Assembly (NCBI GenBank): GCA_937976335.1
Contig: CALJRW010000023.1
Location: 511-64,510, forward strand
DNA from: an uncultured bacterium
Lineage (GTDB): Bacteria > Bdellovibrionota_C > UBA2361 > CALJRW01
DNA length: 64,000 nucleotides
Direction: 5' to 3'
Shown here: positions 1 through 64,000 of the stretch, one piece after another
Numbering within the stretch: the first letter of the stretch is position 1
How the letters are laid out: each line of letters begins with the position of its first letter
The notes under the pieces: model-generated
Seen by the model: only the letters and a program-made list of their open reading frames with translations
Database searches by the model: none
Told to the model about the DNA's origin: nothing
Position numbers and translations under genes: made by a program

Positions 1-47
1 AACTTAAAATTTGTAGGTGTATTTAGGGTTATATAAGAGGTTTTAAA

Positions 48-1352
48 ATGTCAAAAGGTATTTCAGGAAAAGATAAGTTGCAATGTTCGTTCTGTGGAAA
101 GAACCAAACTGAGGTTAGGAAGTTAGTTGCTGGACCTGAAGTCTATATATGTGATGAGTGTATCGATTTATGTAACGATATTCTTACCGATACAAAAGTT
201 AAATCAAATAGTACGAGTGAAGAATTCTTTCGAGTGCCAGCACCGAAAGAAATAATGGAGCACTTAAACGAATACATAATTGGCCAAGATCATGCTAAAA
301 AAGTCTTGTCTGTTGCTGTGCATAATCATTATAAGCGAATTCAAAGTAACGATGTAGTAGATGCAGATATAGAGCTTCAAAAATCAAATATCATGCTTCT
401 TGGACCAACAGGTTCTGGAAAAACATTGTTGGCTCAAACGCTTGCAAAAGTTTTAGACGTTCCTTTTACTATTGCTGATGCGACAAGCCTTACTGAAGCT
501 GGATATGTTGGTGAGGATGTAGAAAATATAATTGTAAATTTACTTCAAGCTGCAGATTATGATGTTGAGAAAGCGCAAAGAGGAATTGTTTATATTGATG
601 AGATAGATAAAATTTCAAGAAAAACAGATACACCCTCTGTAACTAGAGATGTTTCCGGTGAAGGTGTTCAGCAAGCATTGTTAAAACTAATGGAAGGTAC
701 CACTGCAAATGTACCTCCTAAAGGAGGAAGAAAGCATCCTCAACAAGAGTTTATTCAAATTGATACTACAAATGTTCTATTTATTATTGGTGGCGCCTTT
801 GCTGGTATTGAAAAACTCATCGAAGCTAGAATGGGAGAAAAGGGCTTAGGCTTTGGAACTAAAGTTGAAACACAAAAAGAAAAAGAAGCTATAACTTTAG
901 AGTCATTAGAGAATGAAGATCTTTTGCAGTTTGGAATGATTCCAGAGTTTATCGGTAGGGTTCCAGTTATTGCGACTCTTAAGCAATTAGATAACTCAGC
1001 TCTAATTGAGATTTTAACTGCACCTAAAAATGCTTTAACTAAGCAATACAAAGCATTGTTTGATATGACGGGAGTTAAACTAAGTTTTACAGAAAATGCT
1101 TTATTAGAAATTTCAAATAAGGCTATTGAAAGAAAAACAGGAGCTAGAGGGCTTCGTTCTATTATTGAAAAAGTATTGCTTGATGTAATGTATAACATTC
1201 CTAGCGAATCAAATATTGAAGAAGTTATAGTGACTGCTGAATCTGTGATTGATGGGGTTAGCCCTATGATTGTTGTTGCAAAAGATAAGAGAGAATCTGA
1301 AGCTACTGAAAATGAAATTGATGATTCAGAAGATAGTATTGCTAATTTTTAA
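48..1352 (+). CDS. clpX: ATP-dependent Clp protease ATP-binding subunit ClpX
   Basis: 434-aa ORF. N-terminal C4 zinc module (CSFCGK...CDEC), Walker [17 protein letters not shown], Walker [17 protein letters not shown] pore loop. Purine-rich SD (AAGAGG) just upstream of the ATG. Confidence 0.96.
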
Positions 1353-1480
1353 AATAATTTGTATCAATAAGGCTAATTTTTGAGTAAACTAACATGTGGC
1401 AAGGTTTATGGAATTCTAGATCTTCGTCAATTACCACCTATCAACCTTGATAATTGATAAGAAGTTCTAAACTAAGATTT

Positions 1481-2194
1481 TTATTTATTTAGAATAATAA
1501 CTTCAACTCGTCGATTTCTTTGTCTTCCATCTGAAGTTCTATTAGTAGCAATAGGATCTGATTCCCCATAACCATGAGCTCCGATTCTTCTTCTGGATAC
1601 TCCTGTCGCAACTAATTCATCAGCTACAGCATAGGCTCTTCTTTCAGAAAGACCTTGATTGTATTCCATGGTACCAGTTGAGTCAGTGTGTCCTTCAACT
1701 GCAATTCTTCTTTCAGGATATTGTTTAATAACATTTGCAATTTCAGAAACATTAAAAATAGCATCTTTTCTTAAGCTATACTTATCGTAGTCAAATAAAA
1801 CATCAGGAAGATTAACTATTACACCCCGGTCAGTGCCTCTAACGTCAGCTCCTCTTCTTCTGAGTTCGCTAATGATTCTCCTGTTTTCTTCAATTTCTTG
1901 CTGTTGTCTATTGAGTTGTAATTCCCTTTGATCTATTTGTTTTTCATTAGCTTCTATTCTATTTCCAAGTAAGCCGCCTGCTAATGCCCCCGCAGCAGAA
2001 CCAATAGCAACTCCAGCACCTGATTTTCCAGAGCGATGTCCAATGATAGCACCCAGTCCAGCACCTAAAACTGTTCCCGCAACTGCAGTTTGTTCGGTTT
2101 TACCAAATTTTCCCGATTGGCATGCCGCAAATAAAAGACAGACAATCGGGAAGAAAAAAAGTTTTTTCATTGTTTGGCTCATTGTTTGGCTCAT
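1481..2194 (-). CDS. OmpA-family lipoprotein (glycine-zipper N-domain, coiled coil, OmpA C-terminal peptidoglycan-binding domain)
   Basis: Signal peptide with lipobox LFAAC. Gly-zipper GAGLGAIIGHRSGKSGAGVAIGSAAGALAGGLLG. OmpA_C motifs NLPDVLFDYDKYSL, EGHTDSTG, LSERRA, NRRVEV. Three in-frame ATGs lie 12 nt apart (2194, 2182, 2170), so the true start is uncertain. Confidence 0.85.
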   Translation of the reverse strand: MSQTMSQTMKKLFFFPIVCLLFAACQSGKFGKTEQTAVAGTVLGAGLGAIIGHRSGKSGAGVAIGSAAGALAGGLLGNRIEANEKQIDQRELQLNRQQQEIEENRRIISELRRRGADVRGTDRGVIVNLPDVLFDYDKYSLRKDAIFNVSEIANVIKQYPERRIAVEGHTDSTGTMEYNQGLSERRAYAVADELVATGVSRRRIGAHGYGESDPIATNRTSDGRQRNRRVEVIILNK

Positions 2195-2248
2195 TTTTTA
2201 AAATATTTAACTTTCTCCCCTGCAAAATATACAGCGGGATAAGTTTAA

Positions 2249-3292
2249 TTACCTTAGAATAGCTAAGTTTCTTGAAGCTGAAGAATAATTAGGATCTATC
2301 TTAAGTGCCTCTTCAAATTCAAACATAGCATCTTCATCTCTGTTTAAGCTAAGATAAATTTCACCTAAGCCATTATGGTAGCTAGGGTTTTCTGGGCATA
2401 ACCTTAAAGCTCTTCTTTGATGGTATAACTTATCAGCAACATCACTTGAGGCATTTGCGTTTGCAATTTCTTTTTCAGCGCTTTGGCAATCAGAAGAATC
2501 AGAATTAAAAGTATAGCTTGATGTTGTTTTTGTTGGTGCAACATATGCTTGAGTATTATCTATAATCGTAGTCTCTTGATGAGTATCAGGAATAATTATT
2601 CTTGATTCAGTAAAAGTATTGCTAGGCTCAACATAGGTAGGTTCTACGTAAGTACTTTCAGTGACAGTTGATTCTGTATAAGTAGGTTCAGAATATGTAG
2701 TAGTTACTCTATTACCATTATTTTTCCAAATATTATGTTTGCTTAACCAGCTTTCTCCGTTTGTTCTGGTGTTAGTATTTCCATGATTATTGTAAGTGTA
2801 ACGTTGGTTAGTAGTATCTACATAAGTATTCTCAGTATTATGAGAATATGAATCAGGAGTTCCGTTGACCCTATTATGATAGGAATTCTCATAAAGATGT
2901 TTTAATGTAATACCATCGTTTTCTCTGTAATTTGAGTTATTGTGACGATAAGAGTTGTCTTCTCTTCTTTGCCTTAATTCTTGAATTTCATATTTTTGAC
3001 TATCAATTTGTCTAGTATTATTAGAAATTCTTGCATCATGAGACGCCATTTGTTGTTGATTGTTATTTTTTTCTATTGCATTCCCAATTAAAGCTCCAGT
3101 TCCAGATCCAGCTAAAGCACCAATTACTAACCCTGCTCCAGCATCTCCAGTTTGGCTTCCAATAATTGCTCCAAGACCTGCACCTATTGCACCACCTGCT
3201 GCAGTTGATTGTTCAGTCATTGTGTAGTTTTGAGTACAAGATGATGCTAACAAAGTAAAAACGCATATTAAACAAAAATAACACTTCTTCAT
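2249..3292 (-). CDS. Lipoprotein with glycine-zipper N-domain, N/T/Y-rich low-complexity middle and C-terminal TPR-like repeat
   Basis: Lipobox LLASSC. Gly-zipper AAGGAIGAGLGAIIGSQTGDAGAGLVIGALAGSGTGALIG, paralogous to the downstream OmpA lipoprotein. Degenerate repeats TYSEPTYTESTVTESTYVEPTYVEP. TPR-like end GLGEIYLSLNRDEDAMFEFEEALKIDPNY. Confidence 0.65.
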   Translation of the reverse strand: MKKCYFCLICVFTLLASSCTQNYTMTEQSTAAGGAIGAGLGAIIGSQTGDAGAGLVIGALAGSGTGALIGNAIEKNNNQQQMASHDARISNNTRQIDSQKYEIQELRQRREDNSYRHNNSNYRENDGITLKHLYENSYHNRVNGTPDSYSHNTENTYVDTTNQRYTYNNHGNTNTRTNGESWLSKHNIWKNNGNRVTTTYSEPTYTESTVTESTYVEPTYVEPSNTFTESRIIIPDTHQETTIIDNTQAYVAPTKTTSSYTFNSDSSDCQSAEKEIANANASSDVADKLYHQRRALRLCPENPSYHNGLGEIYLSLNRDEDAMFEFEEALKIDPNYSSASRNLAILR

Positions 3293-3319
3293 TTTTTTTC
3301 TCCTAAAATCTTTTAAAAA

Positions 3320-3541
3320 TTATTTTTTTTCAAACTTTTCTAAATAGTCATTATAGTACTTCTGTCTTTTTAAGTTCTGAATTTCACGCTCTTGACGTTT
3401 CTTCTCAAGTTCTTGCCTTCTTAACAACTCTTCCTGTTCAGCTAATTGCTTTTGGTAGTCGTCACTTCCAGCAAATAGCGAGCATGAACTTACAGTAAAA
3501 GTTAAAATTAGAGCAAAAGTTAAAAATATTGTTTTAGACAT
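3320..3541 (-). CDS. Small coiled-coil lipoprotein (hypothetical)
   Basis: 73 aa. Signal peptide plus lipobox TVSSC, then a charged heptad-like QELEKKRQEREIQNLKRQK segment. First gene of a three-lipoprotein string on the minus strand. Confidence 0.45.
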   Translation of the reverse strand: MSKTIFLTFALILTFTVSSCSLFAGSDDYQKQLAEQEELLRRQELEKKRQEREIQNLKRQKYYNDYLEKFEKK

Positions 3542-4005
3542 AGTATTTGGAAAGTTTACAATAAGTTAGGTATTACCAAAAGTAGGAAAAGATTGCTTGC
3601 TAGTATTATTACGAATTGCTTAAATTTAACTGAATAAAATTAGTTGGAGAGATTTGGGTTTACATAGTTAGTGATGTGAGTTTTTTTTAACTTAAGTAAT
3701 TCACTTTAAATTGTTGATATTATTTAAGTATTTTAAGTACGGTAATATATATTATTTATGAAAACTAACTGGCGAAATATTTTAAATCAAAATTTTGCTA
3801 CAAAAAAATTTAACACTTTTGATAGAGAATTTAAAAAGAGAGCTCCAATGTGTTCTCTGACTTAGATAAAAAACTCAAGAAACTCTACATCTCCATAATC
3901 CTGGGTCACTAAGAAAAACAGTAAATACTTCAGAAGCTTAAATCTTACTTTCTTGATTAAATTACCTAACTTTATAACTTTACATTCTTAAGTTAAGCTA
4001 AACTT

Positions 4006-5625
4006 GTGTTAACACTTTTCTTTTCTTACGTCTCTATTTTCTTAACTGCTATTCTAAGCATTTTCGCCTCAAGCGGAATTTTAAGGACTTATTTACATAT
4101 TTCTTGGAGTTTAAGTTTAGTAATATCTTTATTAGCCTTTTTAATTAGCTACGCTGTACTTAAATCTAAAATATCCTTACCCAAAGTTACCAAAAAGCAA
4201 GTTGTAATATTAATATTGATAGAGCTGATTTTATTTGGTTTTTACATTTATAAAAATGACTTCGGCATTGCAACTATTGGCAATTCAGATTCGGGACTTC
4301 ATTTACGATTTCTTAAGGCTTTTGAAAAAAGTAAATATGAAATATATCACGGATTTATTAATTTTTATTCTGTTTCAATCTGTTTGCGATCTCTTTTTTC
4401 TCTTAATTTTTATGATACTTTTATAGTTACTACTTATTTATGGTTTTTTCTAATTATTGCCATAGTTTATTTGTCTTCATCTATAATAATTAACACTGAA
4501 AATAAAAATGAATTTTTGCTGGTTTTACTCACGATTCTTGCAGGATTTTGTTTTTATTTTCCTCTCTATTTTGAATTTATAATACAAGGAGCTTTTGTTC
4601 ATGCTTCTGGAATACTAACTTTACTACTAGCAGCTGTAATTTATGCAATTCCTAAGAACCATATTTATAGAATTCTAGGCTTATTAATTGGAGTTTTTGC
4701 ACTCCGTCATTCTTATGGTCTTAATATTGGAGACATAGTTCTTACTTCGGCTATTGTGCTCTTATTTGATAAGCCTGCAAAAGTAAATCAAAATATTTGT
4801 ACTGTAATTTTGATTATACTTTCATTTTTTTCTTATTATACAATTTGGAGTATTATTAATAAAAATGGAGTTTTTACTAAAACACATATTTACTTTATTT
4901 GGTTGGGTTTAACTACAGGAGCTTTTAGTTTTATAAGTTTTATAAAAGACAACAAAAAATTATCGATAAAAAAATCTTCTCTATCACGCTTGCTATTATA
5001 TACCTCAGTAATTTCAATTATAACTGTTTTGGCACAGATTTTTTACTTATTAGCAGGAGCACGATTTAAGTATTACGATTTAAAGTATCCTATTTATGCC
5101 TCATTTTTATGTATTTCAGTATCAACAGGGCTTTTGTTTTTGCTCTTGTCCTCTAAAAAATACTTCTCAAAAATTACTTTTGGACTCTTAGTATCTTTAA
5201 TGTTTTTTGTATATGGATATTCTCCTTATTATAAAGATGTTTATAAAAGAAGATTAAGAAGTTTGGTAAATAAATCTGAATATTATGCAATTGAAGAAAT
5301 ACTTAAAGCAAAAGAGAAAAAATTTGGTGGTTATATTTCTGGTTTTTGGGCGACTTATAAATTTATGAACACTTCTTTTGGTGGATATAATTCTTATAAA
5401 ACCTTTAAAAATGGAAAGATAAAATACGAACCTGGATATTGCATATTTTGGCCGGGAGGTTTAGAGGCTTATGAGCATTTAAAAGCTGTAATGAATCATA
5501 AGCAAAAAGGAAGTACGCATAGAGTTATAGATCATATCAGATTTGAGAGAACGCATGATAAGAATTTTAAGGCATTGAATATAGAGAGAGTAGTTGATTC
5601 AAAGTTGCAGTATTATTGTAAGTAA
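4006..5625 (+). CDS. Polytopic integral membrane protein, function unknown (possibly GT-C-like)
   Basis: 539-aa ORF with a GTG start. At least 10 hydrophobic segments followed by a soluble ~130-aa C-terminal domain. No catalytic motif recognised. Confidence 0.55.
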   Translation: MLTLFFSYVSIFLTAILSIFASSGILRTYLHISWSLSLVISLLAFLISYAVLKSKISLPKVTKKQVVILILIELILFGFYIYKNDFGIATIGNSDSGLHLRFLKAFEKSKYEIYHGFINFYSVSICLRSLFSLNFYDTFIVTTYLWFFLIIAIVYLSSSIIINTENKNEFLLVLLTILAGFCFYFPLYFEFIIQGAFVHASGILTLLLAAVIYAIPKNHIYRILGLLIGVFALRHSYGLNIGDIVLTSAIVLLFDKPAKVNQNICTVILIILSFFSYYTIWSIINKNGVFTKTHIYFIWLGLTTGAFSFISFIKDNKKLSIKKSSLSRLLLYTSVISIITVLAQIFYLLAGARFKYYDLKYPIYASFLCISVSTGLLFLLLSSKKYFSKITFGLLVSLMFFVYGYSPYYKDVYKRRLRSLVNKSEYYAIEEILKAKEKKFGGYISGFWATYKFMNTSFGGYNSYKTFKNGKIKYEPGYCIFWPGGLEAYEHLKAVMNHKQKGSTHRVIDHIRFERTHDKNFKALNIERVVDSKLQYYCK

Positions 5626-5650
5626 ATAAGTAAATACAAATGATTAGGAA

Positions 5651-5722
5651 TAAGTTAAGATTATATAGTTTTATGTTTGGAGAGATTCGCCACAGTAGGG
5701 CATCGACGAAAATGATTCTAGT
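5651..5722 (-). repeat. Relic sequence, copy A (decayed coding fragment, ...IIFVDALLWRISPNIKLYNLNL on the minus strand)
   Basis: A diverged second copy lies at 6876-6950 in the same orientation (minus-strand FIDALRWLISPNLNLKNL). The two copies sit on either side of the VapBC pair. Confidence 0.4.
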
Positions 5723-5811
5723 ATGTTCAAATTTTTTCTTTTTAGCAGCTTTTAGCATAACTAGTCTTACTAGATTGTAGACAATGAAGTAAGCAAGAAG
5801 TTCTTTCTTGA

Positions 5812-5968
5812 TGCCAGCAACATTTTTTGTTTATTTTGTTCTATTTTTTAGCGCGAGTAACATTCATCTTTTATTCTTAATTTTAAATTAATAATTTATG
5901 TGTATCGACAAAAATACTGAAAAGTTTCTTTATTTTTGAGATTACTTCTGAAGTAAATGTTGCTGGCA
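5812..5968. repeat. Perfect 14-bp inverted repeat pair (TGCCAGCAACATTT / AAATGTTGCTGGCA) separated by 129 bp
   Basis: Arm 5812-5825 is the exact reverse complement of arm 5955-5968. It lies in a 500-bp non-coding stretch and is followed by the tandem ATTTAGTTC-ATTTAGTTC (5971-5989). Confidence 0.5.
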
Positions 5969-6091
5969 CTATTTAGTTCTATTTAGTTCCTCCAGTTAGT
6001 CCCATCTTTTTTATTTTAAATGTTTTAGCACCTTAGCTTTTTCATAACGCTTTTTATCCTAAAATTCAGGTTTTTACAAAATAATCTAATA

Positions 6092-6120
6092 TTGACATAT
6101 AGTAATATATATAATATTAT
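6092..6120 (+). promoter_or_regulatory. Candidate sigma70-type promoter of the VapBC-1 operon (TTGACA, 17 nt, TATTAT)
   Basis: -35 TTGACA at 6092-6097 and -10 TATTAT at 6115-6120. The ATG at 6127 has no SD, and this spacing would give a leaderless or near-leaderless mRNA. Confidence 0.4.
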
Positions 6121-6126
6121 TATAAT

Positions 6127-6387
6127 ATGAAAAAAGAAAGAACAAGCATACTCTTACCAAAGCAACTTATGCTTAAATTAAGAAAAAAAGCTAAGGTTAA
6201 AAACCTTAGCTTAACAGCATTTATTGCACTCACACTTCAGGAAGGCTTGCGTTCATTAAACGAATCACAAACTCATATTTCTGCTTATAAATTTAACCCA
6301 CCAGTAGTTAAGGGTGATAGAGAGCCTAGTATAGATATAAGTAGTAGAGATTCTTTGTTCGAAGTTTTCGATAAAGATAGCAGTTAA
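6127..6387 (+). CDS. Ribbon-helix-helix type II antitoxin (VapB-like)
   Basis: 86 aa. N-terminal RHH-like TSILLPKQLMLKLRKKAKVKNLSLTAFIALTLQEGL. Its stop lies 1 nt before the ATG of the PIN gene. Confidence 0.6.
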   Translation: MKKERTSILLPKQLMLKLRKKAKVKNLSLTAFIALTLQEGLRSLNESQTHISAYKFNPPVVKGDREPSIDISSRDSLFEVFDKDSS

Positions 6388-6388
6388 T

Positions 6389-6829
6389 ATGAAAGGTGTG
6401 GATACTAACATATTAATTTATGCTCATAGAGCAGAAACAAAGCAACATAGAGATTCTCATTTTATACTAAAAGAACTTTCAGAGGGAGGTGATATTTGGG
6501 GAATTGCTTGGCCTAGTTTTTATGAATTTGTAAGAGTTGTTACTCATAGAAAAATTTTCCACCCTCCCTCAACATCTAAAGAAGCGTATAATTTTTTAAA
6601 TGATTTAGTAGTATGTCCAACACTCAGAATTTTAAGTCACGGTTCTGAACATTGGAAATCAATGAATCAAAATTTATTTCAAATTGGTGTAAAAGGTAAT
6701 TTAGTATTTGATTCTCAAATAGTAAGTATTTTTTTAGAAAATGGAATTTCTGAAGTTATCACCTATGATTCAGATTTTTATAGGTTTAGGGACATTAAAG
6801 TTAGCATTCCAGATGCTGATTGTCGTTAA
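6389..6829 (+). CDS. vapC: PIN-domain ribonuclease toxin (VapC family)
   Basis: 146 aa. N-terminal GVDTNILIYAH with the first acidic PIN residue, and a distal acidic residue in YDSDF. Tightly coupled to the upstream RHH gene. Confidence 0.75.
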   Translation: MKGVDTNILIYAHRAETKQHRDSHFILKELSEGGDIWGIAWPSFYEFVRVVTHRKIFHPPSTSKEAYNFLNDLVVCPTLRILSHGSEHWKSMNQNLFQIGVKGNLVFDSQIVSIFLENGISEVITYDSDFYRFRDIKVSIPDADCR

Positions 6830-6875
6830 ATTCGTTCATCTATTAAAAGAATGGCATTCACTTAAGCTCCTTTTC

Positions 6876-6950
6876 GCCCTTTAAGTTTTTGAGATTTAAG
6901 TTTGGTGAGATTAACCACCTGAGAGCATCAATGAACCTTTCATTCATGTA
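6876..6950 (-). repeat. Relic sequence, copy B (minus-strand IHYMNERFIDALRWLISPNLNLKNLKG, interrupted by stops)
   Basis: Similar at DNA and conceptual peptide level to copy A (5651-5722). Confidence 0.4.
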
Positions 6951-7122
6951 GTGAATCTTAAAACAGCAATGATTTAGGTAGTTTGAAATTTATGATTAAT
7001 ACTCTCACTTTAGTGATATAGGGGTCTATACAGGAGAAAAGACAGGTTTAACACTTCGACCTCAAGGTCCTAATGAACCTGGTTTTGTCTCTTCCGAAAC
7101 TATTGTCACAAACAAGCTCTAA

Positions 7123-7617
7123 CTAAATCTTTCTCTGACCTTGTCCAAAAATCATATGTCCTAATAAAAAACAAACCCCAACGCAAATAGCACTATCTGC
7201 AACGTTAAATGCTGGCCAGTGAAAATTTTTGTAGTAAACATCTAAAAAATCAATTACGTATCCTAGTCTGATTCGGTCTAAGATGTTTCCCAGAGCTCCA
7301 CCAAAAATAAAAGCAAGTGCCATTTGAGAATAGAACATACCTTTGTACTCTTTAATTAAAGCCGCACCTAAAAGAAAAAGAGCGATTGTTGTTAAAACTA
7401 CTAGGATTGCAATCCGCATTGTTTCAGAAAGGTCAGAAAGTAAGCCAAATGCGATTCCTTTGTTAAATCCAAGTGTTAAATTGAAAAAGCCTGGAACAAC
7501 CTCTAAAACTTCAGCAAATTTGAAGTTTTTTGCAATTTGTATTTTTGTAACTTGATCTAAGATAAAGATAATAAAAGATGTTATTAGAAAGTATTTTTTA
7601 TAAAAATTTTTTTTCAT
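7123..7617 (-). CDS. lspA: Lipoprotein signal peptidase (signal peptidase II)
   Basis: 164 aa, four TM segments. Conserved GGALGNILDR and FNVADSAICVG motifs. Confidence 0.92.
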   Translation of the reverse strand: MKKNFYKKYFLITSFIIFILDQVTKIQIAKNFKFAEVLEVVPGFFNLTLGFNKGIAFGLLSDLSETMRIAILVVLTTIALFLLGAALIKEYKGMFYSQMALAFIFGGALGNILDRIRLGYVIDFLDVYYKNFHWPAFNVADSAICVGVCFLLGHMIFGQGQRKI

Positions 7618-8804
7618 AAGTTTGTAATTTTTAAATTATTCTTATCTGCTAATACTAATTTATCATTATGACAAACGATAGGGCCTACTTTCCTAAACTT
7701 TTTTTCTCCCAGAAGTTTGATTTCTTTTTCGCCTTTTTTGTCTGGAGATATTTTCCATTTCTTTAAAAAACCATCTCTTCCAGTTGAATAAAACTCTTTT
7801 TCTTTTCCGCACGCGAGTATTTGATAAATTAAACTAGCATGTGCTTGAGCTTCAGTTGTTTTTGTAAATCCACGAATTTTCCATATTTCAATTGTTCCAT
7901 CTGTTCGAGATAGCGCAATATCGTTATTTATTTGACTCATTGATTCTATTCCAAGAGAAAGTTTGTTTTTTGCCGTATATCTTTGAGATTTATCTAAAAA
8001 GATATTTGTGAAAGATTTATTTTTGTCATATTTTCCGTAATTCGGATCATGAGCGTAAGATGCCCATGCGCTGAAAACTCCATTTTCGTCACCACTAAAA
8101 AATACCTTTCCAGTTTTAAGATAGATAACAGAGTTAACAATTGACGCGTGGCCCGGGTAATGTTCTAGAGATGGTTTTTTAAATTCCGTTTTTTTTGAAA
8201 ATAACCAACGATATATATTTCCGTTTGCAGTTCCAATGACTAGAGAGTCGTTTTGAGGTTCGAAGCTTAAGCTAGCTACTTGTGCTTTGATTCTTGTTTG
8301 TTGGTGGAGTTCTTTTCTTAAGGAAAGAGAGAAAATAGAAATTTTGCCTGCTGTTGCAATGGCTAAAAGGTCATTTTTGAGATCTGATGCATAGATTCTC
8401 TTACTAATTGATAATATATACTCTGAGCGACTTTTGCTGTCAGCCCATCTTAATACCTGCCCAGATTGATTTAAACCTACTATTCCTTGAGTTTTAGAAG
8501 AAAAAAGATTTAAAATCAGTGAGTTATCAGGGTTTTGATCTAAGTTTTTATCTAACTTCTGTTGACTTTGCTTTGAGCTAAAACTAGTATTCTTGATGTT
8601 GCTTGTAGTTTCGCCCTGATGAAGGGGGCTAGTGTCAACATTGATAGTTGATGGCTGATATATGCCACAACTACTAATAGTAATAATAAAAAATACCCTA
8701 AAAGCATTTGAGATGAATATTTTAAAAAGTATTTCTGAATAGCTATTTAAGGTTTGAAATTTATATTTTGTAATAACTGAGTAAGTTTTCATAATTTTAT
8801 TCAT
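7614..8804 (-). CDS. WD40/beta-propeller repeat protein, probable lipoprotein
   Basis: WD-like repeats (GHASIVNSVIY...SGDENGVFSAWA; DGTIEIWKI; GRDGFLKKWKI). Candidate lipobox ITISSCG. The ORF-track start at 8906 is TTG, so I chose the first ATG (8804), and the start remains uncertain. Its stop overlaps the lspA start by 4 nt. Confidence 0.6.
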   Translation of the reverse strand: MNKIMKTYSVITKYKFQTLNSYSEILFKIFISNAFRVFFIITISSCGIYQPSTINVDTSPLHQGETTSNIKNTSFSSKQSQQKLDKNLDQNPDNSLILNLFSSKTQGIVGLNQSGQVLRWADSKSRSEYILSISKRIYASDLKNDLLAIATAGKISIFSLSLRKELHQQTRIKAQVASLSFEPQNDSLVIGTANGNIYRWLFSKKTEFKKPSLEHYPGHASIVNSVIYLKTGKVFFSGDENGVFSAWASYAHDPNYGKYDKNKSFTNIFLDKSQRYTAKNKLSLGIESMSQINNDIALSRTDGTIEIWKIRGFTKTTEAQAHASLIYQILACGKEKEFYSTGRDGFLKKWKISPDKKGEKEIKLLGEKKFRKVGPIVCHNDKLVLADKNNLKITNL

Positions 8805-8986
8805 ATACTGAAGGAAATCAAAGATTTCCAGAAGTCCCTCAACGTGCTCTCTCCTGAAGCTTTCGCTAAGGAATAAGAGATAAGCATTTTGAGAGTATGA
8901 TAGCAATTAATAAGAAAATTAAGAAATTCATTGTTTGTTATACTTATTGCTCGCTCAAGTTATTGAGATTTAAGGAGAATTAAAAA

Positions 8987-10189
8987 ATGTCAGAAGAAAA
9001 TAATACTACTGAAGAAGTAGAATCGGAAACAGCAGAGGCTGCAACTACTGCTGAAACTAAAAACGAAGTTGCTAAGCATTATTACTATGAATTGGAGAGC
9101 GATCTTCTTTCAAAACCCAGAGCACTAACTTCACTTATCATGACAACAGAAAATTGTTCGTGTGTAATTTTTTGTAATTCTCCATCTGAAGCTGACTTAG
9201 TGGATGTCATGCTTAAAAAAGAGGATATTGCAACTGAAAAACTTATTGGAAGAGTGCCGCATTCTCAAGTAGTGCAGACTATTAAGGAAGCTCAAAATGG
9301 GAATGTTACAGCAGTTGTAATAACTGATGTTGCTGCAAGAGACTTAGATTCAATTGATGTAGATTATATTGTTAATTATTCCGTACATGAAGATCCTGAG
9401 ATTTATCTTCATAGAATCAATGGTTACGAAAAATGTTCTCGTCTATCTAAAGTTATAACTTTTGTAAATCCAGCAGATTTTGGTAATTTTCATTATCTTA
9501 AAAAATGTATGGAGTTTGAAATCGAGAAAGGAGAACTTCCAAATGACGATAAGGTTGCAGAAGTTAAGTTTGAAAGCATGATTAACAGAACGTTAAAAGA
9601 TGCGGAGAGCTGTGATGAAGTAACTAAGAAAATGGCTGCTAAGATTCTTGAGAGAGAAGATAAGGAGCTAATCGTTGCGACCCTTTTACATAAATCTTTA
9701 AATCAAGCGCCTCCAACAAAAAGAGGTGGACGTTCTAGGGATGGTGGAAGATCTGACTATAGAGATAATCGGGATAAGAGAGGTCGTGACAGAGATGGTA
9801 GAAGATCGGATTATAAAGAAAGAAAGCAATTGCCTCCAACTAAGAAAGATATCAGATTCTACATTGGACATGGAAGTGAAGAAAAAATGAATGAAAAAGC
9901 CTTTACAGAGCTTGTCGGTAAAGCTGAAGGTGATTTTCCAATTGAGAACTTAAAGCGTTTTAACTCAAGAAAATTATATTCTTTTGTTGATATTGATGAA
10001 GATTTAGTTGATTCGTTTACTAATTTAGCAGATTCTATAGAATTTAATGGCTCTAAAATGATTTGGAATAAAGCAACACTTATTCCTCAGCCTAGAGACG
10101 AAGATGCTAAAAAAGCAAGTTCGGATTCAGATGGAGAGGAAGTCGAAGTTAAAGAAGCTCCTGCTGTCGAAGTGGAGGCCAGTGCTTAG
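8987..10189 (+). CDS. DEAD-box-helicase-derived protein: RecA2 (helicase C) domain plus DbpA/DeaD-type RNA-binding domain, with no RecA1/ATP-binding domain
   Basis: Motif IV-like VIFCNS and motif V-like VVITDVAARDLD. Motif VI is degenerate (HRINGYEK instead of HRIGRTGR). An R/D/G-rich linker (RGGRSRDGGRSDYRDNRDKRGRDRDGRRSDY) is followed by IRFYIGHGSEEKMNEKAFTELV...SFVDIDEDL, resembling the DeaD/DbpA C-terminal domain. No Walker A or DEAD box is present anywhere in the ORF or in the 80-180 nt upstream. Confidence 0.6.
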   Translation: MSEENNTTEEVESETAEAATTAETKNEVAKHYYYELESDLLSKPRALTSLIMTTENCSCVIFCNSPSEADLVDVMLKKEDIATEKLIGRVPHSQVVQTIKEAQNGNVTAVVITDVAARDLDSIDVDYIVNYSVHEDPEIYLHRINGYEKCSRLSKVITFVNPADFGNFHYLKKCMEFEIEKGELPNDDKVAEVKFESMINRTLKDAESCDEVTKKMAAKILEREDKELIVATLLHKSLNQAPPTKRGGRSRDGGRSDYRDNRDKRGRDRDGRRSDYKERKQLPPTKKDIRFYIGHGSEEKMNEKAFTELVGKAEGDFPIENLKRFNSRKLYSFVDIDEDLVDSFTNLADSIEFNGSKMIWNKATLIPQPRDEDAKKASSDSDGEEVEVKEAPAVEVEASA

Positions 10190-10223
10190 TAATTAAGACT
10201 CTTAACACTTACTAATATGTCAC

Positions 10224-10262
10224 GAGTTTCAAAAACTTTTCCTAGAAAAATTTTTGAAACTC
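10224..10262. terminator. Bidirectional hairpin between convergent genes
   Basis: Perfect 12-bp stem GAGTTTCAAAAA / TTTTTGAAACTC (10224-10235 and 10251-10262). A/T runs inside the arms allow function on either strand. Confidence 0.55.
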
Positions 10263-10323
10263 ACTAGTGGGGTTTGCTGAGAAAGACAGTAGTAATTCGA
10301 GTTTGCTAAAAAAAAATCAAAGT

Positions 10324-10707
10324 TTATTTAACGAGTTTTAAATTCTTTCTAAGATCTTCTTTAGAAAGGGCAGCATTTTGCTTGGTTTCTTTTTTCACTT
10401 TGTCTTTCTCTTGCTCAAATAAATAATGCTCATTATTTTCTGTGGTACAAGCAAAGATAGACTGAATTGGAATTACACAGTCAAAGCGTTCATTCTTGCT
10501 AAATAAAAGAGTAGCTAGGATTTTTTCTTTAAGCACTTCAACGCTAGTTTCGAAGTAATAGCTTAATTTTAAAGTTACATGTAGGTCTTTTTTTAGATAT
10601 TCAGGAATAATTAGTTCAGGGTGTTGAGTGTTGGCATGAATAAATAAATGCTTATCTTTAGCAAGATAGGTTTTTATGGTTTTGCGTGCATCAGATGAGG
10701 TTTTCAT
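10324..10707 (-). CDS. sspB: SspB-like ClpXP adaptor protein
   Basis: 127 aa. The core aligns by eye with E. coli SspB (LFIHANTQHPELIIPEYLKKDLHVTLKLS... / ...FDCVIPIQSIFACTTENNEHYLFEQE versus LVVDVTLPGVQVPMEYARDGQIVLNIA... / ...VSVPLAAVLAIYARENGAGTMFEPE). The C-terminus ...LKLVK resembles the SspB ClpX-binding tail ...LRVVK. Confidence 0.55.
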   Translation of the reverse strand: MKTSSDARKTIKTYLAKDKHLFIHANTQHPELIIPEYLKKDLHVTLKLSYYFETSVEVLKEKILATLLFSKNERFDCVIPIQSIFACTTENNEHYLFEQEKDKVKKETKQNAALSKEDLRKNLKLVK

Positions 10708-10965
10708 TTTAAGATTCAGTATAACAGAAAATTTCAGAAGAGTTAGGGTGAAGAGTAAGAGCTTAATAAACTCAACAATATTGCATTATGAAGAAAACTC
10801 TATACTTCTTATCACCCAAACTTCTTTAACTTTTTTACTTTTTGAACATTTTTAGCTTTCTACTATTAATTTTCCATCTTTTTCAAATAAATAACCTCTG
10901 ATACCATTACGTACTGAATTCATACCTCAAAGTATTGTGTTTTGAATCGTTAAAAATAGGTTTTT

Positions 10966-13197
10966 ATGACAGTTACAGAATCATCCTTTATAAAAGAATC
11001 TCAAGATAGATATTTAACTTATGCTTTAAGTGTTGTTTCTGGCCGTGCCCTTCCTGATATACGTGATGGTCTTAAGCCTGTTCAAAGAAGAATTCTATAC
11101 GCAATGTTAAAGAATTTAAATTTAAAACATTCTGGAAATCATAAAAAATCTGCTGCTGTAGTTGGAGAAGTTTTAGCTAAGTTTCATCCTCATGGAGATG
11201 TTTCTTGTTATGAAGCAATGGTTAGAATGGCTCAAAGTTTTTCATATCGCTATCCCTTAGTAGATGGCCAAGGAAATTTCGGATCTCTTGATGGTGATTC
11301 TGCTGCGGCTTACAGATATACTGAAGTTCGTCTTCAAGAAATAGCACTTGAAATTTTGGGTGAAATTGATGAAGAAACTGTAGGTTTTAGAGATAATTTT
11401 GATTCAACAACAATTGAGCCTGCGGTTCTACCTAGTAGAATTCCAAATTTATTGGTAAATGGAGTAACGGGAATTGCTGTGGGGATGGCAACAAATATTC
11501 CTCCACATAATTTAAAGGAAGTAAATAATGCGCTCATTGCTCTAATTAAAGATCCAAAATTAACAATTAGTAATATCCTAAATCATATAAAAGGTCCTGA
11601 TTTTCCAGTAGGTTGCTCTATCCTAAATTCAAAATCTGAGTTGAAAGAAATTTATCAATCTGGACGAGGTCCAATAAAAATGCGTGGTAATTGGAAATTG
11701 GAACCCTTGGAGCGTGGAAAAAAAGGAATTGTAGTCAACAGTATTCCTTATACAGTAAATAAAGCTACCTTAGTTGAAAAAATTGCTTCTCTTATAATAG
11801 ATAAAAAATTACCTTTACTAATAGATGTCCGTGATGAATCAACAGAAGAAATTAGAATTGTTTTAGAGCTTGCAAATGATGCTGATCCAGAATTAGTGCT
11901 TGCATATTTGTATAAAAATACAAATTTAGAATTAAACTTTAATGTTAATCTAACTTGCTTAATTCCTGATGGTCAAGCGTTGATCCCAAGACAAACAAAC
12001 CTAAAAGAAATTTTGCAAGTTTTTATAGATTTTAGAATTGAAGTTGTTAAATCACGTCTATTATTTGAAAAGAAAAATTTAGAAGAAAGACTTCATATTT
12101 TAGAAGGCTTTAAAAAAATCTTTGATAAATTAGATGAAGCAATTAAAATTGTTAGAAAAAGTGATGGTAGATCAGATGCGGCTGAAAAATTAAGAAAGAA
12201 ATTTAAGCTTACTGAAATACAATCTTTTGCAGTAGTTGATATGCGAATATATCAACTATCAAGAACAAATATTGATGAAATACTTGCTGAGCTAAAGGAA
12301 AAGAAAAAGAGAGTTGCAGAAATTGAGAAAATTTTAAAAAGTATAAAGAAAATTAAAGATCTTGTTATTAAGGATTTAGAAAAAATTTCAGAAAAATTTG
12401 GCGATAAGCGTCTTTCTAAGATTATTAAGAATCATCAAGAAGAAGAATTTAATGAATCTGATTACATCGTTCAAGAAGATGTTTTTGCTATTATTACTAG
12501 AGATGGTTGGATAAAAAGAATTAGACAAAGCAATGATTATGAAAGTACAAGAATTAGAGAAGGTGATTCAATTCTAACTGCGCATGCTGCTTCAACTGTA
12601 GATACTGCTGTAATTTTTTCTAATTTAGGTTATCTTTATAGTATTAACGTAACTGATTTTCCTTCTTCTAGTGGTTACGGAGATCCTATTCAAAAAATTC
12701 TTAAATTTAGAGATGGTGAAAAAGTAGTAAAAAGTTTTCTTTATCGCTCGGAAAACTCGGAATTTAATGAAAAGACTAAGATTTTATTAGTTAGTGCAAA
12801 AGGAATGGGATTTACAATGCTTGTTGGTGATTTTCTAGGCTTAAAACGAAGTGGCCGTCGTGTGATGAAACCAAAAAAAGATGATGCTTTAGTCTCTGTA
12901 ATTATTCCAAGTAAGAAACAAGCTTTTTTTACGAAAAAAGCTTCAGGTTTAGTTCTTCCTGCTAAAGAAATTCCTGATAGAAATCCTGGAGCTGTTGGAG
13001 TAATTTTAATGAGTATTAGAAAAGATGATGAGTTGGTGGGAGCTTTTTCATTTAAATCAGCATGTAAAATTCCAATTAGGGACGCCAAAGGAAAAATTAA
13101 AGATATCGATAGTTCTAAAATTACATCAGGTAGACGAGCATTAAAAGGAACGAAAGTTATGTCTACTGGAAAAATTTCTGGAGTTTTAGATGACTAA
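10966..13197 (+). CDS. parC: Type IIA DNA topoisomerase subunit A (topoisomerase IV ParC-like)
   Basis: 743 aa. [19 protein letters not shown] and the catalytic Tyr context [11 protein letters not shown]. The short C-terminal domain has no recognisable GyrA box, which favours ParC over GyrA. Confidence 0.85.
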
Positions 13198-15127
13198 AGC
13201 TAAAAAAAAGAAAGAATACAAAGCAGTAGATATTGACGTTTTAGAGGGCTTAGATCCAGTTCGCAAACGTCCAGGTATGTATATTGGTGGCACCGAAGGC
13301 TATCATGGTTTGCATCATTTGTTAAAAGAGATTCTTGATAATTCAATTGATGAAGCCATGAATGGTTTTGCTAGTAAAATTGCAGTTATTCTCCATAAAG
13401 ATCAAGAAAGTGTCACTATTGAAGATAATGGAAGAGGGGTGCCAGTTGATATGCATCCAAAGTTTAAAAAACCAGCACTTGAAATTATTTTAACAACACT
13501 TCATGCCGGTGGTAAATTTTCAGAAAAAAATTATGTAGCTGCAGGTGGATTGCATGGTGTGGGATCTTCTGTTGTAAATGCTCTTTCAGAAGAGCTTGTT
13601 GCGACAGTTAATAAAGATGGATATGAATGGGAACAAAAATACTCACGAGGAAAAGCTAAAAGTAAGTTAAAGAAAGGTAAGAAATCTAAACTTACCGGAA
13701 CTAAAATATTTTTTAGACCTGATAAAGAAATTTTTAAAAGTACTAAATATAAATTAGAAGAAGTTAGAAAAACTCTAGAAGAAAAAGCTTTTCTAAACAA
13801 AGGCTTAAAAATTGAATTTTTTGATGAACTGAATAAGAAAAAAGAAATTTTTTTCTATAAAGAAGGAATTAAGGCTTTTTTAGAAAAAACCTTGCAAGAA
13901 AAAAATTATAAAAGAATAACAGCAGAGCCTTTTTATTTAGAAGGTAAAGATAAAATTAAAACTGAAATTGCTTTTATTTGGACAGAAAGCTCAAAAGGTT
14001 CTTTTCATTCATATATCAATGGAATTCCAACTCCTTCTGGAGGAAGTCATGATGATGGCTTTAAAAATGGACTTACAAAAAGTATTAGAAATTATATGAA
14101 TGTTCATAGCCTTTTACCTAAAGGAGTAAAGCTTACAGCTGATGACATGAGAGAGGGGATGGTAGGTATAATCTCAGTACAAGTTCCAGCAAGTTTTGCT
14201 CAACTTCAATTTCAAGGACAAACAAAAGATAAGCTAAATAATCCAGAAGTTACTCCTTTAGTTGAAAAACTTACTAAAACTTTTGAGAATTATTTAAATT
14301 CAAATCCAAATGTTGCCAATGTCATTATTGAAAGAATAATTCTTGCTTCAAAAGCGCGAGCTGCAGCTAGAACTGCATCAAAAAGTGTTTCTAGAAGTGT
14401 TGGTGCTTCAAGAAGACTTAATTTACCAGGAAAGTTAGCTGATTGTTCAGCAAAATCTGCTGCAAAATCAGAGATTTTTATTGTTGAGGGGGACTCTGCA
14501 GGTGGAAGTGCGAAGCAAGGAAGAGATAGAAAAACGCAGGCAATATTTCCTTTAAAGGGAAAAGTTATTAATTCAATTGCATCGACTGATAGTAAGGTAA
14601 GAGAAAATAAAGAATTAATGGATCTTGTAAGAGCTTTGGGTTGTGGTTCTGGAGAGCATATCAATGTTTCAAAGCTTAGATACGGAAAAGTTGTAATTCT
14701 AACAGATGCTGATTCAGATGGATGTCACATTGCAGCACTTTTAATGGCATTCTTTTTTAAACATTTAAAGCCCTTAATTGATGAAGGATATTTGTATTTA
14801 GCTCAACCGCCTCTCTATAGGATAAGAGTTGGGCAAGGTGCAAAACTAGAACAACATTGGGTATACAGTGAGGAAGAGAAGGAAAAAATACTTACTAAGC
14901 TAAAATCAAGAAAAGTTCATGTAACTAGATTTAAAGGTCTAGGAGAGATGAACCCAAAAACTTTATGGGAGACTACACTTGATCCAAAAACTAGAAATCT
15001 TCTTAAAATTCAAGTAGTTGACCTAAAAATGACTAATCAAATACTTGAAGGGTTACTTGGGAAAGACCCAAAAGAGAGATTTAAACTTATTCAAGATAAT
15101 GCCGATAGGTTTGAAGTAGATATTTAA
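13190..15127 (+). CDS. parE: Type IIA DNA topoisomerase subunit B (topoisomerase IV ParE-like)
   Basis: 645 aa. GHKL ATPase motifs ([41 protein letters not shown]). Toprim motifs [15 protein letters not shown] and [10 protein letters not shown]. Overlaps the subunit A gene by 8 nt. Confidence 0.85.
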
Positions 15128-15181
15128 TTTGTACATGCGTTGCCTGAAAGTGGTTAAAATGGCTATAGTTCCCGAATTACT

Positions 15182-15994
15182 ATGAGTTTCGAAATATTTA
15201 ATAATATAGAGGATTCCCTAAAAAGGATGGGTGAAAAATCACCAAACTGGGTAAAGACACGTACCGAGCCAGCTATTCATGTTACTCAAACTGGTGTGTC
15301 AGGACCTAACATTCTTTTACTTCATGGACTTTTTGGTGCAGTTTCAAATTGGGATAATATTCTTCCCTCAATGTCTCAATATGCAAAACTTCTAGCATTT
15401 AAATTTCCAATTTTAACTGGTACGAAACTTGAAGTTAGAGTGAAAGCGCTTGCGGCTTTAACTGAGTATTATATTAGAAAGAATGATTTAGCTCCTATGA
15501 TAATTTGTGGAAATTCGCTTGGTGGTCATGTTGCCCTTAGAGTTGCATTGTCATCTCCTGGACTTGTTTCAAAAATAATTCTTTCTGGATCTTCGGGGCT
15601 ATATGAACACACAGTAGATAGCCTTCCTGTAAGGCCAGACAGTAGCTTTGTTAGAGAGCATATGGATAGAGTTTTCTATAATAAAGAATTTATTACGGAA
15701 GAAGGAATAAAAGAAATTGCTGATATTTTAAATAATAAAACAGCTAGGGTTAATTTGATACATTCTGCAAAAAGCGCAAAGCGTGATAATTTATCAAAAT
15801 TACTTCCTCAGTTAAAAGCTGAAACATTACTTCTTTGGGGAGAGGAAGATAGAATTACTGATATGAAAGTTGGTAAGTCTTTTAATGATTTAATACCAAA
15901 CTCTAAACTTGAGTCCTGCGCTGAATGTGGGCATGCACCTATGATTGAGAAACCTGATTGGTTTTCGGAGAGAGTTAAGGAGTTTGTATCCTAA
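15182..15994 (+). CDS. Alpha/beta-fold hydrolase
   Basis: 270 aa. HG oxyanion region LLLHGLFG, nucleophile elbow GNSLGGHVAL, and distal GEEDRIT and CGHAPMIEKP motifs. Confidence 0.75.
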   Translation: MSFEIFNNIEDSLKRMGEKSPNWVKTRTEPAIHVTQTGVSGPNILLLHGLFGAVSNWDNILPSMSQYAKLLAFKFPILTGTKLEVRVKALAALTEYYIRKNDLAPMIICGNSLGGHVALRVALSSPGLVSKIILSGSSGLYEHTVDSLPVRPDSSFVREHMDRVFYNKEFITEEGIKEIADILNNKTARVNLIHSAKSAKRDNLSKLLPQLKAETLLLWGEEDRITDMKVGKSFNDLIPNSKLESCAECGHAPMIEKPDWFSERVKEFVS

Positions 15995-16002
15995 ATTTCT
16001 AT

Positions 16003-16026
16003 AGTTAAGAAAATAATTTCTTAACT
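16003..16026. terminator. Hairpin between convergent genes
   Basis: Perfect 10-bp stem AGTTAAGAAA / TTTCTTAACT with a 4-nt loop, 9 nt after the hydrolase stop. Confidence 0.5.
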
Positions 16027-16052
16027 AAAATTGAGGTTCTAAGGTGTTTTTG

Positions 16053-17507
16053 CTATCTTTCTTTATGTTGATTAACTAATCCGCTTAGCTTGCCTTCAAA
16101 TGTTTGAATTGCTTTACTAAGTTGACGTTCTGCTAATTTGAGATTTCTTATGTGTGCTTCTTTGTTAGCGATTGCTGTACCAGTAGATCTTCCTTTTTCT
16201 TCTTTTTCTTCTTTTTGTTTTTTTAGTGCTGCTAGTTCTCTATCATGTCTTCTAATTTCACTTTGAGCTGAACTTTTAATTCCTGAAGTTGCTTGAGATA
16301 CTTTTGTTAGGGCAGTTTCATAATCGCCATTAGCAATTTGTTTATCAATTATATTAGACAATGTGCGAGTGTTTGCTTTTAACTTATCTGCAGGGATTTT
16401 GATTGCTGAAAACTCTGAAGAAAAGTTTGCTTTGTTTTTTGTTTGAGTTTCTAAATTTTTTGGTGTCGCTTTTTTCTTAGTTTCATTAGTCTCAGTTTTT
16501 TTATTTTTGTCTTTTTTATCTGTAGTTATATCACTGTCAGTAATATTTTGTGCAACAAACATTATAGGTTTGAATTGTACTAAGACATCAAAAGTTATTC
16601 CTTCTTTAATTTTATTAGATCTATCAAGGTTGTAGATAGTATAAGTTTCATTTACTACATCTTCCCAGTCTATCAAGTAAGGTTGCTTATTAATATAAAA
16701 AATTTCATCAAGTACAAGTTCATCTTTTGACGTTATTTGAATTTCTTCATAATATTTCTGTCTAACTTGCTTTCTATCGCCTTTTTTAGCATTTTTGTAT
16801 TCAGCAATAAATTTTCTATGATGAGCTAATCTATCAATTTGTATTATTTCTTCACTAGGTGGTAATCGATCTTGTGTAAGATCTAAGGTAGCAGTGTCAT
16901 GTTGATTGTTTGGCGTACTAGTAGGCAATTGAGTATCAAGAGTTTTTTTAGTTGATTCTTTAGGTTTGGAATCTTTTTTCTCTTGCTCTTTTTCTTTCTC
17001 TGGTTCTGCTTCAAAACCATATTTAGCAATTTTTTCAATCTTAGCTCTTCTACTAGCTGTAATTTTTATCCCTTCTTCAGGAAATATTTTTTCAATATAC
17101 TTAATTAAAAAATTACATATTTTATTAAGTTTAATATAAAGTGCTTGAATTTTTCTGGCCTTATTATATGCAATTATTTCTTTGTCATCCTTTGTGGGTA
17201 GTTTATCCAGAGTTTCATCGTCAACTAAGGCATTCTTAGTAGTATTTCCATTTTCAATATAATTAATTGCTTTTTCTAAGGCTAGAAGTGGTTTAGAAAA
17301 TCTTTCCTGCCCTTTTCCTTCAAAAGATTTAGCTTCTTCTAGGATTTGATAAAATTTGGGGTGTTTTTTATAGACTGTCTTACGCCCTATCTCGGGTGGC
17401 CATAAATCTCTCGTTTGAGCTATTAAGTTTTCTATGTCTTTTGCGTTAACTAATCTTAGGGCAGTGCTAGTATGTAACGACGGGGAACTCAAAACAAATA
17501 CATCCAA
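16053..17507 (-). CDS. Hypothetical K/E-rich protein with coiled-coil C-terminus
   Basis: 484-aa uninterrupted ORF with lysine/glutamate-rich linkers. No signal peptide or recognisable motif. Confidence 0.45.
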   Translation of the reverse strand: MDVFVLSSPSLHTSTALRLVNAKDIENLIAQTRDLWPPEIGRKTVYKKHPKFYQILEEAKSFEGKGQERFSKPLLALEKAINYIENGNTTKNALVDDETLDKLPTKDDKEIIAYNKARKIQALYIKLNKICNFLIKYIEKIFPEEGIKITASRRAKIEKIAKYGFEAEPEKEKEQEKKDSKPKESTKKTLDTQLPTSTPNNQHDTATLDLTQDRLPPSEEIIQIDRLAHHRKFIAEYKNAKKGDRKQVRQKYYEEIQITSKDELVLDEIFYINKQPYLIDWEDVVNETYTIYNLDRSNKIKEGITFDVLVQFKPIMFVAQNITDSDITTDKKDKNKKTETNETKKKATPKNLETQTKNKANFSSEFSAIKIPADKLKANTRTLSNIIDKQIANGDYETALTKVSQATSGIKSSAQSEIRRHDRELAALKKQKEEKEEKGRSTGTAIANKEAHIRNLKLAERQLSKAIQTFEGKLSGLVNQHKER

Positions 17508-17695
17508 AAAATAAACATAGTCTAAATTATTAACAATTCTTTTGAAGTTAATAATTAAACCATTACTTAAGTATATGAAATTTAACGAATCTAATCAAGA
17601 AAACTGAGCAAGCATTTGTTTACTTTCCTCAATCTTATTGATATCTTATGTCAGTGTTAAATAAGCTGTATTAAAATTTATATGGAGTCCTCTTA

Positions 17696-17953
17696 ATGAC
17701 AGAAGCAAAAAAAGGAACATGCACCCAAAAAAAACCCTACGTTATGGAAATGGAGCCTGGGACATATTGGTGGTGTTCTTGCGGAAAATCCGAAAAACAG
17801 CCTTTTTGTGATGGAAAACATAAAAGCTCTGAATTTACGCCTATTAAGGTAGTGATTGATGAAGCTAAAAGAGTAGCTTGGTGTGGATGCAGACATAGCG
17901 ATAAAGAAAAAGGAGCTTTCTGTAATGGGGCTCATAACAGGATAGAAGAGTAG
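17696..17953 (+). CDS. CDGSH-type iron-sulfur domain protein (two CDGSH motifs)
   Basis: WCSCGKSEKQPFCDGKH and WCGCRHSDKEKGAFCNGAH. Confidence 0.85.
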   Translation: MTEAKKGTCTQKKPYVMEMEPGTYWWCSCGKSEKQPFCDGKHKSSEFTPIKVVIDEAKRVAWCGCRHSDKEKGAFCNGAHNRIEE

Positions 17954-17963
17954 AAAAAAAAAT

Positions 17964-20204
17964 ATGAAAAAAAGATTTGAAGAACAACAAAAAAGAAATT
18001 TAGAGTTACTTAGTAATTCTAAATATATGCAAAGCGAAATAAAATCAGAGGTAATTCCTTTTACTTTAAATTTAGAAGATAGTGGAGGATTAACAAGCGA
18101 GCAGTTAAATCTCCATGAAGCACTCTCGAGAGAAGCTGCGCAAATTGCAATTTCATCTTTAGCTTCACTTGCTAAAATTAAAGAGTTAGATCATTTAGGT
18201 GGCGGCTTGGATCTAATTTCCTCTTTAATTCTAACCCTAGCAGTGACAGATTACGAAACAAAAGAATATACTATTGAACACGCGCATACTAGTATTGGTT
18301 ATTATGCTAGTTTAGCTAGTTTTGGTTTTTTAGAACCGCAGTACGTAATTGAAAAGTTTAGAAGAAGTTTAGATATTGCAGGCCATGTTTCATGGGTGCC
18401 AGGTGGAACTCAACTTAGTGGCGGTCGTCTTGGTGTAATGTTTCCGGTAGCAGTAGGTCAAGCTCTAGGTAAAAAAGCGATATATAAAGATGATGCGTTT
18501 GTAATTTGCCATTGTGGTGATGCAGGTTGGATTTCTGGTCAAGGTCTTAACGGTTTTAATGCAGCTGATTTTCATAGAGCGCCAATTACATTTGTAATGC
18601 ATAGAAACGGTATTCAGCTTTCGGGAACTAATAAAAGTATAATGGATAGAGATCCGCGTGGAATGATTTCTGCAATGGGAATTGAGGTTCTAGAAATTAC
18701 TAACTTACATGACGCGGAAGAAACATTTTTAGCATACAAGGAAGCCTATTCTTTAGCTAAGAAGGGGAAAGCTACTTTGATTTATCCAACTGGAGAAAAA
18801 GATGTCAGTCTTGGATCTTTTGCAGAAAAAAATAATATTACTTCTCAAACTGAAAGTTTTGCAAAAGAGAATGGAGTTACTTTAGAGCAAAAAGTTTGGA
18901 TTCCTGGAACTTTAATGAGTTATAGAGATGTTCACTCAATGCTAGAATGTATTTTTCTTGTGAATGATTTGCCCGGTGGAGAAGGTCATCATGATGGTTC
19001 AATGATAGGTCGTGATGAAAAAGAAGTTTTATCAAATCCAATGCTTAAGCTTTCTGATGAGCACCATTCAGTCTTAGAGCAATATAGAGGAAGTCAGAAA
19101 AGAATAGTTACTACTAAAGCGAGACCTAAAGCAGGGACTGAAAATTTACTTATAAATGATGAGGTTCTTTCTAAGATTAAATTACCTGATGTTGGAGAAA
19201 CAAAATCTGCAAGAGCTGGGGTTCAAGAAGGATATGCTGCGCTTGCAGAGTGTAATCCTAAAGATATGTTTGTTGTGAGTTGCGATCTAGATCCTTCAAC
19301 TAAGTTAGGAAAAGCTAGAACATTCTTGCCAGCAGAAAATCAATTTGAAATGAGTATTGAAGAACAAGCTGCCGCATTAATTGCAGATGGTCTTGCAATG
19401 AGTTCTTACAAACCACAACTAAATGTAGTGTCAACTTTTTCTGCATTTTTTGAAGGAATTGCAAGGGAATGTTTTGAATTATGGAGATATCAAAGAAATT
19501 TAGATGGAGCAAATGAAGGAATAAACGTAACTTTTCATATGTCGCACGTTGGTTCTTTTACTGGAAGAGATCATTTTTCTGGTTGGTCACTAGATTGGTT
19601 GAATTTAATGATTGGTTACATGCCTTATCTTGATAGGTTTTATGCACCTTCTGATGCGCGCTCAGCTTTCATTGCTGTTAAGGATTTAGCTGCACGTTAT
19701 GGGGCGCACATTATTGCAATACCTAGAGATAATATTCCGGTTTTATCAAAACAAGATAGTACGGAAGCCTTGTTTAATCCAACAGATTCTTGGGAACCTA
19801 TAACGCAATACAGAAAATATGATGAAGCCAAGCGAGCAATACTTGCTATTGGAGCCCCTGCGTATTTAGCGGACGCTGCAACTAAAGAACTAAATGAAAA
19901 GGGGATTTCAACTGATGCTTATATTGTAAATGGAATGCCGTGCGGAGAAGATGAACTTGCTAAGTTAGTTAAAAAGTATCCTGAAGGAGTTGTAACTATT
20001 GAAGATGGATTAATTGGAGATTTAGAGACAGGCTATAGAGGTTTTGCCGGAGTTGCCTACAATGCGGCAAATATTTCAGGAGTTAACTTTCAAGCTATCG
20101 GAATAGAAGATCCAAGAATTGCACCTTCTGAACATTTTAAAGAAGTTTGGGAGCATTTTGGTATAACTAGTAGAGCTTTAGTGGATTCTGTCAAAAATTT
20201 ATAA
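17964..20204 (+). CDS. Transketolase-family thiamine-diphosphate-dependent enzyme (divergent, 746 aa)
   Basis: TPP-binding region HLGGGLDLISSL..., CHCGDAGWISGQGLNGFNAADFHRAPITFVMHRNGIQLSGT (GDG-x-N pattern). A Pyr-domain-like EEQAAALIADGLA...STFSAF. It is longer than, and divergent from, canonical Tkt. Confidence 0.65.
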   Translation: MKKRFEEQQKRNLELLSNSKYMQSEIKSEVIPFTLNLEDSGGLTSEQLNLHEALSREAAQIAISSLASLAKIKELDHLGGGLDLISSLILTLAVTDYETKEYTIEHAHTSIGYYASLASFGFLEPQYVIEKFRRSLDIAGHVSWVPGGTQLSGGRLGVMFPVAVGQALGKKAIYKDDAFVICHCGDAGWISGQGLNGFNAADFHRAPITFVMHRNGIQLSGTNKSIMDRDPRGMISAMGIEVLEITNLHDAEETFLAYKEAYSLAKKGKATLIYPTGEKDVSLGSFAEKNNITSQTESFAKENGVTLEQKVWIPGTLMSYRDVHSMLECIFLVNDLPGGEGHHDGSMIGRDEKEVLSNPMLKLSDEHHSVLEQYRGSQKRIVTTKARPKAGTENLLINDEVLSKIKLPDVGETKSARAGVQEGYAALAECNPKDMFVVSCDLDPSTKLGKARTFLPAENQFEMSIEEQAAALIADGLAMSSYKPQLNVVSTFSAFFEGIARECFELWRYQRNLDGANEGINVTFHMSHVGSFTGRDHFSGWSLDWLNLMIGYMPYLDRFYAPSDARSAFIAVKDLAARYGAHIIAIPRDNIPVLSKQDSTEALFNPTDSWEPITQYRKYDEAKRAILAIGAPAYLADAATKELNEKGISTDAYIVNGMPCGEDELAKLVKKYPEGVVTIEDGLIGDLETGYRGFAGVAYNAANISGVNFQAIGIEDPRIAPSEHFKEVWEHFGITSRALVDSVKNL

Positions 20205-20213
20205 TGTAACGAT

Positions 20214-21038
20214 ATGCCTAAAGTTAGTAAGTCTTATAAGTTTTCTTTTTCTGAATTAGAAGAAGTAAATTATAAACTTTTAGAAGGTTCTTATTATACT
20301 GGAATTGAAAAAACTAACAACGCAACTTTTCTCTCTTGTGATATCTTAAAAGATCCTTATTGGAATCATGCAGCAAATTAAAATATTCAAGATAGTGAAA
20401 GAGAAAAGTTTTTAGTAAAGTTAAAAGATTTTTATTCTAAGAAAGGTGTTGCCCCTGCAGTATACATTACACCTGATTTAAACAGTTCTAGTCTTGTTAA
20501 TTTTTTTAAATCTAAGGGCTTTGAAGAAGGCGATAAAGATGTTTGGATGATTTTTAACGGAAAAGCAAATAATTATATCTTGCCAGATTATTTAAAAATA
20601 AAAAAATGTAAAACTACGAAAGATTTTAGCGATTTTGAAAAAGTTACTTCGCTTTCTTATTCAGGCTTGGGACCAAATGAGCCTTATGGTCCTTTTCCGC
20701 CAGAATACGATGAAGCAGCAAGACGTGCTTTTAAATCAAAATTAATAGAGTCGTATGTAATGTTATATAATGAATCTCCAGTTGCTTGTGTTATGATAGG
20801 TATTCTTAGAGAATTTGCTGGTATTTATGCTGCTGGTGTTATCCCAAGTCATCGAGGCAGATGTTATACAAGTATAATGACAAAGTATTTTGCAAATTTT
20901 CTAAGTAACAAGCGAGGAATAAAAACTGCATTTTGCCAAACTGAGAAAGACAGTATTAATGAAAAAATTTTTAAATATGCTGGTTTTGAAACTTATGCTC
21001 TTTGTACTGATTTAGTTTTGAAATCTTATCTTAAATAA
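20214..21038 (+). pseudogene. Possible 274-codon GNAT-like reading frame interrupted by one in-frame TAA (20379-20381)
   Basis: The ATG at 20214 is in the same frame as the 20547-21038 ORF (333 nt = 111 codons apart). The frame is open throughout except for the single TAA. Confidence 0.4.
20547..21038 (+). CDS. GNAT-family N-acetyltransferase (C-terminal or complete domain)
   Basis: 163 aa. Motif-A-like GVIPSHRGRCYTSIM and the C-terminal YAGFE typical of the GNAT fold. Confidence 0.55.
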   Translation: MIFNGKANNYILPDYLKIKKCKTTKDFSDFEKVTSLSYSGLGPNEPYGPFPPEYDEAARRAFKSKLIESYVMLYNESPVACVMIGILREFAGIYAAGVIPSHRGRCYTSIMTKYFANFLSNKRGIKTAFCQTEKDSINEKIFKYAGFETYALCTDLVLKSYLK

Positions 21039-21063
21039 AAAAAATCCTAAAAACTCTACTATA

Positions 21064-21119
21064 CCCAACGACATTTGGTTTTTCCGCTTTTAAGCGGGAA
21101 AACTAAATGATTTGTTGGG
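21064..21119. repeat. REP-like palindromic element, copy 1
   Basis: Long imperfect hairpin CCCAACGACATTTGGTTTTTCCGC-TTTTAA-GCGGGAAAACTAAATGATTTGTTGGG. A related copy lies at 34217-34271. A second small hairpin (GCAAAACAATGGC/GCCATTTTTTGC) follows at 21123-21150. Confidence 0.6.
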
Positions 21120-21355
21120 CGAGCAAAACAATGGCGAAGCCATTTTTTGCCGAAATAAACACATGTACTGCTCGAACATATAAATCTGAATTTATGCTAT
21201 GCATAAATTTCAAGAAAAAAAAACGGTAAAACCTAATGTCGAGCAGTATATACTTCATAAACATGCTTCACTAAGTAAAAAAAAATCTGCATTTTCGCTA
21301 ACTTATTCAATTAGGCCTCTTCTAAAATTTCATCATATAAGATATCTTAGAAAAA

Positions 21356-22858
21356 ATGCTAAAAAACAAAAAAATAAAATTCCCTTTTGGAATTATAGAT
21401 TTATTCATAATAATTTCTCTCATAAGCCTTCTAAAAGTTCAAATAAACGAATTTGCAAACGATCCAGGTCTTGGATGGCATTTAAAAAATGGTAAAAACA
21501 TTCTTCAAACTTTAAGTATTCCGTATCAAGATAATATGCTGGGTGTTAAATATGACAAGCTATGGATAGCAGATCAATGGTTAGGAGATGTCTTAATTGC
21601 AAAATTAAAAAAAATTGCCTCATGGCCTTTGGTGTATGCATTTTTTTCAGTGATATATCTTTTAACTTTTTATTTTATTCTGTTTAGAGGTCTAAGAAAG
21701 CATAGTCAAAGTTTTTTCTTTTCAGCAATTGTTTCAGTTTTAGCATTTAAGATAAGTCAAATTCATTTTGTTCTTCGGCCGGTTATGTTGAGCTTTATTT
21801 TTTTTGCACATCTTGCAGTAAGGCTTTGGGATATTAAAGAATGTAAAAAAATAAGAAGACAAGATTATATGATCTTTTTTGTATTATTTTTATCATGGGC
21901 AAATCTTCATCCTAGTTTTTTGCTTGGTTTATTTATTTTAGTGATTTTTACGTTTTTTGATTTAAAGTTACTGCCACTTTCTATTTTGTCGGCACTTTCA
22001 ACCCTAATAAATCCATATTTTTATAAACTTCACTTATCAATTATGGACTTTGGAAAAAGTGAGTTTCTTACAAATTTCTTTTCTGAATGGAGACCTTTAG
22101 AGCTTTTTTCTCTCGAAGGTAAACTCTATTTGTTGTTGCTTTCAATGTTTTTAGTATTTTCTTTAGTTTTGTTAATTTCTAAAAAACTTCCTAAAAACTA
22201 TTTTTTAATTTTAGTTTTAACTATTAGCTTTGCTTATTTAGCATATGATTCTGTAAGAATGATTCCATTTTTTGGAATAGTTGTGGCTTTTCCAATATGT
22301 ATTTTAGCTAAAAACGTTTTTAAAATTTTCAATGTATTTTTAAATAAAATTTGGCCAAAGATGTCAGCTCTACTAGTTAGGACTGACGAAAGAGAAGGTA
22401 ATTTACCGGCTGGTATATATACACTATTCTCAGCATGTTTTCTCTTATTCGCTACAAGCTTAACAGGGAAATTGATATTTTTTGAAGGAGAATTTGGTCC
22501 AAGTGTTAGCAAATATCCATATAAAGCAGTTGATTTTCTTAAAAAAAGAGCTCGCCAAAATCATAATAAAATTAAAGTTGCAAATGAATTTGACTGGGGA
22601 GGGTTTATAACTTGGTACGGTAGAGGGAGAGTTTTAGCCACAATTGACGATCGCTCTAATCTGCACGGCGAAGAGAGATATAAGTTGTATAATAAATCAA
22701 TAAAATCTTCAGCAAATTTCAGAGCTTATCTTGCTGAAATTAATACAAAATATATAATACTTGAGGTTGGCTCAAAACTATCTACTATGCTTAAATTAGA
22801 GAAAGATTTTAAATCTCTCTATGCAGATGATATAGCAGTTATATTTAAGAAATTATGA
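21356..22858 (+). CDS. Polytopic integral membrane protein, function unknown (possibly GT-C-like)
   Basis: 500 aa, about 11 hydrophobic segments, and a soluble C-terminal ~110 aa. Its stop overlaps the start of the VKOR-DsbA gene by 4 nt. Confidence 0.55.
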   Translation: MLKNKKIKFPFGIIDLFIIISLISLLKVQINEFANDPGLGWHLKNGKNILQTLSIPYQDNMLGVKYDKLWIADQWLGDVLIAKLKKIASWPLVYAFFSVIYLLTFYFILFRGLRKHSQSFFFSAIVSVLAFKISQIHFVLRPVMLSFIFFAHLAVRLWDIKECKKIRRQDYMIFFVLFLSWANLHPSFLLGLFILVIFTFFDLKLLPLSILSALSTLINPYFYKLHLSIMDFGKSEFLTNFFSEWRPLELFSLEGKLYLLLLSMFLVFSLVLLISKKLPKNYFLILVLTISFAYLAYDSVRMIPFFGIVVAFPICILAKNVFKIFNVFLNKIWPKMSALLVRTDEREGNLPAGIYTLFSACFLLFATSLTGKLIFFEGEFGPSVSKYPYKAVDFLKKRARQNHNKIKVANEFDWGGFITWYGRGRVLATIDDRSNLHGEERYKLYNKSIKSSANFRAYLAEINTKYIILEVGSKLSTMLKLEKDFKSLYADDIAVIFKKL

Positions 22859-24075
22859 GTTTAAGTAAAAGAATCTTAGTACTTATTTTAGTTATTCTAG
22901 GTGTTTGGATTGCACTTGTATTAGAACTTAGATCTAGTGGTCATCATATTGGTGAAGGAATTTGTAAAGCTAAAGAAATTTTTAATTGTGAGGCTGTTAC
23001 AAGTAGTAAATGGTCTCAAATATTTGGCGTTAAACTTTCAACTTTAGGATTATTTTATTATCTATTTCTTTTCTTTATTTGTTTTTGTTCTTTTTTTGGA
23101 CGTTTGTTTTTTGTTGATAAGTTAAAAAATGTTTTAAGTTTATTTGTTTTGATAAGTTCCGTTTTATCTCTCTACTATTTTATTATTTCAAAATTTGTAA
23201 TTGGAGCTCTGTGTCCATTCTGTATAATGCTATATGTTCTAAGTCTTGTCTTGCTTGTTGTTGTTTTTTATGGAAATTCTGTTTCAGATTTTATAAAATC
23301 AGTTAAAGATGGATTGAGATTTTTAATCACTCTTCCGGTTAAATTTTTTAACAAAAACTCCTTCAAAGAGAACGGATTTTCTTTGATTACAATAATCTTA
23401 TCACTTGTGGCTGCCTGTTCTTTAACAATAACACTTCCTCCAATGCTTTATGTGAAAAAAGAAATTCCTGTTGAATTGTCTCAATTTCAAAAACATCAGA
23501 GGTTAGATAAATTTACAGAAATTAGTGAAGGTCTTGAAAGAGATTTTTCTATTGGTCCTGAAGATGCTCCTATTCAGTTAGTTGAATTTTCGGATATAGA
23601 GTGTCCGTATTGTAGAAGAATGTTTTTTGCCATTGATGAGTTGCTTGAAAAATTTGAAGGGAAAATTCACTTTGTATACAAAAACTACCCACTTGATAGT
23701 AAGTGTAATGACGGTATTCCAGCGGGAGGTCATGAGTACGCATGTTATGCAGCTGAGCTTGCTCGTTGTGCTGGAGAGCAAGACATGTTTTGGGATGTAC
23801 TTGAGTATTTATTTTCCGAAGATTTTCCAAGAAACATTAAAGTTGAAGAAGGTCAAAAACTTATTATCAACTCGATTATCGAATTGGGCTTAGACAGAGA
23901 GAAAATAAATTCATGTCTTAGCTCTAAGAGACAACTTCAAAAAATCAAACAAGATATTATAGAAGGAGATGCTTTAGAGCTAATGGCAACTCCAACTATT
24001 TGGGTAAACGGTTCAAAAGTTAAGAATCCAACTATTGAATCTCTGAACAAAATTTTTAAATTTTTATTGGAATAA
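22855..24075 (+). CDS. Vitamin K epoxide reductase (VKOR) domain fused to a DsbA-like thioredoxin-fold domain
   Basis: VKOR loop cysteines CKAKEIFNCEAVTSSKWSQIFG and membrane CXXC GALCPFC. C-terminal thioredoxin-fold FSDIECPYCRRMF. Confidence 0.75.
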   Translation: MSLSKRILVLILVILGVWIALVLELRSSGHHIGEGICKAKEIFNCEAVTSSKWSQIFGVKLSTLGLFYYLFLFFICFCSFFGRLFFVDKLKNVLSLFVLISSVLSLYYFIISKFVIGALCPFCIMLYVLSLVLLVVVFYGNSVSDFIKSVKDGLRFLITLPVKFFNKNSFKENGFSLITIILSLVAACSLTITLPPMLYVKKEIPVELSQFQKHQRLDKFTEISEGLERDFSIGPEDAPIQLVEFSDIECPYCRRMFFAIDELLEKFEGKIHFVYKNYPLDSKCNDGIPAGGHEYACYAAELARCAGEQDMFWDVLEYLFSEDFPRNIKVEEGQKLIINSIIELGLDREKINSCLSSKRQLQKIKQDIIEGDALELMATPTIWVNGSKVKNPTIESLNKIFKFLLE

Positions 24076-24079
24076 TTTT

Positions 24080-25858
24080 ATGAAATTAGAAGATGTAGGA
24101 AGTGATAAGATTAAAAATTGGGTTAATGAATGTGCTGAATTTTTAATGCCTGATTCTATTGAGGTTATAGATGGAAGCGATAGCCAAAAACAATTATTAA
24201 TTAATACTTTAAAAGAGCAAGGTGATTTGTATGATGTTGATGAAAAGTTTTCACCTAACAGTTACTGGACAAGATCTGATCCAAATGATGTCGCGAGAGT
24301 TGAAGGGAGAACTTTTATTTGCTCCAAAAGTGAAAGTGATGCAGGAGCTACAAATAATTGGGCAGATCCTAAGGAAATGAAAGAAAAAATGACTTCCTTA
24401 ATGACTGCTTCTATGAAAGGAAGAAAAATGTATGTGATTCCATATATTATGGGGCCAATATCATCCCCTTATTCTAAATGTGGAGTTCAAGTTACTGATT
24501 CAGCTTATGTTGCTTTAAATATGTTAATTATGACAAGAGCTGGAAGCGATGCTCTGAATAGAATCAAGAAAGAAGGAGATTTTGTAGAATGTGTTCATTC
24601 TGTTGGAGTGCTAGATAAGGAAGAGAGGTATATTTGTCACTTTCCTGAAGAAAATTTAATAATGAGTTTTAATTCTGGTTACGGTGGTAACGCTCTTTTA
24701 GGTAAAAAATGCTTTGCTCTTAGAATTGCCTCATATCTTGGTAAAAAAGAAGGTTGGATGGCGGAGCATATGCTAATACTTGGCATTACAAATCCAGAAG
24801 GTGAAAAAAAATATATATGTGCAGCTTTTCCTTCTGCATGTGGAAAAACAAATCTTGCGATGTTAGTTCCTCCGAAAAGTTATTTAGAAAAAGGTTGGAA
24901 AGTAGAAACTGTAGGCGATGATATTGCTTGGCTTCATTTTGGTGAAGATGGTCAGCTATATGCAATCAATCCTGAAAATGGTTATTTTGGCGTAGCCCCT
25001 GGAACTTCAAGCGATACTAACCCTAATATGGTGAGTGCTCTTAAGAAAGGTAACTGTATTTTTACAAATACTGCGTATAATAAAGAATCAAAAATGCCTT
25101 GGTGGGATAAGATGGATGGAGAAAAACCATCTAAATTAACTTCTTGGCTTGGTAATGAATGGACTCCTGGGTCTGAAGAAAAGCCCGATCATCCTAACTC
25201 TCGATTCACCTGTCCTGCCTCTCAGTGTCCAACAATAGATCCAAATTGGGAAAATTCAAATGGTGTTCCTATTTCTGCAATTATTTTTGGGGGAAGGCGA
25301 GCTAAATCAGCTCCTTTAGTTTATGAGGCATTCAACTGGGAGCATGGAACATTTGTTGGAGCAACTATGGCTTCTGAAATGACAGCTGCAGCTGCTGGAG
25401 TAGTAGGAAAGATTAGAAGAGATCCAATGGCGATGAAACCTTTTATTGGTTACAATGTAGGCGATTATTTGCAACATTGGCTTGATATTGGAAAAAAGGA
25501 AGGGGCTAAGCTTCCAAAAATATTTCATGTTAATTGGTTCAGAACTGATGATAATGGAAAATTTATGTGGCCTGGTTTTGGTGAAAATATCAGAGTGTTA
25601 GAATGGATTACAAAAAGGATTGTTGGAAAAGTTGATAGTGTTGATGGTGTTTTAGGAAAAATGCCTATTATTCAAGATATTAATACTAAGAATTTGAGTG
25701 TAGATGAGAACTTAATTGCAAATTTACAAGAAGTGAAAACATCAGCTTGGAAAGATGATATTGATTCCCAAGAACATTTCTTTAAAGAGATTGGTGATAA
25801 GTTGCCAGATGTTATGTGGAGAGAATTTAAAGCACTAAGAGCTAGGCTAGGAATTTAA
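24080..25858 (+). CDS. pckG: Phosphoenolpyruvate carboxykinase (GTP)
   Basis: 592 aa. Kinase-1a FPSACGKTNLAML, GDDIAWL, and NSRFT. The length is typical of GTP-type PEPCK. Confidence 0.93.
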   Translation: MKLEDVGSDKIKNWVNECAEFLMPDSIEVIDGSDSQKQLLINTLKEQGDLYDVDEKFSPNSYWTRSDPNDVARVEGRTFICSKSESDAGATNNWADPKEMKEKMTSLMTASMKGRKMYVIPYIMGPISSPYSKCGVQVTDSAYVALNMLIMTRAGSDALNRIKKEGDFVECVHSVGVLDKEERYICHFPEENLIMSFNSGYGGNALLGKKCFALRIASYLGKKEGWMAEHMLILGITNPEGEKKYICAAFPSACGKTNLAMLVPPKSYLEKGWKVETVGDDIAWLHFGEDGQLYAINPENGYFGVAPGTSSDTNPNMVSALKKGNCIFTNTAYNKESKMPWWDKMDGEKPSKLTSWLGNEWTPGSEEKPDHPNSRFTCPASQCPTIDPNWENSNGVPISAIIFGGRRAKSAPLVYEAFNWEHGTFVGATMASEMTAAAAGVVGKIRRDPMAMKPFIGYNVGDYLQHWLDIGKKEGAKLPKIFHVNWFRTDDNGKFMWPGFGENIRVLEWITKRIVGKVDSVDGVLGKMPIIQDINTKNLSVDENLIANLQEVKTSAWKDDIDSQEHFFKEIGDKLPDVMWREFKALRARLGI

Positions 25859-25861
25859 ATT

Positions 25862-26968
25862 TTGAAATCTAAAATATTTGTTAGTTTAGTACTCTACAAT
25901 TCAGTTGAAAATCATGGAATTAACGTAGTTAGTAAAGCTATACAATCTATACTTAATCAAGATTTTTTTACCTTAGGTTCTAATTTGCATTTACTAATTA
26001 GTGACAACGCAAGCACTGATAATGCTTTACTTGATTTACCTCAAATATTTCATGAGCAAGATATTGAGTACTTAAAACATGAATATAATTTAGGCTTTGC
26101 TGGGGCTCATAATATTGCTGCTAAAAAGTTTTTAGAATCAGGGTATGATTATTTTTTATTATATAATCCTGATGTAAGAGTAGAAAAAAGTTGTTTTGGC
26201 AGATTAATAAGAGCTATAGAGCTTTCGGAACAGTTTGGGTTCGCGACACCTAAATTATATAGAGCAGATGAAAGCTTAAACCCTCATTCAGAAAAAATTC
26301 TTGATGCGGCTGGAATGTATATTACAGATAGCTTAAGACATTTTGATAGAGGGTCAAATGAAAAAGAGGTAGAAAATTTTAATAGAGAATGCTTAGTCTT
26401 CGGAGGTACGGGTGCATGTTTATTAATGAAAAAAGAATTTGTACGTTCTGTCGCATTGGAGGAAAGTAATTGCTTAGAGCTTCAAAAAATTTATCCTAAA
26501 ATATGTGAAAAAATCAGTGAAATGCATCCTTTTTTGGATAATGCTTTTTTTGCATATAGAGAAGATGCTGATTTAGCTTGGAGAGCTCAGCTTCTTGGTT
26601 GGAAGTGTATATATGTTCCTAGTGCTATTGGATATCATAAACGTGTGGTATTACCAGAGAATAGAAGTGATTTGGATGAAGAAATTAATAGTATGAGTGT
26701 AAGAAATAGATTTTTACTGCAACTTAATAATTGGTCACCTAAATTTTCTTTTTTTTCTATCTTAAAAGGATTTATATTAAGAAATTTATTGGTAATTTTA
26801 GCTATCTCAATAAAAGAAACATCATCTATTCCAGCTTTAATTGATGCAGTAAAATTATCAAAGCGTGCAGTTAAAAGAAGAAAAGAGTTGTTTTTAAGAG
26901 CTAGTAAGAAAGATTTAATCAATTTCTCCTACTGGTTTAAAAATCAAACTAAAGAGATTAAAAAATGA
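25862..26968 (+). CDS. Family 2 glycosyltransferase (rhamnosyltransferase-like)
   Basis: TTG start. LISDNASTD, NLGFAGAHN, YNPDV, and YREDADLAWR. Confidence 0.7.
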   Translation: MKSKIFVSLVLYNSVENHGINVVSKAIQSILNQDFFTLGSNLHLLISDNASTDNALLDLPQIFHEQDIEYLKHEYNLGFAGAHNIAAKKFLESGYDYFLLYNPDVRVEKSCFGRLIRAIELSEQFGFATPKLYRADESLNPHSEKILDAAGMYITDSLRHFDRGSNEKEVENFNRECLVFGGTGACLLMKKEFVRSVALEESNCLELQKIYPKICEKISEMHPFLDNAFFAYREDADLAWRAQLLGWKCIYVPSAIGYHKRVVLPENRSDLDEEINSMSVRNRFLLQLNNWSPKFSFFSILKGFILRNLLVILAISIKETSSIPALIDAVKLSKRAVKRRKELFLRASKKDLINFSYWFKNQTKEIKK

Positions 26969-27759
26969 AATATATTGATAAAACAGTTTTGGTAACAGGA
27001 GCTTCTTCAGGGATTGGAAAAGAGTTTGTTCATCAATTTCATAACTTAGGCGCAAATGTTATTTTAGTTGCTCGACGAAAAGAGCTAATTGAAGAAATAG
27101 CCAACAATTTAAATGATGAAAGAGAGTACTCAGCTCGATTTATTACATGCGACCTTACTAAAGAAAAAGATATAAGTAATTTAGAAACTTTTCTTAAAGA
27201 AGAAACAATTGATATACTTATTAATAATGCAGGTAGAGGATCTTTTGGTTGCTTTGAAAAGCTTGATATAGATGATGAAGTTAACCAAGTTTGTTTAAAT
27301 ATTAATTCAAATATTAAATTAGCACATATTGTCATTCCGCAAATGAAAGAAAGAAAAAGTGGGGCAATAGTTAATCTGTCCTCGATTGCTGCGTTTCAAC
27401 CACTTCCCTTTATGGCTACATATGCTGGAACAAAAGCTTTTAATTTTTTTCATTCACTTGCTTTAAGAGAAGAGCTTAAAAGTTTTGGCATTAAAGTTCT
27501 TGCTTTATGCCCCGGACCAACAGCAACGGAATTTGGTGGTGTTGCAAGAGTTCCTGGTACAATTTCAGGAATTACAAGAGAGAGGGCTGAAGATGTTGTA
27601 AGTCAAGCTATTCGTGCTCTTGAAAAAGGAAAATCTTACATTGTTACAACAGGATTAAAATCTAAAACAATGGCTTTTTTAAGTTGGTTTTTACCTAAAC
27701 GATTGAGCACTGCTTTCTTGGGGAGGGGGTTGAAAAAAGTTTTAGATAAGAACCTCTAG
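26965..27759 (+). CDS. Short-chain dehydrogenase/reductase (SDR)
   Basis: TGASSGIGKE cofactor motif, NNAG, and catalytic YAGTKAF (YxxxK). Overlaps the GT2 gene by 4 nt. Confidence 0.85.
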   Translation: MKYIDKTVLVTGASSGIGKEFVHQFHNLGANVILVARRKELIEEIANNLNDEREYSARFITCDLTKEKDISNLETFLKEETIDILINNAGRGSFGCFEKLDIDDEVNQVCLNINSNIKLAHIVIPQMKERKSGAIVNLSSIAAFQPLPFMATYAGTKAFNFFHSLALREELKSFGIKVLALCPGPTATEFGGVARVPGTISGITRERAEDVVSQAIRALEKGKSYIVTTGLKSKTMAFLSWFLPKRLSTAFLGRGLKKVLDKNL

Positions 27760-27801
27760 AAACTCCACATCTCTAGAGACGTGGAGTTTCTAGGTTTTTT
27801 T
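27757..27801 (+). terminator. Rho-independent terminator after the SDR gene
   Basis: Perfect 12-bp stem TAGAAACTCCAC / GTGGAGTTTCTA (27757-27768 and 27781-27792), followed by GGTTTTTTT. The 3' arm overlaps the stop of the convergent GT2 gene. Confidence 0.65.
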
Positions 27802-28527
27802 GCTATGCCAAATACGGATTTGGAAAATATTTTTAAACAATCTATAAGAATCAAAAAGTATGTTAACTTTTGATCTTTTACTGTTATTGCATCCAACAGG
27901 TAATATTTGAATATTTAAATCATATTTACATGCTAAAAAAAGCATTTCCATATCAAAACCAAAACGTTTTATTCTCATTTCTGGCAAGAATTTTTTGACA
28001 TCATCTGTTTTAAACATTTTAAAGCCACATTGAAGATCTTTTGTTGGAAGATTTAGAACTAATTTAGCTATAAAGTTAAAGATGCTACTTAAAAATCCTC
28101 GCCACCAAATTCTTTTAGCTTTTGTGCCATTAAATTTTTCTTTTCTTGAGCCAATAACAAAGCTTGAATTAGGTTTAGATAGTAGTTTTAGGCCTCTTTT
28201 TAGTTCTGTTGGTTCATATGCTCCATCTGCGTCCATAAATGCAGTAACTTGACCTTGCGCTTTTTCTATTCCTTTTCGAACAGCAAAACCTTTGCCGTAA
28301 TTTTTGTCAAGATTGATAATTTTAATAGTAGGATTTTTGCTTAATATATTATTAATGCTAGAAACGAGATCGTCAGTACTTCCATCGTCAACTATAATAA
28401 CTTCTATTTTTATTTCTTGTTTTCTTATGAATTTAACTAAATTTGTTAAAAAGATTGGTAAGCGTTCAGCTTCATTATAGCATGGAATTATAACAGATAA
28501 ATTAATAATATTTTTATCTGCTAACAA
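27790..28527 (-). CDS. Polyprenol-phosphate glycosyltransferase (GT2, DPM1/ArnC-like)
   Basis: 245 aa. LSVIIPCYNE, VDDGSTDD, and FMDADG. Confidence 0.8.
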   Translation of the reverse strand: MLADKNIINLSVIIPCYNEAERLPIFLTNLVKFIRKQEIKIEVIIVDDGSTDDLVSSINNILSKNPTIKIINLDKNYGKGFAVRKGIEKAQGQVTAFMDADGAYEPTELKRGLKLLSKPNSSFVIGSRKEKFNGTKAKRIWWRGFLSSIFNFIAKLVLNLPTKDLQCGFKMFKTDDVKKFLPEMRIKRFGFDMEMLFLACKYDLNIQILPVGCNNSKRSKVNILFDSYRLFKNIFQIRIWHSKKT

Positions 28528-29740
28528 AATTTGACCTTTTTAAAATAAACGTTAGTAATGTAATTGACCATAAGGTAAAAAATATTGATTCTGTGTTAGG
28601 AAAGAGTAACGTAAAATAATTTGTTATTGCAAATGATAAAAATAAACCTGAAACAATAATGATTAGAATGTAGTGATAAGAAGTTTTTTGTTTTTGATTT
28701 AAAATATAATTAATTGTTAGGGTGATTGGTAAGATAAGCATAGTTAGATCGTAAATTACCATTTGTGGTGAAAGAAAGAGAGAGATTGTAATTATTAAAG
28801 CAAAAGATAAATTTAAATTTTTTGTTTTTTTTATTGCTAAGTGAGTTAAAGTAATTAGTATAATTGTAAAAGCTAAATATATAGCTCTAATTAGTGCTAT
28901 ATTTTCTCCCATGGAGTATTTTAGAATGGCAAAGAGTCCAACACCTTTAGTTGTTGTGAGCTGTGTTCCCTTAAGTAGTTCGTTACCATAAGTGTAACCA
29001 GAAGCTTGTCTTATATAGTTAAAAAATCCATCAAGGCCAATAAATAAAATTGTTCCTAGAGTAAGCAATGTTCCTGAAATGAAAATACCAAAAATAATTT
29101 TATAGTTTTTTCTTAAAAATAGTAATATGTAAGCAAAAAAGAAAATAGGCGGTTTATAGTATGCAAAACCTAAGGAAATGCCAGCTTGAATATTTTTATT
29201 TTTTTTGAGTAAAATGTAACATAATGTATAAATCAAAAAACCTAAATTTGAAGTCTGTCCAGCACCAATACAGTTCATAGAAAATGGAATAAAGGCAAGA
29301 GAAAATAATGTGAATATTGCTGATTTAGAGAAAGAAAAATCAAGTGTTTTATAAAGGAGCGAAAGGGAGATAAAAAATAGGGTTAAGCTTAAAAACGACC
29401 AGGCGAAATATGCTTTTAGAAAAGAAAATTTAGTGAAATATGAGAATATATATGCAACTAATGGAGGATAAATAAATGGTAATGCCCACTTTTTATCAAT
29501 TTTTGATTTAAATACTTTTTTCTGTAATTCATGTTGAATTTTATAGTCATACAGATTATTTCTATTTTGATTGGCAAGTATTCCAGCTGTGTAGAAAGTA
29601 ATAAAATCTCCTCCAACCATTTCTCCATTTGCTAATATAAAGCCATCTGTATTTTTGTAATTAAAGGTGTATAATGAAGTAGTTGAAAAAAGCACTCCTA
29701 GTGTTATGCCAATTGTTAAAACTAAGAGAATTTTTTTCAT
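28514..29740 (-). CDS. Polytopic membrane protein, DUF2029/GT-C-like glycosyltransferase candidate
   Basis: 408 aa, at least 10 TM segments. The first periplasmic loop carries GGDFITFYTAG, typical of DUF2029-type GT-C enzymes. Overlaps the downstream polyprenol-P GT2 by 14 nt. Confidence 0.5.
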   Translation of the reverse strand: MKKILLVLTIGITLGVLFSTTSLYTFNYKNTDGFILANGEMVGGDFITFYTAGILANQNRNNLYDYKIQHELQKKVFKSKIDKKWALPFIYPPLVAYIFSYFTKFSFLKAYFAWSFLSLTLFFISLSLLYKTLDFSFSKSAIFTLFSLAFIPFSMNCIGAGQTSNLGFLIYTLCYILLKKNKNIQAGISLGFAYYKPPIFFFAYILLFLRKNYKIIFGIFISGTLLTLGTILFIGLDGFFNYIRQASGYTYGNELLKGTQLTTTKGVGLFAILKYSMGENIALIRAIYLAFTIILITLTHLAIKKTKNLNLSFALIITISLFLSPQMVIYDLTMLILPITLTINYILNQKQKTSYHYILIIIVSGLFLSFAITNYFTLLFPNTESIFFTLWSITLLTFILKRSNFVSR

Positions 29741-29802
29741 ATACTACTAGCATATTAACTATTATCTAGCCATGAAAGAGAAAATGTGAAGAAAGAGAAA
29801 AT

Positions 29803-30480
29803 ATGAATCAAGATGAAATGAAGCAAGCAGTCGCCGCTGAAGTAGCAACTTTAGTTAAATCTGGGCAACTTATAGGAGTTGGAACTGGTTCAACTGTTAA
29901 TTTAGCGATCAAAGAAATAGCTAAGAAAGTTAAGGATAAAAATTTAAAAGCAGAATTTGTCTGTTCTTCTCAAATCTCATCACAGTTAGTTTTAGATCTT
30001 GGATTAACAGCTATTGAATCTTCTGTTAAAAAGATTTGTGATTGGGGGTTTGATGGTGCTGATGAGGTAGATCCTAAAAGAAGAGTTATTAAAGGACGAG
30101 GTGGTGCAATGCTAAGAGAAAAAATTCTAGCATCACGTTGCAAAAAATTTATAATTCTTGTTGATGAAACTAAGTTAGTAGACAAATTAGGCTCAAAAAA
30201 ACTAATTCCAGTAGAGTTTATTCCAGAAGCTTTTTTAACAGTTGAGAAAGGATTAGAAAATCTTAATTGCAAAGAAGTTACTTTACGACAAGCTAAATCA
30301 ATTGATGGACCAGTCATTACTGAAAAAGGTAATATGATTTTTGATGTTAAATTTTCTGAAATTTCAAATGACTTGGAAAATAAAATCAAGCAAATTACCG
30401 GTGTTGTAGAATCTGGTTTATTTCTGACTCAAGTTGATGAGGTTTGGGTTGCAAAAGAAACAGGGATTCAAAAATTTTAA
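29803..30480 (+). CDS. rpiA: Ribose-5-phosphate isomerase A
   Basis: GVGTGSTV, FDGADEVD, and KGRGGAMLREK. Confidence 0.9.
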   Translation: MNQDEMKQAVAAEVATLVKSGQLIGVGTGSTVNLAIKEIAKKVKDKNLKAEFVCSSQISSQLVLDLGLTAIESSVKKICDWGFDGADEVDPKRRVIKGRGGAMLREKILASRCKKFIILVDETKLVDKLGSKKLIPVEFIPEAFLTVEKGLENLNCKEVTLRQAKSIDGPVITEKGNMIFDVKFSEISNDLENKIKQITGVVESGLFLTQVDEVWVAKETGIQKF

Positions 30481-31221
30481 ATGACTATTCTTATTAAAGT
30501 TCCTAGCGATTTTAGAATAATTGCTCATAGAGGAGGTCGTTCTTTTGCACCAGAAAATACTATTTCTGCATTTCGAATTTCAAAAGAGAAAAAAATCAAA
30601 GAGGTAGAGCTTGATACTCGATTAACATCAGACGGTATTGTTGTATTATGTCATGACGAAACGTTAGATAGATATGGGTACCCATCTTTAACTGTCGAGA
30701 GCATGACTTATCGAGAGTTAAAAAAACTTGATATGGGCTCTTGGTTTTCTTCTAAATTTAAAAATACTTCTATGTTAGCTTTAAAAGATTTATACAATGA
30801 ATTTGGAAAATCTTTTACATACCATGTCGAGTTAAAAGGTTTATGTGAGAATTTGCCAGAAATTGTATTTAGCTTAACGAAAGATAGTGATTTGTTAGAA
30901 AATACAATCTTCACTTCTTTTTCATTTGAGCAATTATCTCGTATGCGAAATATTTCTGATAAAGTTAGGCTTTCTTGGTTAGTTGATTCAATTAATAAAA
31001 ATGTTTTACTAAAAGCTAAAGAGGTAAAACTATTTCAGATTTGTCCTGCGGCTCAAAATCTTCAGAAGGAAGAAGTTAGTGCAGGGTTATCTGTAGTAGA
31101 TGAAATACGTGCATGGGGCGTCAATGGTACAGTAAAAGATGTAGCTGAGCTTACAAATAGGCTTGTTATTTTGGGTGTTAAAGGGATTACGACTATAAAT
31201 CCTGATTGGTTTCAAAAATAA
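30481..31221 (+). CDS. Glycerophosphodiester phosphodiesterase family protein
   Basis: IIAHRGGRSFAPENT and VELDTRLTSDGIVVLCHDETLDR. Starts immediately after the rpiA stop. Confidence 0.8.
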   Translation: MTILIKVPSDFRIIAHRGGRSFAPENTISAFRISKEKKIKEVELDTRLTSDGIVVLCHDETLDRYGYPSLTVESMTYRELKKLDMGSWFSSKFKNTSMLALKDLYNEFGKSFTYHVELKGLCENLPEIVFSLTKDSDLLENTIFTSFSFEQLSRMRNISDKVRLSWLVDSINKNVLLKAKEVKLFQICPAAQNLQKEEVSAGLSVVDEIRAWGVNGTVKDVAELTNRLVILGVKGITTINPDWFQK

Positions 31222-31535
31222 AAAAAATGCCCGAGAGTTTATGGCTTCTTCTCAAAAAAGCCCTCGGACATTTATTTAAAGGTGTGAGACCTTTATAAAA
31301 ACACTCTAAACTTTTTATTGATTCGGATGTAGTTATAATTTGCTAAAACTTAATTTAGTTAGTTATTTCAGCTAGAATGATCGTTCATGGGATGGTGTTT
31401 GTTTTTTTTATTTCCCCAGAAGGGATAACACGTAAAGTCCAAAAAGTAATTTCCGAAAATAAGCTTTTAGGATTTTCTACAAGAAGGTATTTTCTCAAAA
31501 AACTAATAAAATACAGATAGTTAGAAAAACAACTA

Positions 31536-31581
31536 ATAAATATATTTTACATATATCGCGATATATGTAAAATATATTTAT
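31536..31581. promoter_or_regulatory. 46-bp perfect palindrome running into the ATG of the COG1373-type ATPase gene
   Basis: ATAAATATATTTTACATATATCGCGATATATGTAAAATATATTTAT is its own reverse complement, checked base by base and centred on CGCG. The last two bases are the AT of the start codon at 31580. Confidence 0.55.
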
Positions 31582-32731
31582 GGACAATGAATTAGTAAAA
31601 AGACCTAGTTGGTTAGAAAAGATTAATAGTTTGTGGAAAAAAACTTCTATAGTTTGGCTTTCAGGTGTTAGGAGATCTGGAAAAACTACACTTGTTAAAG
31701 AAATTAAAGATGCTACTTATATAAATTGTGATTTACCGAGCGAAGTAGAAAGATTGAGAGATCCAGAAACTTTTTATTCCTCTTGTTCTTCTAAGATAGT
31801 TATTTTTGATGAAATACAAAATTTAGCTAATCCAAGCATTGTACTAAAAATCGGAGCTGATGAATTTTCTCACTTCAAGATTCTTGCAACTGGCTCATCC
31901 ACTCTTGCAGCAACTGAAAAATTTAGTGATAGCTTGACGGGTAGAAAAAGAAGCATGGAACTAAGTCCTGTTCTTTATACTGAGTTAAATAATTTTGGAA
32001 TAAAAGATTTGTCTTTTAGAATGATAAGAGGTGGATTGCCACCTTCTTTGCTTTCAAAAGAAATTGATTATGATTTTTTTGCTGAATGGCTTGATTCTTA
32101 TTACGCGCGAGACATAAGAGAATTATTTAAAATAGAAAAAAGAAGTAATTTTCTTAAATTGGTTGAAATTCTTTTGGCTAGTAATGGTGATTTAATTAAT
32201 TTAAGTAAGTTAGCTACTATGACAGAGTTGTCACGGCCTACTGTAATGACTTATCTAGAAGCGATAGAAATAAGTCACGTAGTACATATTGTTAGGCCAT
32301 TCCATGGAGGAAAGAGAAAGGAAATAGTGAAACAAGGAAAAGTGTATGGATTTGATACTGGATTTGTAGCGTATGTAAAGGGATATAAGCATTTGAGAGC
32401 AGACGATCAAGGGCTTCTATGGGAGAATATTACTTTAGATATGCTAAAAACAATTTTTCCTCGAAAAACTATTAAATTTTGGAGAGATGAAAATAAAAAT
32501 GAAATTGATTTTATTGTAGATGACAAATCTACTTTGATCGCGATTGAAGCTAAGATGGATTATAAGAGATTTAACCCTAAAGCTTTCAAACTATTTAATT
32601 CACTTTATGCTACTAAAAAGAATTTTGTTGTCGCTCCAAATGTAAGAAAGCCTTTTGTTAAAAAGTATGATTCTCTAGAAGTTCATTTTGTTAATTTGTC
32701 AGATTTAAAAGAAGCTTGCGATCTGAAATAA
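31580..32731 (+). CDS. AAA+ ATPase with DUF4143-type C-terminal domain (COG1373-like), paralog C
   Basis: 383 aa. Walker A GVRRSGKTTL and Walker B VIFDEIQ. C-terminal ...NEIDFIV...IAIEAKM restriction-endonuclease-like tail, as in the paralogs at 56818 and 59056. Confidence 0.8.
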   Translation: MDNELVKRPSWLEKINSLWKKTSIVWLSGVRRSGKTTLVKEIKDATYINCDLPSEVERLRDPETFYSSCSSKIVIFDEIQNLANPSIVLKIGADEFSHFKILATGSSTLAATEKFSDSLTGRKRSMELSPVLYTELNNFGIKDLSFRMIRGGLPPSLLSKEIDYDFFAEWLDSYYARDIRELFKIEKRSNFLKLVEILLASNGDLINLSKLATMTELSRPTVMTYLEAIEISHVVHIVRPFHGGKRKEIVKQGKVYGFDTGFVAYVKGYKHLRADDQGLLWENITLDMLKTIFPRKTIKFWRDENKNEIDFIVDDKSTLIAIEAKMDYKRFNPKAFKLFNSLYATKKNFVVAPNVRKPFVKKYDSLEVHFVNLSDLKEACDLK

Positions 32732-32775
32732 GAACTTGTTAAAAAATGAAAAGTTCTAATTTTAGTAAAGTAAAA

Positions 32776-33603
32776 TTAGAAAAATAAGCTAAAAAAACTC
32801 TGCTTATAAAAAGGCTTTTCGCCTTTAAAAATTCCAAGCATTACCGAATTTTCAGTATTCGTTCCAATTCTAATCTTAACACTTTCTTGTCCAATTAATT
32901 TTAAAGCAGCATGTCTTTTAAGTTCTTCTTTTATATTTTCAAATTTCTCTTCAGAGCCTTCTTTCACTTCAACTCCTAAAAGTAAATTACTTAATTTATC
33001 TTGCTCATCATTTTCTAAGTTTGTTCCGATTTCTCTTAATAAGAATAATTTCTTTATTAGTTTATTTGATTTAGCTTTAGTTTTAAGTGCATTTTTTAGA
33101 TCGACAAACTCATGTTCTTTCATTGACTTAATTTCAGCTGCGTAAATTTGCTCTTCTCCAAATAGTTCATCAATTATAATAGCTAATCCATCAATTCCAA
33201 ATTTCAACTGCTTAATTTCCCAAGGAGAAATTTCTTTTTCATACTCAGAACCAGGATTAACCGCTATCCACCAATCTTCAGGCATTCTTTCACACAGAGT
33301 TTTTCCATCAATTTCCTTGCAGTTAAGTTCTGAATTTGTCCACTCATAGACTTTTTCCATGCTTGAGAATACTGGAACAAAAACAGTTTCTCCTTCTAAC
33401 GCCATTACAGAAATAAAATCATTTGGATATTTTGCAAGGTTTGTAATTTGCTGTACTTGATCTCTTTTAGGAACAAATAAAGGGCCTTTTAAAAAAAACT
33501 CAAAGAAGTCTCGTGCAGATTCTTTGGATCCTTCAAATGCCTGCACTAGTGTTGCTTCAAGTTTGGAATTTCCAGAAGTATTTATAGGTTCATTGTTCGT
33601 CAA
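32776..33603 (-). CDS. Hypothetical protein, weakly SseB-like
   Basis: 275 aa. The PLFVPKRDQ...ETVFVPVFSSMEKVYEW pattern resembles the SseB N-terminal domain. Weak, by-eye only. Confidence 0.35.
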   Translation of the reverse strand: MTNNEPINTSGNSKLEATLVQAFEGSKESARDFFEFFLKGPLFVPKRDQVQQITNLAKYPNDFISVMALEGETVFVPVFSSMEKVYEWTNSELNCKEIDGKTLCERMPEDWWIAVNPGSEYEKEISPWEIKQLKFGIDGLAIIIDELFGEEQIYAAEIKSMKEHEFVDLKNALKTKAKSNKLIKKLFLLREIGTNLENDEQDKLSNLLLGVEVKEGSEEKFENIKEELKRHAALKLIGQESVKIRIGTNTENSVMLGIFKGEKPFYKQSFFSLFF

Positions 33604-33626
33604 GATTTACTTACCTAAAATATTTT

Positions 33627-34115
33627 TTAGAGTGAAGCTATTACTTTATCTGTAATATCAAAACTGGGTTTCGTAAAAAGAACAGGTCCAGGACCATCTG
33701 ATTTGTTTAAAACAATTTCAATATTATTGCTTTTAGCATAATTTTCAATTGCATTCATTGCTTTATCAGTAAGGGTTTTGTTGTACTTGCCATACTTTCT
33801 TTTTAGTTCTTCTTCTGTATCTTTAATGAATCTTTGAAGTTCTTTGCTTTTTTTTCTCATAGTTTCTATTTCTGGAGAATCAGCTTTTAAATTTTTAGAT
33901 TTTGCAGATTTTTCGAGAGCTTGTAATTCTTTCTGCTTCGCGTCAATTTTAGTACGAGCATTTTTAGATAGCTTATCAAGTTCTGATTTATGAGATTTAG
34001 ATTCGTTAAAGCTGTTAATTATTTTGTTTACATCTACTGTAGCAACTTGCTGCTCAGCATATGTAACAGAGAAAAATAATAAGCTTGATAAAATTAAAAA
34101 ACTGACTGATTTCAT
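33627..34115 (-). CDS. skp: OmpH/Skp-family periplasmic chaperone
   Basis: 162 aa. Signal peptide, VATVDVNKIINSF start, and a long K/E-rich coiled-coil tentacle region. Confidence 0.7.
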   Translation of the reverse strand: MKSVSFLILSSLLFFSVTYAEQQVATVDVNKIINSFNESKSHKSELDKLSKNARTKIDAKQKELQALEKSAKSKNLKADSPEIETMRKKSKELQRFIKDTEEELKRKYGKYNKTLTDKAMNAIENYAKSNNIEIVLNKSDGPGPVLFTKPSFDITDKVIASL

Positions 34116-34216
34116 AAAAGATCTCCTAAATAGTCGTATTTATTATGTATAATAAATATTAAGAAAGAGCAAATTCTTGTCAAAATGTACTATAGTTGGT
34201 TAACTGTTTAAAACAA

Positions 34217-34271
34217 CCCCAAGAACATATAGTTTTTCCCGCTTGAAAGCGGTAAAATCAAATGTCGTTGG
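34217..34271. repeat. REP-like palindromic element, copy 2
   Basis: CCCCAAGAACATATAGTTTTTCCCGC-TTGAAA-GCGGTAAAATCAAATGTCGTTGGC. It shares the TTTTTCC(C)GCTT...AAGCGG core and the CCAACGACATTT arm with copy 1 (21064-21119). Confidence 0.6.
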
Positions 34272-34293
34272 CTATATATACGGTGAATTAAAA

Positions 34294-35688
34294 ATGTCAA
34301 AAAATAGAATAGAAAAAGACTCAATGGGAGAAATGGAAGTACCAGAATCTGCCCTTTATGGTGCCTCCACTCAACGAGCTGTCCTTAATTTTCCTATAAG
34401 CAATCTTCGGTTCTCAAGATTGTTCATTAAGGCTCTAGGGATTATTAAAGCTTCTGCTTGTAAATCAAACTTGGATTTAGGACTTTTAGAAAAAGATAAA
34501 GCAGATGCTATTACCTCAGTTTGTCAGATGCTTATAGAAGGAGGTTTAGATGAACATTTTGTAGTAGATATATTTCAAACTGGTTCTGGAACTTCAAGTA
34601 ATATGAATGCAAATGAGGTCATTGCTAACAAAGCTTGTGAGCTTCTTGGAGGAAGTTTAGGAGATAAGTCTTTAGTGCATCCTAATGATCATGTAAATAT
34701 GTCTCAAAGTTCAAATGATGTGATCCCAACTGCAATTCATTTATCTGGAGTTTTAGCAATTGAAGAAGATTTATTGCCTTCACTTAATGTTTTAAAGTTA
34801 AGTTTTGAAGCTAAAGAAAAAGAATTTTCAAAAATTGTTAAATCAGGAAGAACTCATCTGCAAGACGCAACTCCAATAATGCTAGGTCAGGAATTTTCTG
34901 GCTATAAAGCTCAAATAGAAAATTCAATAAATAGAATTAATAATTCTAAAAAAGAATTGTTACAACTAGCTTTAGGCGGAACAGCTGTAGGAACTGGACT
35001 TAACACACATCCTGATTTTGCTAAAAAAGCAATTGCTGAAATTTCTAAAATTACAGGGTATGATTTTGTTGAAAGTAAAAATCACTTTGCTTCTCAAGCA
35101 ACGCAAGATTCAGTAGTTGCCTTTAGTGGCGAGCTAAAAGCACTTTCTTGTGCATTTATGAAAATAGCGAATGATGTGCGTTGGCTTTCTTCTGGGCCAA
35201 GGTGTGGTTTGGGAGAATTAAACTTACCAGAAATACAACCAGGGTCAAGCATTATGCCTGCAAAAGTTAATCCTGTGATATGTGAATCTGTAATGATGGT
35301 GGGTGCTCAAGTAATTGGTAATGACTCGACTATTTCAATTGCTGGACAACATGGAAATTTTGAATTAAATGTAATGCTTCCTGTTATTGCTTATAACTTA
35401 TTACAATCAATCGAACTTCTATCAAACTCAGCAAGAAATTTTTCTAAAAAATGCATAAATGGCATTACTGCTAATCCGGAAATTTGCGAAAGCTATGCAG
35501 ATAAAAGCCTAGCTACTTGCACTCCTTTAGCTCGCGTTATTGGTTATGATAAAGCTGCTAAGATTGCAAAAGAGGCTTATAAACAAGGAAAGACAGTTAG
35601 AGAAGTTGCTAAGGAAATGAAAGTATTGTCAAGTGAAGAGTTAGATAAAGTTCTTAGTTTAGACAAAATGACTAAACCTGGAATTTAG
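34294..35688 (+). CDS. fumC: Class II fumarate hydratase
   Basis: QTGSGTSSNMNANEV, HPNDHVNMSQSSND, and signature GSSIMPAKVNP. I moved the start to the ATG at 34294 because the ORF-track TTG start at 34243 lies inside the palindromic repeat. Confidence 0.85.
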   Translation: MSKNRIEKDSMGEMEVPESALYGASTQRAVLNFPISNLRFSRLFIKALGIIKASACKSNLDLGLLEKDKADAITSVCQMLIEGGLDEHFVVDIFQTGSGTSSNMNANEVIANKACELLGGSLGDKSLVHPNDHVNMSQSSNDVIPTAIHLSGVLAIEEDLLPSLNVLKLSFEAKEKEFSKIVKSGRTHLQDATPIMLGQEFSGYKAQIENSINRINNSKKELLQLALGGTAVGTGLNTHPDFAKKAIAEISKITGYDFVESKNHFASQATQDSVVAFSGELKALSCAFMKIANDVRWLSSGPRCGLGELNLPEIQPGSSIMPAKVNPVICESVMMVGAQVIGNDSTISIAGQHGNFELNVMLPVIAYNLLQSIELLSNSARNFSKKCINGITANPEICESYADKSLATCTPLARVIGYDKAAKIAKEAYKQGKTVREVAKEMKVLSSEELDKVLSLDKMTKPGI

Positions 35689-35705
35689 TTTTTTATGGTG
35701 ATTTT

Positions 35706-36230
35706 ATGGCTGGAAGTAAGTTCGAAGCAAAAATGCCAGAAGTGAAAATGATTCAAGGTAAAACTTCTTCTAATGTTATGATTACTTTAAAAACTAGAAC
35801 TCAAGCAGATATAGTAATAAGGACAGTTATATCTTTTGCAAAAAGATTAAAACAGCCTTCGAATGGAGATAGTGCCCATCCAATAAATACTCTAAGCAAA
35901 AAAGATAAAAGCGTAGATGTATTTGGAGAGGGTAAAATTAAAATGTCGATTGTCGCAGCAGAAAGTGTAATTGCCTTAAGAGATAATAGTAAAGGTAAAG
36001 ATAATCCTAGGGCTTCTTACGATCTTTGTTGTAGTTTACTTCAAGCGAAAATGATTCGTCTTAGTCTTTTACATAAAGAGTTAACATTGGAAGGGCCATT
36101 TGAATTAGAAAGATTTGAAAAAAATTTACTAGCAAGCTTGAGTAGAGTTTTAGATGTATCTGTAAGAGAATCACGTAAACTTTCTAATTCTTATGACATG
36201 AAACAAAGTCAACTTCCAAGCAAAGAATAA
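35706..36230 (+). CDS. Hypothetical protein
   Basis: 174-aa ORF immediately downstream of fumC. No motif recognised. Confidence 0.4.
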   Translation: MAGSKFEAKMPEVKMIQGKTSSNVMITLKTRTQADIVIRTVISFAKRLKQPSNGDSAHPINTLSKKDKSVDVFGEGKIKMSIVAAESVIALRDNSKGKDNPRASYDLCCSLLQAKMIRLSLLHKELTLEGPFELERFEKNLLASLSRVLDVSVRESRKLSNSYDMKQSQLPSKE

Positions 36231-36273
36231 TTTTTTGTTTGTGATTTGCAAACATTTTAGGTATGTTTTTTTT

Positions 36274-37362
36274 ATGAAAAACGTAACTCTAGTAATGCCG
36301 TTTATAATATTTTTTGTATTTATATTTCAGTCTTATGCAGAACCCTATAAAATAGGCGTCATTCTCCCTCTTTCCGGTGAAGCTGCAAGTTTTGGTGAGT
36401 CAGCAAAGAAAGGTATAAATCTTGCCTATGATAGTTTAGCTATAGAAAATCAAGAAAAGATAAAAATTATATTTGAAGATGATGCCTTAAGTCCATCAAA
36501 ATCTGTATCTGCATTTAATAAGCTAAATACACAGAATAAAATAGATGCTGTCGTTTTGTTTAGTTCGGGAGTTTCAAATGCTGTAGCTCCTTTAGCTGAA
36601 AAAAATAAAAAACTTATGTTAGCAATTGCGTCAGATAAAAAGTTTCTGAAAAATAAAAAATTTGTATTTAATCATTGGGTTACGCCTGAGAAAGAAAGTT
36701 CAGTATTGATAGATGAAATGCAAAGGCGAGGTTATAAAAGATTTGCTATGTTAGTAAGTGAACATGATGGTGCTATTGCAGTTGAAAAATCTTTTAAAGA
36801 TGAAATAAAAAAGAGAAAGCTAACTGACAATTTTGTTTTTAGTGAAAGAGTGTTAATGAGAGAAAGAGATTTTAAATCATTAATTGCTAAAATTAGAAGA
36901 AAAAATATTGATGGACTTGGACTCTGTTTATTACCTGGTTCACTTTCCTCATTTGCCAAACAAGCAAGGGCGGGAGGCTTGAGTTCAGATATTTTTGGCT
37001 ATGAAATATTTGAAGATGAGGCAGAAGTGAAAGCTTCGGGAGGAGCTCTTTACGGTTCATGGTATGTAAATGCAGATGAATCAAATAAAGATTTTAGAGA
37101 ATTGCATGAAAGAGTTTTTAACAAAGTACCTGGATATGCGTCTGCTAATATGTATGATATTATTAATTTACTTTTCTCTGGTCTTCAAAAATATGGCCAT
37201 GACAATGAAAAAATAGCAACTTATCTTGAAAACTTAAAAGATTATAAAGGTGCTGCTGGAACTTATTCAGCATCGGGGGATCATCGTTTTACATTGCCGG
37301 CTGTGGTTAAAGTGGTTACTAAAGATGGATTTGAAGTTGTTCATACAGAAGTTCAAAAATAG
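36274..37362 (+). CDS. Periplasmic substrate-binding protein, LivJ/branched-chain amino-acid-binding family (orphan)
   Basis: Signal peptide MKNVTLVMPFIIFFVFIFQSYA, then YKIGVILPLSGEAASFGESAKKGINLAYD. No adjacent permease or ATPase genes. Start set at the internal ATG 36274. Confidence 0.75.
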   Translation: MKNVTLVMPFIIFFVFIFQSYAEPYKIGVILPLSGEAASFGESAKKGINLAYDSLAIENQEKIKIIFEDDALSPSKSVSAFNKLNTQNKIDAVVLFSSGVSNAVAPLAEKNKKLMLAIASDKKFLKNKKFVFNHWVTPEKESSVLIDEMQRRGYKRFAMLVSEHDGAIAVEKSFKDEIKKRKLTDNFVFSERVLMRERDFKSLIAKIRRKNIDGLGLCLLPGSLSSFAKQARAGGLSSDIFGYEIFEDEAEVKASGGALYGSWYVNADESNKDFRELHERVFNKVPGYASANMYDIINLLFSGLQKYGHDNEKIATYLENLKDYKGAAGTYSASGDHRFTLPAVVKVVTKDGFEVVHTEVQK

Positions 37363-37601
37363 AAAGCGCATACTTTGAGTGTAGTGAAATTATTAGTCTT
37401 AGTTTAACTCTAACAATTCCTGATAATTTATTAGGTGTAAAATTTCTTAACCAATTGTGGTAAACAACAAGAGAATTATTGAAAAAATTATCCAAAGAGA
37501 TTCAAGCTGCTTAGCTTTTATGAATATTTCTTGTATTTCTAGCATCTAAAATAATACAAATACTTTTTGTATTACCCCTAAATTATTGGTATAATTAGAT
37601 T

Positions 37602-37712
37602 ATGAAGGATTTTTTGGATAGACTACTATCCCTAGTAGATAAGGTTTTAGACTCACTTACACCTAAGGAGCCAGTTAGAGTTCCTGTAAGGAGTAAAAAA
37701 CCTAAGAGATAA
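37602..37712 (+). CDS. Candidate small ORF (36 aa, MKDFLDRLLSLVDKVLDSLTPKEPVRVPVRSKKPKR)
   Basis: The ATG is preceded by TATAAT (37590-37595) at leaderless-compatible spacing. The product would be an amphipathic helix plus a basic tail. No SD and no homology evidence. Confidence 0.2.
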   Translation: MKDFLDRLLSLVDKVLDSLTPKEPVRVPVRSKKPKR

Positions 37713-37728
37713 AGTATATAAATCAACA

Positions 37729-38280
37729 ATGAGCATTAGTTCAAATTATAGAATAATCGGCACATCTTTACTTACCTACGAGATGAGTATTTCTACTTAC
37801 CCTTCTAGTAATCAAAAAACTTTTGAAGACTTTAGGATATCTCTTTGTACTGTAAATACTGAAACTCTAGAGTCTTATTTAGAAGATCTTCTAGAGTTAA
37901 AGATTTCAGACACTCGCTTATTTATCAAAAGAGATTTGCGATATACTTTTTTGTTTGCAGTAGCATTTGGTCTAGTAGTATCAACTCTAGCTTTTTTGTT
38001 GCTAAAATTATCAACTAGTTTTTTTGATAATTCTTTAATACATTTATTTTTTATATGTTCAGCTGTGCTAGTCCCTTTTTGCATTTTTTGGCAGATATAT
38101 CCTCAAAAAATACTCCGTAGAAGAATTACTTTTGCGCAAGTTCTTACTAGAGAGATATCTAGAAGAAGGGGTGATGGAAAAAAATCACCAGTTGTGATTG
38201 GCATTCAGAATTTCTTATCAAGAAAAAGAAAAGAAGCCTTTACTGGTCTTTCTGGGGCGGCTAAGGAAATTGTTCACTAG
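37729..38280 (+). CDS. Hypothetical membrane protein (two TM segments)
   Basis: 183 aa. Central hydrophobic hairpin FLFAVAFGLVVSTLAFLLL / LIHLFFICSAVLVPFCIFW. Confidence 0.4.
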   Translation: MSISSNYRIIGTSLLTYEMSISTYPSSNQKTFEDFRISLCTVNTETLESYLEDLLELKISDTRLFIKRDLRYTFLFAVAFGLVVSTLAFLLLKLSTSFFDNSLIHLFFICSAVLVPFCIFWQIYPQKILRRRITFAQVLTREISRRRGDGKKSPVVIGIQNFLSRKRKEAFTGLSGAAKEIVH

Positions 38281-38334
38281 TTTTTTTCTTTTTCTAGTTC
38301 ATGAAAACAATATTTATGAGTTTAACAATAAAAA

Positions 38335-38363
38335 CCCCCTCGAATAATTAATATCCAAGGGGG
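38335..38363 (-). terminator. Weak hairpin plus T-run (minus-strand sense) downstream of the 38400-38735 gene
   Basis: CCCCCT / AGGGGG stem (38335-40 and 38358-63) with a 17-nt loop. The minus strand reads ...GGGGGTTTTTATT. Confidence 0.35.
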
Positions 38364-38399
38364 CAAGAAAGTTAAAGGAGATTATTACTAAAAAACTTT

Positions 38400-38735
38400 T
38401 TATGATGCCTTCTTATACTCAGGAAAATACCAAGGAGCCATTTTTCTATTTCCTCTTTTAGGCATTTCTTTAATTATTTTTGAAACACTTTTATAATTTA
38501 AATCAAGTTGTTCACAAATCCAGGCAAAAGAAAATAATCGATTTTCATCATCTGAATTCTCACCAAAGAGCCAATTGTGTGCCTCATTTATCTCTATTTG
38601 ACTATTGCCTACATAGTCAAGAATAGATCTCTCTAAAATTGCCATTAAAAGGTTTCTTTCAGGTGTTCCAGTTTGATTTGGAGCTGAGTATGAACCGTTA
38701 GGCTCAAAGATTCTTATATTGTTTGTATTAGACAT
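38400..38735 (-). CDS. Hypothetical protein
   Basis: 111-aa ORF. No motif recognised. Confidence 0.4.
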   Translation of the reverse strand: MSNTNNIRIFEPNGSYSAPNQTGTPERNLLMAILERSILDYVGNSQIEINEAHNWLFGENSDDENRLFSFAWICEQLDLNYKSVSKIIKEMPKRGNRKMAPWYFPEYKKAS

Positions 38736-38856
38736 AAAATTATCTCTCTTTTTTGTTCGTTATATATAGACGTGGGTTGGTAGGAATAATTCAAATAAAT
38801 AGGCCTTATATATTAGGTGGTTATAAGAAAGTTAGTTATTGATACAGATTGAATAC

Positions 38857-38977
38857 TTTAAATTTTCCTTTCTCCTTAGCCATCCCCCTTATCTTTATCT
38901 TCTCCCTGATCCTGCTCTTTCTCTTTCTCTTTGTCTTTCTCTTTGTCTTCACCTTGATCCTGATCCTGATCTTGATC
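38857..38977. repeat. Left arm of a long inverted repeat flanking the four-helix-bundle gene (pyrimidine-rich)
   Basis: It begins TTTAAATTTTCC, contains CTCCTTAGCCA, and ends in a perfect 31-nt core at 38941-38971 (CTTTGTCTTCACCTTGATCCTGATCCTGATC). That core is the reverse complement of 39370-39400. Confidence 0.85.
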
Positions 38978-39014
38978 AAGAAACTTTGTTCACTAAACCG
39001 TCGATAGTATAATT

Positions 39015-39356
39015 ATGTTTGCACATGAAAAATTTCATCCTTATATTTTCAGTATAGAGTTCGCTAAAATTGTTGTAGATATTTGCAAAAAACTTCCTAC
39101 AGGATCATCCTCAATTCGAGATCAACTTAAAAGAGCCACGTTTTCTGTTTCTCTAAATATTGCTGAAGGAACCGGCAAGTTTAGTGAGAAAGAAAAATTA
39201 AGATATTATAGAATTGCTAGAGGGTCTGCTATAGAATGTGCAGCAATATGTGATATTCTTGAATTGCAAGATCCTAAGTTAAAAGTACTAACAGCTGAAG
39301 GGAAAAAATTGCTTATATCTATTGTAAATATTTTAAGTACTATTTGTTCTAAGTAG
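39015..39356 (+). CDS. Four-helix-bundle protein (23S rRNA intervening-sequence protein / Avd family)
   Basis: 113 aa. Family-typical IRDQLKRATFSVSLNIAEGTGKFSEKEKLRYYRIARGSAIECAAICDIL. Confidence 0.8.
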   Translation: MFAHEKFHPYIFSIEFAKIVVDICKKLPTGSSSIRDQLKRATFSVSLNIAEGTGKFSEKEKLRYYRIARGSAIECAAICDILELQDPKLKVLTAEGKKLLISIVNILSTICSK

Positions 39357-39362
39357 TATGTG

Positions 39363-39454
39363 AGATTAGGATCAGGATCAGGATCAAGGTGAAGACAAAG
39401 ACGAAGAGAAAGAGAAAGGGAAGGATAGTGGCTAGGAGGAGTGGAAAATTTAAA
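39363..39454. repeat. Right arm of the long inverted repeat (purine-rich)
   Basis: GATTAGGATCAGGATCAGGATCAAGGTGAAGACAAAG...TGGCTAGGAGGAG...GGAAAATTTAAA. This is the reverse complement of the left arm with ~30 nt of indels. Confidence 0.85.
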
Positions 39455-39483
39455 TTTGAATGAAAGTTTTCGATAAGAATAAA

Positions 39484-40710
39484 CTAGCTTAATACACCTA
39501 AGACTCTCTCTACCTGCTCAAGAGAACTAAAAGGTTCTATTTCCTCGTTAGCACTGCCCTCAAACAACTTAGAAGGAAAATAAGGGAAAGGAATAGATAA
39601 AGCAGATTCTAATTCTAACAAGACCTGTGGATCTTCTTGCTTATCTTTATTTTTTTTAAACTGAGCTTTAAGTTTAAGTATTTCTGTTAATCCAAGTCTA
39701 TAAACTTTTTGAAGACCAAGCTTTATATAAGCATTTTTATAGTCATATTTTTCTTTTTCTAAAACTTCAAATCCTATTTCTATAGCACCTTTAACTTTTT
39801 CTGTGAGCTCAAAAACTGAATTAGTTTCATGAAAATCAATACCAAAATGAACAATTCCAGCATTCATAAGAAGACCTAATTCCATTTCAATTTCTTCTCT
39901 AAACTTGGCTTCAGTTATTAAATTATACAATCGATTTTGAAACATGCTTTGATAAATTAGAGATTTTAGTGAGTAATAGTCTTTTGTTTTTAAAGCTTCT
40001 ATGTCTTTATTGAGATCTGTTTTTAAGTGTTCAAAATTAATTTTAGAATTGATTTCATATGCCCATTCTGGATCAGGAATTCCTTCAGCTAAAAGTCGTT
40101 TTGTTTTTTCTTGATAAGATTCTTCCATTAATACTGTTTTCGTACTAACTGATGGCATTTGAATAAGTTGATAAAAAAGCTCAGCAGAAGTTTCAAAAAT
40201 TAAAGCTAGAAGTCTTGAAAAAGCAAAATGCTTATCTTCCTCTTCTAGTTTAATTCTTATCCATGTATAGCCTTGATCTGGTGTGAAAAATCCGCCTTCT
40301 GGTGGTTTTTCAGTAGGTTCTGTGAAAACAACATGTTCAACATATTTGCCGATTAGTAAAGTGACTAACTTAAGGTCACAAAATTTTAAAAATTTTTGTA
40401 GAAATTTTAACTCGTTTTCACTACTTCCTATTTTAATCCATTCCCAAAGATTATCTTCTGAAAGTTCATCTTTACTCCAGCAATCAAAGTCTATAACTAA
40501 CCTACATTGTTCAATTCTTGCTACATTCAAAACTTCAATTGCATTTTCATGATCGAGTAGTTTTATGGCTGTGAATAGGTTTTGAGCAGGTAAGCTTCTA
40601 ACTTCTTCATCAGTAAGCTCTGCCTTAAAGAGAGCTCTAGCTAAGAGTTTAGCTGACATGTCTTTTATTAATTTAGGTGTATTCTCTGAATTTCTCGTTT
40701 CTTTGTTCAT
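39484..40710 (-). CDS. Conserved hypothetical protein
   Basis: 408-aa ORF, predicted helical. No catalytic motif recognised. Confidence 0.45.
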   Translation of the reverse strand: MNKETRNSENTPKLIKDMSAKLLARALFKAELTDEEVRSLPAQNLFTAIKLLDHENAIEVLNVARIEQCRLVIDFDCWSKDELSEDNLWEWIKIGSSENELKFLQKFLKFCDLKLVTLLIGKYVEHVVFTEPTEKPPEGGFFTPDQGYTWIRIKLEEEDKHFAFSRLLALIFETSAELFYQLIQMPSVSTKTVLMEESYQEKTKRLLAEGIPDPEWAYEINSKINFEHLKTDLNKDIEALKTKDYYSLKSLIYQSMFQNRLYNLITEAKFREEIEMELGLLMNAGIVHFGIDFHETNSVFELTEKVKGAIEIGFEVLEKEKYDYKNAYIKLGLQKVYRLGLTEILKLKAQFKKNKDKQEDPQVLLELESALSIPFPYFPSKLFEGSANEEIEPFSSLEQVERVLGVLS

Positions 40711-40774
40711 TACTTTTTTATTAATATCTTTTCTTTTATAATTATGACGGCAAAAATATAGCAGTTAAATTATC

Positions 40775-41335
40775 TTACGCTGCTTTAAGTGGTGCAAAAA
40801 CAATAAAAATCTGTCTACCTCTAGGTGGAGATTGCTCATCAATTATAGAAATATCTTTTAGCTCTTCTTTGATTTCATTAAATTTAGCAAATCCAAGATC
40901 CATGTGGGCGATTTCTCTTCCTCTAAAACGCATAGAAAATTTAACTTTATCTCCTTCTTCTAGAAATTGTCGCGCTTTTTTGAGCTTAGTATCCAGATCG
41001 CCCTTGTCAGTTCTATATCTAATTCTAAGTTCTTTGATTGAAATTTCATTTCTTTTTTTTCTAGCTTCAGCTTGTTTCTTCTGTTCTTTATATTTGAATT
41101 TCCCATAATCAAGAAGTTTGCAAACAGGCGGTTTGCCATTAGGTGCAACTTCTACAAGATCTAAGCCAGCATCTTGGGCTTTAGCTAAAGCATCTTCAAT
41201 TTTAAGAATACCAAACTGTTCACCATCTTCCCCAACAAGTCTAACTTCTTTAGCTCTTATGTACTTATTTGTTCTGTGAGTGTCTTTAGGCCGGTTGAAA
41301 CTACCTCTGCCTTTATAGTTTCCGCTTTTACTCAA
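40775..41335 (-). CDS. infC: Translation initiation factor IF-3
   Basis: IRAKEVRLVGEDGEQFGI, GLDLVEV...PPVCKLLDYGKFKYE-like, and the C-domain FRGREIAH. The ORF starts at TTG (41335-41333), with AGGA 7 nt upstream. Confidence 0.92.
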   Translation of the reverse strand: MSKSGNYKGRGSFNRPKDTHRTNKYIRAKEVRLVGEDGEQFGILKIEDALAKAQDAGLDLVEVAPNGKPPVCKLLDYGKFKYKEQKKQAEARKKRNEISIKELRIRYRTDKGDLDTKLKKARQFLEEGDKVKFSMRFRGREIAHMDLGFAKFNEIKEELKDISIIDEQSPPRGRQIFIVFAPLKAA

Positions 41336-41481
41336 TGAATTGTCCTGTTATCATATATATTTATATATCCTTATAATCTTTCAGAAATATTACTGTTTTT
41401 CTGAATTTTATCAAGATGCTAGCCAAAAACTTTAGTTTTTCGCAGCTACGATAGTTAAGTAGCTTAAATTGCTTAAAGAAT

Positions 41482-42453
41482 TCAAGCTCCAGCTCTAATT
41501 AAATTTTCCAATGCTGGAGAGGTTAACTCTTCAAGCGCCTTATAGTTGTCGCCAGCTCCGGCATGAAACTTGAGTCTGTGAAGAAGAGCATATGGAGCAA
41601 TATGCTTTAAATCATCTTCTGTTACGTAATCTCTGCCTTCAAGAAGAGCCCAGGCGCGAACAGATTTTTGAAGCATTATTGCAGCTCTAGTGGAAGCGCC
41701 AAATTGTAAAATATTGCTGTCTCTTGTTGCTTGAACTATTTGAACAATAGCTTTAGATATATTCTCACTAACATTTACAGATTTTGCAGCTTTTCTTGCT
41801 TCAAGAATTTCATCTCTCGTGCATACCGGAGTTACATCTTTTACAGCTTTTTCAATTTCATTATGTTTTAACAAAATTTCTAGTTCTGATTCTGAATCTA
41901 CATAGGTCATAGGGATTTTTAGTAAGAAACGATCAAGTTGAACTAAAGGTAAAGGGTACGTTCCGGCAAGATCTAGCGGATTTTGCGTTCCAATAACAAA
42001 AAATAAATCGTCTAGTTCATAGGTCACATTATCTAGAGTAACTTGTTTTTCAGCCATGCATTCTAAAAAAGCAGATTGCACTTTAGGGCCAGTTCTATTA
42101 ATTTCATCCGCTAAAACTATATGTGCAAAAATAGGTCCTCTAATAAAGTTAAAGTTGCCTTTTTGAGGATCAAAAATATTTACACCAAGAACATCACCAG
42201 GGAGTAAGTCAGGAGTAAATTGGACTCTTTTAAAAGGAGCAATATCTTCGCGAGCGGTAGACGAAATTAACCCTCCAAGAGTTTTGGTGAGCATAGTTTT
42301 TCCTGAACCTGGATAATCTTCAAGAAGAACATGCCCGTCAGCAATCAGAGCACAAAGAACTAGATCGATCGTATCATCTCTTCCTTTAATTACTTCTTTT
42401 ACGCCAGTTCTTAATTTATTAATTGTTTGTATTGCTTTTTCGCTATTATTCAT
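41482..42453 (-). CDS. MoxR-family AAA+ ATPase
   Basis: 323 aa. Walker A YPGSGKTML, Walker B VLADEINR, and VIGTQNP. Confidence 0.9.
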   Translation of the reverse strand: MNNSEKAIQTINKLRTGVKEVIKGRDDTIDLVLCALIADGHVLLEDYPGSGKTMLTKTLGGLISSTAREDIAPFKRVQFTPDLLPGDVLGVNIFDPQKGNFNFIRGPIFAHIVLADEINRTGPKVQSAFLECMAEKQVTLDNVTYELDDLFFVIGTQNPLDLAGTYPLPLVQLDRFLLKIPMTYVDSESELEILLKHNEIEKAVKDVTPVCTRDEILEARKAAKSVNVSENISKAIVQIVQATRDSNILQFGASTRAAIMLQKSVRAWALLEGRDYVTEDDLKHIAPYALLHRLKFHAGAGDNYKALEELTSPALENLIRAGA

Positions 42454-42572
42454 ATGAGATTTTTAACATACTATTATTATTTCGTCACCTGGTTTTGAAA
42501 CTAGCATAATAGTGGGATAGTAGTAGAAAATAGAAATTGTGAGTTTGCTCTAAAAGAGCTTCTATAGTTTTT

Positions 42573-44480
42573 TTACTCGTCCTGAAAAACAGTAAGAGAA
42601 AAGTTATTTACAAGTTCAGTCACATCTTGAGAAGTAACTTTAACATTTCCAATTACGGGAGAGTCAGATTTGAAGGTTAAAACATGGTCAGAAGAATTTA
42701 GATCTTGTTCATATTTGATGGTAAATTGATATTTTTCTTTATTTGTTACTATAAATCCAGTCTTATTTAAGCTTTTGATAATTTTTTTAGGAATGTTACT
42801 TCCATTAACAGGCATTCTAATTCCATACATTCGTGGTGCAGGTTTTGACATTTCATATAGTCTATGAGCGAACTTAGGATATAATTCGTGTTCTTTGTTA
42901 ACTGCTAGTAGAAATAAAGCCATCGCATGTTTTCTTATTGCTCTATCATATAACGGTCTTCCTTTATTTATTGTGTTTATTAAGAGTTCAATAGCTTTTT
43001 CTTTCTTAGCATTTTTTAATAAAGACTCAGCAATATATGTGTCATAGTAAATTTTTGCTCCTTCTCTAGTGTCAGTTTTTAACTCACTTGCAATTCTTCT
43101 TTTTAATATTTTTGGTCTGACATCAGAAAGCACAAAACCAAGTGCAGGATAATCGAGCATGCTATCAGTATGTCTGACATATAAATCTTCTATGAAATTT
43201 AAATCTTCAATTAGAATTTGTCTTGCTCTTCTTTTGTACCACCAAGATTTAAGTGTGTTTTTAAAGATAGTTTTTTGTTTAATAAGAACGTTTTCAAAGT
43301 TTCTCGATTCTGTAAATTTTAAAAAGTTATTTTTAACTTTTAAAGCTTGAGCAAGGCTACTTAAGACGGCCGCTTTCATGTCATTTTGGCTAGTTCCTAT
43401 TTTTCCAAACCATTGTTGGTTTTTATTAGCCTCTTCTAAGTAATTTAGTGCTTCGTCAACTTTGCCTTTATAAAGGGCTATTCTTCCCTTAGCCAAGTTT
43501 ACTAAACCTCTATGTTCTTCTCCATTTCTAAGTGGATACTGTGCGACGCAAGATTCAAAATTACTTATTATTGATGCAGCTTCGTTGTAGTTTGTTTCTT
43601 CCATTAGTACCAAAGCAAGATTCATGCTAGGTAGAACATGTTCGCAACCATCTGGCAATCTAATTGCCTGATTCCATGACTCTTTTGCCTTTTCTTCTTT
43701 GAAAGACTCTCTGTATATTTCGCCTACATTGTTGAGAGGAGTTGCGGGTTGTCCATTTTCTCCTAAAGCTAGTTCGTATTTTATAGTTTTTTTGAAGACA
43801 TTAATTGCCGCATCAGTTTGTCCTGTCATTGAAAGCAATATGCCAAGTACATTTTGAGTTGATCCAATGTTCCCACCAAAAACTAAACCAAGTCTTGCAA
43901 CTTTAATAGCTTCATCTAATTTTCCTTGCTTCATTAATATCCAGGCTTTAGAGGAAGCTAGATATGGTGATTGATAACCATATCTTTCGAAATCTAGCAG
44001 TGGTTGAAGTGCTCCTTCGTAGTCATCTAAGTTTAATCTGCACTGAGAAATTAAATTTAGAATATCTGCATGATAGGAATAGGGGAGAGTCTCTAAGTAT
44101 GGTGGCTCTCCAAATTTTTCTTTAAGTAAATTTAAAGCTTGTTTTGCATATTTAAGCGCAAGACGAAAATGCCCTACATGAATTAAATAATATGTAGATA
44201 GAGCTATATGAGCTTTGAACTCTTTAGGGTTTTTTTTGAGTGCTTTTAGAAGTTTTGTTCGTGCATCAAGAAGCCTTTCATCTTGTTGGAGTATCAAAGC
44301 TTCAATGATTAGTTCGTCTGAGCTTTTATCTATATCTTCGTCAATCTCAGTAGGTTTTTCATTTTCTAGTAACTCTTTGTTTAAGTGATCGAATGGATCA
44401 ATTTCTTGCGCATGTAAGTCGGTCGTTATCAGATTTAGCGTTAAGACGATAGTTGAGAGATAGAGAATTTTTCTTATCAT
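42573..44480 (-). CDS. Secreted TPR-repeat protein
   Basis: 635 aa. Signal peptide (...DLHAQE) and multiple TPR-like A/Y/L-patterned helices. Confidence 0.65.
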   Translation of the reverse strand: MIRKILYLSTIVLTLNLITTDLHAQEIDPFDHLNKELLENEKPTEIDEDIDKSSDELIIEALILQQDERLLDARTKLLKALKKNPKEFKAHIALSTYYLIHVGHFRLALKYAKQALNLLKEKFGEPPYLETLPYSYHADILNLISQCRLNLDDYEGALQPLLDFERYGYQSPYLASSKAWILMKQGKLDEAIKVARLGLVFGGNIGSTQNVLGILLSMTGQTDAAINVFKKTIKYELALGENGQPATPLNNVGEIYRESFKEEKAKESWNQAIRLPDGCEHVLPSMNLALVLMEETNYNEAASIISNFESCVAQYPLRNGEEHRGLVNLAKGRIALYKGKVDEALNYLEEANKNQQWFGKIGTSQNDMKAAVLSSLAQALKVKNNFLKFTESRNFENVLIKQKTIFKNTLKSWWYKRRARQILIEDLNFIEDLYVRHTDSMLDYPALGFVLSDVRPKILKRRIASELKTDTREGAKIYYDTYIAESLLKNAKKEKAIELLINTINKGRPLYDRAIRKHAMALFLLAVNKEHELYPKFAHRLYEMSKPAPRMYGIRMPVNGSNIPKKIIKSLNKTGFIVTNKEKYQFTIKYEQDLNSSDHVLTFKSDSPVIGNVKVTSQDVTELVNNFSLTVFQDE

Positions 44481-46687
44481 ATTTCTCCTCTCAAAAAACT
44501 AATTACAGAAGTTGGGTTGAGTAGGGATATAAATCTATTTAAAATCCCCATGTTTTTAAGTTTTTTAAAATCGCTTTTTGTTATAGATATTATATCTTCT
44601 GAGATTTTTTTATTATTAGAATAGTTTGTTTTATTTAGAATTGGTGTAAGTTTTAGTATCTCCATATCTAATTCTTCTGAAACTCGTTTCATATATTCAT
44701 ACCTTGTTTCTGCAACTTCTCTTGGTATGGACAAGTCTTCCAAATAAGATCCGATAGCTCGATAAGCTCTTTTTAACTTTGTTTCTAAATTACTTGGAAG
44801 AATCCAACTAAAGCGTAAGAATAGTTTAGTTAACATAAAAGATAAGGCAGTTAGTGCAAGAATCCATAATAGGCTTTTAGGATTAATATCGAGTGCAGAT
44901 TTTTCAAGTTGAGAATTTATGTTCTCATCTTCTAGTGTGTCTTCGGGAAGAATTTCTTCACCAGGTTCTAAAAATCCCATAAGCTCCTCAAGCAGATTCA
45001 TATCAACTGGTGTTTCTCCATGATTTTCAACTTGTTCAGGTTGAGTATCAACAGGAATCCAACCAATATCATTTACAAAAATTTCAGCCCAAGCATGTCT
45101 ATCATTCATTCTCAGTAAAATATGTCCGTCTCTAGCTTGGCTTAGGTCAGTAAGATATCCAGTTCCTATTCTTGCAGGAATTCCAAGAGAGCGGAGCATG
45201 TAAGTAGTTGCATGAGCGAAGTGTACGCAGTATCCGCGCTTGTCACCAAAAAGAAATGTAGCAGTTGGGTCGCCATCTTTCTCAACTTCATGATTTGGAG
45301 TTAAAGTATAGATAGCGTTTTTATTTAGATATTCAATCATTTTAAAAACTTTATCAATCTCGCTTGTTTCAGTTTTTGTTATTTCTTCGGCTAAATTTAA
45401 ATAACGTTCGTCTTTGCTGGTTTCTAAGTAATTTTTTAATTCACTTTCGCTCCAGTTCGGATTTCTTAAATTTGCAGAATCAAGAACGCTTTTAGGATAT
45501 GTTGGAACCATAGAATAAGCACGATATGCAGTTTTAAATTTTTTATTATCTTTTGGGATTTTTAATCGGACGAGAGATATAGGGTAATCTAGAGAAAATG
45601 CAAGTTTATGCTTAGATAGTAAGTAAATTGATTGGTTGATTGGTTCTCTATGTAAAACTAAGGGAATATTTTTATTTTCAAAAAACTCTCCTGGGCTAGC
45701 AAAGCTAACATCCGAATCCTGATTTTTAGAAGCAATGACAAACTTTTTTCCATCATACTTTGATAATGCCGCTTCTCTAAAATAAAGCATTGGACTGTTT
45801 GGGTTATTTGCATAATCTCCTTCTAGTCTTACTAAGGCTGCAGGTTGACTAGAACTTCCAAGTGAAGAATGAAAATCAAGAGGGCTCATCCCTTCTCCTG
45901 ATTCTTGTCTTACGCCATTACTTAAAACTGAAGAACTATGTGCATTATAGGTTGCATTTGAGATCAAAAATAAAATCAAGGAAAATATGCCAAAGAAAGT
46001 TAATAACCAAAGAGGTTTTGTTTTTTGCATTAAAAGTTGTCTTTCATTATTCATTATTGCAGGAATTGGCTTTCCAGGAAGAGTCGCTAAAAGAATATAA
46101 GCTGTAATTAAAACGAAGCTTAAAGCTCCTAGAATAACTAAGAGCTGTAAATGACTGACATCAAAATTCCAAGCCCAATCTGTTAAAAGAGGAAATTGGT
46201 CAAATCGGTAGTTTCTATGAGGAGAAAAAGCTGAAACTAAGCCAACTGTTAGTAAAACTGTTTCAAGAATTACTACAATTGGATAACGCCAAAATAAGAA
46301 TGCAGATATTAGTCCAATAAAAGAAAATATTAATATTAAATTAAGCTGTTCAGTTAGTATTGTAGTAGCTAAAATTTGAGCATTTTTTTCAAAACTAAAA
46401 AAATTAATAAAAATTATAATAAGTTTATATAGAACATAAAATATAAAAGCTCCAAGAAATAGAGTTGATAGCCTAACTTTTGTAAAAGATAGAGAGCTTG
46501 CTAGATAAGTGCTTATATAAATTCCAATATATAAAAGTGGTAAATTTACACCAAGAGGTAAGAGTTTATTTAAGATCCACACTAGAGTGCAGAGGAATAA
46601 AGCTCTTAGAAAATTTAGTATATGGAAATATATTTTTTCTTGAGAATTCATAGTTAAGAATAAACCTGCCATTGATATTTTAAACAA
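44477..46687 (-). CDS. Transglutaminase-like domain membrane protein
   Basis: An N-terminal block of ~6 TM segments and a C-terminal TM. Cys-His-Asp core GYCVHFAHATTYMLRSLGIPARIGTGY, HAWAEIF, WIPVDT. An alternative ATG at 46651 lies 2 nt after the DUF58 stop. Confidence 0.8.
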   Translation of the reverse strand: MFKISMAGLFLTMNSQEKIYFHILNFLRALFLCTLVWILNKLLPLGVNLPLLYIGIYISTYLASSLSFTKVRLSTLFLGAFIFYVLYKLIIIFINFFSFEKNAQILATTILTEQLNLILIFSFIGLISAFLFWRYPIVVILETVLLTVGLVSAFSPHRNYRFDQFPLLTDWAWNFDVSHLQLLVILGALSFVLITAYILLATLPGKPIPAIMNNERQLLMQKTKPLWLLTFFGIFSLILFLISNATYNAHSSSVLSNGVRQESGEGMSPLDFHSSLGSSSQPAALVRLEGDYANNPNSPMLYFREAALSKYDGKKFVIASKNQDSDVSFASPGEFFENKNIPLVLHREPINQSIYLLSKHKLAFSLDYPISLVRLKIPKDNKKFKTAYRAYSMVPTYPKSVLDSANLRNPNWSESELKNYLETSKDERYLNLAEEITKTETSEIDKVFKMIEYLNKNAIYTLTPNHEVEKDGDPTATFLFGDKRGYCVHFAHATTYMLRSLGIPARIGTGYLTDLSQARDGHILLRMNDRHAWAEIFVNDIGWIPVDTQPEQVENHGETPVDMNLLEELMGFLEPGEEILPEDTLEDENINSQLEKSALDINPKSLLWILALTALSFMLTKLFLRFSWILPSNLETKLKRAYRAIGSYLEDLSIPREVAETRYEYMKRVSEELDMEILKLTPILNKTNYSNNKKISEDIISITKSDFKKLKNMGILNRFISLLNPTSVISFLRGEI

Positions 46688-47940
46688 GCGTTTATAAAGT
46701 CAGGATAAAAAGAAAGAATTTTATTACTTTTACTCTTATCTTTAATGAAGAGAAAGGATTTTACTTTATTTTGAAATGAAGAATTTTCTTCATAATTAGA
46801 TGAGGGTAAGCTTGAAAATTTTGGCAAGCAAAAAATTGGCTCTATTCCTTGGTTGCTTAGCATTGTTCCAACATTTGTATAGGCATCAAGTGCATCTTTA
46901 TTGTTCAATAGTTCAGGAGAGCAAAAAATTATTAATTTAGAAATCGAAGAATTTGGAGAGTTGTTTACTACTTGAGTGATGAAAAATTCAACTTCATTTA
47001 AGATGTCAGGTGTGTTTTTAAGTAAAGTAGAGCTAACAGATTTGATAAGAATATCTTCAGCTTCTTCTCTATTTTGAGCTATAATATTTGAGCCGATACA
47101 GCCAAAAAAAACATCAATATCTGAATTTTCAGTAAGCTTTAAATAAGAGAGAGCAGAGCTGCAAACGTTATCATCTGTAATACCAGCAATACAAAAAACA
47201 GCAATTTGTCCTTCAGGTGAGAAAGAAGGTTCTGGGTGTCTTGAAATTAACTCTCTTGATTTAGCAAAAACTTTCCAAAGAATTTTTTTTGCACCATCGC
47301 TAGGATGATATTTTTTAAGATCATATAATTCCCCAAGTCTTTGATTTTGACCATAGATATCATCGCCAGCTTTATGAAAAGAGCTTAAAACTGGAACTTT
47401 ACTTGTATTTCCTGCTGGTGGTCTAACTTTTAAATTATCAAAAATTTTAGTTTTCCAAATTTGTCGCGTAACGCCAAATCTATCTTCAACAGTAATTTTA
47501 AGATTTTCTAAATTCCATTTTCCTCTATGAGGAAATTTAGTGTCGAGTGAAATATTTCTTTCTATGTTAGAATTACCTGATATGATTAATTCTTTTGAAA
47601 AAGGATTTTTAAAGTTGTATTTTAAATTAATCTTTGAATAAAAAAGTGGTAGTAAATTCATCGGGCTTAGTTTTAAAATAAGTTGTGTATCTTTGTTTGA
47701 ATAAAGCTCATTCTCTTCTGGTGGAAAAATTTTTAATTTTAAATCTTTAGCAATTTTTTTTCTTTGAAAATAGTTGAGTATTATTAAAATGAAAATAAAA
47801 AGAAGAAGAGCAAAGCCAATAACGGTCGCTATGATATCTTTATATGGGAAGCCCAGACCAAAAATAAGTACTATTGCAAGCAATAGCAGTAGTAAGCCTT
47901 GAAGGGTAATAATAAAATTAAATTTTCTTTTTTGAGTCAT
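46654..47940 (-). CDS. DUF58-domain protein
   Basis: Two N-terminal TM segments. DUF58-like GELYDLKKYHPSDGAKKILWKVFAKSRELISR. Confidence 0.7.
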   Translation of the reverse strand: MTQKRKFNFIITLQGLLLLLLAIVLIFGLGFPYKDIIATVIGFALLLFIFILIILNYFQRKKIAKDLKLKIFPPEENELYSNKDTQLILKLSPMNLLPLFYSKINLKYNFKNPFSKELIISGNSNIERNISLDTKFPHRGKWNLENLKITVEDRFGVTRQIWKTKIFDNLKVRPPAGNTSKVPVLSSFHKAGDDIYGQNQRLGELYDLKKYHPSDGAKKILWKVFAKSRELISRHPEPSFSPEGQIAVFCIAGITDDNVCSSALSYLKLTENSDIDVFFGCIGSNIIAQNREEAEDILIKSVSSTLLKNTPDILNEVEFFITQVVNNSPNSSISKLIIFCSPELLNNKDALDAYTNVGTMLSNQGIEPIFCLPKFSSLPSSNYEENSSFQNKVKSFLFIKDKSKSNKILSFYPDFINACLKYQWQVYS

Positions 47941-48073
47941 GTTTTTATTGCTTATCCAGTAATCTTTTCTGCAACTTTAAGAAGATCATAAGGTATGTTA
48001 TAGTCTATAGCAATTTACTAAGCTTTACGACAGTAATTTTAGTTCTTATTCTATACGAATAGTTATTATACGA

Positions 48074-49819
48074 ATGAATAAAAAAATAGATTTTTCAAAA
48101 CAAATATTTAACTTGATATTTGTCAAAAGTGCTAAAAATGCGAGTGATTTTTCTAAATATATTCAAAAAAAACACTATACTGAATTTGCTGATTCATTAG
48201 AAAATCCCAGTTTTTTCTCTTTTGATGTTAAAGGCGATATTCCCTTACCTATATTAATTAGCTCCAAGTATAGTTTTCTTGATTCTGAAAAAACAATTTC
48301 AGATTTGTTAGATTTTAAAAGTATATTTAGAAGAGATTGCTTAGATCAAATTTTAAGTTTAGCAAATGGAGATGAATTAATCCCTTTTCATAAATTTCCA
48401 TTTGAAAATCAAATAACTAATAATGTAGTTATTTTAATCGCCTTAGAGCCAAACAAAACTATCTTTAGTAAATCAGATTTAAGTATTAAAGATTGGGCTA
48501 GTATTTATGATTCGAGTCGAGTTATTGCAAATAAAAAGTTAATTAAGATAGAAAATCTTATAGAGAAACAGATTCAAAATGTCAGTTTTATAGTTAAAAA
48601 TTTTTCTGTTCTTAATTTTAAAGAAAATATTTATGAGATTCATGAAAGTTTAAGAAAGTTTTCTGAAAATGATAATTTTGATGCTAAATTTGTTTTTTTT
48701 AATAAAAAAGAAAAAAAGATTGTTAATGAGTTTTATTATAGCAAAGGATATCTTTCCAAAACTAAACAGGAATCAAATGAAAATATATTAATTGCTAAAA
48801 AAACATATGAAGATTTTTGTATTACTAATGTTGAAGAAGTTCTAAAAAGTATTACTAAGTATAAACTAAAAGATAGCTTAGTCTTAAGCTTGTTCCAGAA
48901 ATTAGGGCAATTTAATCTAAATCAGATTAGCTTATTTTCTAAAGTTTCTGAATTATCTGATAGTGAATCAATGTTTTTAAAGTTATTCTTACTCTTTGAT
49001 GCAAATTTGTCTGATGTTTTAATTTTAATTGATGATCCGTTTTTAGTTTTATCAAAAAAAGAATCAATAAGTTTTTTAAAATTATGTGAAAATTATTTTT
49101 TTGAAAAATGCTCGCTTATATGTACGTCTAGTAAGTATATCAATTTAAAGAGTGAGTCTAGTAAGTTTAGAGTAGTTAATATAACAAAAGAAAACAAGGA
49201 AGATTTTGAAAATAAGAAATTAATAAAGCTTAAAAATAATATAGTTATTGATAGAAGTTCAAAAAGAATATCATCTTATTTAAAAATAGAAAATGAAATT
49301 GCTAAAATTTTCGCATCGTCCTTTGAAGCGCAAAAAGCTGGTTATTTAGAAAAAGATTTTAGTTTTTCTAAAAACTCTAGAGTTTGTCAGTTTTGTTTAG
49401 GTAGTGGGAAAATGTTAGTAGAAAATCAATCTTTTCAAATTTATTTTTGTGATTTTTTTGATACTTGCAATCATTGCTCAGGGATTGGTTTTAATGAGAA
49501 ACTTCAATCTTTAGTATGTCGTAGTAAAACTATTGCAGATATTTATTCTAACTTGATTTCAGAAAATTATGATTTTTCTTCCTTAAATTTAAAATTAAGA
49601 AAAACTATTGAAGTTTTAATTACTTTAGGACTCGGACACCTCTCTTTTATCGATAAGCCAAGTAGTTTAAACGTTTTTGAACAACGAAGGTTGTTCATTG
49701 CTAGTAAAATTTTACAAAAAGCTGAAAGTAAAGATCTTTTTGAGCATAATTTATTAAACGATCTAAGTATTGAAGAAAAAGAAAAAGTTAAAACATACTT
49801 TTGCAGTCTTTTTAGTTAA
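48074..49819 (+). CDS. UvrA-derived protein with degenerate ATPase motifs
   Basis: The C-terminal part aligns by eye with the E. coli UvrA zinc module and second ABC signature. AGYLEKDFSFSKNSRVCQFCLGSGKMLVE...CNHCSGIGFNEKL matches [29 protein letters not shown]...CDQCKGKRYNRETL. LITLGLGHLSFIDKPSSLNVFEQRRLFIASKIL matches [32 protein letters not shown]. The first signature is also degenerate (LSDSESMFLKLF, VLILIDDPF). No GxxGxGK[ST] is present anywhere. Confidence 0.55.
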   Translation: MNKKIDFSKQIFNLIFVKSAKNASDFSKYIQKKHYTEFADSLENPSFFSFDVKGDIPLPILISSKYSFLDSEKTISDLLDFKSIFRRDCLDQILSLANGDELIPFHKFPFENQITNNVVILIALEPNKTIFSKSDLSIKDWASIYDSSRVIANKKLIKIENLIEKQIQNVSFIVKNFSVLNFKENIYEIHESLRKFSENDNFDAKFVFFNKKEKKIVNEFYYSKGYLSKTKQESNENILIAKKTYEDFCITNVEEVLKSITKYKLKDSLVLSLFQKLGQFNLNQISLFSKVSELSDSESMFLKLFLLFDANLSDVLILIDDPFLVLSKKESISFLKLCENYFFEKCSLICTSSKYINLKSESSKFRVVNITKENKEDFENKKLIKLKNNIVIDRSSKRISSYLKIENEIAKIFASSFEAQKAGYLEKDFSFSKNSRVCQFCLGSGKMLVENQSFQIYFCDFFDTCNHCSGIGFNEKLQSLVCRSKTIADIYSNLISENYDFSSLNLKLRKTIEVLITLGLGHLSFIDKPSSLNVFEQRRLFIASKILQKAESKDLFEHNLLNDLSIEEKEKVKTYFCSLFS

Positions 49820-49950
49820 TATTGAGATCTATTTTTGAGGAAGCATCTTTAGAAAATAACACAGTAGTTCTAAAAAAGTTAACAATCTAATGTGCTTAAA
49901 CTAATCCAAATCACTTGCAACTTAGCTAACATCGATTTAAAGTTGACGCA

Positions 49951-51387
49951 ATGGATACATATAATAATAAAGATTTTTATCTCGATTTTTCTAAATCGCT
50001 TTTTTCTAAAAACTTAGTTGATAATTATAGTGAGAAATTTAAATCTGCTCTAAATGAATTAAAAGCTCTAGAGAAAGGTGAGAAAGTAAACAAGGATGAA
50101 GATAGAATGGTTGGCCATTATTGGTTAAGAAATTCTGAGATTAGTCCAAATAAAGATATTTCTAGCTCTATTACTGAAGAAATAGAAAAAATTAAAAATT
50201 TTTCGAAAGATAAATATACAAGTTGTATATGGGTGGGAATTGGAGGCTCAGGACTTGGGCCAAGATTGTTGCATGATGCTTTTTCTAGTTCTAAGAGTAA
50301 GATAAAATTTTATTTTTTAGATAATACCGATCCTGATGGCGTTGAACTTGCTTTAGAATCAGTTGAAGATTTATCAAAAACATTAGTTGCTTTTGTTTCA
50401 AAATCAGGCGGAACGACAGAGCCAAAAAATTGCCTTGCTATTTTAAAAGAGATTTGGAAGCGAGAAGGTTTATCTGTTTCAAACTCTTTTATTTCAGTCT
50501 CAGTTCTAAATTCAAAGCTTGATACAGAAGCTAGGGAAAACAATTGGTTAGAACGTTTTTTTCTATGGGATTGGGTAGGTGGAAGAACTAGCATTTGGAG
50601 TGCGGTAGGATTGCTTCCTTTGTATCTTTACGGTGCCAATATTGATGAGTTTTTAAAAGGAGCTTCCTGGATGGATGAACAAACGCGTTCCTCTGATCTA
50701 GTTAAAAATCCAGCAGGTCTTTTGGCTTCAGCTTGGCATGATTTTTCTACTGAGCAAGGTATTAAAAATATGGTCATACTTCCATATAGAGATAGGCTTG
50801 GCTTGCTTGGTCAGTATTTTCAGCAATTAGTGATGGAAAGTATTGGAAAAGAGAATGACTTTGATGGTAATGTTGTAAACGAAGGAATTTCAGTTTTTGG
50901 TAATAAAGGAACTACAGATCAGCACTCCTTTGTTCAGCAGTTACGAGAAGGTCCGAATGATTTTTTTGCTATTTTTATTGATATTTTAAAAAACAATAGC
51001 ACGGGCACAAAATATTCATGTGGAGAGATAGAAGTTGAGCCAGGAATTAAAGCTAGTGATTATTTAACTAGTTTTTTAATTGGAACTCAACTTGCACTTT
51101 ATGAGAAAAAACGCTCAAGCATTTATATTAGCTTCGATGAACATAAAGAATTTAGTTTAGGTGCAATTATTGCATTATTTGAAAGAGCTGTTAGTTTTTA
51201 TGCTAGTTATACAAACATTAATGCCTATAACCAGCCTGGGGTTGAGGCCGGGAAGAAAGCAGCAGGTGAGGTGATTGTTGCATTAAAAAAGCTTAAAAAT
51301 AGTGATGGAGAAGTGATTAAAGCTGATAGTTTAGATAGCCAAACACAGAATAGGCTTAAAAGATACATTGATTTAGAGAAAAAATAG
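49951..51387 (+). CDS. pgi: Glucose-6-phosphate isomerase
   Basis: GIGGSGLGPRLL, FVSKSGGTTEP, GGRTSIWSAVGL, and TDQHSFVQQLREGP. Confidence 0.88.
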   Translation: MDTYNNKDFYLDFSKSLFSKNLVDNYSEKFKSALNELKALEKGEKVNKDEDRMVGHYWLRNSEISPNKDISSSITEEIEKIKNFSKDKYTSCIWVGIGGSGLGPRLLHDAFSSSKSKIKFYFLDNTDPDGVELALESVEDLSKTLVAFVSKSGGTTEPKNCLAILKEIWKREGLSVSNSFISVSVLNSKLDTEARENNWLERFFLWDWVGGRTSIWSAVGLLPLYLYGANIDEFLKGASWMDEQTRSSDLVKNPAGLLASAWHDFSTEQGIKNMVILPYRDRLGLLGQYFQQLVMESIGKENDFDGNVVNEGISVFGNKGTTDQHSFVQQLREGPNDFFAIFIDILKNNSTGTKYSCGEIEVEPGIKASDYLTSFLIGTQLALYEKKRSSIYISFDEHKEFSLGAIIALFERAVSFYASYTNINAYNQPGVEAGKKAAGEVIVALKKLKNSDGEVIKADSLDSQTQNRLKRYIDLEKK

Positions 51388-51395
51388 CTTGTAAT

Positions 51396-51426
51396 ATACG
51401 ATATAGTATCTTATACTATATCGTAT
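51396..51426. promoter_or_regulatory. Operator-like perfect inverted repeat overlapping the antitoxin start codon
   Basis: ATACGATATAGTAT-CTT-ATACTATATCGTAT, with 14-bp arms at 51396-51409 and 51413-51426. The ATG is at 51425. Confidence 0.5.
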
Positions 51427-51646
51427 GAAAGTAACTGCAATTATTCCTGATGAGCTAGTTAAGGAACTTAGAAAACATTCGAATTCAAAAACTTTAACAG
51501 ATTGTTTAATTCATGCGATTACTGAATGGGTTTCAATTACCAAAATTAAACAGCTTAATGAGCAAGTAGCAAAATCTCCACTTAAGTTTGCAAAAAAATA
51601 TGATGCAAAGTCTGTACGTGTTTTAAACAGGAAATCTAGAGATTAA
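51425..51646 (+). CDS. Type II antitoxin (VapB-like)
   Basis: 73 aa. MKVTAIIPDELVKELRKHS... Its stop overlaps the toxin ATG (TAATG). Confidence 0.55.
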   Translation: MKVTAIIPDELVKELRKHSNSKTLTDCLIHAITEWVSITKIKQLNEQVAKSPLKFAKKYDAKSVRVLNRKSRD

Positions 51647-52026
51647 TGGTTTTGCTAGATACTTCTATTTGGATTGAATACCTTAAAAAATCAAGAAAAT
51701 ATTTTTTTCAAGTAAAAGAACTTTTAGAAACTGGTCAAGTTTTAGCTAATCAATGTGTATTTGGAGAATTACTACGAGGCGTGAGAAATACGAAAGAGCT
51801 TAAGATAGTTATGGAATTTTGGAAAAGCCTTGCAAAAGTTTCAGAAGAAGATCTTTGGATTGAGGCGGGAAGCTTTTCTTATGAAAAAAAACTTTATAGT
51901 AAAGGCGTAGGTATTATAGATCTGGTTATTCTTCTCTCTGCGAGAAGAGCTAAAGCTAAGCTTTGGACTCTAGATTCTAATCTAGATAAATTGCTAAAGA
52001 AAGGAGAGAGATATGAATTTAAATAA
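51646..52026 (+). CDS. vapC: PIN-domain ribonuclease toxin (VapC family)
   Basis: 126 aa. MVLLDTSIWIEYL, internal E (FGELL), and D (GIIDLVI), LWTLDSN. Confidence 0.75.
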   Translation: MVLLDTSIWIEYLKKSRKYFFQVKELLETGQVLANQCVFGELLRGVRNTKELKIVMEFWKSLAKVSEEDLWIEAGSFSYEKKLYSKGVGIIDLVILLSARRAKAKLWTLDSNLDKLLKKGERYEFK

Positions 52027-52069
52027 GATAGCAATTTATAGAAAAATAATTATTAGAAATAAATCATTC

Positions 52070-53608
52070 CTACGACAAATTATCTGACACAATCTTATAG
52101 GTTGGATCTTCCATAATATTAACATCTATGATTTCTGAAGAATGATCTAGTAGCTTTCGACAATCTGAACTTAAGTGTTTTAAATGTAGCTTTTTACCAG
52201 CCTTAAGATATCTCTCTGTTAGTTTATTTAGCGCTTCAATTGCTGAGTGATCAGCTACTCTGCTCTCAAGAAAATCTATAACTACTTCGTCAGGATCGCT
52301 TGCTGGCTTAAATTTTTCTTGAAAAACAGCAACTGATCCAAAAAAAAGTGGGCCATAAATTTCATAATGCTTCACTCCATTTTCATCAATGCTCTTTCGT
52401 GCTCGAATTCTCTTAGAATTTTCCCATGCAAATACCAAGGCTGAAATAATAACTCCAACAAGTACAGCGAGAGCTAGGTTATGAAAGAAAATGGTTATAA
52501 ATGTAACCGCTAGCATTACGAATATATCGGCCAGTGGTATTTTACCAAAGACTTTTAAGCTTGCCCATTCAAATGTACCAATAGCAACAACAAACATTAC
52601 TCCAACAAGTGCGGCCATTGGAAGTTTTTCAATGATAGGAGCGCCAATAAGAATGAAGATAAGTAGAGTTAGTGATGCAACAACTCCTGAAAGGCGATTT
52701 CTTCCTCCAGAGCTAATGTTGATCAGGCTTTGCCCGATCATTGCACATCCTCCCATTCCTCCAAAAAAACCAGTAACTATATTGGCAACTCCTTGACCTA
52801 CACATTCCTGATTTCCACGACCTCGTGTTTCGGTTACTTCGTCAATTAAGCTAAGAGTAAGAAGGCTTTCAATAAGTCCTACTCCTGCCATAATGCAAGA
52901 GTAGGGAAGAATGATTTGTAAAGTTTTAAATGTAAAAGGAATTTTTGGAATATATAGAGGAGGAAAACCTCCTGCAATAGAAGCGATATCGCCAACAGTT
53001 TTAGTTTTGATATCAAATCCGAGAACAAGCATCGAGACAACAATAATCGCAACTAGTGCTGCTGGAATTGCTTTTGTGACTTTTGGAAGAAGCCAAATTA
53101 TAGCCATTGTGAGAGCAACAAAGCCAAGCATTATGTAGAGAGGGGTGCCACTTAGCCATTGATAGTTGCCCTTAGAACTTGCTATCTTAAATTGTTCTAA
53201 TTGAGCTATGAATATAACTATTGCAAGTCCGTTAACAAAGCCAAACATGACAGGATGAGGAACGAGTCTGATAAATTTTCCAAGTCTAAGAAATCCAGCA
53301 ATAAGTTGTATAATACCCATTAAAACTACTGCTGCTAAAAGGTAATCTAATCCATGAGAAGCAACGAGTGGTGCAACAACAACTGCAATTGCACCTGTCG
53401 CGCCAGAGATCATTCCAGGTCTCCCCCCAATGATTGATGCGATTAGTCCTATCATAAATGCGGCATAAAGTCCGGAAAGAGGTGGGACGCCTGCAATTAT
53501 TGAAAAGGCAACAGCTTCAGGAATAAGAGCTAGTGCAACAGTAATACCTGAAAGTAATTCGTTTTTAAGATTGAAATTTGTTTTTTTTAATAAACTTAAT
53601 ATATACAT
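52070..53608 (-). CDS. SulP-family anion transporter with C-terminal STAS domain
   Basis: 512 aa. N-terminal LSGITVALALIPEAVAFSIIAGVPPLSGLYAA, at least 10 TM segments, and a STAS-like tail (YEIYGPLFFGS...DHSAIEAL). Confidence 0.9.
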   Translation of the reverse strand: MYILSLLKKTNFNLKNELLSGITVALALIPEAVAFSIIAGVPPLSGLYAAFMIGLIASIIGGRPGMISGATGAIAVVVAPLVASHGLDYLLAAVVLMGIIQLIAGFLRLGKFIRLVPHPVMFGFVNGLAIVIFIAQLEQFKIASSKGNYQWLSGTPLYIMLGFVALTMAIIWLLPKVTKAIPAALVAIIVVSMLVLGFDIKTKTVGDIASIAGGFPPLYIPKIPFTFKTLQIILPYSCIMAGVGLIESLLTLSLIDEVTETRGRGNQECVGQGVANIVTGFFGGMGGCAMIGQSLINISSGGRNRLSGVVASLTLLIFILIGAPIIEKLPMAALVGVMFVVAIGTFEWASLKVFGKIPLADIFVMLAVTFITIFFHNLALAVLVGVIISALVFAWENSKRIRARKSIDENGVKHYEIYGPLFFGSVAVFQEKFKPASDPDEVVIDFLESRVADHSAIEALNKLTERYLKAGKKLHLKHLSSDCRKLLDHSSEIIDVNIMEDPTYKIVSDNLS

Positions 53609-53869
53609 TCTTCTACTTTTATTGATAAAAATTTATAACGCTCAGACAAAAAAAATGATTAAAAGAAATCAGTCAATGTAGTTAGAGAGTTGAGTTTTAG
53701 AGATAAATAAAACTATAGAGCTTGGAAGCCGGAAGGAACCATGGTTCTAGTAAGTGGTACTATTCTCAATAGTGAAGGATTCTATTCCAGGATAGAAAAA
53801 GACGCTACCCATTCTCTTAAAGGTGCTTTGTTTTTTAGCATGTCCTTTATCTACAATGTTCTTAATTAC

Positions 53870-56704
53870 TTACTTTAAGAGCACTGGAATTTGAGATTCA
53901 ATTTTTTCATTCATATCAACTATGTTTAAACTCTTTTTTAGTTCCGAAAAATATTGAACCTTGCCCCAAATGTTTATATCTCCAATAACGTAAAATCGAT
54001 TTTTTGCTCTGGTTAATGCAACGTTTAGAATATTAGGTTTTGAAGATGCCCAGTTAACCGCTCCTGCACTATTTGCATCTCCGCCAAGTAGCATTATAAC
54101 AGTTTTTTCTTCTTTTCCTTGAAAAGCATGTACTGTGCCGACATTGTTTTTCTTCCAATAAAATATTTCTCTTTTGCTAGGAAGTTCTGCTCCGACCCCT
54201 AAGTCGTCAAAGTAAGAAAAAAGCCGCTCTTTTGTAAGTTTCTCTTTGAGTTTTGTGCGAATATTTCTAAAAGGACTAATTATAAAAAGCCTAGGAAGCT
54301 TTCTTTCAGAAATGATATGTTTTTTGATTAACTCAAAGCAAACCTTACTTTGATTCTCTACCCAATGTTTTGAAGAACAGCTACCTTCAATATGAAACCA
54401 TGTACTAATAGTAGATGAACTGCCAGCTTGAGAAGTTGAATGATTTGGCATATGAATCATAAAATTTTCATATGCAATTTTATTTGAAATGCTAAACATT
54501 GGATCTAAGCATCTTCTATGAATTCTTAAGGGAGAAGAAATCCAAGTTTTATAATCAAGATTTTTTGAAATGTATGTTCCAAATTGACTTTGTTTATCAG
54601 CTAAGGTTTGAACAGAATGATTTACAGGTGACCAAAGAATTCCCGTAGCTTGAGAGCTACAAGTTTTATCTGCGATATATTTTACTAATTTTTTTGGTAA
54701 ATTAAAAATGGGTTCTATTTGTTGTGGGTCACCAATAATTAAAGCTTTTTTAGCTCTCCAGAGAGCTCCCACTCCAGCTTGAGGAAGTGCTTGTCCTGCT
54801 TCATCTATTAGCAAATTTCCGATTGATTGAGGGCCAAGACTAGAAAAAAGTCGCTCAATAGATGCGAAGGTAGTTGATACGACCGGCACTATCATAAAAA
54901 ATAACTGCCATAATGCTAAATCTGCTTTTGTGTTAGAATCTCTTGTACCAGCAATTAATTTACTTATTGCAATAAGAGCTTTTGCAATTCTTTGATCGCT
55001 ATAAATACTCTTTAACCAAGCTTCATGTAGTTTTAAAGCTGAGACAAAAAGTTCGCCTCTCAAATTATTTAATTCATTAGAGTGCCAGTTACACTTTACC
55101 TGAAATTCACTTGTGTTAATGCCATTTGAGTTTACTTCAGGAATATTTTGTTTATTTAATATTTTTGAAATTTTTTTATGTTTTTTTAAAAAATCAACAC
55201 GTTTTTGTTTATAATCTTCTAAGCTTAAATTTGTGATGGAGTGTTTTCTAAGATACTCAAAAATAGTTAAAACTGAATCTCCATATTTTTCTTTTATTTC
55301 TTTTCGCCTTTCTTCGGGTTTAATAAAGAAAAAACCATTTCTAAATTTTTGACGGTTTTTTCTGTTTCCTAGTACAGCTGCTATTGTTCCCCAAGAGTTA
55401 GAATTAAAGTTGTTTATGCATAGTGATTCAGCAACTGGTTTAAAGTATGAACATTTTTTTTGAAAATTCTTTCCTAAAGCTTCCACAAGTGGCAATTCTT
55501 TAGAAATGTTTTCTACTGCTAAATTATTTGAAGATGCAACTACAATTTCATATGATTGTAGTTTTGTATCTAGTACAGGAACTTGCGTTCCATCAGATAA
55601 AAGTATCCAATTAGAAATAGCTTTAAATGGATCTTTAAAGCTAGTAAGGTTTAAGGCGCGTTTGCAAACTACATTCGCTATGATTTCTTTTAGCATTGTA
55701 GTTTTCCCAGTTCCGGGAGGGCCATTTACTGAAATGAGAGAAGAGGCGCTATTAAAATAATTATTAATACCAAGCTGTTGCATTAAGCTCATGTGATGAT
55801 CTTCTTCTGCAGGCCAAGTTCCAATTGGGCTCAGTTTGGCTTGAGTTTTGTTAAGTATTTCGTTTTTTGAACTCTCGTTGGAAACATCAATTTTTTCTAA
55901 TTGCTCAATTTCTGATAAATCTAAATATTTAAAAAGAGGTGAATCAGATTTTAAGCTATTAGCATCATCAATCATTATTTCTAAATCTCTTAAGTAAAAA
56001 CTATTTAGTATGTCAATTTTTGGTCTCTTAAAATCGCTTTCTTTAGATTCTAGTTCTTCTTTCTTTTTCTTTTTTGGAATTTCGTAAATTACAATTGAAC
56101 CCAAAAAAGAATAATTTTCTGGTTTCCAATTAGCTAAATTAGCAAGTTTTTTGTTGTAAAATTTAAGATCTTCCGCAGTTAATGGAACAGTTCCATGTTT
56201 TTCAAAACGCTCTAAGAAAAAGTTTGCAAATCTTAAGCTATAGAAATCAAATTTATCAACGCTTAGTTTATCTAAAGAGTCACTTTTTATCGCATCTAGT
56301 GCCAAAGGAAGAGTAGATAGTTGAAAATGATTTATAATGTTTCCAAACCTATCTAAGCTAATTCTTGCAAAACAAGTATTTAGTTCAAGTGATTGAGCAT
56401 CATTCCAATCTGCTATAAACTCAAGTTTTGTACTTTTTTCGACAGAATTTTTAATTTCTAACATTGGAAAAGCGCCCAAATAGACATGATATGCATATGC
56501 CTTATTAGGATCGCAGTTAAGTGCCGTAAGAATTTCAAAATTATGCCAAGGGAGTTTGGTATTGCTACAATCTAATTCTAAATTATATGTATGTTCGTTG
56601 AATTCTAAGACTTTGTTAAGGTTAAAAGGGTGAAAGTTCTCTAAAGCGTGCCAGTATTTTAGAATTTCTTTGGCTTTGTTTGGGATTGGGTTTACTTGAG
56701 TCAT
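53870..56704 (-). CDS. Upf1/DNA2-like superfamily 1 helicase with an uncharacterised ~320-aa N-terminal domain
   Basis: 944 aa. Motif I VNGPPGTGKTT, Ia ASSNNLAVENI, II LLIDEAGQ, III LIIGDPQQIEPI, V VGTVHAFQGKEEKTVI, VI LNVALTRAKNRFYVIGD. Residues 1-320 (YWHALENFHPF...ILNSFYLRDLE) match no motif I recognise. A K-rich linker PKKKKKEELESKE is present. Confidence 0.85.
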   Translation of the reverse strand: MTQVNPIPNKAKEILKYWHALENFHPFNLNKVLEFNEHTYNLELDCSNTKLPWHNFEILTALNCDPNKAYAYHVYLGAFPMLEIKNSVEKSTKLEFIADWNDAQSLELNTCFARISLDRFGNIINHFQLSTLPLALDAIKSDSLDKLSVDKFDFYSLRFANFFLERFEKHGTVPLTAEDLKFYNKKLANLANWKPENYSFLGSIVIYEIPKKKKKEELESKESDFKRPKIDILNSFYLRDLEIMIDDANSLKSDSPLFKYLDLSEIEQLEKIDVSNESSKNEILNKTQAKLSPIGTWPAEEDHHMSLMQQLGINNYFNSASSLISVNGPPGTGKTTMLKEIIANVVCKRALNLTSFKDPFKAISNWILLSDGTQVPVLDTKLQSYEIVVASSNNLAVENISKELPLVEALGKNFQKKCSYFKPVAESLCINNFNSNSWGTIAAVLGNRKNRQKFRNGFFFIKPEERRKEIKEKYGDSVLTIFEYLRKHSITNLSLEDYKQKRVDFLKKHKKISKILNKQNIPEVNSNGINTSEFQVKCNWHSNELNNLRGELFVSALKLHEAWLKSIYSDQRIAKALIAISKLIAGTRDSNTKADLALWQLFFMIVPVVSTTFASIERLFSSLGPQSIGNLLIDEAGQALPQAGVGALWRAKKALIIGDPQQIEPIFNLPKKLVKYIADKTCSSQATGILWSPVNHSVQTLADKQSQFGTYISKNLDYKTWISSPLRIHRRCLDPMFSISNKIAYENFMIHMPNHSTSQAGSSSTISTWFHIEGSCSSKHWVENQSKVCFELIKKHIISERKLPRLFIISPFRNIRTKLKEKLTKERLFSYFDDLGVGAELPSKREIFYWKKNNVGTVHAFQGKEEKTVIMLLGGDANSAGAVNWASSKPNILNVALTRAKNRFYVIGDINIWGKVQYFSELKKSLNIVDMNEKIESQIPVLLK

Positions 56705-56711
56705 TTGATTT

Positions 56712-56800
56712 TTAAATTATTTTTCCTTCCCATAATTTTTTCAGAAAGATTTCATATGCTAGAACTGTAATGTTATCTTCTGTTTTTATTATTCAATTCT
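56712..56800 (-). pseudogene. 3'-terminal relic of a COG1373-type ATPase (B-type)
   Basis: The minus strand translates to ...KTEDNITVLAYEIFLKKLWEGKII*, against the C-terminus RKTEDNITVLPYQIFLKRLWRGNII* of the intact gene at 59056-60192. DNA similarity is obvious over ~90 nt. Confidence 0.7.
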
Positions 56801-56817
56801 TGTATGTTTTAAAGCTT

Positions 56818-57957
56818 TTAGCTAAAAAATTCTTCTCCCTTGTTAAAAAACTCTATAATATTATCCTGATTAATTGCTATAGGTTTAACATCAGGATATT
56901 TTTTTAGAAACTTTCCAAGGCTGGAGCTCTTTTTTCTGAGACCTGATTTAACTTCAATTCCAAATGTTTTTTGTTTATTTTCGTATACAAAATCAAGTTC
57001 GTAATCACCTTCTCGCCAGTAACTTAGTTTTCCTCTTAAAGTGGCTAATTTTGCACCAACTGATGCTTCAAAAATATGACCATACATTTCTAAGTTTGGG
57101 AAACTATCTAAACCAAGAAAGGCATTAGATAAAGCGGGACACAAAGGTATAATTTTAGGGCTTGATGCTTTTTGTCTTAGAGTGTTTTTTGAATATTTTT
57201 GCAATTGTTTGATTAGGAAAGCTCCTTCAAATAGGTTTAAATAATGAGCAATAGTTGTAACATTTCCTTTATCTTGAAGTTGTCCAAGAATTTTTTGCAA
57301 TGATATTTCTTGCGCTGGATTTTTCAAAACTAATTCTAATGTTTGTCTAAAAAGAGCAGGTTTATTTATTCTTCTAATTCCTTGTATATCTCTTGTAATT
57401 ACCGGGTCGATTATCGATAGCTGAAGAAAATCTTGCCAGCGATCTAAGTCTTTAATGTACTTGTACGATTCTGGATAACCTCCAAAAAGCAAATATTTTT
57501 CTAAGTCAAGTTTGGCAAACTCTAGAGTTTCAACAAAATCCCAGTGATAAACTTTAGTAAGCTCAAAGCGTCCTGCTAAGCTTTCACTAAGTCCTTCTTG
57601 AATTGACATGCTTGCTGAGCCTAATAGTACAACTCTTAGATCTTTTTTCCCTCGTATTTTATCAAAAAGAAACTTAACTGCTTCACTCCAATTTGGAATT
57701 TTTTGAATTTCATCAAGAATTAATAGCGAAGGTGCCTTTGTATTATTTTCAGCTCTTTTCCAGTGTTCAAGAATCCAGTCTTCATTTGGTGGACTTACTA
57801 AATCAGCAGTTTCGTATATTTTAGAACCTTCCCACTCCTCATAAACCTGTTTTACTCCATAAGTTTTCCCAACTTGACGAGGGCCAAGTACTACCTGGAT
57901 AAGGGGATATTCTTCAGAAAGACGTTTTTTTAGAATTTTCGTGAAATTTCTAATCAT
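56818..57957 (-). CDS. AAA+ ATPase with DUF4143-type C-terminal domain (COG1373-like), paralog A
   Basis: 379 aa. Walker A GPRQVGKTY, Walker B LILDEIQK, and a C-terminal YELDFVYE...GIEVKSG nuclease-fold-like tail. Confidence 0.8.
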   Translation of the reverse strand: MIRNFTKILKKRLSEEYPLIQVVLGPRQVGKTYGVKQVYEEWEGSKIYETADLVSPPNEDWILEHWKRAENNTKAPSLLILDEIQKIPNWSEAVKFLFDKIRGKKDLRVVLLGSASMSIQEGLSESLAGRFELTKVYHWDFVETLEFAKLDLEKYLLFGGYPESYKYIKDLDRWQDFLQLSIIDPVITRDIQGIRRINKPALFRQTLELVLKNPAQEISLQKILGQLQDKGNVTTIAHYLNLFEGAFLIKQLQKYSKNTLRQKASSPKIIPLCPALSNAFLGLDSFPNLEMYGHIFEASVGAKLATLRGKLSYWREGDYELDFVYENKQKTFGIEVKSGLRKKSSSLGKFLKKYPDVKPIAINQDNIIEFFNKGEEFFS

Positions 57958-57985
57958 ATTAGTTGCTTATAGTGATTATTTACTT

Positions 57986-58028
57986 TTGCTAAGCTACTTT
58001 AGTAAATTTGCTAAGCTAGCTTAGTAAA
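57986..58028. promoter_or_regulatory. Tandem 21-nt direct repeat with an embedded 14-bp perfect palindrome, upstream of ATPase paralog A
   Basis: TTGCTAAGCTACTTTAGTAAA (57986-58006) and TTGCTAAGCTAGCTTAGTAAA (58008-58028). CTAAGCTAGCTTAG (58011-58024) is a perfect palindrome. It lies 29-70 nt upstream of the start at 57957. Confidence 0.4.
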
Positions 58029-58216
58029 ATTATAATTGTTTTTGTGTGTATTAGTCAAGCAGATTAATTTTTGTTTAAGAAAATTGTAAGCTTTATATTC
58101 TTAACTAAGATTTTTATGGAGCTAAGTAAATGAGAGATCAAGCAAAAGTCTTGTCAGATAACATAAGTTTTTCGTTATAACTATCTCCAGGAGGAGCAAC
58201 AAGAGTCAACAAAAGA

Positions 58217-58711
58217 TTAGAATTTATCTACAAAACTAACTTCATAGTCTTTAAATGAGTTTTGAAAAACTTGTTCAAGTTTTCTTTCTTGATCAATTGC
58301 AAACAATAAAGGCTCTCCACACTCTTTACTCCACCAGAACTTATTAACTAATCTTTGAGCAATTATATTTTTGTTCGTACGGATACAGATTACTTCTTGT
58401 ACAGTCTTAGGAAAAGCTTTTTTAACTCGTCTAACTCTTCCACTATCAGAATCAACAAATTGCCATTTGATAAAAATAACATCGTTAACTTTAAGCAGTG
58501 AAGTAATTTCATCAAGAATATTCTCTCTTTTATTTAGAGTAGTAACATCTGTATCGTTTTTTGCAATATTTTCAACACTGATTAAAGAAAAGGCACTACT
58601 TTTATTTTTAAAGCCATATTTTTTAATAACACTTGAATCATTAGTTATTTTACGAATAAAAGTTTCTTTGCCACTAGCAGAAGTGCCTACAACCCAAATT
58701 ATTTTTTTCAT
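58217..58711 (-). CDS. Small P-loop NTPase (kinase-like), function unknown
   Basis: 164 aa. Walker A at the extreme N-terminus, VVGTSASGKETF. Confidence 0.55.
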   Translation of the reverse strand: MKKIIWVVGTSASGKETFIRKITNDSSVIKKYGFKNKSSAFSLISVENIAKNDTDVTTLNKRENILDEITSLLKVNDVIFIKWQFVDSDSGRVRRVKKAFPKTVQEVICIRTNKNIIAQRLVNKFWWSKECGEPLLFAIDQERKLEQVFQNSFKDYEVSFVDKF

Positions 58712-58759
58712 GTCCTATTTATATAGCAAAAAAAATTAATTTAAACTAGTTAATTAGGT

Positions 58760-59059
58760 TTGACTAAGAATAACATCAAGCGTAAATTCTATGTAGTCAT
58801 GCATCAAACAATTGAAGATTTTCAGCCAACGCAAAATGAATTACGTGCTCAAGAATTTGTCAATTTACAAAAATCCTTTTCAGCTCAAAGATTTGATCAA
58901 GAAGCTTTGTTGATACATGACAAAATAGTTAACCTACTAGCTCAACCTCAGGTTTGGCAAGGCTTTGAAACAGAGCTTAGTCCAGAAGTGTTTCTTTGTG
59001 CGTTAATATCTAACGTAAGCAAAAGAGAAATTCTTTTTTGGGACAACTATAGTTGTTAA
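58760..59059 (+). CDS. Hypothetical protein
   Basis: 99-aa ORF (TTG start, first ATG 13 codons in). Divergent from the P-loop gene, and its stop overlaps the convergent ATPase by 4 nt. No motif recognised. Confidence 0.3.
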   Translation: MTKNNIKRKFYVVMHQTIEDFQPTQNELRAQEFVNLQKSFSAQRFDQEALLIHDKIVNLLAQPQVWQGFETELSPEVFLCALISNVSKREILFWDNYSC

Positions 59060-60192
59060 ATTATATTTCCTCGCCATAACCTCTTTAGAAAGATTTGGTA
59101 AGGCAGAACTGTAATATTATCTTCTGTTTTTCTTATTCGATCGCCAGTATATATCAAATAAAACTCTTCAATAATATTTTCTTCTTTTAATGCTTTTAAA
59201 CCTTTAAAATGTTTTGAAGAAGGATTGTTTGTTGACTTAACTTCAATCGCAACTTTTTCGCCTATAAGTAAGTCAACTTCAAATTGAGATGTTGAGCGCC
59301 AATAATTTAATTCAAGTCTTTTTCTCTCATATGCTAAATATGCTCGTATTTCTAAAATTATAAAATGTTCTAGTGCATCTCCAAATTGTTTGCTTTTTAA
59401 TTTTATTTTTCCAACCTGAGCAAGATATCTAGTAACTCCAAGATCAAATAAATAATGCTTTGCTCTAGAAACGGATTTTCTTTTTTTTGTTTTAGTAAAT
59501 CCAGATATACGAAAACCAATTAGTGTATCTTCAAGAATTTGTAGATAATTTTTTAAGGTACTTGGTGAAATTTGTAAGTCAGATGCAAAAGATTCATAGT
59601 TCATTTCTTGACCATTAGATATTGCAAGAGCATCTAAAAATTCTACAAATGCTGAAATATTTCTTGTTACAGCTTCTGCTTTGATTTCTTCACGTAAATA
59701 AGTATCAACATAAGCGCCAAGATCTTCTTCAGGCTCATCACTATCGTATATCTCCGGTAAGCCACCGTTATTAAGCATCTTTAATAGATTAAAATCTTCA
59801 ATCTCTTTTGAAACTAAAGGAAATAAACTTGCTTCTCTAGCTCTTCCTCCTAACAAGTTTGCAGCACCATGTTTTAATTTTCTTGCGCTTGAGCCAGTTA
59901 GTAAAAAAGTAATTTTTCTTTTTTGAATAAGACGATGTACTTCATCAAGAATTTCAGGCAGTTTTTGTACTTCATCTATCACTACCAGTTGCTTGTCATT
60001 GGTAATTATTTCAGAAAGTGCACTTGGGTTTCTAACTAAGGTAGAAAAAGTTTTACTCTCTAGTAGGTCAATTACAAGAGCATCTTTTAGTGTATAATCT
60101 ATAAGGGTAGTTTTTCCTGTCGCACGTGGGCCAAATAGAAAAAAAGATTTTTTTTCTAGTAATTTAGGTAGGTTAAGAGTTCTTTTGTACAT
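59056..60192 (-). CDS. AAA+ ATPase with DUF4143-type C-terminal domain (COG1373-like), paralog B
   Basis: 378 aa. Walker A GPRATGKTTL, Walker B VVIDEVQK, and a C-terminal FEVDLLI...AIEVKST tail. Confidence 0.8.
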   Translation of the reverse strand: MYKRTLNLPKLLEKKSFFLFGPRATGKTTLIDYTLKDALVIDLLESKTFSTLVRNPSALSEIITNDKQLVVIDEVQKLPEILDEVHRLIQKRKITFLLTGSSARKLKHGAANLLGGRAREASLFPLVSKEIEDFNLLKMLNNGGLPEIYDSDEPEEDLGAYVDTYLREEIKAEAVTRNISAFVEFLDALAISNGQEMNYESFASDLQISPSTLKNYLQILEDTLIGFRISGFTKTKKRKSVSRAKHYLFDLGVTRYLAQVGKIKLKSKQFGDALEHFIILEIRAYLAYERKRLELNYWRSTSQFEVDLLIGEKVAIEVKSTNNPSSKHFKGLKALKEENIIEEFYLIYTGDRIRKTEDNITVLPYQIFLKRLWRGNII

Positions 60193-60294
60193 GACAAATA
60201 ATATTAACTATGTTGATTTTCATGAATAATAACATATTGAGTGTGGTTTTGCAATGTAAAGTTATTTAGTTTTAACTTAAATAATTCTTATTCT

Positions 60295-60415
60295 TTCTTC
60301 AAAAACTTTCCAAGCCTAGAAGTCTCTGTTTTCTGCGATCTGACTTAAATTCAATTCCAAATGTCTTTTGTTTGTATTTGTATTCATAATTGAGTTTGTA
60401 ATCACCTTCCAACTA
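60295..60415 (-). pseudogene. 3'-terminal relic of a COG1373-type ATPase (A-type), with a frameshift relative to the intact copy and a premature stop
   Basis: The minus strand translates to LEGDYKLNYEYKYKQKTFGIEFKSDRRKQRLLGLESF*, against REGDYELDFVYENKQKTFGIEVKSGLRKKSSSLGKFLKK of the intact gene at 56818-57957. About 75-80% DNA identity by eye over ~120 nt with one indel. Confidence 0.65.
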
Positions 60416-60456
60416 TCCATTCCTAAGACAAAATGATACCGTAAAACCTAACGACA

Positions 60457-62799
60457 ATGACTCCTGAAATCGCAATTCTATTACTCTTAATCGCCATCAT
60501 GATTTTTCTGTTCCTAACAGAAAAACTACCAATAGATGTAACCGCAGTATTAGCTCTCTCTGCTCTAATCCTTTTAGGTTACTTAACCCCAAAAGAAGCC
60601 TTCACAGGTTTTTCATCTCCGGCCGTAATAATCCTAATTTGCATGTCATTCATAGGAGCGGCTTTAAGTTCTTCAGGAGTGACTGATTCTTTAGCAAGAT
60701 ATTTAGGAAAATTTGTAGGTAAATCTGAAATTAAAGCAGTTTTAGTTCTCTCATTTGTATCTGCTTTTTTATCTGCATTTATGAATAACGTTGCAGCGGT
60801 TTCAGTGATGCTTCCAGCAGCTGCAAGTCTTGCATTTCAAGCAGAAGTCTCACCTTCAAGACTAATGATTCCTGTTTCTTTTGCTGCAATTCTTGGAGGA
60901 ATGACTACTCTTATTGGTACTACTCCAAATATTATAGCTGCAGATTTAATATCTCAAAGTAGTTCAAGTGAAATTGGCTTTGTAGATTTCGCATGGGTTG
61001 GTATTCCAATTGCACTAGCTGGAATTTTTTTTATTGTTTTTATTGCGAGGTTATTTCTCCCAAAAAAAGACTTTATCGGAAATGTAAAGAAAAAAGCATC
61101 AAAGCTTGCTTCGGTCTATAAGCTTTTCGAGAGACTTTTTATTTTAGAAATTCCAGAAAAATCTAGTCTTTCTGGAATGTCGCTTGGGGAAGTCAAACTT
61201 GGAAGTGTTTTAGGTTTAAATGTTATTGCAGTTCGGAGAAAAGAAAAAAAAATTCTAAATCCAAACTCTGAATTTGTTTTAGCGAGTAAAGACGAATTAA
61301 TAGTTCAAGGCAGGCTAAATAAATTTAAATCCTTACTTAGTTTTTCTAAGCTTAAAATAGAAAATGAAAAAAAATGGAAACAAGAAGATAAGGTTCTACT
61401 GACTGCAGAAATTCAAGTTTTAAATGAAAATTTTATTGGTAAAAACATAACTGAGCTGAATTTCTCAAACACTTTTGGTTTAGTTGTGGTTGGAATAAAG
61501 CGAGCAGAAGAGTTTATTGTTAAAGAAATTGCGCGAACTTCTTTAAGCTTGGATGATAGGCTTTTAGTAATAGGAAAGAGTGAAGCTTTTCAGGAAATAA
61601 AAAGAGATGGAAAATTTAAAATTCTAACTGAGATTAAAAATTTTAGTGAATTGGAAGACGATCATTTATTTTGGTTAAGCCCTGAAAATGATAGCGAATT
61701 AATTGCCACTCCTTTAAAAGAAAGCCGTTTATCCGAATATCTTGGGGCTCGTGTTATAGGGGTTCTTCGTAATCATCGGTTCGTTTTTGACTTAAAAGGA
61801 GAAACTGAAGTTATGCAAAATGATGCGCTCCTTGTTTGTTGTCAAAAAGAACTAGCGTCGTCACTTTCAAAGCTTAAAGACTTAATTCTAAAATCAGATT
61901 CTGCTGAATCTAAATTTAAGGAAGAGGATTTAAAGATTGAAGAAGCAGTTATTGCGCCACGTTCTAGTTTTATTGGAAAAACGTTAATTGAAGCAAATTT
62001 TAGAGAAAAATTTGATTTACAGGTCCTTGCTATCTGGAGAGAAGGAAAGCCCTTAAGGAGTGAGCTTGCAACGCGTGAACTAAAATTAGGGGATGCTTTG
62101 CTGCTACATGGTGCATCCAGTTCTTACTCCATTCTTAATGAAGAAGAAGGGGTGTTGCTTTTAACTGATAACTGGAAAGAAGATCTTAAAGGCGCAAACG
62201 TGCAGCCTAGATATAAGAGATGGGTGGCTATTTTTTCACTTATTCTCATGGTTTTGCTTTCTGTTTTTGAAGTTGCGCCTGTTCATATTGCAGCGTTCTT
62301 TGGAGCAGTTTTTGCTGTTTCATTTGGTGCTCTTAGGATGGATGATGCATATAAGAAAATTTCTTGGAGAATTATTGTTTTAATTGCTTGCTTAATGCCC
62401 TTAGGTATTGCAGTTACAAACTCTGGAACTGCGAGTTTTATATCAGATTTTCTTTTGTATGAATTAGGCAATTATGGCCCGAAAGTTGTTTTAATAGCGC
62501 TATGTCTAGTTTCAAGTCTTATTAGCCAATCACTCGATGCTTCAATTGCTATTGTTTTGTTAGCGCCAGTTGCTATTGAAACCTCAAATAAGTTAGGCCT
62601 TTCGCCTGTTAATTTTATGCTTGCGATGAGTATAGCTTCTTCGATTGCTTTTCTTACTCCTTTTAGTCACAAAGCAAGTCTTTTAGTGATGGGACCTGGT
62701 GGATATAGAGGGAGAGATTACTTTCGTTCTGGTGTCGGACTTTCGGTGATGTGCTTTATCTTACTATATTTCTTAATTATTTACTTTTATCCACTTTAA
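60457..62799 (+). CDS. SLC13/DASS-type permease with four central TrkA-C (RCK_C) domains
   Basis: 780 aa. N- and C-terminal polytopic halves. Four repeats of the TrkA-C pattern (G.SL.E..L....G..V.A+.R......P.....L...D.L.V.G), for example GMSLGEVKLGSVLGLNVIAVRRKEK...DELIVQG. Confidence 0.8.
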   Translation: MTPEIAILLLLIAIMIFLFLTEKLPIDVTAVLALSALILLGYLTPKEAFTGFSSPAVIILICMSFIGAALSSSGVTDSLARYLGKFVGKSEIKAVLVLSFVSAFLSAFMNNVAAVSVMLPAAASLAFQAEVSPSRLMIPVSFAAILGGMTTLIGTTPNIIAADLISQSSSSEIGFVDFAWVGIPIALAGIFFIVFIARLFLPKKDFIGNVKKKASKLASVYKLFERLFILEIPEKSSLSGMSLGEVKLGSVLGLNVIAVRRKEKKILNPNSEFVLASKDELIVQGRLNKFKSLLSFSKLKIENEKKWKQEDKVLLTAEIQVLNENFIGKNITELNFSNTFGLVVVGIKRAEEFIVKEIARTSLSLDDRLLVIGKSEAFQEIKRDGKFKILTEIKNFSELEDDHLFWLSPENDSELIATPLKESRLSEYLGARVIGVLRNHRFVFDLKGETEVMQNDALLVCCQKELASSLSKLKDLILKSDSAESKFKEEDLKIEEAVIAPRSSFIGKTLIEANFREKFDLQVLAIWREGKPLRSELATRELKLGDALLLHGASSSYSILNEEEGVLLLTDNWKEDLKGANVQPRYKRWVAIFSLILMVLLSVFEVAPVHIAAFFGAVFAVSFGALRMDDAYKKISWRIIVLIACLMPLGIAVTNSGTASFISDFLLYELGNYGPKVVLIALCLVSSLISQSLDASIAIVLLAPVAIETSNKLGLSPVNFMLAMSIASSIAFLTPFSHKASLLVMGPGGYRGRDYFRSGVGLSVMCFILLYFLIIYFYPL

Positions 62800-62946
62800 G
62801 CAAGTTCGGCTTTACCTCCTAGAGAGCTCTCGGAACCAAAGTTAAAGACCTGTGTAGCTTTAAATCTTTTAAAGTAAGTTCTTTAGAAAACCATGATATT
62901 TTTGATATTTTAAATAACTTAATCTTATAAAATTACGACAGGGGCC

Positions 62947-62974
62947 TTGACATTAATGAATATAAATATACAAT
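62947..62974 (+). promoter_or_regulatory. Candidate rRNA operon promoter (TTGACA, 16 nt, TACAAT)
   Basis: -35 at 62947-62952 and -10 at 62969-62974, ~300 nt upstream of the 16S 5' end. Confidence 0.45.
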
Positions 62975-63273
62975 GTTCGGCCACGCACTAAATCTATAGC
63001 TGGTCTATATTTTTGTGCCTAAATCGGTTGAAAATACTGATTTATTACATTTTGGTTATGGGTAGAAGTTTAGACTATATTATGTCGTACTCGACAGAAA
63101 TTGAGAAAAGAATGTTGAAACAGACAAACTCTATTTAAGTTTTTTATTAAACTTAAAGACTACTAAGTGATACAAATTTCTTCATTTAGAAGTAGCAAAT
63201 TTGAAAGCGAAGCTTTCACCGCGCCATAGCTTTTAGCGACGGCGGGTCGAAGGCTTAGTTTTTTACAGAATTT

Positions 63274-64000
<727 letters not shown>

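Follow-up and report, generated by a model that had tools for sequence, protein, structure and literature searches.

A PF05635 four-helix-bundle gene enclosed by long inverted repeats of 6-nt units at a site outside rRNA genes

Genes, arms and promoter-like motif at the locus

The window, that is, the entire 64-kb stretch of DNA analyzed, contains a single copy of a small gene cassette, in which an open reading frame (ORF) is enclosed by two long inverted arms. The gene (positions 39015-39356, forward strand) encodes a basic protein of 113 amino acids with a pI of 9.25. Its two neighbors lie outside the cassette on the reverse strand, namely, a gene for a conserved 111-aa protein (38400-38735), which is followed by a terminator-like hairpin (38364-38334, reverse strand), and a gene for a DUF6178 protein (39484-40710), which is located downstream of infC (40775-41335, reverse strand). 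Apart from the cassette gene, the ORFs between 36.2 and 42.5 kb encode Peripla_BP_6, 183-aa, 111-aa, DUF6178, IF-3, and MoxR AAA proteins. A gathering-threshold Rfam scan identified the 5' part of a 16S rRNA gene (63274-64000) as the sole rRNA in the window. It is situated 23.8 kb from the cassette, in agreement with the distance of about 24 kb given in an earlier note on this DNA.

That note had assigned the gene to the family that comprises the proteins encoded in 23S rRNA intervening sequences (IVSs) and the DGR accessory protein Avd, and the assignment was borne out by sequence and fold. The product matched the Pfam family PF05635 (23S_rRNA_IVP) with 61.5 bits (cutoff 33.8; E 1e-16) and TIGR02436 ("four helix bundle protein") with 61.3 bits (cutoff 24). 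The family signature, (G)xxRxxxSxxxNxxE (PMC3936711, after Lin et al. 2006), is present as R40-x3-S44-x3-N48-x2-E51 (DQLKRATFSVSLNIAEG), with the glycine replaced by Q37, a residue that is invariant across the subfamily. The AF2 monomer model (pLDDT 96.8) consists of four long helices, and its top Foldseek matches in the PDB were Xcc0516 (2GSC; TM 0.89) and BT_0352 (2RLD; TM 0.82), with Avd (4DWL/8UB7) reaching a TM of 0.76. The solved homologues 2GSC (chains A-E), 2RLD, and Avd 4DWL are pentameric. PF05635 relatives are similarly basic (median pI 9.1), and no sequence identical to the window protein is on record elsewhere.

On the forward strand, the gene is preceded by a pyrimidine-rich left (5') arm (38857-38977) composed of approximately 15 hexamers (CTTTCT, CTTTGT, CTTGAT, and CCTGAT) and followed by a purine-rich right (3') arm (39363-39454), which contains the hexamers AGGATC, AAGACA, and AAGAGA and carries ANGA every 6 nt. 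The right arm sets in 7 nt past the stop codon. Tandem Repeats Finder (TRF) detected a period-6 array at 38915-38949 of the left arm, and the longest direct-repeat family between 38600 and 39700 (37 nt) lies within the hexamer array. This construction from 6-nt units, with its periodicity and polarity, is a family-wide trait that was overlooked in the first reading.

The arms are reverse complements of each other, as the earlier note had claimed. Positions 38916-38977 and 39364-39425 form an inverted repeat of 62 nt that is 89% complementary and has several alternative registers shifted by 6 or 12 nt. The 31-nt core (38941-38971, forward strand), in which GATC recurs every 6 nt, is indeed perfect, with its exact reverse complement at 39370-39400; it has two matches in the whole window (itself and this reverse complement), where none is expected by chance. 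Equally, the outer ends pair through terminal 12-mers, TTTAAATTTTCC (38857-38868) with GGAAAATTTAAA (39443-39454), the latter closing the right arm. The mismatches within the arms comprise 5 G-U and no A-C. When scored against each other, the window arms reached 89, compared with at most 29 against same-composition arms from related loci, which speaks against low-complexity tracts that are complementary by chance. The G+C content is higher in the arms (0.37-0.42) than in the flanks (0.27-0.35); the difference is modest, and its description as marked was an overstatement.

Folding of the sense RNA (38840-39470) yielded a minimum free energy of -210.8 kcal/mol, as opposed to -137 ± 5 kcal/mol for shuffled sequences (z = -14.9), so that the predicted stem is stable, as had been anticipated. 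The antisense-strand RNA (z -6.0) and the single-stranded DNA (z -8.4) were also analyzed. The sense fold contains 93 inter-arm pairs, of which 7 are G-U, in helices of 12+8+6 and 5+23+34. The some 30 extra nucleotides previously noticed in the left arm correspond to an unpaired 25-nt bulge at 38884-38908.

A promoter-like motif (38980-39007, forward strand) is found in the loop, after the left arm and ahead of the ATG. It consists of GAAACTTT (38980-38987), 14 nt, and CGATAG (39002-39007), and it ends 7 nt upstream of the ATG. In the closest relatives (L003, L004, L007, L087, L090, and L108) the motif is kept as RGAAACTT-N13-CGATTA, the form of the clade being GAAACTT-N13/14-CGATTA. The loop motif may act as a promoter. 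A search upstream of the left arm gave no sigma-70-like promoter, and a TTGTTC-N16-TATAAT match was regarded as a chance occurrence since it overlaps the ATG. No Shine-Dalgarno (SD) sequence precedes the ATG of the window gene; among the homologous copies, an SD sequence is present where the gap between motif and ATG is long and absent where it is short. With only 7 nt from motif to ATG and no SD sequence, the mRNA may be leaderless. Transcription from this motif would start past the left arm, so that the RNA of the gene itself may carry the right arm only. The proposal of an ORF looped out by co-transcribed arms thus holds for the geometry, and is, like the suggested RNase III-controlled switch, to be qualified with respect to this transcript.

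Homologous cassettes in genomes and metagenomes

The survey covered a non-redundant set of 120 homologous copies, drawn from both genomes and metagenomes and spanning many phyla. A flanking inverted-repeat score of at least 40 was observed for 46/87 gene copies at genome loci and for 32/57 copies of an independent metagenome set, compared with about 16-25 for left and right arms mismatched across loci. For 20 of the 32 metagenome copies that reached this score, no more than 15 nt separated the stop codon from the start of the right arm. The sequence of the arms varies between loci, and their complementarity is kept within each locus. The same architecture was therefore replicated in two independent sets of relatives.

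Strong 6-nt periodicity was present in the flanks of nearly all copies, and specific inverted repeats in about half of them. The autocorrelation of the flanks was 0.39-0.41 at lag 6 and about 0.25 at other lags, and in the upstream flanks the best lag was 6 or 12 in 57/64 and 54/57 cases of the two sets. Among 73 strongly periodic 5' arms, TCNT was found in 42 (chance, about 9%) and ANGA in 8, and successive TCNT motifs were spaced by 6 nt in 220 cases. The core of the unit faces inward, with TCNT in the 5' arm and ANGA in the 3' arm, and there are about 7-15 units per arm. Family-wide, the arm mismatches included 54 G-U and 44 A-C (P = 0.36); because G-U is not in excess, the counts do not favor selection at the RNA level over selection at the DNA level. 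Cassettes between co-directional neighbors were in sense orientation in a ratio of 44:6. Ordinary bacterial genes show about the same bias, and this ratio therefore argues only against insertion in random orientation.

The homologues were found in differing, unrelated neighborhoods. A cultivable carrier among them is Sorangium cellulosum So ce56, with a cassette in NC_010162 at 9,181,539-9,189,871 (locus L056). Even at E ≤ 5, Rfam gave no relevant match at 38600-39700, and on 35 related loci it identified only tRNAs and no rRNA. A scan of the fetched genome and metagenome loci for universal rRNA motifs was negative except for an SRL-like match in L007, which Rfam did not confirm. The occupied site was compared between orthologues of the two neighbors at the level of distant synteny only, the closest DUF6178 homologue being 45% identical. 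The slot between the DUF6178 and 111-aa genes is variable between conserved neighbors, which is illustrated by L083, where it holds an unrelated 161-aa gene that is devoid of such arms. Similarly, no hexamer array was present downstream of a PDDEXK_3 gene near the cassette of L004.

In the complete MAG chromosome OZ242383.1, we identified at least 21 related cassette copies that are approximately 99% identical over about 575 nt and have sharp boundaries and unrelated flanks, from which it follows that the family has multiplied in this genome. The repeated unit reaches some 60-75 nt past the periodic arms, to different terminal hairpins of the same orientation (CACCRGC-AGA-GCYGGTG), and one copy has, in place of its left arm, the right end in inverted form, perfect over 106 nt. 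The 9-mers that adjoin the cassette in the window, ATTGAATAC (38848-38856) on the left and TTTGAATGA (39455-39463) on the right, agree in 6 of 9 positions and may hint at a decayed target-site duplication (TSD). Direct repeats of 9 bp adjoin the cassette ends in L127 and L002; with the exception of these two loci, the longest common substring of the flanks was at the null level. A strict family-wide test for terminal inverted repeats (TIRs) plus a 9-bp TSD was positive in 6/119 copies, against 4-6/119 for a displaced null. No transposase is encoded in the cassette, and a search for plasmid and phage relatives was negative. The suggestion of a mobile or formerly mobile cassette is consistent with the unrelated neighborhoods, the copies in OZ242383.1, and the variable slot in the window.

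Interpretation of the cassette and alternative explanations

With a probability of roughly 55%, we interpret the locus as a stand-alone, selfish gene cassette of the IVS type, the long stem of which would make read-through RNA excisable or insulated. The cassette is composed of the PF05635 gene, its own promoter-like motif, and the two long arms of 6-nt units, and belongs to a large family of the same plan that is scattered over intergenic sites of many bacterial phyla. Since the family has multiplied within at least one genome, it probably is, or was, a selfish mobile module. A read-through transcript of either strand would contain both arms, and it is such read-through that the stem requires, because the promoter-like motif is downstream of the left arm. 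The paired arms would form a duplex of about 90 bp that, by analogy with 23S rRNA IVSs, may be cut by RNase III, and cassette RNA would thereby be excised or insulated from the host transcript. Being excisable, the module would be tolerable at little cost inside rRNA, tRNA clusters, or operons, and the ORF-bearing rRNA IVS would represent a special case that happened to be recognized first. Cleavage by RNase III alone calls for neither a 6-nt period nor a TCNT core, and the explanation by the stem is therefore incomplete. In the literature searched, we found no published account of PF05635 cassettes that stand alone within a stem, or of arms with a 6-nt period.

Two alternatives assign other roles to the arms. 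The arms may act as DNA, as TIRs with oriented arrays of 6-bp binding sites that belong to a small non-autonomous transposable element; this element would be mobilized either by a transposase acting in trans or by its own PF05635 product, with the RNA stem as a by-product. We consider this possible, if somewhat unlikely. It would accommodate the 21 sharp-ended, near-identical copies in OZ242383.1 and the inverted right end in one of them, TCNT facing inward at both ends as for TIR binding sites, the absence of asymmetry between G-U and A-C, the significant fold of the single-stranded DNA, and the 9-bp repeats abutting the ends in L127 and L002 together with the partial match in the window. However, sites of transposases are usually conserved, and the arm sequences diverge strongly between loci. 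Furthermore, the unit in OZ242383.1 extends beyond the periodic arms, the TIR and TSD test remained at the null level, the cassette is without a transposase, and copies on plasmids or phages were not found. A slightly less probable idea, which is compatible with the other readings, is that the hexamer arrays offer the encoded protein a series of regularly spaced binding sites, so that its binding to one arm would compete with the stem and control its own expression, processing, or packaging. TRAP and HutP, which bind triplets repeated at fixed spacing, provide a model. From phylum to phylum the unit drifts, except for its strict 6-nt period and the conserved TCNT/ANGA core, which are kept. PF05635 is the sole conserved protein that accompanies the arrays; it is basic, and its solved homologues are pentameric. 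In addition, Avd binds an RNA stem-loop directly in the DGR ribonucleoprotein (bioRxiv 10.1101/2023.10.23.563531). The periodicity could nevertheless stem from replication slippage, or reflect selection for arms that do not fold on themselves and whose pairing is nucleated in many registers, and some 7-15 units per arm are not obviously tied to five subunits.

The two remaining explanations fared far worse. The earlier note had also envisaged a relic of transfer from an rRNA gene, and the geometry and ORF family are indeed common to rRNA IVSs (PMC4990558). We nevertheless judge an origin by copying of an IVS from a 23S rRNA gene to be very improbable, given that no rRNA-like sequence occurs at or beyond the base of the stem, that the fetched genome and metagenome relatives all reside outside rRNA genes, and that the cassette has its own promoter-like motif. 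The simple composition of the arms and their several pairing registers might evoke chance polypyrimidine and polypurine tracts of low complexity, an explanation with next to no probability that is refuted by the exact 31-nt reverse-complement match, the specificity with which the matched arms recognize each other, and the replication of the architecture in two independent sets of relatives.

A broader proposal, which we put forward tentatively and regard as unlikely in its entirety, is that PF05635 cassettes are unrecognized minimal selfish elements. The pentamer would read, in RNA or in hairpin DNA, the (TCNT NN)n / (NN ANGA)n arms of its own cassette, with one unit per subunit, and would in this way control excision, processing, or propagation. 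ORF-bearing rRNA IVSs would then be cassettes that landed in rRNA, and the DGR protein Avd would be a domesticated descendant whose binding to RNA stems was co-opted by the reverse transcriptase.

The nature of ORF-containing rRNA IVSs and the role of their conserved protein have been standing questions since 1993. If the free-standing cassette, namely, a gene with periodic inverted arms mostly outside rRNA, is the biological unit, the rRNA IVS would be one of the places at which a widespread module has landed. For the PF05635 family, which has thousands of members, including the DGR factor Avd, the conserved TCNT period of 6 nt provides a testable candidate ligand. One may also speculate that automated screens could take periodic arrays adjacent to PF05635 genes for other repeat-based systems.

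Comparison with known systems

The cassette shares long terminal inverted repeats and small size with MITE-like or other non-autonomous TIR elements and with palindromic elements derived from REP and IS200-IS605. The likeness extends to the copies in OZ242383.1, which are multicopy and sharp-ended and have small hairpins of the same orientation at their ends. In contrast to these elements, the cassette has a conserved ORF and no known transposase; what its arms share across loci is limited to the TCNT core and the 6-nt period, in place of a conserved TIR, and no consistent TSD was found among the cassettes.

The TR and VR of DGRs are direct repeats of about 100 nt that differ at A positions. 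No such pair was present in 38600-39700, and a reverse transcriptase gene, the hallmark of DGRs, was absent among the ORFs at 36.2-42.5 kb. The window protein has the same fold as the accessory protein Avd, with an identity of only about 9-12%; Avd forms a basic barrel of five subunits and binds structured RNA (bioRxiv 10.1101/2023.10.23.563531). Free-standing TIGR02436/PF05635 genes, such as those of Xcc0516 and BT_0352, encode proteins of the same family and fold and are often multicopy within a genome. In the literature searched, they are treated as ordinary hypothetical genes, and we found no mention of periodic inverted repeats around them. ORFs of PF05635 have also been reported inside cas operons (PMC3936711).

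The closest resemblance is to rRNA IVSs with an ORF, which include those of Leptospira and Coxiella burnetii, the Xanthomonas and Brucella types, and the 16S and 23S insertions of CPR bacteria. Insertions with a PF05635 ORF are known from scattered positions in 16S and 23S rRNA (PMC11270868). ORF-containing IVSs have complementary borders, with RNase III cutting within the stem, as established for the excision of the Coxiella IVS (PMC4990558); for the window cassette, such excision is proposed by analogy only. The rRNA IVSs are located within a 23S or 16S helix, whereas the window cassette lies between protein-coding genes. Its stem has 93 pairs, as compared to 28 bp in the Coxiella IVS, and it differs further in the 6-nt units with TCNT core in its arms and in the promoter-like motif in its loop. 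Both are of similar length, about 0.45-0.6 kb, and have short tandem repeats beside the ORF, which are GACAGAT heptamers in the Coxiella IVS (PMC4990558). In both, a PF05635 ORF is looped out by a terminal complementary stem, so that the geometry of an ORF-containing rRNA IVS, recognized in the earlier note, is found here outside rRNA.

Complementary arms around a PF05635 gene

The 113-aa protein encoded at 39015-39356 on the plus strand is basic (pI 9.25) and, by sequence, a clear member of the PF05635/TIGR02436 family, with matches of 61.5 bits (E 1e-16) to PF05635 (23S_rRNA_IVP) in Pfam and of 61.3 bits to TIGR02436 ("four helix bundle protein") in NCBIfam. An AlphaFold2 model, generated with 29 homologues as input, contains four long helices (pLDDT 96.8). 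Its best PDB matches are Xcc0516 (2GSC; TM 0.89), BT_0352 (2RLD; TM 0.82), and Avd, the accessory protein of diversity-generating retroelements (DGRs) (4DWL/8UB7; TM 0.76); 2GSC was also retrieved with a sequence profile (E 2e-15).

The gene lies between a pyrimidine-rich left arm upstream (38857-38977) and a purine-rich right arm downstream (39363-39454). Within the 64 kb, the only other match to the 31-nt core at 38941-38971 is its exact reverse complement at 39370-39400 (0 expected by chance). RNA spanning 38840-39470 folds at -210.8 kcal/mol, compared with -137 ± 5 in shuffled sequences (z -14.9), and this fold comprises 93 inter-arm pairs, 7 of them G-U, in helices of 12+8+6 and 5+23+34, with a 25-nt bulge in the left arm. 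The PF05635 match, the exact core, and this fold confirm the earlier note's observation of a gene bracketed by complementary arms that could form a long stem. Its description of the arms as markedly G+C-rich was overstated, as the enrichment is modest (0.37-0.42 versus 0.27-0.35). A stem is also predicted for the antisense RNA (z -6.0) and for single-stranded DNA (z -8.4), and the arms by themselves reach -131 kcal/mol in sense and -112 in antisense.

An Rfam scan of the whole window at the gathering threshold matched only the 5' part of 16S (63274-64000), a permissive scan of 38600-39700 gave nothing relevant, and no rRNA gene context was found among the related loci examined. The cassette, that is, the gene with its arms, is flanked by two minus-strand genes, a conserved 111-aa gene (38400-38735) and a DUF6178 gene (39484-40710) downstream of infC. 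The infC-DUF6178 order is kept in distant relatives. In one of these loci, L083, the pair is followed by the 111-aa orthologue (53% identity), and the slot between them holds an unrelated 161-aa gene without arms of the cassette type; the window cassette thus occupies a variable slot between conserved neighbors.

As a separate observation, infC (IF-3) is directly followed by the DUF6178 gene in the window (39484-41335), L083, and L085, with 41 to 46% identity in distant relatives; this conserved gene pair has a conserved 111- to 118-aa protein (53% identity) nearby in the window and L083. At another locus, L066, a PF05635 gene (2009-2371) has a tRNA gene on either side (1852-1924 and 2415-2487), a position inside a stable-RNA cluster that is reminiscent of intervening sequences (IVSs) of rRNA genes. 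A tRNA gene also lies 0.2 to 1 kb from the cassette in L004/L005 and L001.

Complementarity and 6-nt periodicity across the family

The closest homologues of the window protein (50 to 60% identity) come mostly from Bdellovibrionota metagenome-assembled genomes (MAGs) and metagenomes, and on long contigs their neighborhoods differ each time. Their arms, of 43 to 63 nt, are again pyrimidine-rich on the left and purine-rich on the right, and their sequence is locus-specific. For every gene copy located within the fetched loci, 200 to 250 nt upstream were aligned with the reverse-complemented downstream flank. Scores of at least 40 were obtained for 46 of 87 copies from species-representative genomes and for 32 of 57 copies of an independent metagenome set, against about 16 to 25 for mismatched left/right pairs. 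In 20 of these 32 metagenome copies, no more than 15 nt separate the stop codon from the right arm. The left arm ends 10 to 100 nt upstream of the start codon. The window arms score 89 with each other and at most 29 with those of a compositionally similar Bdellovibrionota group. The conserved feature is complementarity, not sequence. Carriers belong to the Bdellovibrionota, Myxococcota (including the cultured Sorangium cellulosum So ce56), Verrucomicrobiota, Planctomycetota, Desulfobacterota, Chloroflexota, Ignavibacteria, and Actinomycetota.

The arms consist of tandem hexamers, such as CTTTCT, CTTTGT, and CCTGAT in the window, where TRF reported the left arm as the sole period-6 array, CCTGCA and CCTCAT in L002, (CGTGGA)x6 in L030, AATCGT, GCTCGT, and GATCGT in L031, and (CGTGTT)x5 in the Sorangium locus L056. 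For 64 non-redundant genome copies (150 nt on each side), lag-6 autocorrelation was 0.39 upstream and 0.37 downstream, with about 0.24 to 0.29 at other lags except lag 12, and the best lag was 6 or 12 in 57 upstream and 46 downstream flanks; coding DNA further upstream had only a weak 3-nt codon periodicity. The metagenome set gave 0.405 and 0.39, with a best lag of 6 or 12 in 54/57 and 49/57 flanks, respectively.

The consensus unit contains TCNT in 42 of 73 strongly periodic 5' arms (about 9% by chance) and its complement ANGA in only 8, whereas this is reversed in 3' arms (ANGA in 16/54, TCNT in 4/54). Successive TCNT motifs are spaced by 6 nt in 220 cases. This polarity amounts to a motif facing inward from both ends. 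In L089 (1715-2450), arrays of GTGAAC/GTAGAC/GATCGT extend for more than 170 nt on each side of the PF05635 gene and contain internal duplications of ~40-nt blocks, showing that arms can grow by repeat amplification. The window right arm also contains three tandem CAGGATC units (39370-39390). These resemble the GGA-centered CsrA/RsmA binding consensus, a likeness that is probably incidental because most other phyla have ACGA rather than AGGA as the unit core.

Multiplication, orientation, and putative expression signals

In the complete MAG chromosome OZ242383.1 (4.26 Mb), 15 fetched loci contain the cassette, several in tandem, with at least 21 copies (L008-L029) that are ~99% identical over ~575 nt; their boundaries are sharp and their flanks unrelated. 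Beyond the periodic arms, the unit continues to a small hairpin (CACCRGC-AGA-GCYGGTG) at each end; the two hairpins share one orientation and look REP- or IS200/IS605-like. Some copies are arranged head to tail; in L008, the right hairpin of one (at 2060) is fused to the left hairpin of the next (at 2583). In the copy at 4001 in L018, a perfect inverted repeat of 106 nt from the right end has taken the place of the left side. No consistent target-site duplication was found across the family loci, and a search for plasmid or phage copies found none. Direct repeats of 9 bp at the outer ends of the inverted repeats, CCCTAACCC in L127 (130-747) and TGCACTCCT in L002 (3868-4403), could be such duplications; those in L127 may alternatively belong to a hexamer array of the CCCTAA type. 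Family-wide, cassettes between co-directional neighbors show a 44:6 sense bias, as do ordinary genes and unlike insertions of random orientation.

In the clade of the window, the motif RGAAACTT-N13/14-CGATTA follows the left arm and precedes the ATG (window, 38980-39007; also L003, L004, L007, L087, L090, and L108, with variants in L001 and L002). The looser RAAC-N14-18-CGAT is almost restricted to the sense strand upstream of the gene, where 9 of 120 copies have it; the antisense strand of the same flank has it in 3 and the flank downstream in 1. A Shine-Dalgarno sequence is lacking where the motif ends 7 to 10 nt from the ATG and present where it ends 27 to 41 nt away. The motif resembles sigma-28 or ECF-type promoters and is inferred to serve the cassette as a promoter of its own, giving a leaderless mRNA in the window. 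Such an mRNA would carry the right arm only and, with the promoter inside the loop, the full stem would form only in read-through transcripts of either strand or in DNA. Upstream of the window left arm, no sigma-70-like site was found. A near-consensus TTGTTC-N16-TATAAT (38986-39013), which overlaps GAAACTT...CGATAG and ends 1 nt before the ATG, was rejected as a promoter of this ORF; it is too near the ATG and probably a chance occurrence in AT-rich DNA. The left arms of other clades end 10 to 30 nt from the ATG and must belong to the 5' UTR.

Proposed mechanism and known systems

The account with the best support is that of a stand-alone selfish cassette of the IVS type. In a transcript crossing it, the arms would pair into a ~90-bp duplex. 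RNase III, which is known to cleave such duplexes, would then cut it, and the cassette RNA would be excised or insulated. Precedents for RNase III cleavage are the IVSs of Coxiella, Leptospira, and Salmonella (PMC4990558). Excision or insulation would explain why the same module occurs in rRNA, including the 16S/23S insertions of CPR bacteria besides classical IVSs (PMC11270868), in tRNA clusters (L066), and in operons such as cmr3-cmr2 (PMC3936711).

RNase III excision does not account for the strict 6-nt period or for the conserved TCNT core. Both suggest that a conserved factor recognizes the arms by sequence, and the basic PF05635 protein is the only such factor linked to them; its homologues of known structure are pentamers, and its relative Avd binds an RNA stem-loop. 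A live rival is that the arms act at the DNA level, as oriented TIR binding arrays. The TCNT/ANGA polarity is symmetric under reverse complementation and so cannot by itself tell an RNA from a DNA role. A mismatch test of the arms was neutral family-wide (54 G-U versus 44 A-C), with 5 G-U and 0 A-C in the window alone.

The accessible literature covers rRNA IVSs and PF05635 genes in various contexts, and we found in it no description of free-standing stem-enclosed PF05635 cassettes or of 6-nt periodic arms. A typical MITE was rejected, given the unconserved arm sequence and the lack of a consistent target-site duplication. Identity with a DGR was likewise rejected, as DGRs have a reverse transcriptase and a TR/VR pair, whereas the cassette has neither. 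Compared with ORF-bearing rRNA IVSs, the cassette would work alike but differs in their defining feature, the location within rRNA.

Follow-up and report, generated by a model that had tools for sequence, protein, structure and literature searches.

A solitary Upf1-like helicase with a predicted N-terminal fold unmatched in solved structures, and its COG1373-type ATPase neighbours, as candidate defence genes

Does a block of about 6.5 kb without housekeeping content, set between two transporter genes of an uncultured Bdellovibrionota-like bacterium, represent a defence island, and do its genes form a single immunity system? The block (53870-60415) belongs to a window of 64,000 nucleotides, the whole stretch of DNA analysed here, and is flanked by a SulP gene (52070-53608, minus strand; ORF list and Pfam) and a CitMHS/TrkA_C, SLC13-like transporter gene (60457-62799, plus strand; Pfam). 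The ORF positions of the initial annotation agree with the ORF list, and its statements that housekeeping content is lacking and that the combination of genes is unlike any named system were upheld. Four genes, encoding a helicase, two COG1373-type ATPases (cogA and cogB) and a small P-loop protein, lie on one strand within 6.5 kb; all are full-length with catalytic motifs intact, and their codon scores of 0.21-0.28 are host-like, real genes ranging from 0.20 to 0.28 and antisense shadow ORFs from 0.04 to 0.19. The suggestion of a classical defence island was not sustained, as no integrase, tRNA or IS was found around the block within the window and its GC content and codon usage are native-looking, with no sign of recent transfer. 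No close relatives of the source genome were found in the collections. The four genes are, at most, unproven candidates for defence.

The helicase (53870-56704, minus strand; ORF list, Pfam, PADLOC and AF2) is a protein of 944 aa in which an N-domain of about 295 residues precedes a Upf1-like SF1B motor (residues 296-944; 53873-55819, minus strand; motifs, AF2 model and Foldseek). Its helicase motifs are all intact (GPPGTGKT at 328, DEAGQ at 634, GDPQQ at 658, HRRC at 729, FQGKE at 861 and NVALTRAK at 894), with the Q-motif (MQQ) at about residue 308, motif I at 328, Ia at about 389-399, II at 634, III at 658, IV at 729, V at 857-865 and VI at 894-901. Pfam matches are limited to AAA_11 and AAA_12, in agreement with the earlier view that a second enzymatic domain is absent; the chain stops directly past motif VI and no HKD motif was found in its sequence, and the protein is therefore considered to be without a nuclease. 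The core carries a helical insert (about residues 448-605), shorter than the insert of the relatives of about 1100 aa, and the larger relatives have a long coiled-coil insert. The full-length AF2 model (pLDDT 90.5, pTM 0.92) retrieved SETX, IGHMBP2, Aquarius, UPF1, Sen1, ZNFX1 and DNA2 as top Foldseek matches. Every family-invariant residue is retained by the window helicase, which argues for purifying selection.

The impression that the N-terminus resembles nothing recognised holds for the sequence as well as the predicted fold. The N-domain (residues 1-295; 55820-56704, minus strand; family conservation, AF2 and Foldseek) drew no match from Pfam, PADLOC, NCBIfam or PHROGs, residues 1-317 being empty in Pfam, and its AF2 model (pLDDT 87.4, pTM 0.83) gave no Foldseek match (best E 0.99 in PDB and 0.48 in BFVD, TM <=0.15); the modelled fold appears to be absent from the solved structures. 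It is conserved family-wide (hhalign probability 100, E 3e-85), with the motifs W18xxxE22xF24, EGxTC111FA, S130-T-L-P-W134, I232-LNSF-236 and GxW297P. Of the 80 related metagenome loci, 77 have it together with the helicase, and its 154 matches among 1.84 billion representatives are N-terminal in all but one kinase fusion. The N-domain is an obligate companion of the motor in a fixed family architecture.

Described initially as an orphan, the helicase belongs to a family with 3959 matches at E<=1e-3 among 8000 scored candidates. Matches occur on 657 plasmids (537 from Klebsiella; 569 conjugative), on 13 IMG/VR contigs, in 2 of 5426 E. coli chromosomes and on 15 E. coli plasmids, and a P. chlororaphis cluster comprises 152 member sequences, the allele thus being conserved within that species. 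The helicase is a solitary gene across the family, the biggest recurring neighbour cluster covering 4 of the 80 related loci. A defence-island setting was found for some members: the E. coli H6 copy has a DUF4238 gene and a TerB-N/ATPase/helicase triad at its two sides within an integrase island, a copy on a Klebsiella IncF plasmid is flanked by IS and has an HNH+ATPase pair and DUF4145 nearby, and a Xanthomonas plasmid copy adjoins genes for a restriction endonuclease and for an NYN protein. The 127 neighbours at positions +-1 in the metagenome loci, the majority of which are metabolic genes, include HerA, Cas3, Cas7, REase III, McrBC, AriA (two), PD-T4-2_B (two), mad3 (three) and, in one strong case, PDC-S01. 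Each of the six nearest relatives, which share the short architecture at 32-37% identity, stands alone amid housekeeping genes, with at most a RelE/MqsA pair nearby. The copy on the Klebsiella MOBH plasmid pKP18-2110-2-1 lies in the transfer region, with traG on one side and a lytic transglycosylase/DsbC-like cluster on the other, and a role in plasmid biology therefore fits as well as defence. One family member, P0292 (1479 aa), carries an N-terminal Ser/Thr kinase recognised by the kinase profiles of MkoA and PD-T4-6. The window helicase is thus a member of a widespread, unstudied family and the most notable gene of the block.

A defence role for the helicase may be regarded as plausible, if tentatively so. 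Somewhat unlikely is the alternative that the family serves its carrier mobile elements or host nucleic-acid housekeeping, for instance by processing transferred ssDNA, by aiding plasmid establishment or anti-defence, or, like Sen1/SETX and IGHMBP2, by removing R-loops or terminating transcription, the window copy then being a domesticated accessory helicase. The conjugative nature of most of the plasmids and the copy in the transfer region favour such a role, but other copies are IS- or integrase-flanked near restriction- or defence-type genes and outside transfer operons; likewise, the housekeeping surroundings of the closest relatives and the conservation in P. chlororaphis agree with it, whereas the occurrence in E. 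coli chromosomes is too sparse for general housekeeping. RNA-metabolism helicases as nearest solved structures, the lack of a nuclease or other effector and the native composition of the block also support this alternative, and the defence-type kinase fusion in one family member weighs against it.

The two AAA+/DUF4143 ATPases reported as intact are so by Pfam: cogA (379 aa; 56818-57957, minus strand; AAA_14 1e-22, DUF4143 6e-24) and cogB (378 aa; 59056-60192, minus strand; AAA_14 6.5e-21, DUF4143 5.6e-28), with 27% identity between them. DUF4143 is listed as PD-(D/E)xK (PMC3424549), and the motifs of cogA comprise Walker A GPRQVGKT, Walker B ILDEIQ and ELD...IEVK. Their proposed association with defence islands was supported, since both correspond to the PADLOC candidate PDC-S01 (PMC12988326), at E 5.8e-124 for cogA (residues 3-371 against profile positions 4-386 of 395) and E 3.2e-62 for cogB. 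A third COG1373 paralogue is solitary and 22 kb off, making three within 64 kb. Decayed 3' fragments of both ATPases, also noted previously, were recovered by tblastn and as DNA repeats. A cogB-like 3' end (56709-56797, minus strand) ends 10 nt upstream of the helicase start codon; it matches cogB residues 353-378 (tblastn 56715-56792, 77% identity over 26 aa) and, as repeat D1, is 82% identical to 59053-59141. A cogA-like 3' end with a broken frame (60264-60409, minus strand) matches at 64% over 28 aa plus 45% over 20 aa (tblastn) and, as repeats D2 and D9, is 84% and 76% identical to 56899-57012. The position of the former indicates that a COG1373 gene formerly lay directly upstream of the helicase, and the two remnants point to a cogA-cogB unit that would have been duplicated long ago, with about 1.05 kb then lost by deletion. 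Upstream of cogA (57985-58058, minus strand; promoter and repeat scans, D16), TTGACT-18-TATAAT is the top sigma-70-like match of the block (11/12) and precedes a tandem pair of 22-nt palindromic repeats (57985-58028) of operator-like appearance.

The small P-loop protein (164 aa; 58217-58711, minus strand; ORF list and weak profile matches) has a PhnN/guanylate-kinase-like N-terminal motif. The Walker A assigned to residue 9 does start at G9, but the motif is deviant (GTSASGKET, with GK-E-T as compared to GK-D-S in PhnN). Weak matches were obtained to AAA_18 (Pfam, E 0.004), PhnN (0.0034), adenylate kinase (0.0063) and PHROG guanylate kinase (0.0013), none in the PDB, and a single homologue (39% identity, 170 aa) among 5.8 billion proteins; the codon score of 0.22 is gene-like. 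The 99-aa ORF with a TTG start (58760-59059, plus strand; ORF list and codon score), earlier listed as an orphan ORF, scores 0.06 (0.10 from an internal ATG), within the antisense shadow range, and is matched by nothing in Pfam, PADLOC, NCBIfam or PHROGs; it is therefore probably non-coding and spurious.

Gene fragments and duplication/deletion scars, three COG1373 paralogues inside 64 kb, a near-orphan P-loop gene, a doubtful ORF and a PDC-S01 representative that gave no protection of E. coli B from T4, T5 and T7 (PMC12881386) could suggest that the patch is evolutionary debris, with a COG1373 family that propagates itself in multiple copies, a helicase carried along as an inert passenger and no current function for the organism. 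This is improbable, as the four genes are complete with host-like codon usage and the helicase bears the marks of purifying selection.

The intergenic gaps of 113-260 nt and the promoter-like sites suggest independent promoters for the block genes, and the multi-gene module envisaged earlier was not borne out, as no neighbour family occurs in more than 4 of the 80 related loci, COG1373 does not co-occur and the genes have their own upstream regions. A single cooperative system, with the helicase as sensor/motor, COG1373 nucleases as effectors replacing the Mokosh PLD and the P-loop protein as accessory, would suit four co-oriented genes, the cogB remnant before the helicase start, a PD-(D/E)xK domain supplied to a nuclease-free helicase and the one strong PDC-S01 neighbour, but is very improbable given only two weak COG1373 matches in 80 loci and no conserved neighbour, the definition and distribution of PDC-S01 as a single-gene unit (PMC12988326), the solitary third paralogue, the strong promoter-like site and operator-like repeat of cogA itself and a P-loop protein with a single known homologue.

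The best explanation, tentative when taken as a whole, is that independent single-gene modules, not one operon-encoded system, lie side by side in a small accessory patch inside an otherwise core chromosomal region; the helicase would belong to a sparse, horizontally spread family of chromosomes, many conjugative plasmids and few prophage-like contigs, cogA and cogB would be paralogous ATPase-nuclease fusions of the candidate family PDC-S01, and the P-loop protein would be a near-orphan, lineage-specific and kinase-like. The helicase may act as a stand-alone, nuclease-free surveillance enzyme against mobile genetic elements. Its N-domain, in a part comparable to that of the CH domain in Upf1, would confer specificity or gate the motor and would sense a protein or nucleic-acid structure of foreign origin. 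Powered by ATP, the motor would thereafter move 5'->3' along single-stranded RNA or DNA, unwinding or stripping intermediates of replication or transcription that might then be passed to host nucleases; the means of stopping an invader is speculative, since the helicase has no effector domain. Points against a defence reading are the housekeeping surroundings of the six closest relatives and the mostly metabolic +-1 neighbours, and also the transfer-region copy, the negative PDC-S01 assay and the block's lack of recent-transfer signs.

Upf1-like or SF1 helicases of prokaryotic immunity include CoCoNuT CnuH and the Nhi/AbiO type (PMC10542128). CoCoNuT has McrBC-like CnuB/CnuC partners, none of which was found anywhere in the window, and the Nhi and AbiO profiles match relatives alone, near Walker A only (E 1e-4 to 1e-7), the window helicase having no such match. 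PDC-S01, an AAA_14 ATPase with a DUF4143 PD-(D/E)xK domain, consists of one gene, abounds in Bacteria and Archaea (PMC12988326) and is a candidate family by guilt-by-embedding only; cogA and cogB match it near full length in both domains with motifs intact, differ from it in no structural respect and are members. The nearest solved motor structures are the eukaryotic Upf1-like SF1B helicases (SETX/Sen1, IGHMBP2, UPF1, Aquarius, ZNFX1 and DNA2; Foldseek E 3e-16 to 1e-11), which share the motif set, in agreement with the sequence profile, though identity is just 11-15%. Like Upf1 with its docked N-terminal CH domain, the window motor has a docked N-terminal accessory domain, but by fold comparison this appears unrelated to CH, the Sen1 'brace' or the DNA2 nuclease, and unlike these helicases it is encoded by a solitary bacterial gene.

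Mokosh type I combines MkoA, a helicase with a Ser/Thr-kinase domain, with the PLD nuclease MkoB. Its helicase clade is related, MkoA profiles matching the window helicase at E 1e-21 and 1e-13, and its kinase is echoed by the P0292 fusion; by Pfam, however, the kinase domain is absent from the window helicase, no MkoA profile matches the N-domain alone, and no PLD (MkoB) gene adjoins the window helicase or P0292. Mokosh type II (MkoC; E. coli YjhR-type) is likewise one large protein with a Upf1-like (COG1112) SF1 core of similar size, and both it and the window family are stand-alone and often plasmid- or island-borne. It is reported to be a monomer, and its protection in one screen was limited to an ssDNA phage (bioRxiv 10.1101/2025.07.10.664194). 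MkoC is the best PADLOC match of the window helicase (residues 461-916 against profile positions 509-950 of 1136, 227 bits) and the top match for all relatives tested. The reference MkoC of an Arsenophonus plasmid (1162 aa), with a PLDc_2 domain (HSKIVMGD at residue 1105), scores 1387 bits across the entire 1136-position profile. Membership in MkoC was rejected for the window helicase, which has no PLD nuclease and matches in the core only; core identity is about 24%, and the MkoC N-terminus escapes detection by the N-domain HMM. Judged by sequence, the Mokosh helicases are nevertheless its nearest known relatives, type II joining SF1 helicase and PLD nuclease in one protein, and the window helicase might in short be described as 'Mokosh without the PLD blade'.

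The main outcome of the analysis is a widespread, plasmid-rich family of Mokosh-like helicases, which lack a PLD domain and carry an N-terminal domain without a match in the resources searched. All ORFs and features that the initial annotation had placed in the 6.5-kb block (53870-60415) between the SulP and SLC13-like transporter genes were recovered at their positions; its observation is thus confirmed, and its interpretation is supported in part. The 944-aa ORF (53870-56704, reverse strand) does possess the complete Upf1-like motif set claimed for it, with the motifs Q, I, Ia, II, III, IV, V and VI of Upf1-like SF1B helicases occurring in order. Its Pfam matches are AAA_11 and AAA_12 alone, beginning at residue 318, and its motor comprises two RecA domains with 1B/1C-type inserts. 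The closest structures to the motor, as identified by Foldseek, are SETX/Sen1, IGHMBP2, Aquarius, UPF1, ZNFX1 and DNA2, and the matches to SETX, IGHMBP2 and UPF1, together with the domains and motifs, place the protein in the Upf1-like/COG1112 SF1 core. Family membership suggests that the helicase may translocate 5'->3' on ssRNA or ssDNA in an ATP-dependent manner. The AlphaFold2 model of the whole protein has a pLDDT of 90.5 and a pTM of 0.92, and the N-terminal domain is therefore considered to be confidently docked on the motor.

The helicase family has at least 3959 matches at E<=1e-3 (5.8 billion proteins searched, 8000 candidates scored) and includes two length classes. Short forms of about 970-1010 aa align end to end with the window helicase at 32-37% identity, while long forms of about 1100 aa, seen in Pseudomonas, Burkholderia, Dickeya, Photorhabdus, Desulfovibrio and Legionella, have a coiled-coil insert of greater length separating motif I from motif II. 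A conserved domain in the first ~295 residues is common to both forms (hhalign probability 100, E 3e-85), and is also present in the more distant helicases of Klebsiella plasmids (HMM E 6e-28). Of 80 related metagenome loci, 77 encode the domain together with the motor. A search of 1.84 billion representatives, run without a filter, placed the domain at the N-terminus of proteins of ~900-1200 aa in every case but one, P0292, discussed below. The initial annotation had recognised nothing in this region, and likewise no match was obtained in Pfam, PADLOC, NCBIfam, PHROGs or PDB sequence profiles. The AlphaFold2 model of the domain (pLDDT 87.4, pTM 0.83) also has no fold match by Foldseek in the PDB (best E 0.99, TM 0.13) or in BFVD. 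Signatures of the PD-(D/E)xK, HKD and HNH types were not seen among the residues invariant in the family (E22, F79, C111, LNSF233-236, W297 and Q309).

A reading of the block as a multi-gene module finds no support in the neighbourhoods of related helicases. All-against-all clustering of the ORFs from the 80 metagenome loci gave a largest genuine neighbour cluster of four loci; apparently recurrent neighbours were rejected as antisense shadows of the helicase gene itself. Neither the COG1373-type ATPases nor the two small ORFs of the block recur beside the helicase in these loci. As recurrent neighbours are lacking, the intergenic gaps in the block span 113-260 nt and one of the ATPase genes, cogA, has its own promoter-like site and a tandem palindromic 22-mer, we conclude that the genes of the block are independent modules brought together by chance. 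The description of the patch as defence-island-like stands insofar as it holds candidate defence genes, none of them validated, and fails insofar as these form no single system.

The small ORFs bear out the initial annotation in part. The 164-aa protein (58217-58711, reverse strand) does contain a P-loop, of the deviant sequence GTSASGKET, and weak family matches suggest a resemblance of this loop to those of PhnN and guanylate kinases. A single homologue is known, on a 1-kb contig, and the protein has no match in the PDB. The 99-aa ORF (58760-59059, forward strand) is present and has no family match; its status as a gene is doubtful, as its codon-usage score of 0.06-0.10 is like that of antisense shadow ORFs, the real genes scoring 0.20-0.28.

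The two ATPases, which share 27% identity, proved to be intact as claimed. Both cogA (56818-57957, reverse strand, 379 aa) and cogB (59056-60192, reverse strand, 378 aa) consist of AAA_14 (E 1e-22 and 6.5e-21, respectively) and DUF4143 (E 6e-24 and 6e-28, respectively) in Pfam. Walker A and B motifs (GPRQVGKT/ILDEIQ in cogA, GPRATGKT/VIDEVQ in cogB) and the D...E-x-K motif (ELD...IEVK and EVD...IEVK) are preserved, DUF4143 being classed as PD-(D/E)xK (PMC3424549). In PADLOC, residues 3-371 of cogA match positions 4-386 of 395 of the profile PDC-S01, a single-gene candidate defence family, at E 5.8e-124. cogB matches PDLC04790 at E 3.2e-62 (best stretch residues 136-370 on positions 174-419 of 422) and, near full length, PDLC04789 at E 1.1e-47 (residues 10-326 on positions 13-346 of 375). 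Both are on these matches bona fide PDC-S01 members. The initial annotation was right to associate COG1373 ATPases with defence islands. PDC-S01 is reported to be the fourth commonest 'defence' candidate in prokaryotes, with validation pending (PMC12988326); one representative did not protect against T4, T5 or T7 (PMC12881386).

The decayed 3' fragments of both ATPase genes are also real, as judged by protein match and DNA repeats. A remnant of a cogB-like C-terminus at 56715-56792 (77% over 26 aa) ends 10 nt ahead of the helicase start, and a cogA-like C-terminal remnant with a broken frame lies at 60264-60409. The corresponding repeat pairs, 56709-56797/59053-59141 and 56899-57012/60294-60409, are 76-84% identical in DNA and spaced by 2344 nt and about 3397 nt, respectively. 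The difference of 1053 nt between the spacings equals the lost 5' part of the second cogB copy, and the simplest history is therefore an old duplication of a unit containing cogA and cogB, followed by one or more deletions that brought cogA beside the helicase. A third intact COG1373 paralogue (AAA_14 and DUF4143, PDC-S01) stands alone amid core genes at 31580-32731 on the forward strand. Three copies and two fragments within 64 kb suggest an expansion of the family within this genome. The region upstream of cogA (57985-58058) carries the best sigma-70-like match of the block, TTGACT-18-TATAAT, and, immediately downstream of this match, two tandem 22-nt near-palindromic repeats, TTTGCTAAGCTA(C/G)(T/C)TTAGTAAA. 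The repeats resemble the operator of a dimeric repressor, but their vicinity contains no evident regulator gene.

The remainder of the window is core chromosome, with genes for ClpX, topoisomerase subunits, PEPCK, IF3, fumarase and PGI. A 16S rRNA gene (63274-64000, forward strand) starts ~470 nt past the SLC13-like transporter gene, which places the patch less than 3 kb from an rRNA operon. Just beyond SulP, a VapB-like 73-aa ORF and a 126-aa PIN-domain protein overlap by one base (51425-52026, forward strand) and form a type II toxin-antitoxin-like pair outside the block; the PIN domain was counted twice in the Pfam scan of the window, the second PIN ORF lying elsewhere. The identity of the block as a mobile island is rejected, since the window has no tRNA genes, no integrase or IS was found among the 36 other ORFs scanned, flanking repeats are confined to the COG1373 scars and the block is host-like in GC content and codon usage without a GC break. 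For the fumarase, identity to proteins from Bdellovibrionales, Oligoflexia and Bdellovibrionota MAGs does not exceed 70%, and no close relative of the genome was found among the GTDB species genomes, the best match to the SLC13-like transporter being 39% identical. Elsewhere, the locus recurs only once, in identical form, on a contig of one Logan assembly.

Members of the helicase family occur on 657 plasmids, 537 of them from Klebsiella and 569 (of any genus) conjugative; in E. coli, members are present in only 2 of 5426 chromosomes and on 15 plasmids. One homologue from a Klebsiella plasmid is WP_193525120.1. A phage origin of the family is rejected, as only 3 of 50,697 phage records match, in addition to 13 IMG/VR contigs. 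The sparse, mobile spread of the family is consistent with a role in defence, and several gene neighbourhoods argue in the same direction. In E. coli H6 (chromosome 2915177-2942806), the helicase (WP_073464713.1), an allele carried by only 2 of 5426 complete E. coli genomes, lies on an integrase island with a DUF4238 gene on one side and a triad of TerB-N, ATP-binding and DEAD-box helicase genes on the other. Based on annotation, we take these neighbours to be the DUF4238 and Shango systems, reportedly described by Millman and by Rousset in 2022. A copy on a Klebsiella IncF plasmid is IS-flanked, with an HNH and ATPase pair and DUF4145 nearby, and a Xanthomonas copy adjoins a restriction endonuclease and an NYN protein. 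About one-tenth of the 127 immediate neighbours in the metagenome loci match strong defence profiles (HerA, Cas3/Cas7, REase III, AriA, PD-T4-2_B, MADS and PDC-S01), the PADLOC and Pfam scans of neighbour sets being aggregate counts over the whole set. Set against these points are the solitary position of the six nearest relatives amid housekeeping genes, the metabolic nature of the majority of helicase neighbours overall and the window helicase having no effector domain. Weighing both sides, defence is a credible role for the helicase that falls somewhat short of probable.

Also counted against defence is the copy in K. pneumoniae pKP18-2110-2-1 (MOBH/MPF_F), located in the transfer region, with traG on one side and a lytic transglycosylase/thioredoxin/DsbA cluster on the other, a position that would befit a backbone gene of that region. 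The rival reading, that the helicase serves a mobile element or nucleic-acid housekeeping, would accommodate such a position and the solitary relatives, and has the defence-rich neighbourhoods on the other side; it is regarded as rather unlikely. Long-form helicases lie beside DsbD/DsbC/thioredoxin-type genes in P. chlororaphis and in a Klebsiella plasmid, which are unrelated replicons, and this may be a coincidence. Returning to defence, a more specific proposal is that the family constitutes a widespread unnamed single-gene system against mobile elements, in which the N-terminal domain would sense invader nucleic acid or protein and ATP-driven remodelling by a nuclease-free Upf1-like motor would by itself interfere; we consider this doubtful.

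Were the single-gene reading true, the family, borne on conjugative plasmids of Klebsiella by the hundred, would influence phage and plasmid traffic in clinical strains. An immunity gene of this type would represent a Mokosh-like system without any nuclease, which would point to a motor that interferes unaided or recruits host factors, and its N-terminal domain would be a new protein fold among bacterial sensor domains. A role in plasmid transfer would instead reveal an unrecognised backbone function. Since large conjugative Klebsiella plasmids frequently carry the family, which also occurs in a textbook defence island of E. coli H6, a function for it would bear directly on phage therapy and plasmid epidemiology.

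Among described systems, nothing specific was found in the literature on a PLD-less Mokosh or an Upf1-like single-gene system. CoCoNuT differs in that its helicase CnuH is partnered by an McrB-type GTPase and an McrC-type nuclease; these are absent near the window helicase, and no McrB or McrC family member was detected among the 45 window ORFs scanned (those of the block and its flanks, plus 36 further ORFs no shorter than ~70 aa). The nearest system is Mokosh. In its type I, a kinase-bearing MkoA is paired with an adjacent gene for the PLD nuclease MkoB, whereas the window helicase has no Pkinase match and is flanked by COG1373 and SulP genes, with no match to MkoB. A kinase is found only in the rare relative P0292 (L188:3117-7556, Logan SRR27941609), a 1479-aa protein in which a Ser/Thr protein kinase, matching the PD-T4-6, mad6 and MkoA kinase profiles, precedes the N-terminal domain and the helicase; this fusion parallels MkoA, without a PLD gene nearby.

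The top PADLOC match of the window helicase is MkoC, the helicase and PLD nuclease protein of Mokosh type II, at 227 bits (residues 461-916 on profile positions 509-950 of 1136). A genuine MkoC, a 1162-aa Arsenophonus plasmid protein traced from the yjhR remnant of E. coli, scores 1387 bits over positions 1-1135 of the same profile, whereas the window helicase does not cover its full length and its N-terminal domain alone has no PADLOC match. The Arsenophonus protein carries PLDc_2 and the motif HSKIVMGD at residue 1105, and the controls, including E. coli YjhR, show PLDc_2 and HSKIV(M/I)xD; in the window helicase, Pfam and a motif scan revealed neither PLDc/PLDc_2 nor HxKxxxxD, and the protein ends 43 residues past motif VI. 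The pseudogene yjhR of E. coli K-12 is itself a C-terminal remnant of a Mokosh type II gene (helicase end and PLD domain, HSKIVIED); such remnants are carried by 1730 of 5426 E. coli genomes, and those inspected are interrupted or adjoined by IS elements and lie beside a pseudogene of a phosphorothioation-dependent restriction endonuclease. The core of the window helicase is ~24% identical to that of MkoC, the N-terminus of which is undetected by the HMM of the N-terminal domain, and no PLD-encoding neighbour of the family helicases was found with the MkoC PLD domain as query. As the defining PLD nuclease is absent, assignment to Mokosh type II is rejected; profile-based annotators may nonetheless call such helicases Mokosh type II from the helicase core alone. 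The most fitting description of the window helicase is that of a relative of the Mokosh helicases that lacks PLD and has an N-terminal domain of its own.
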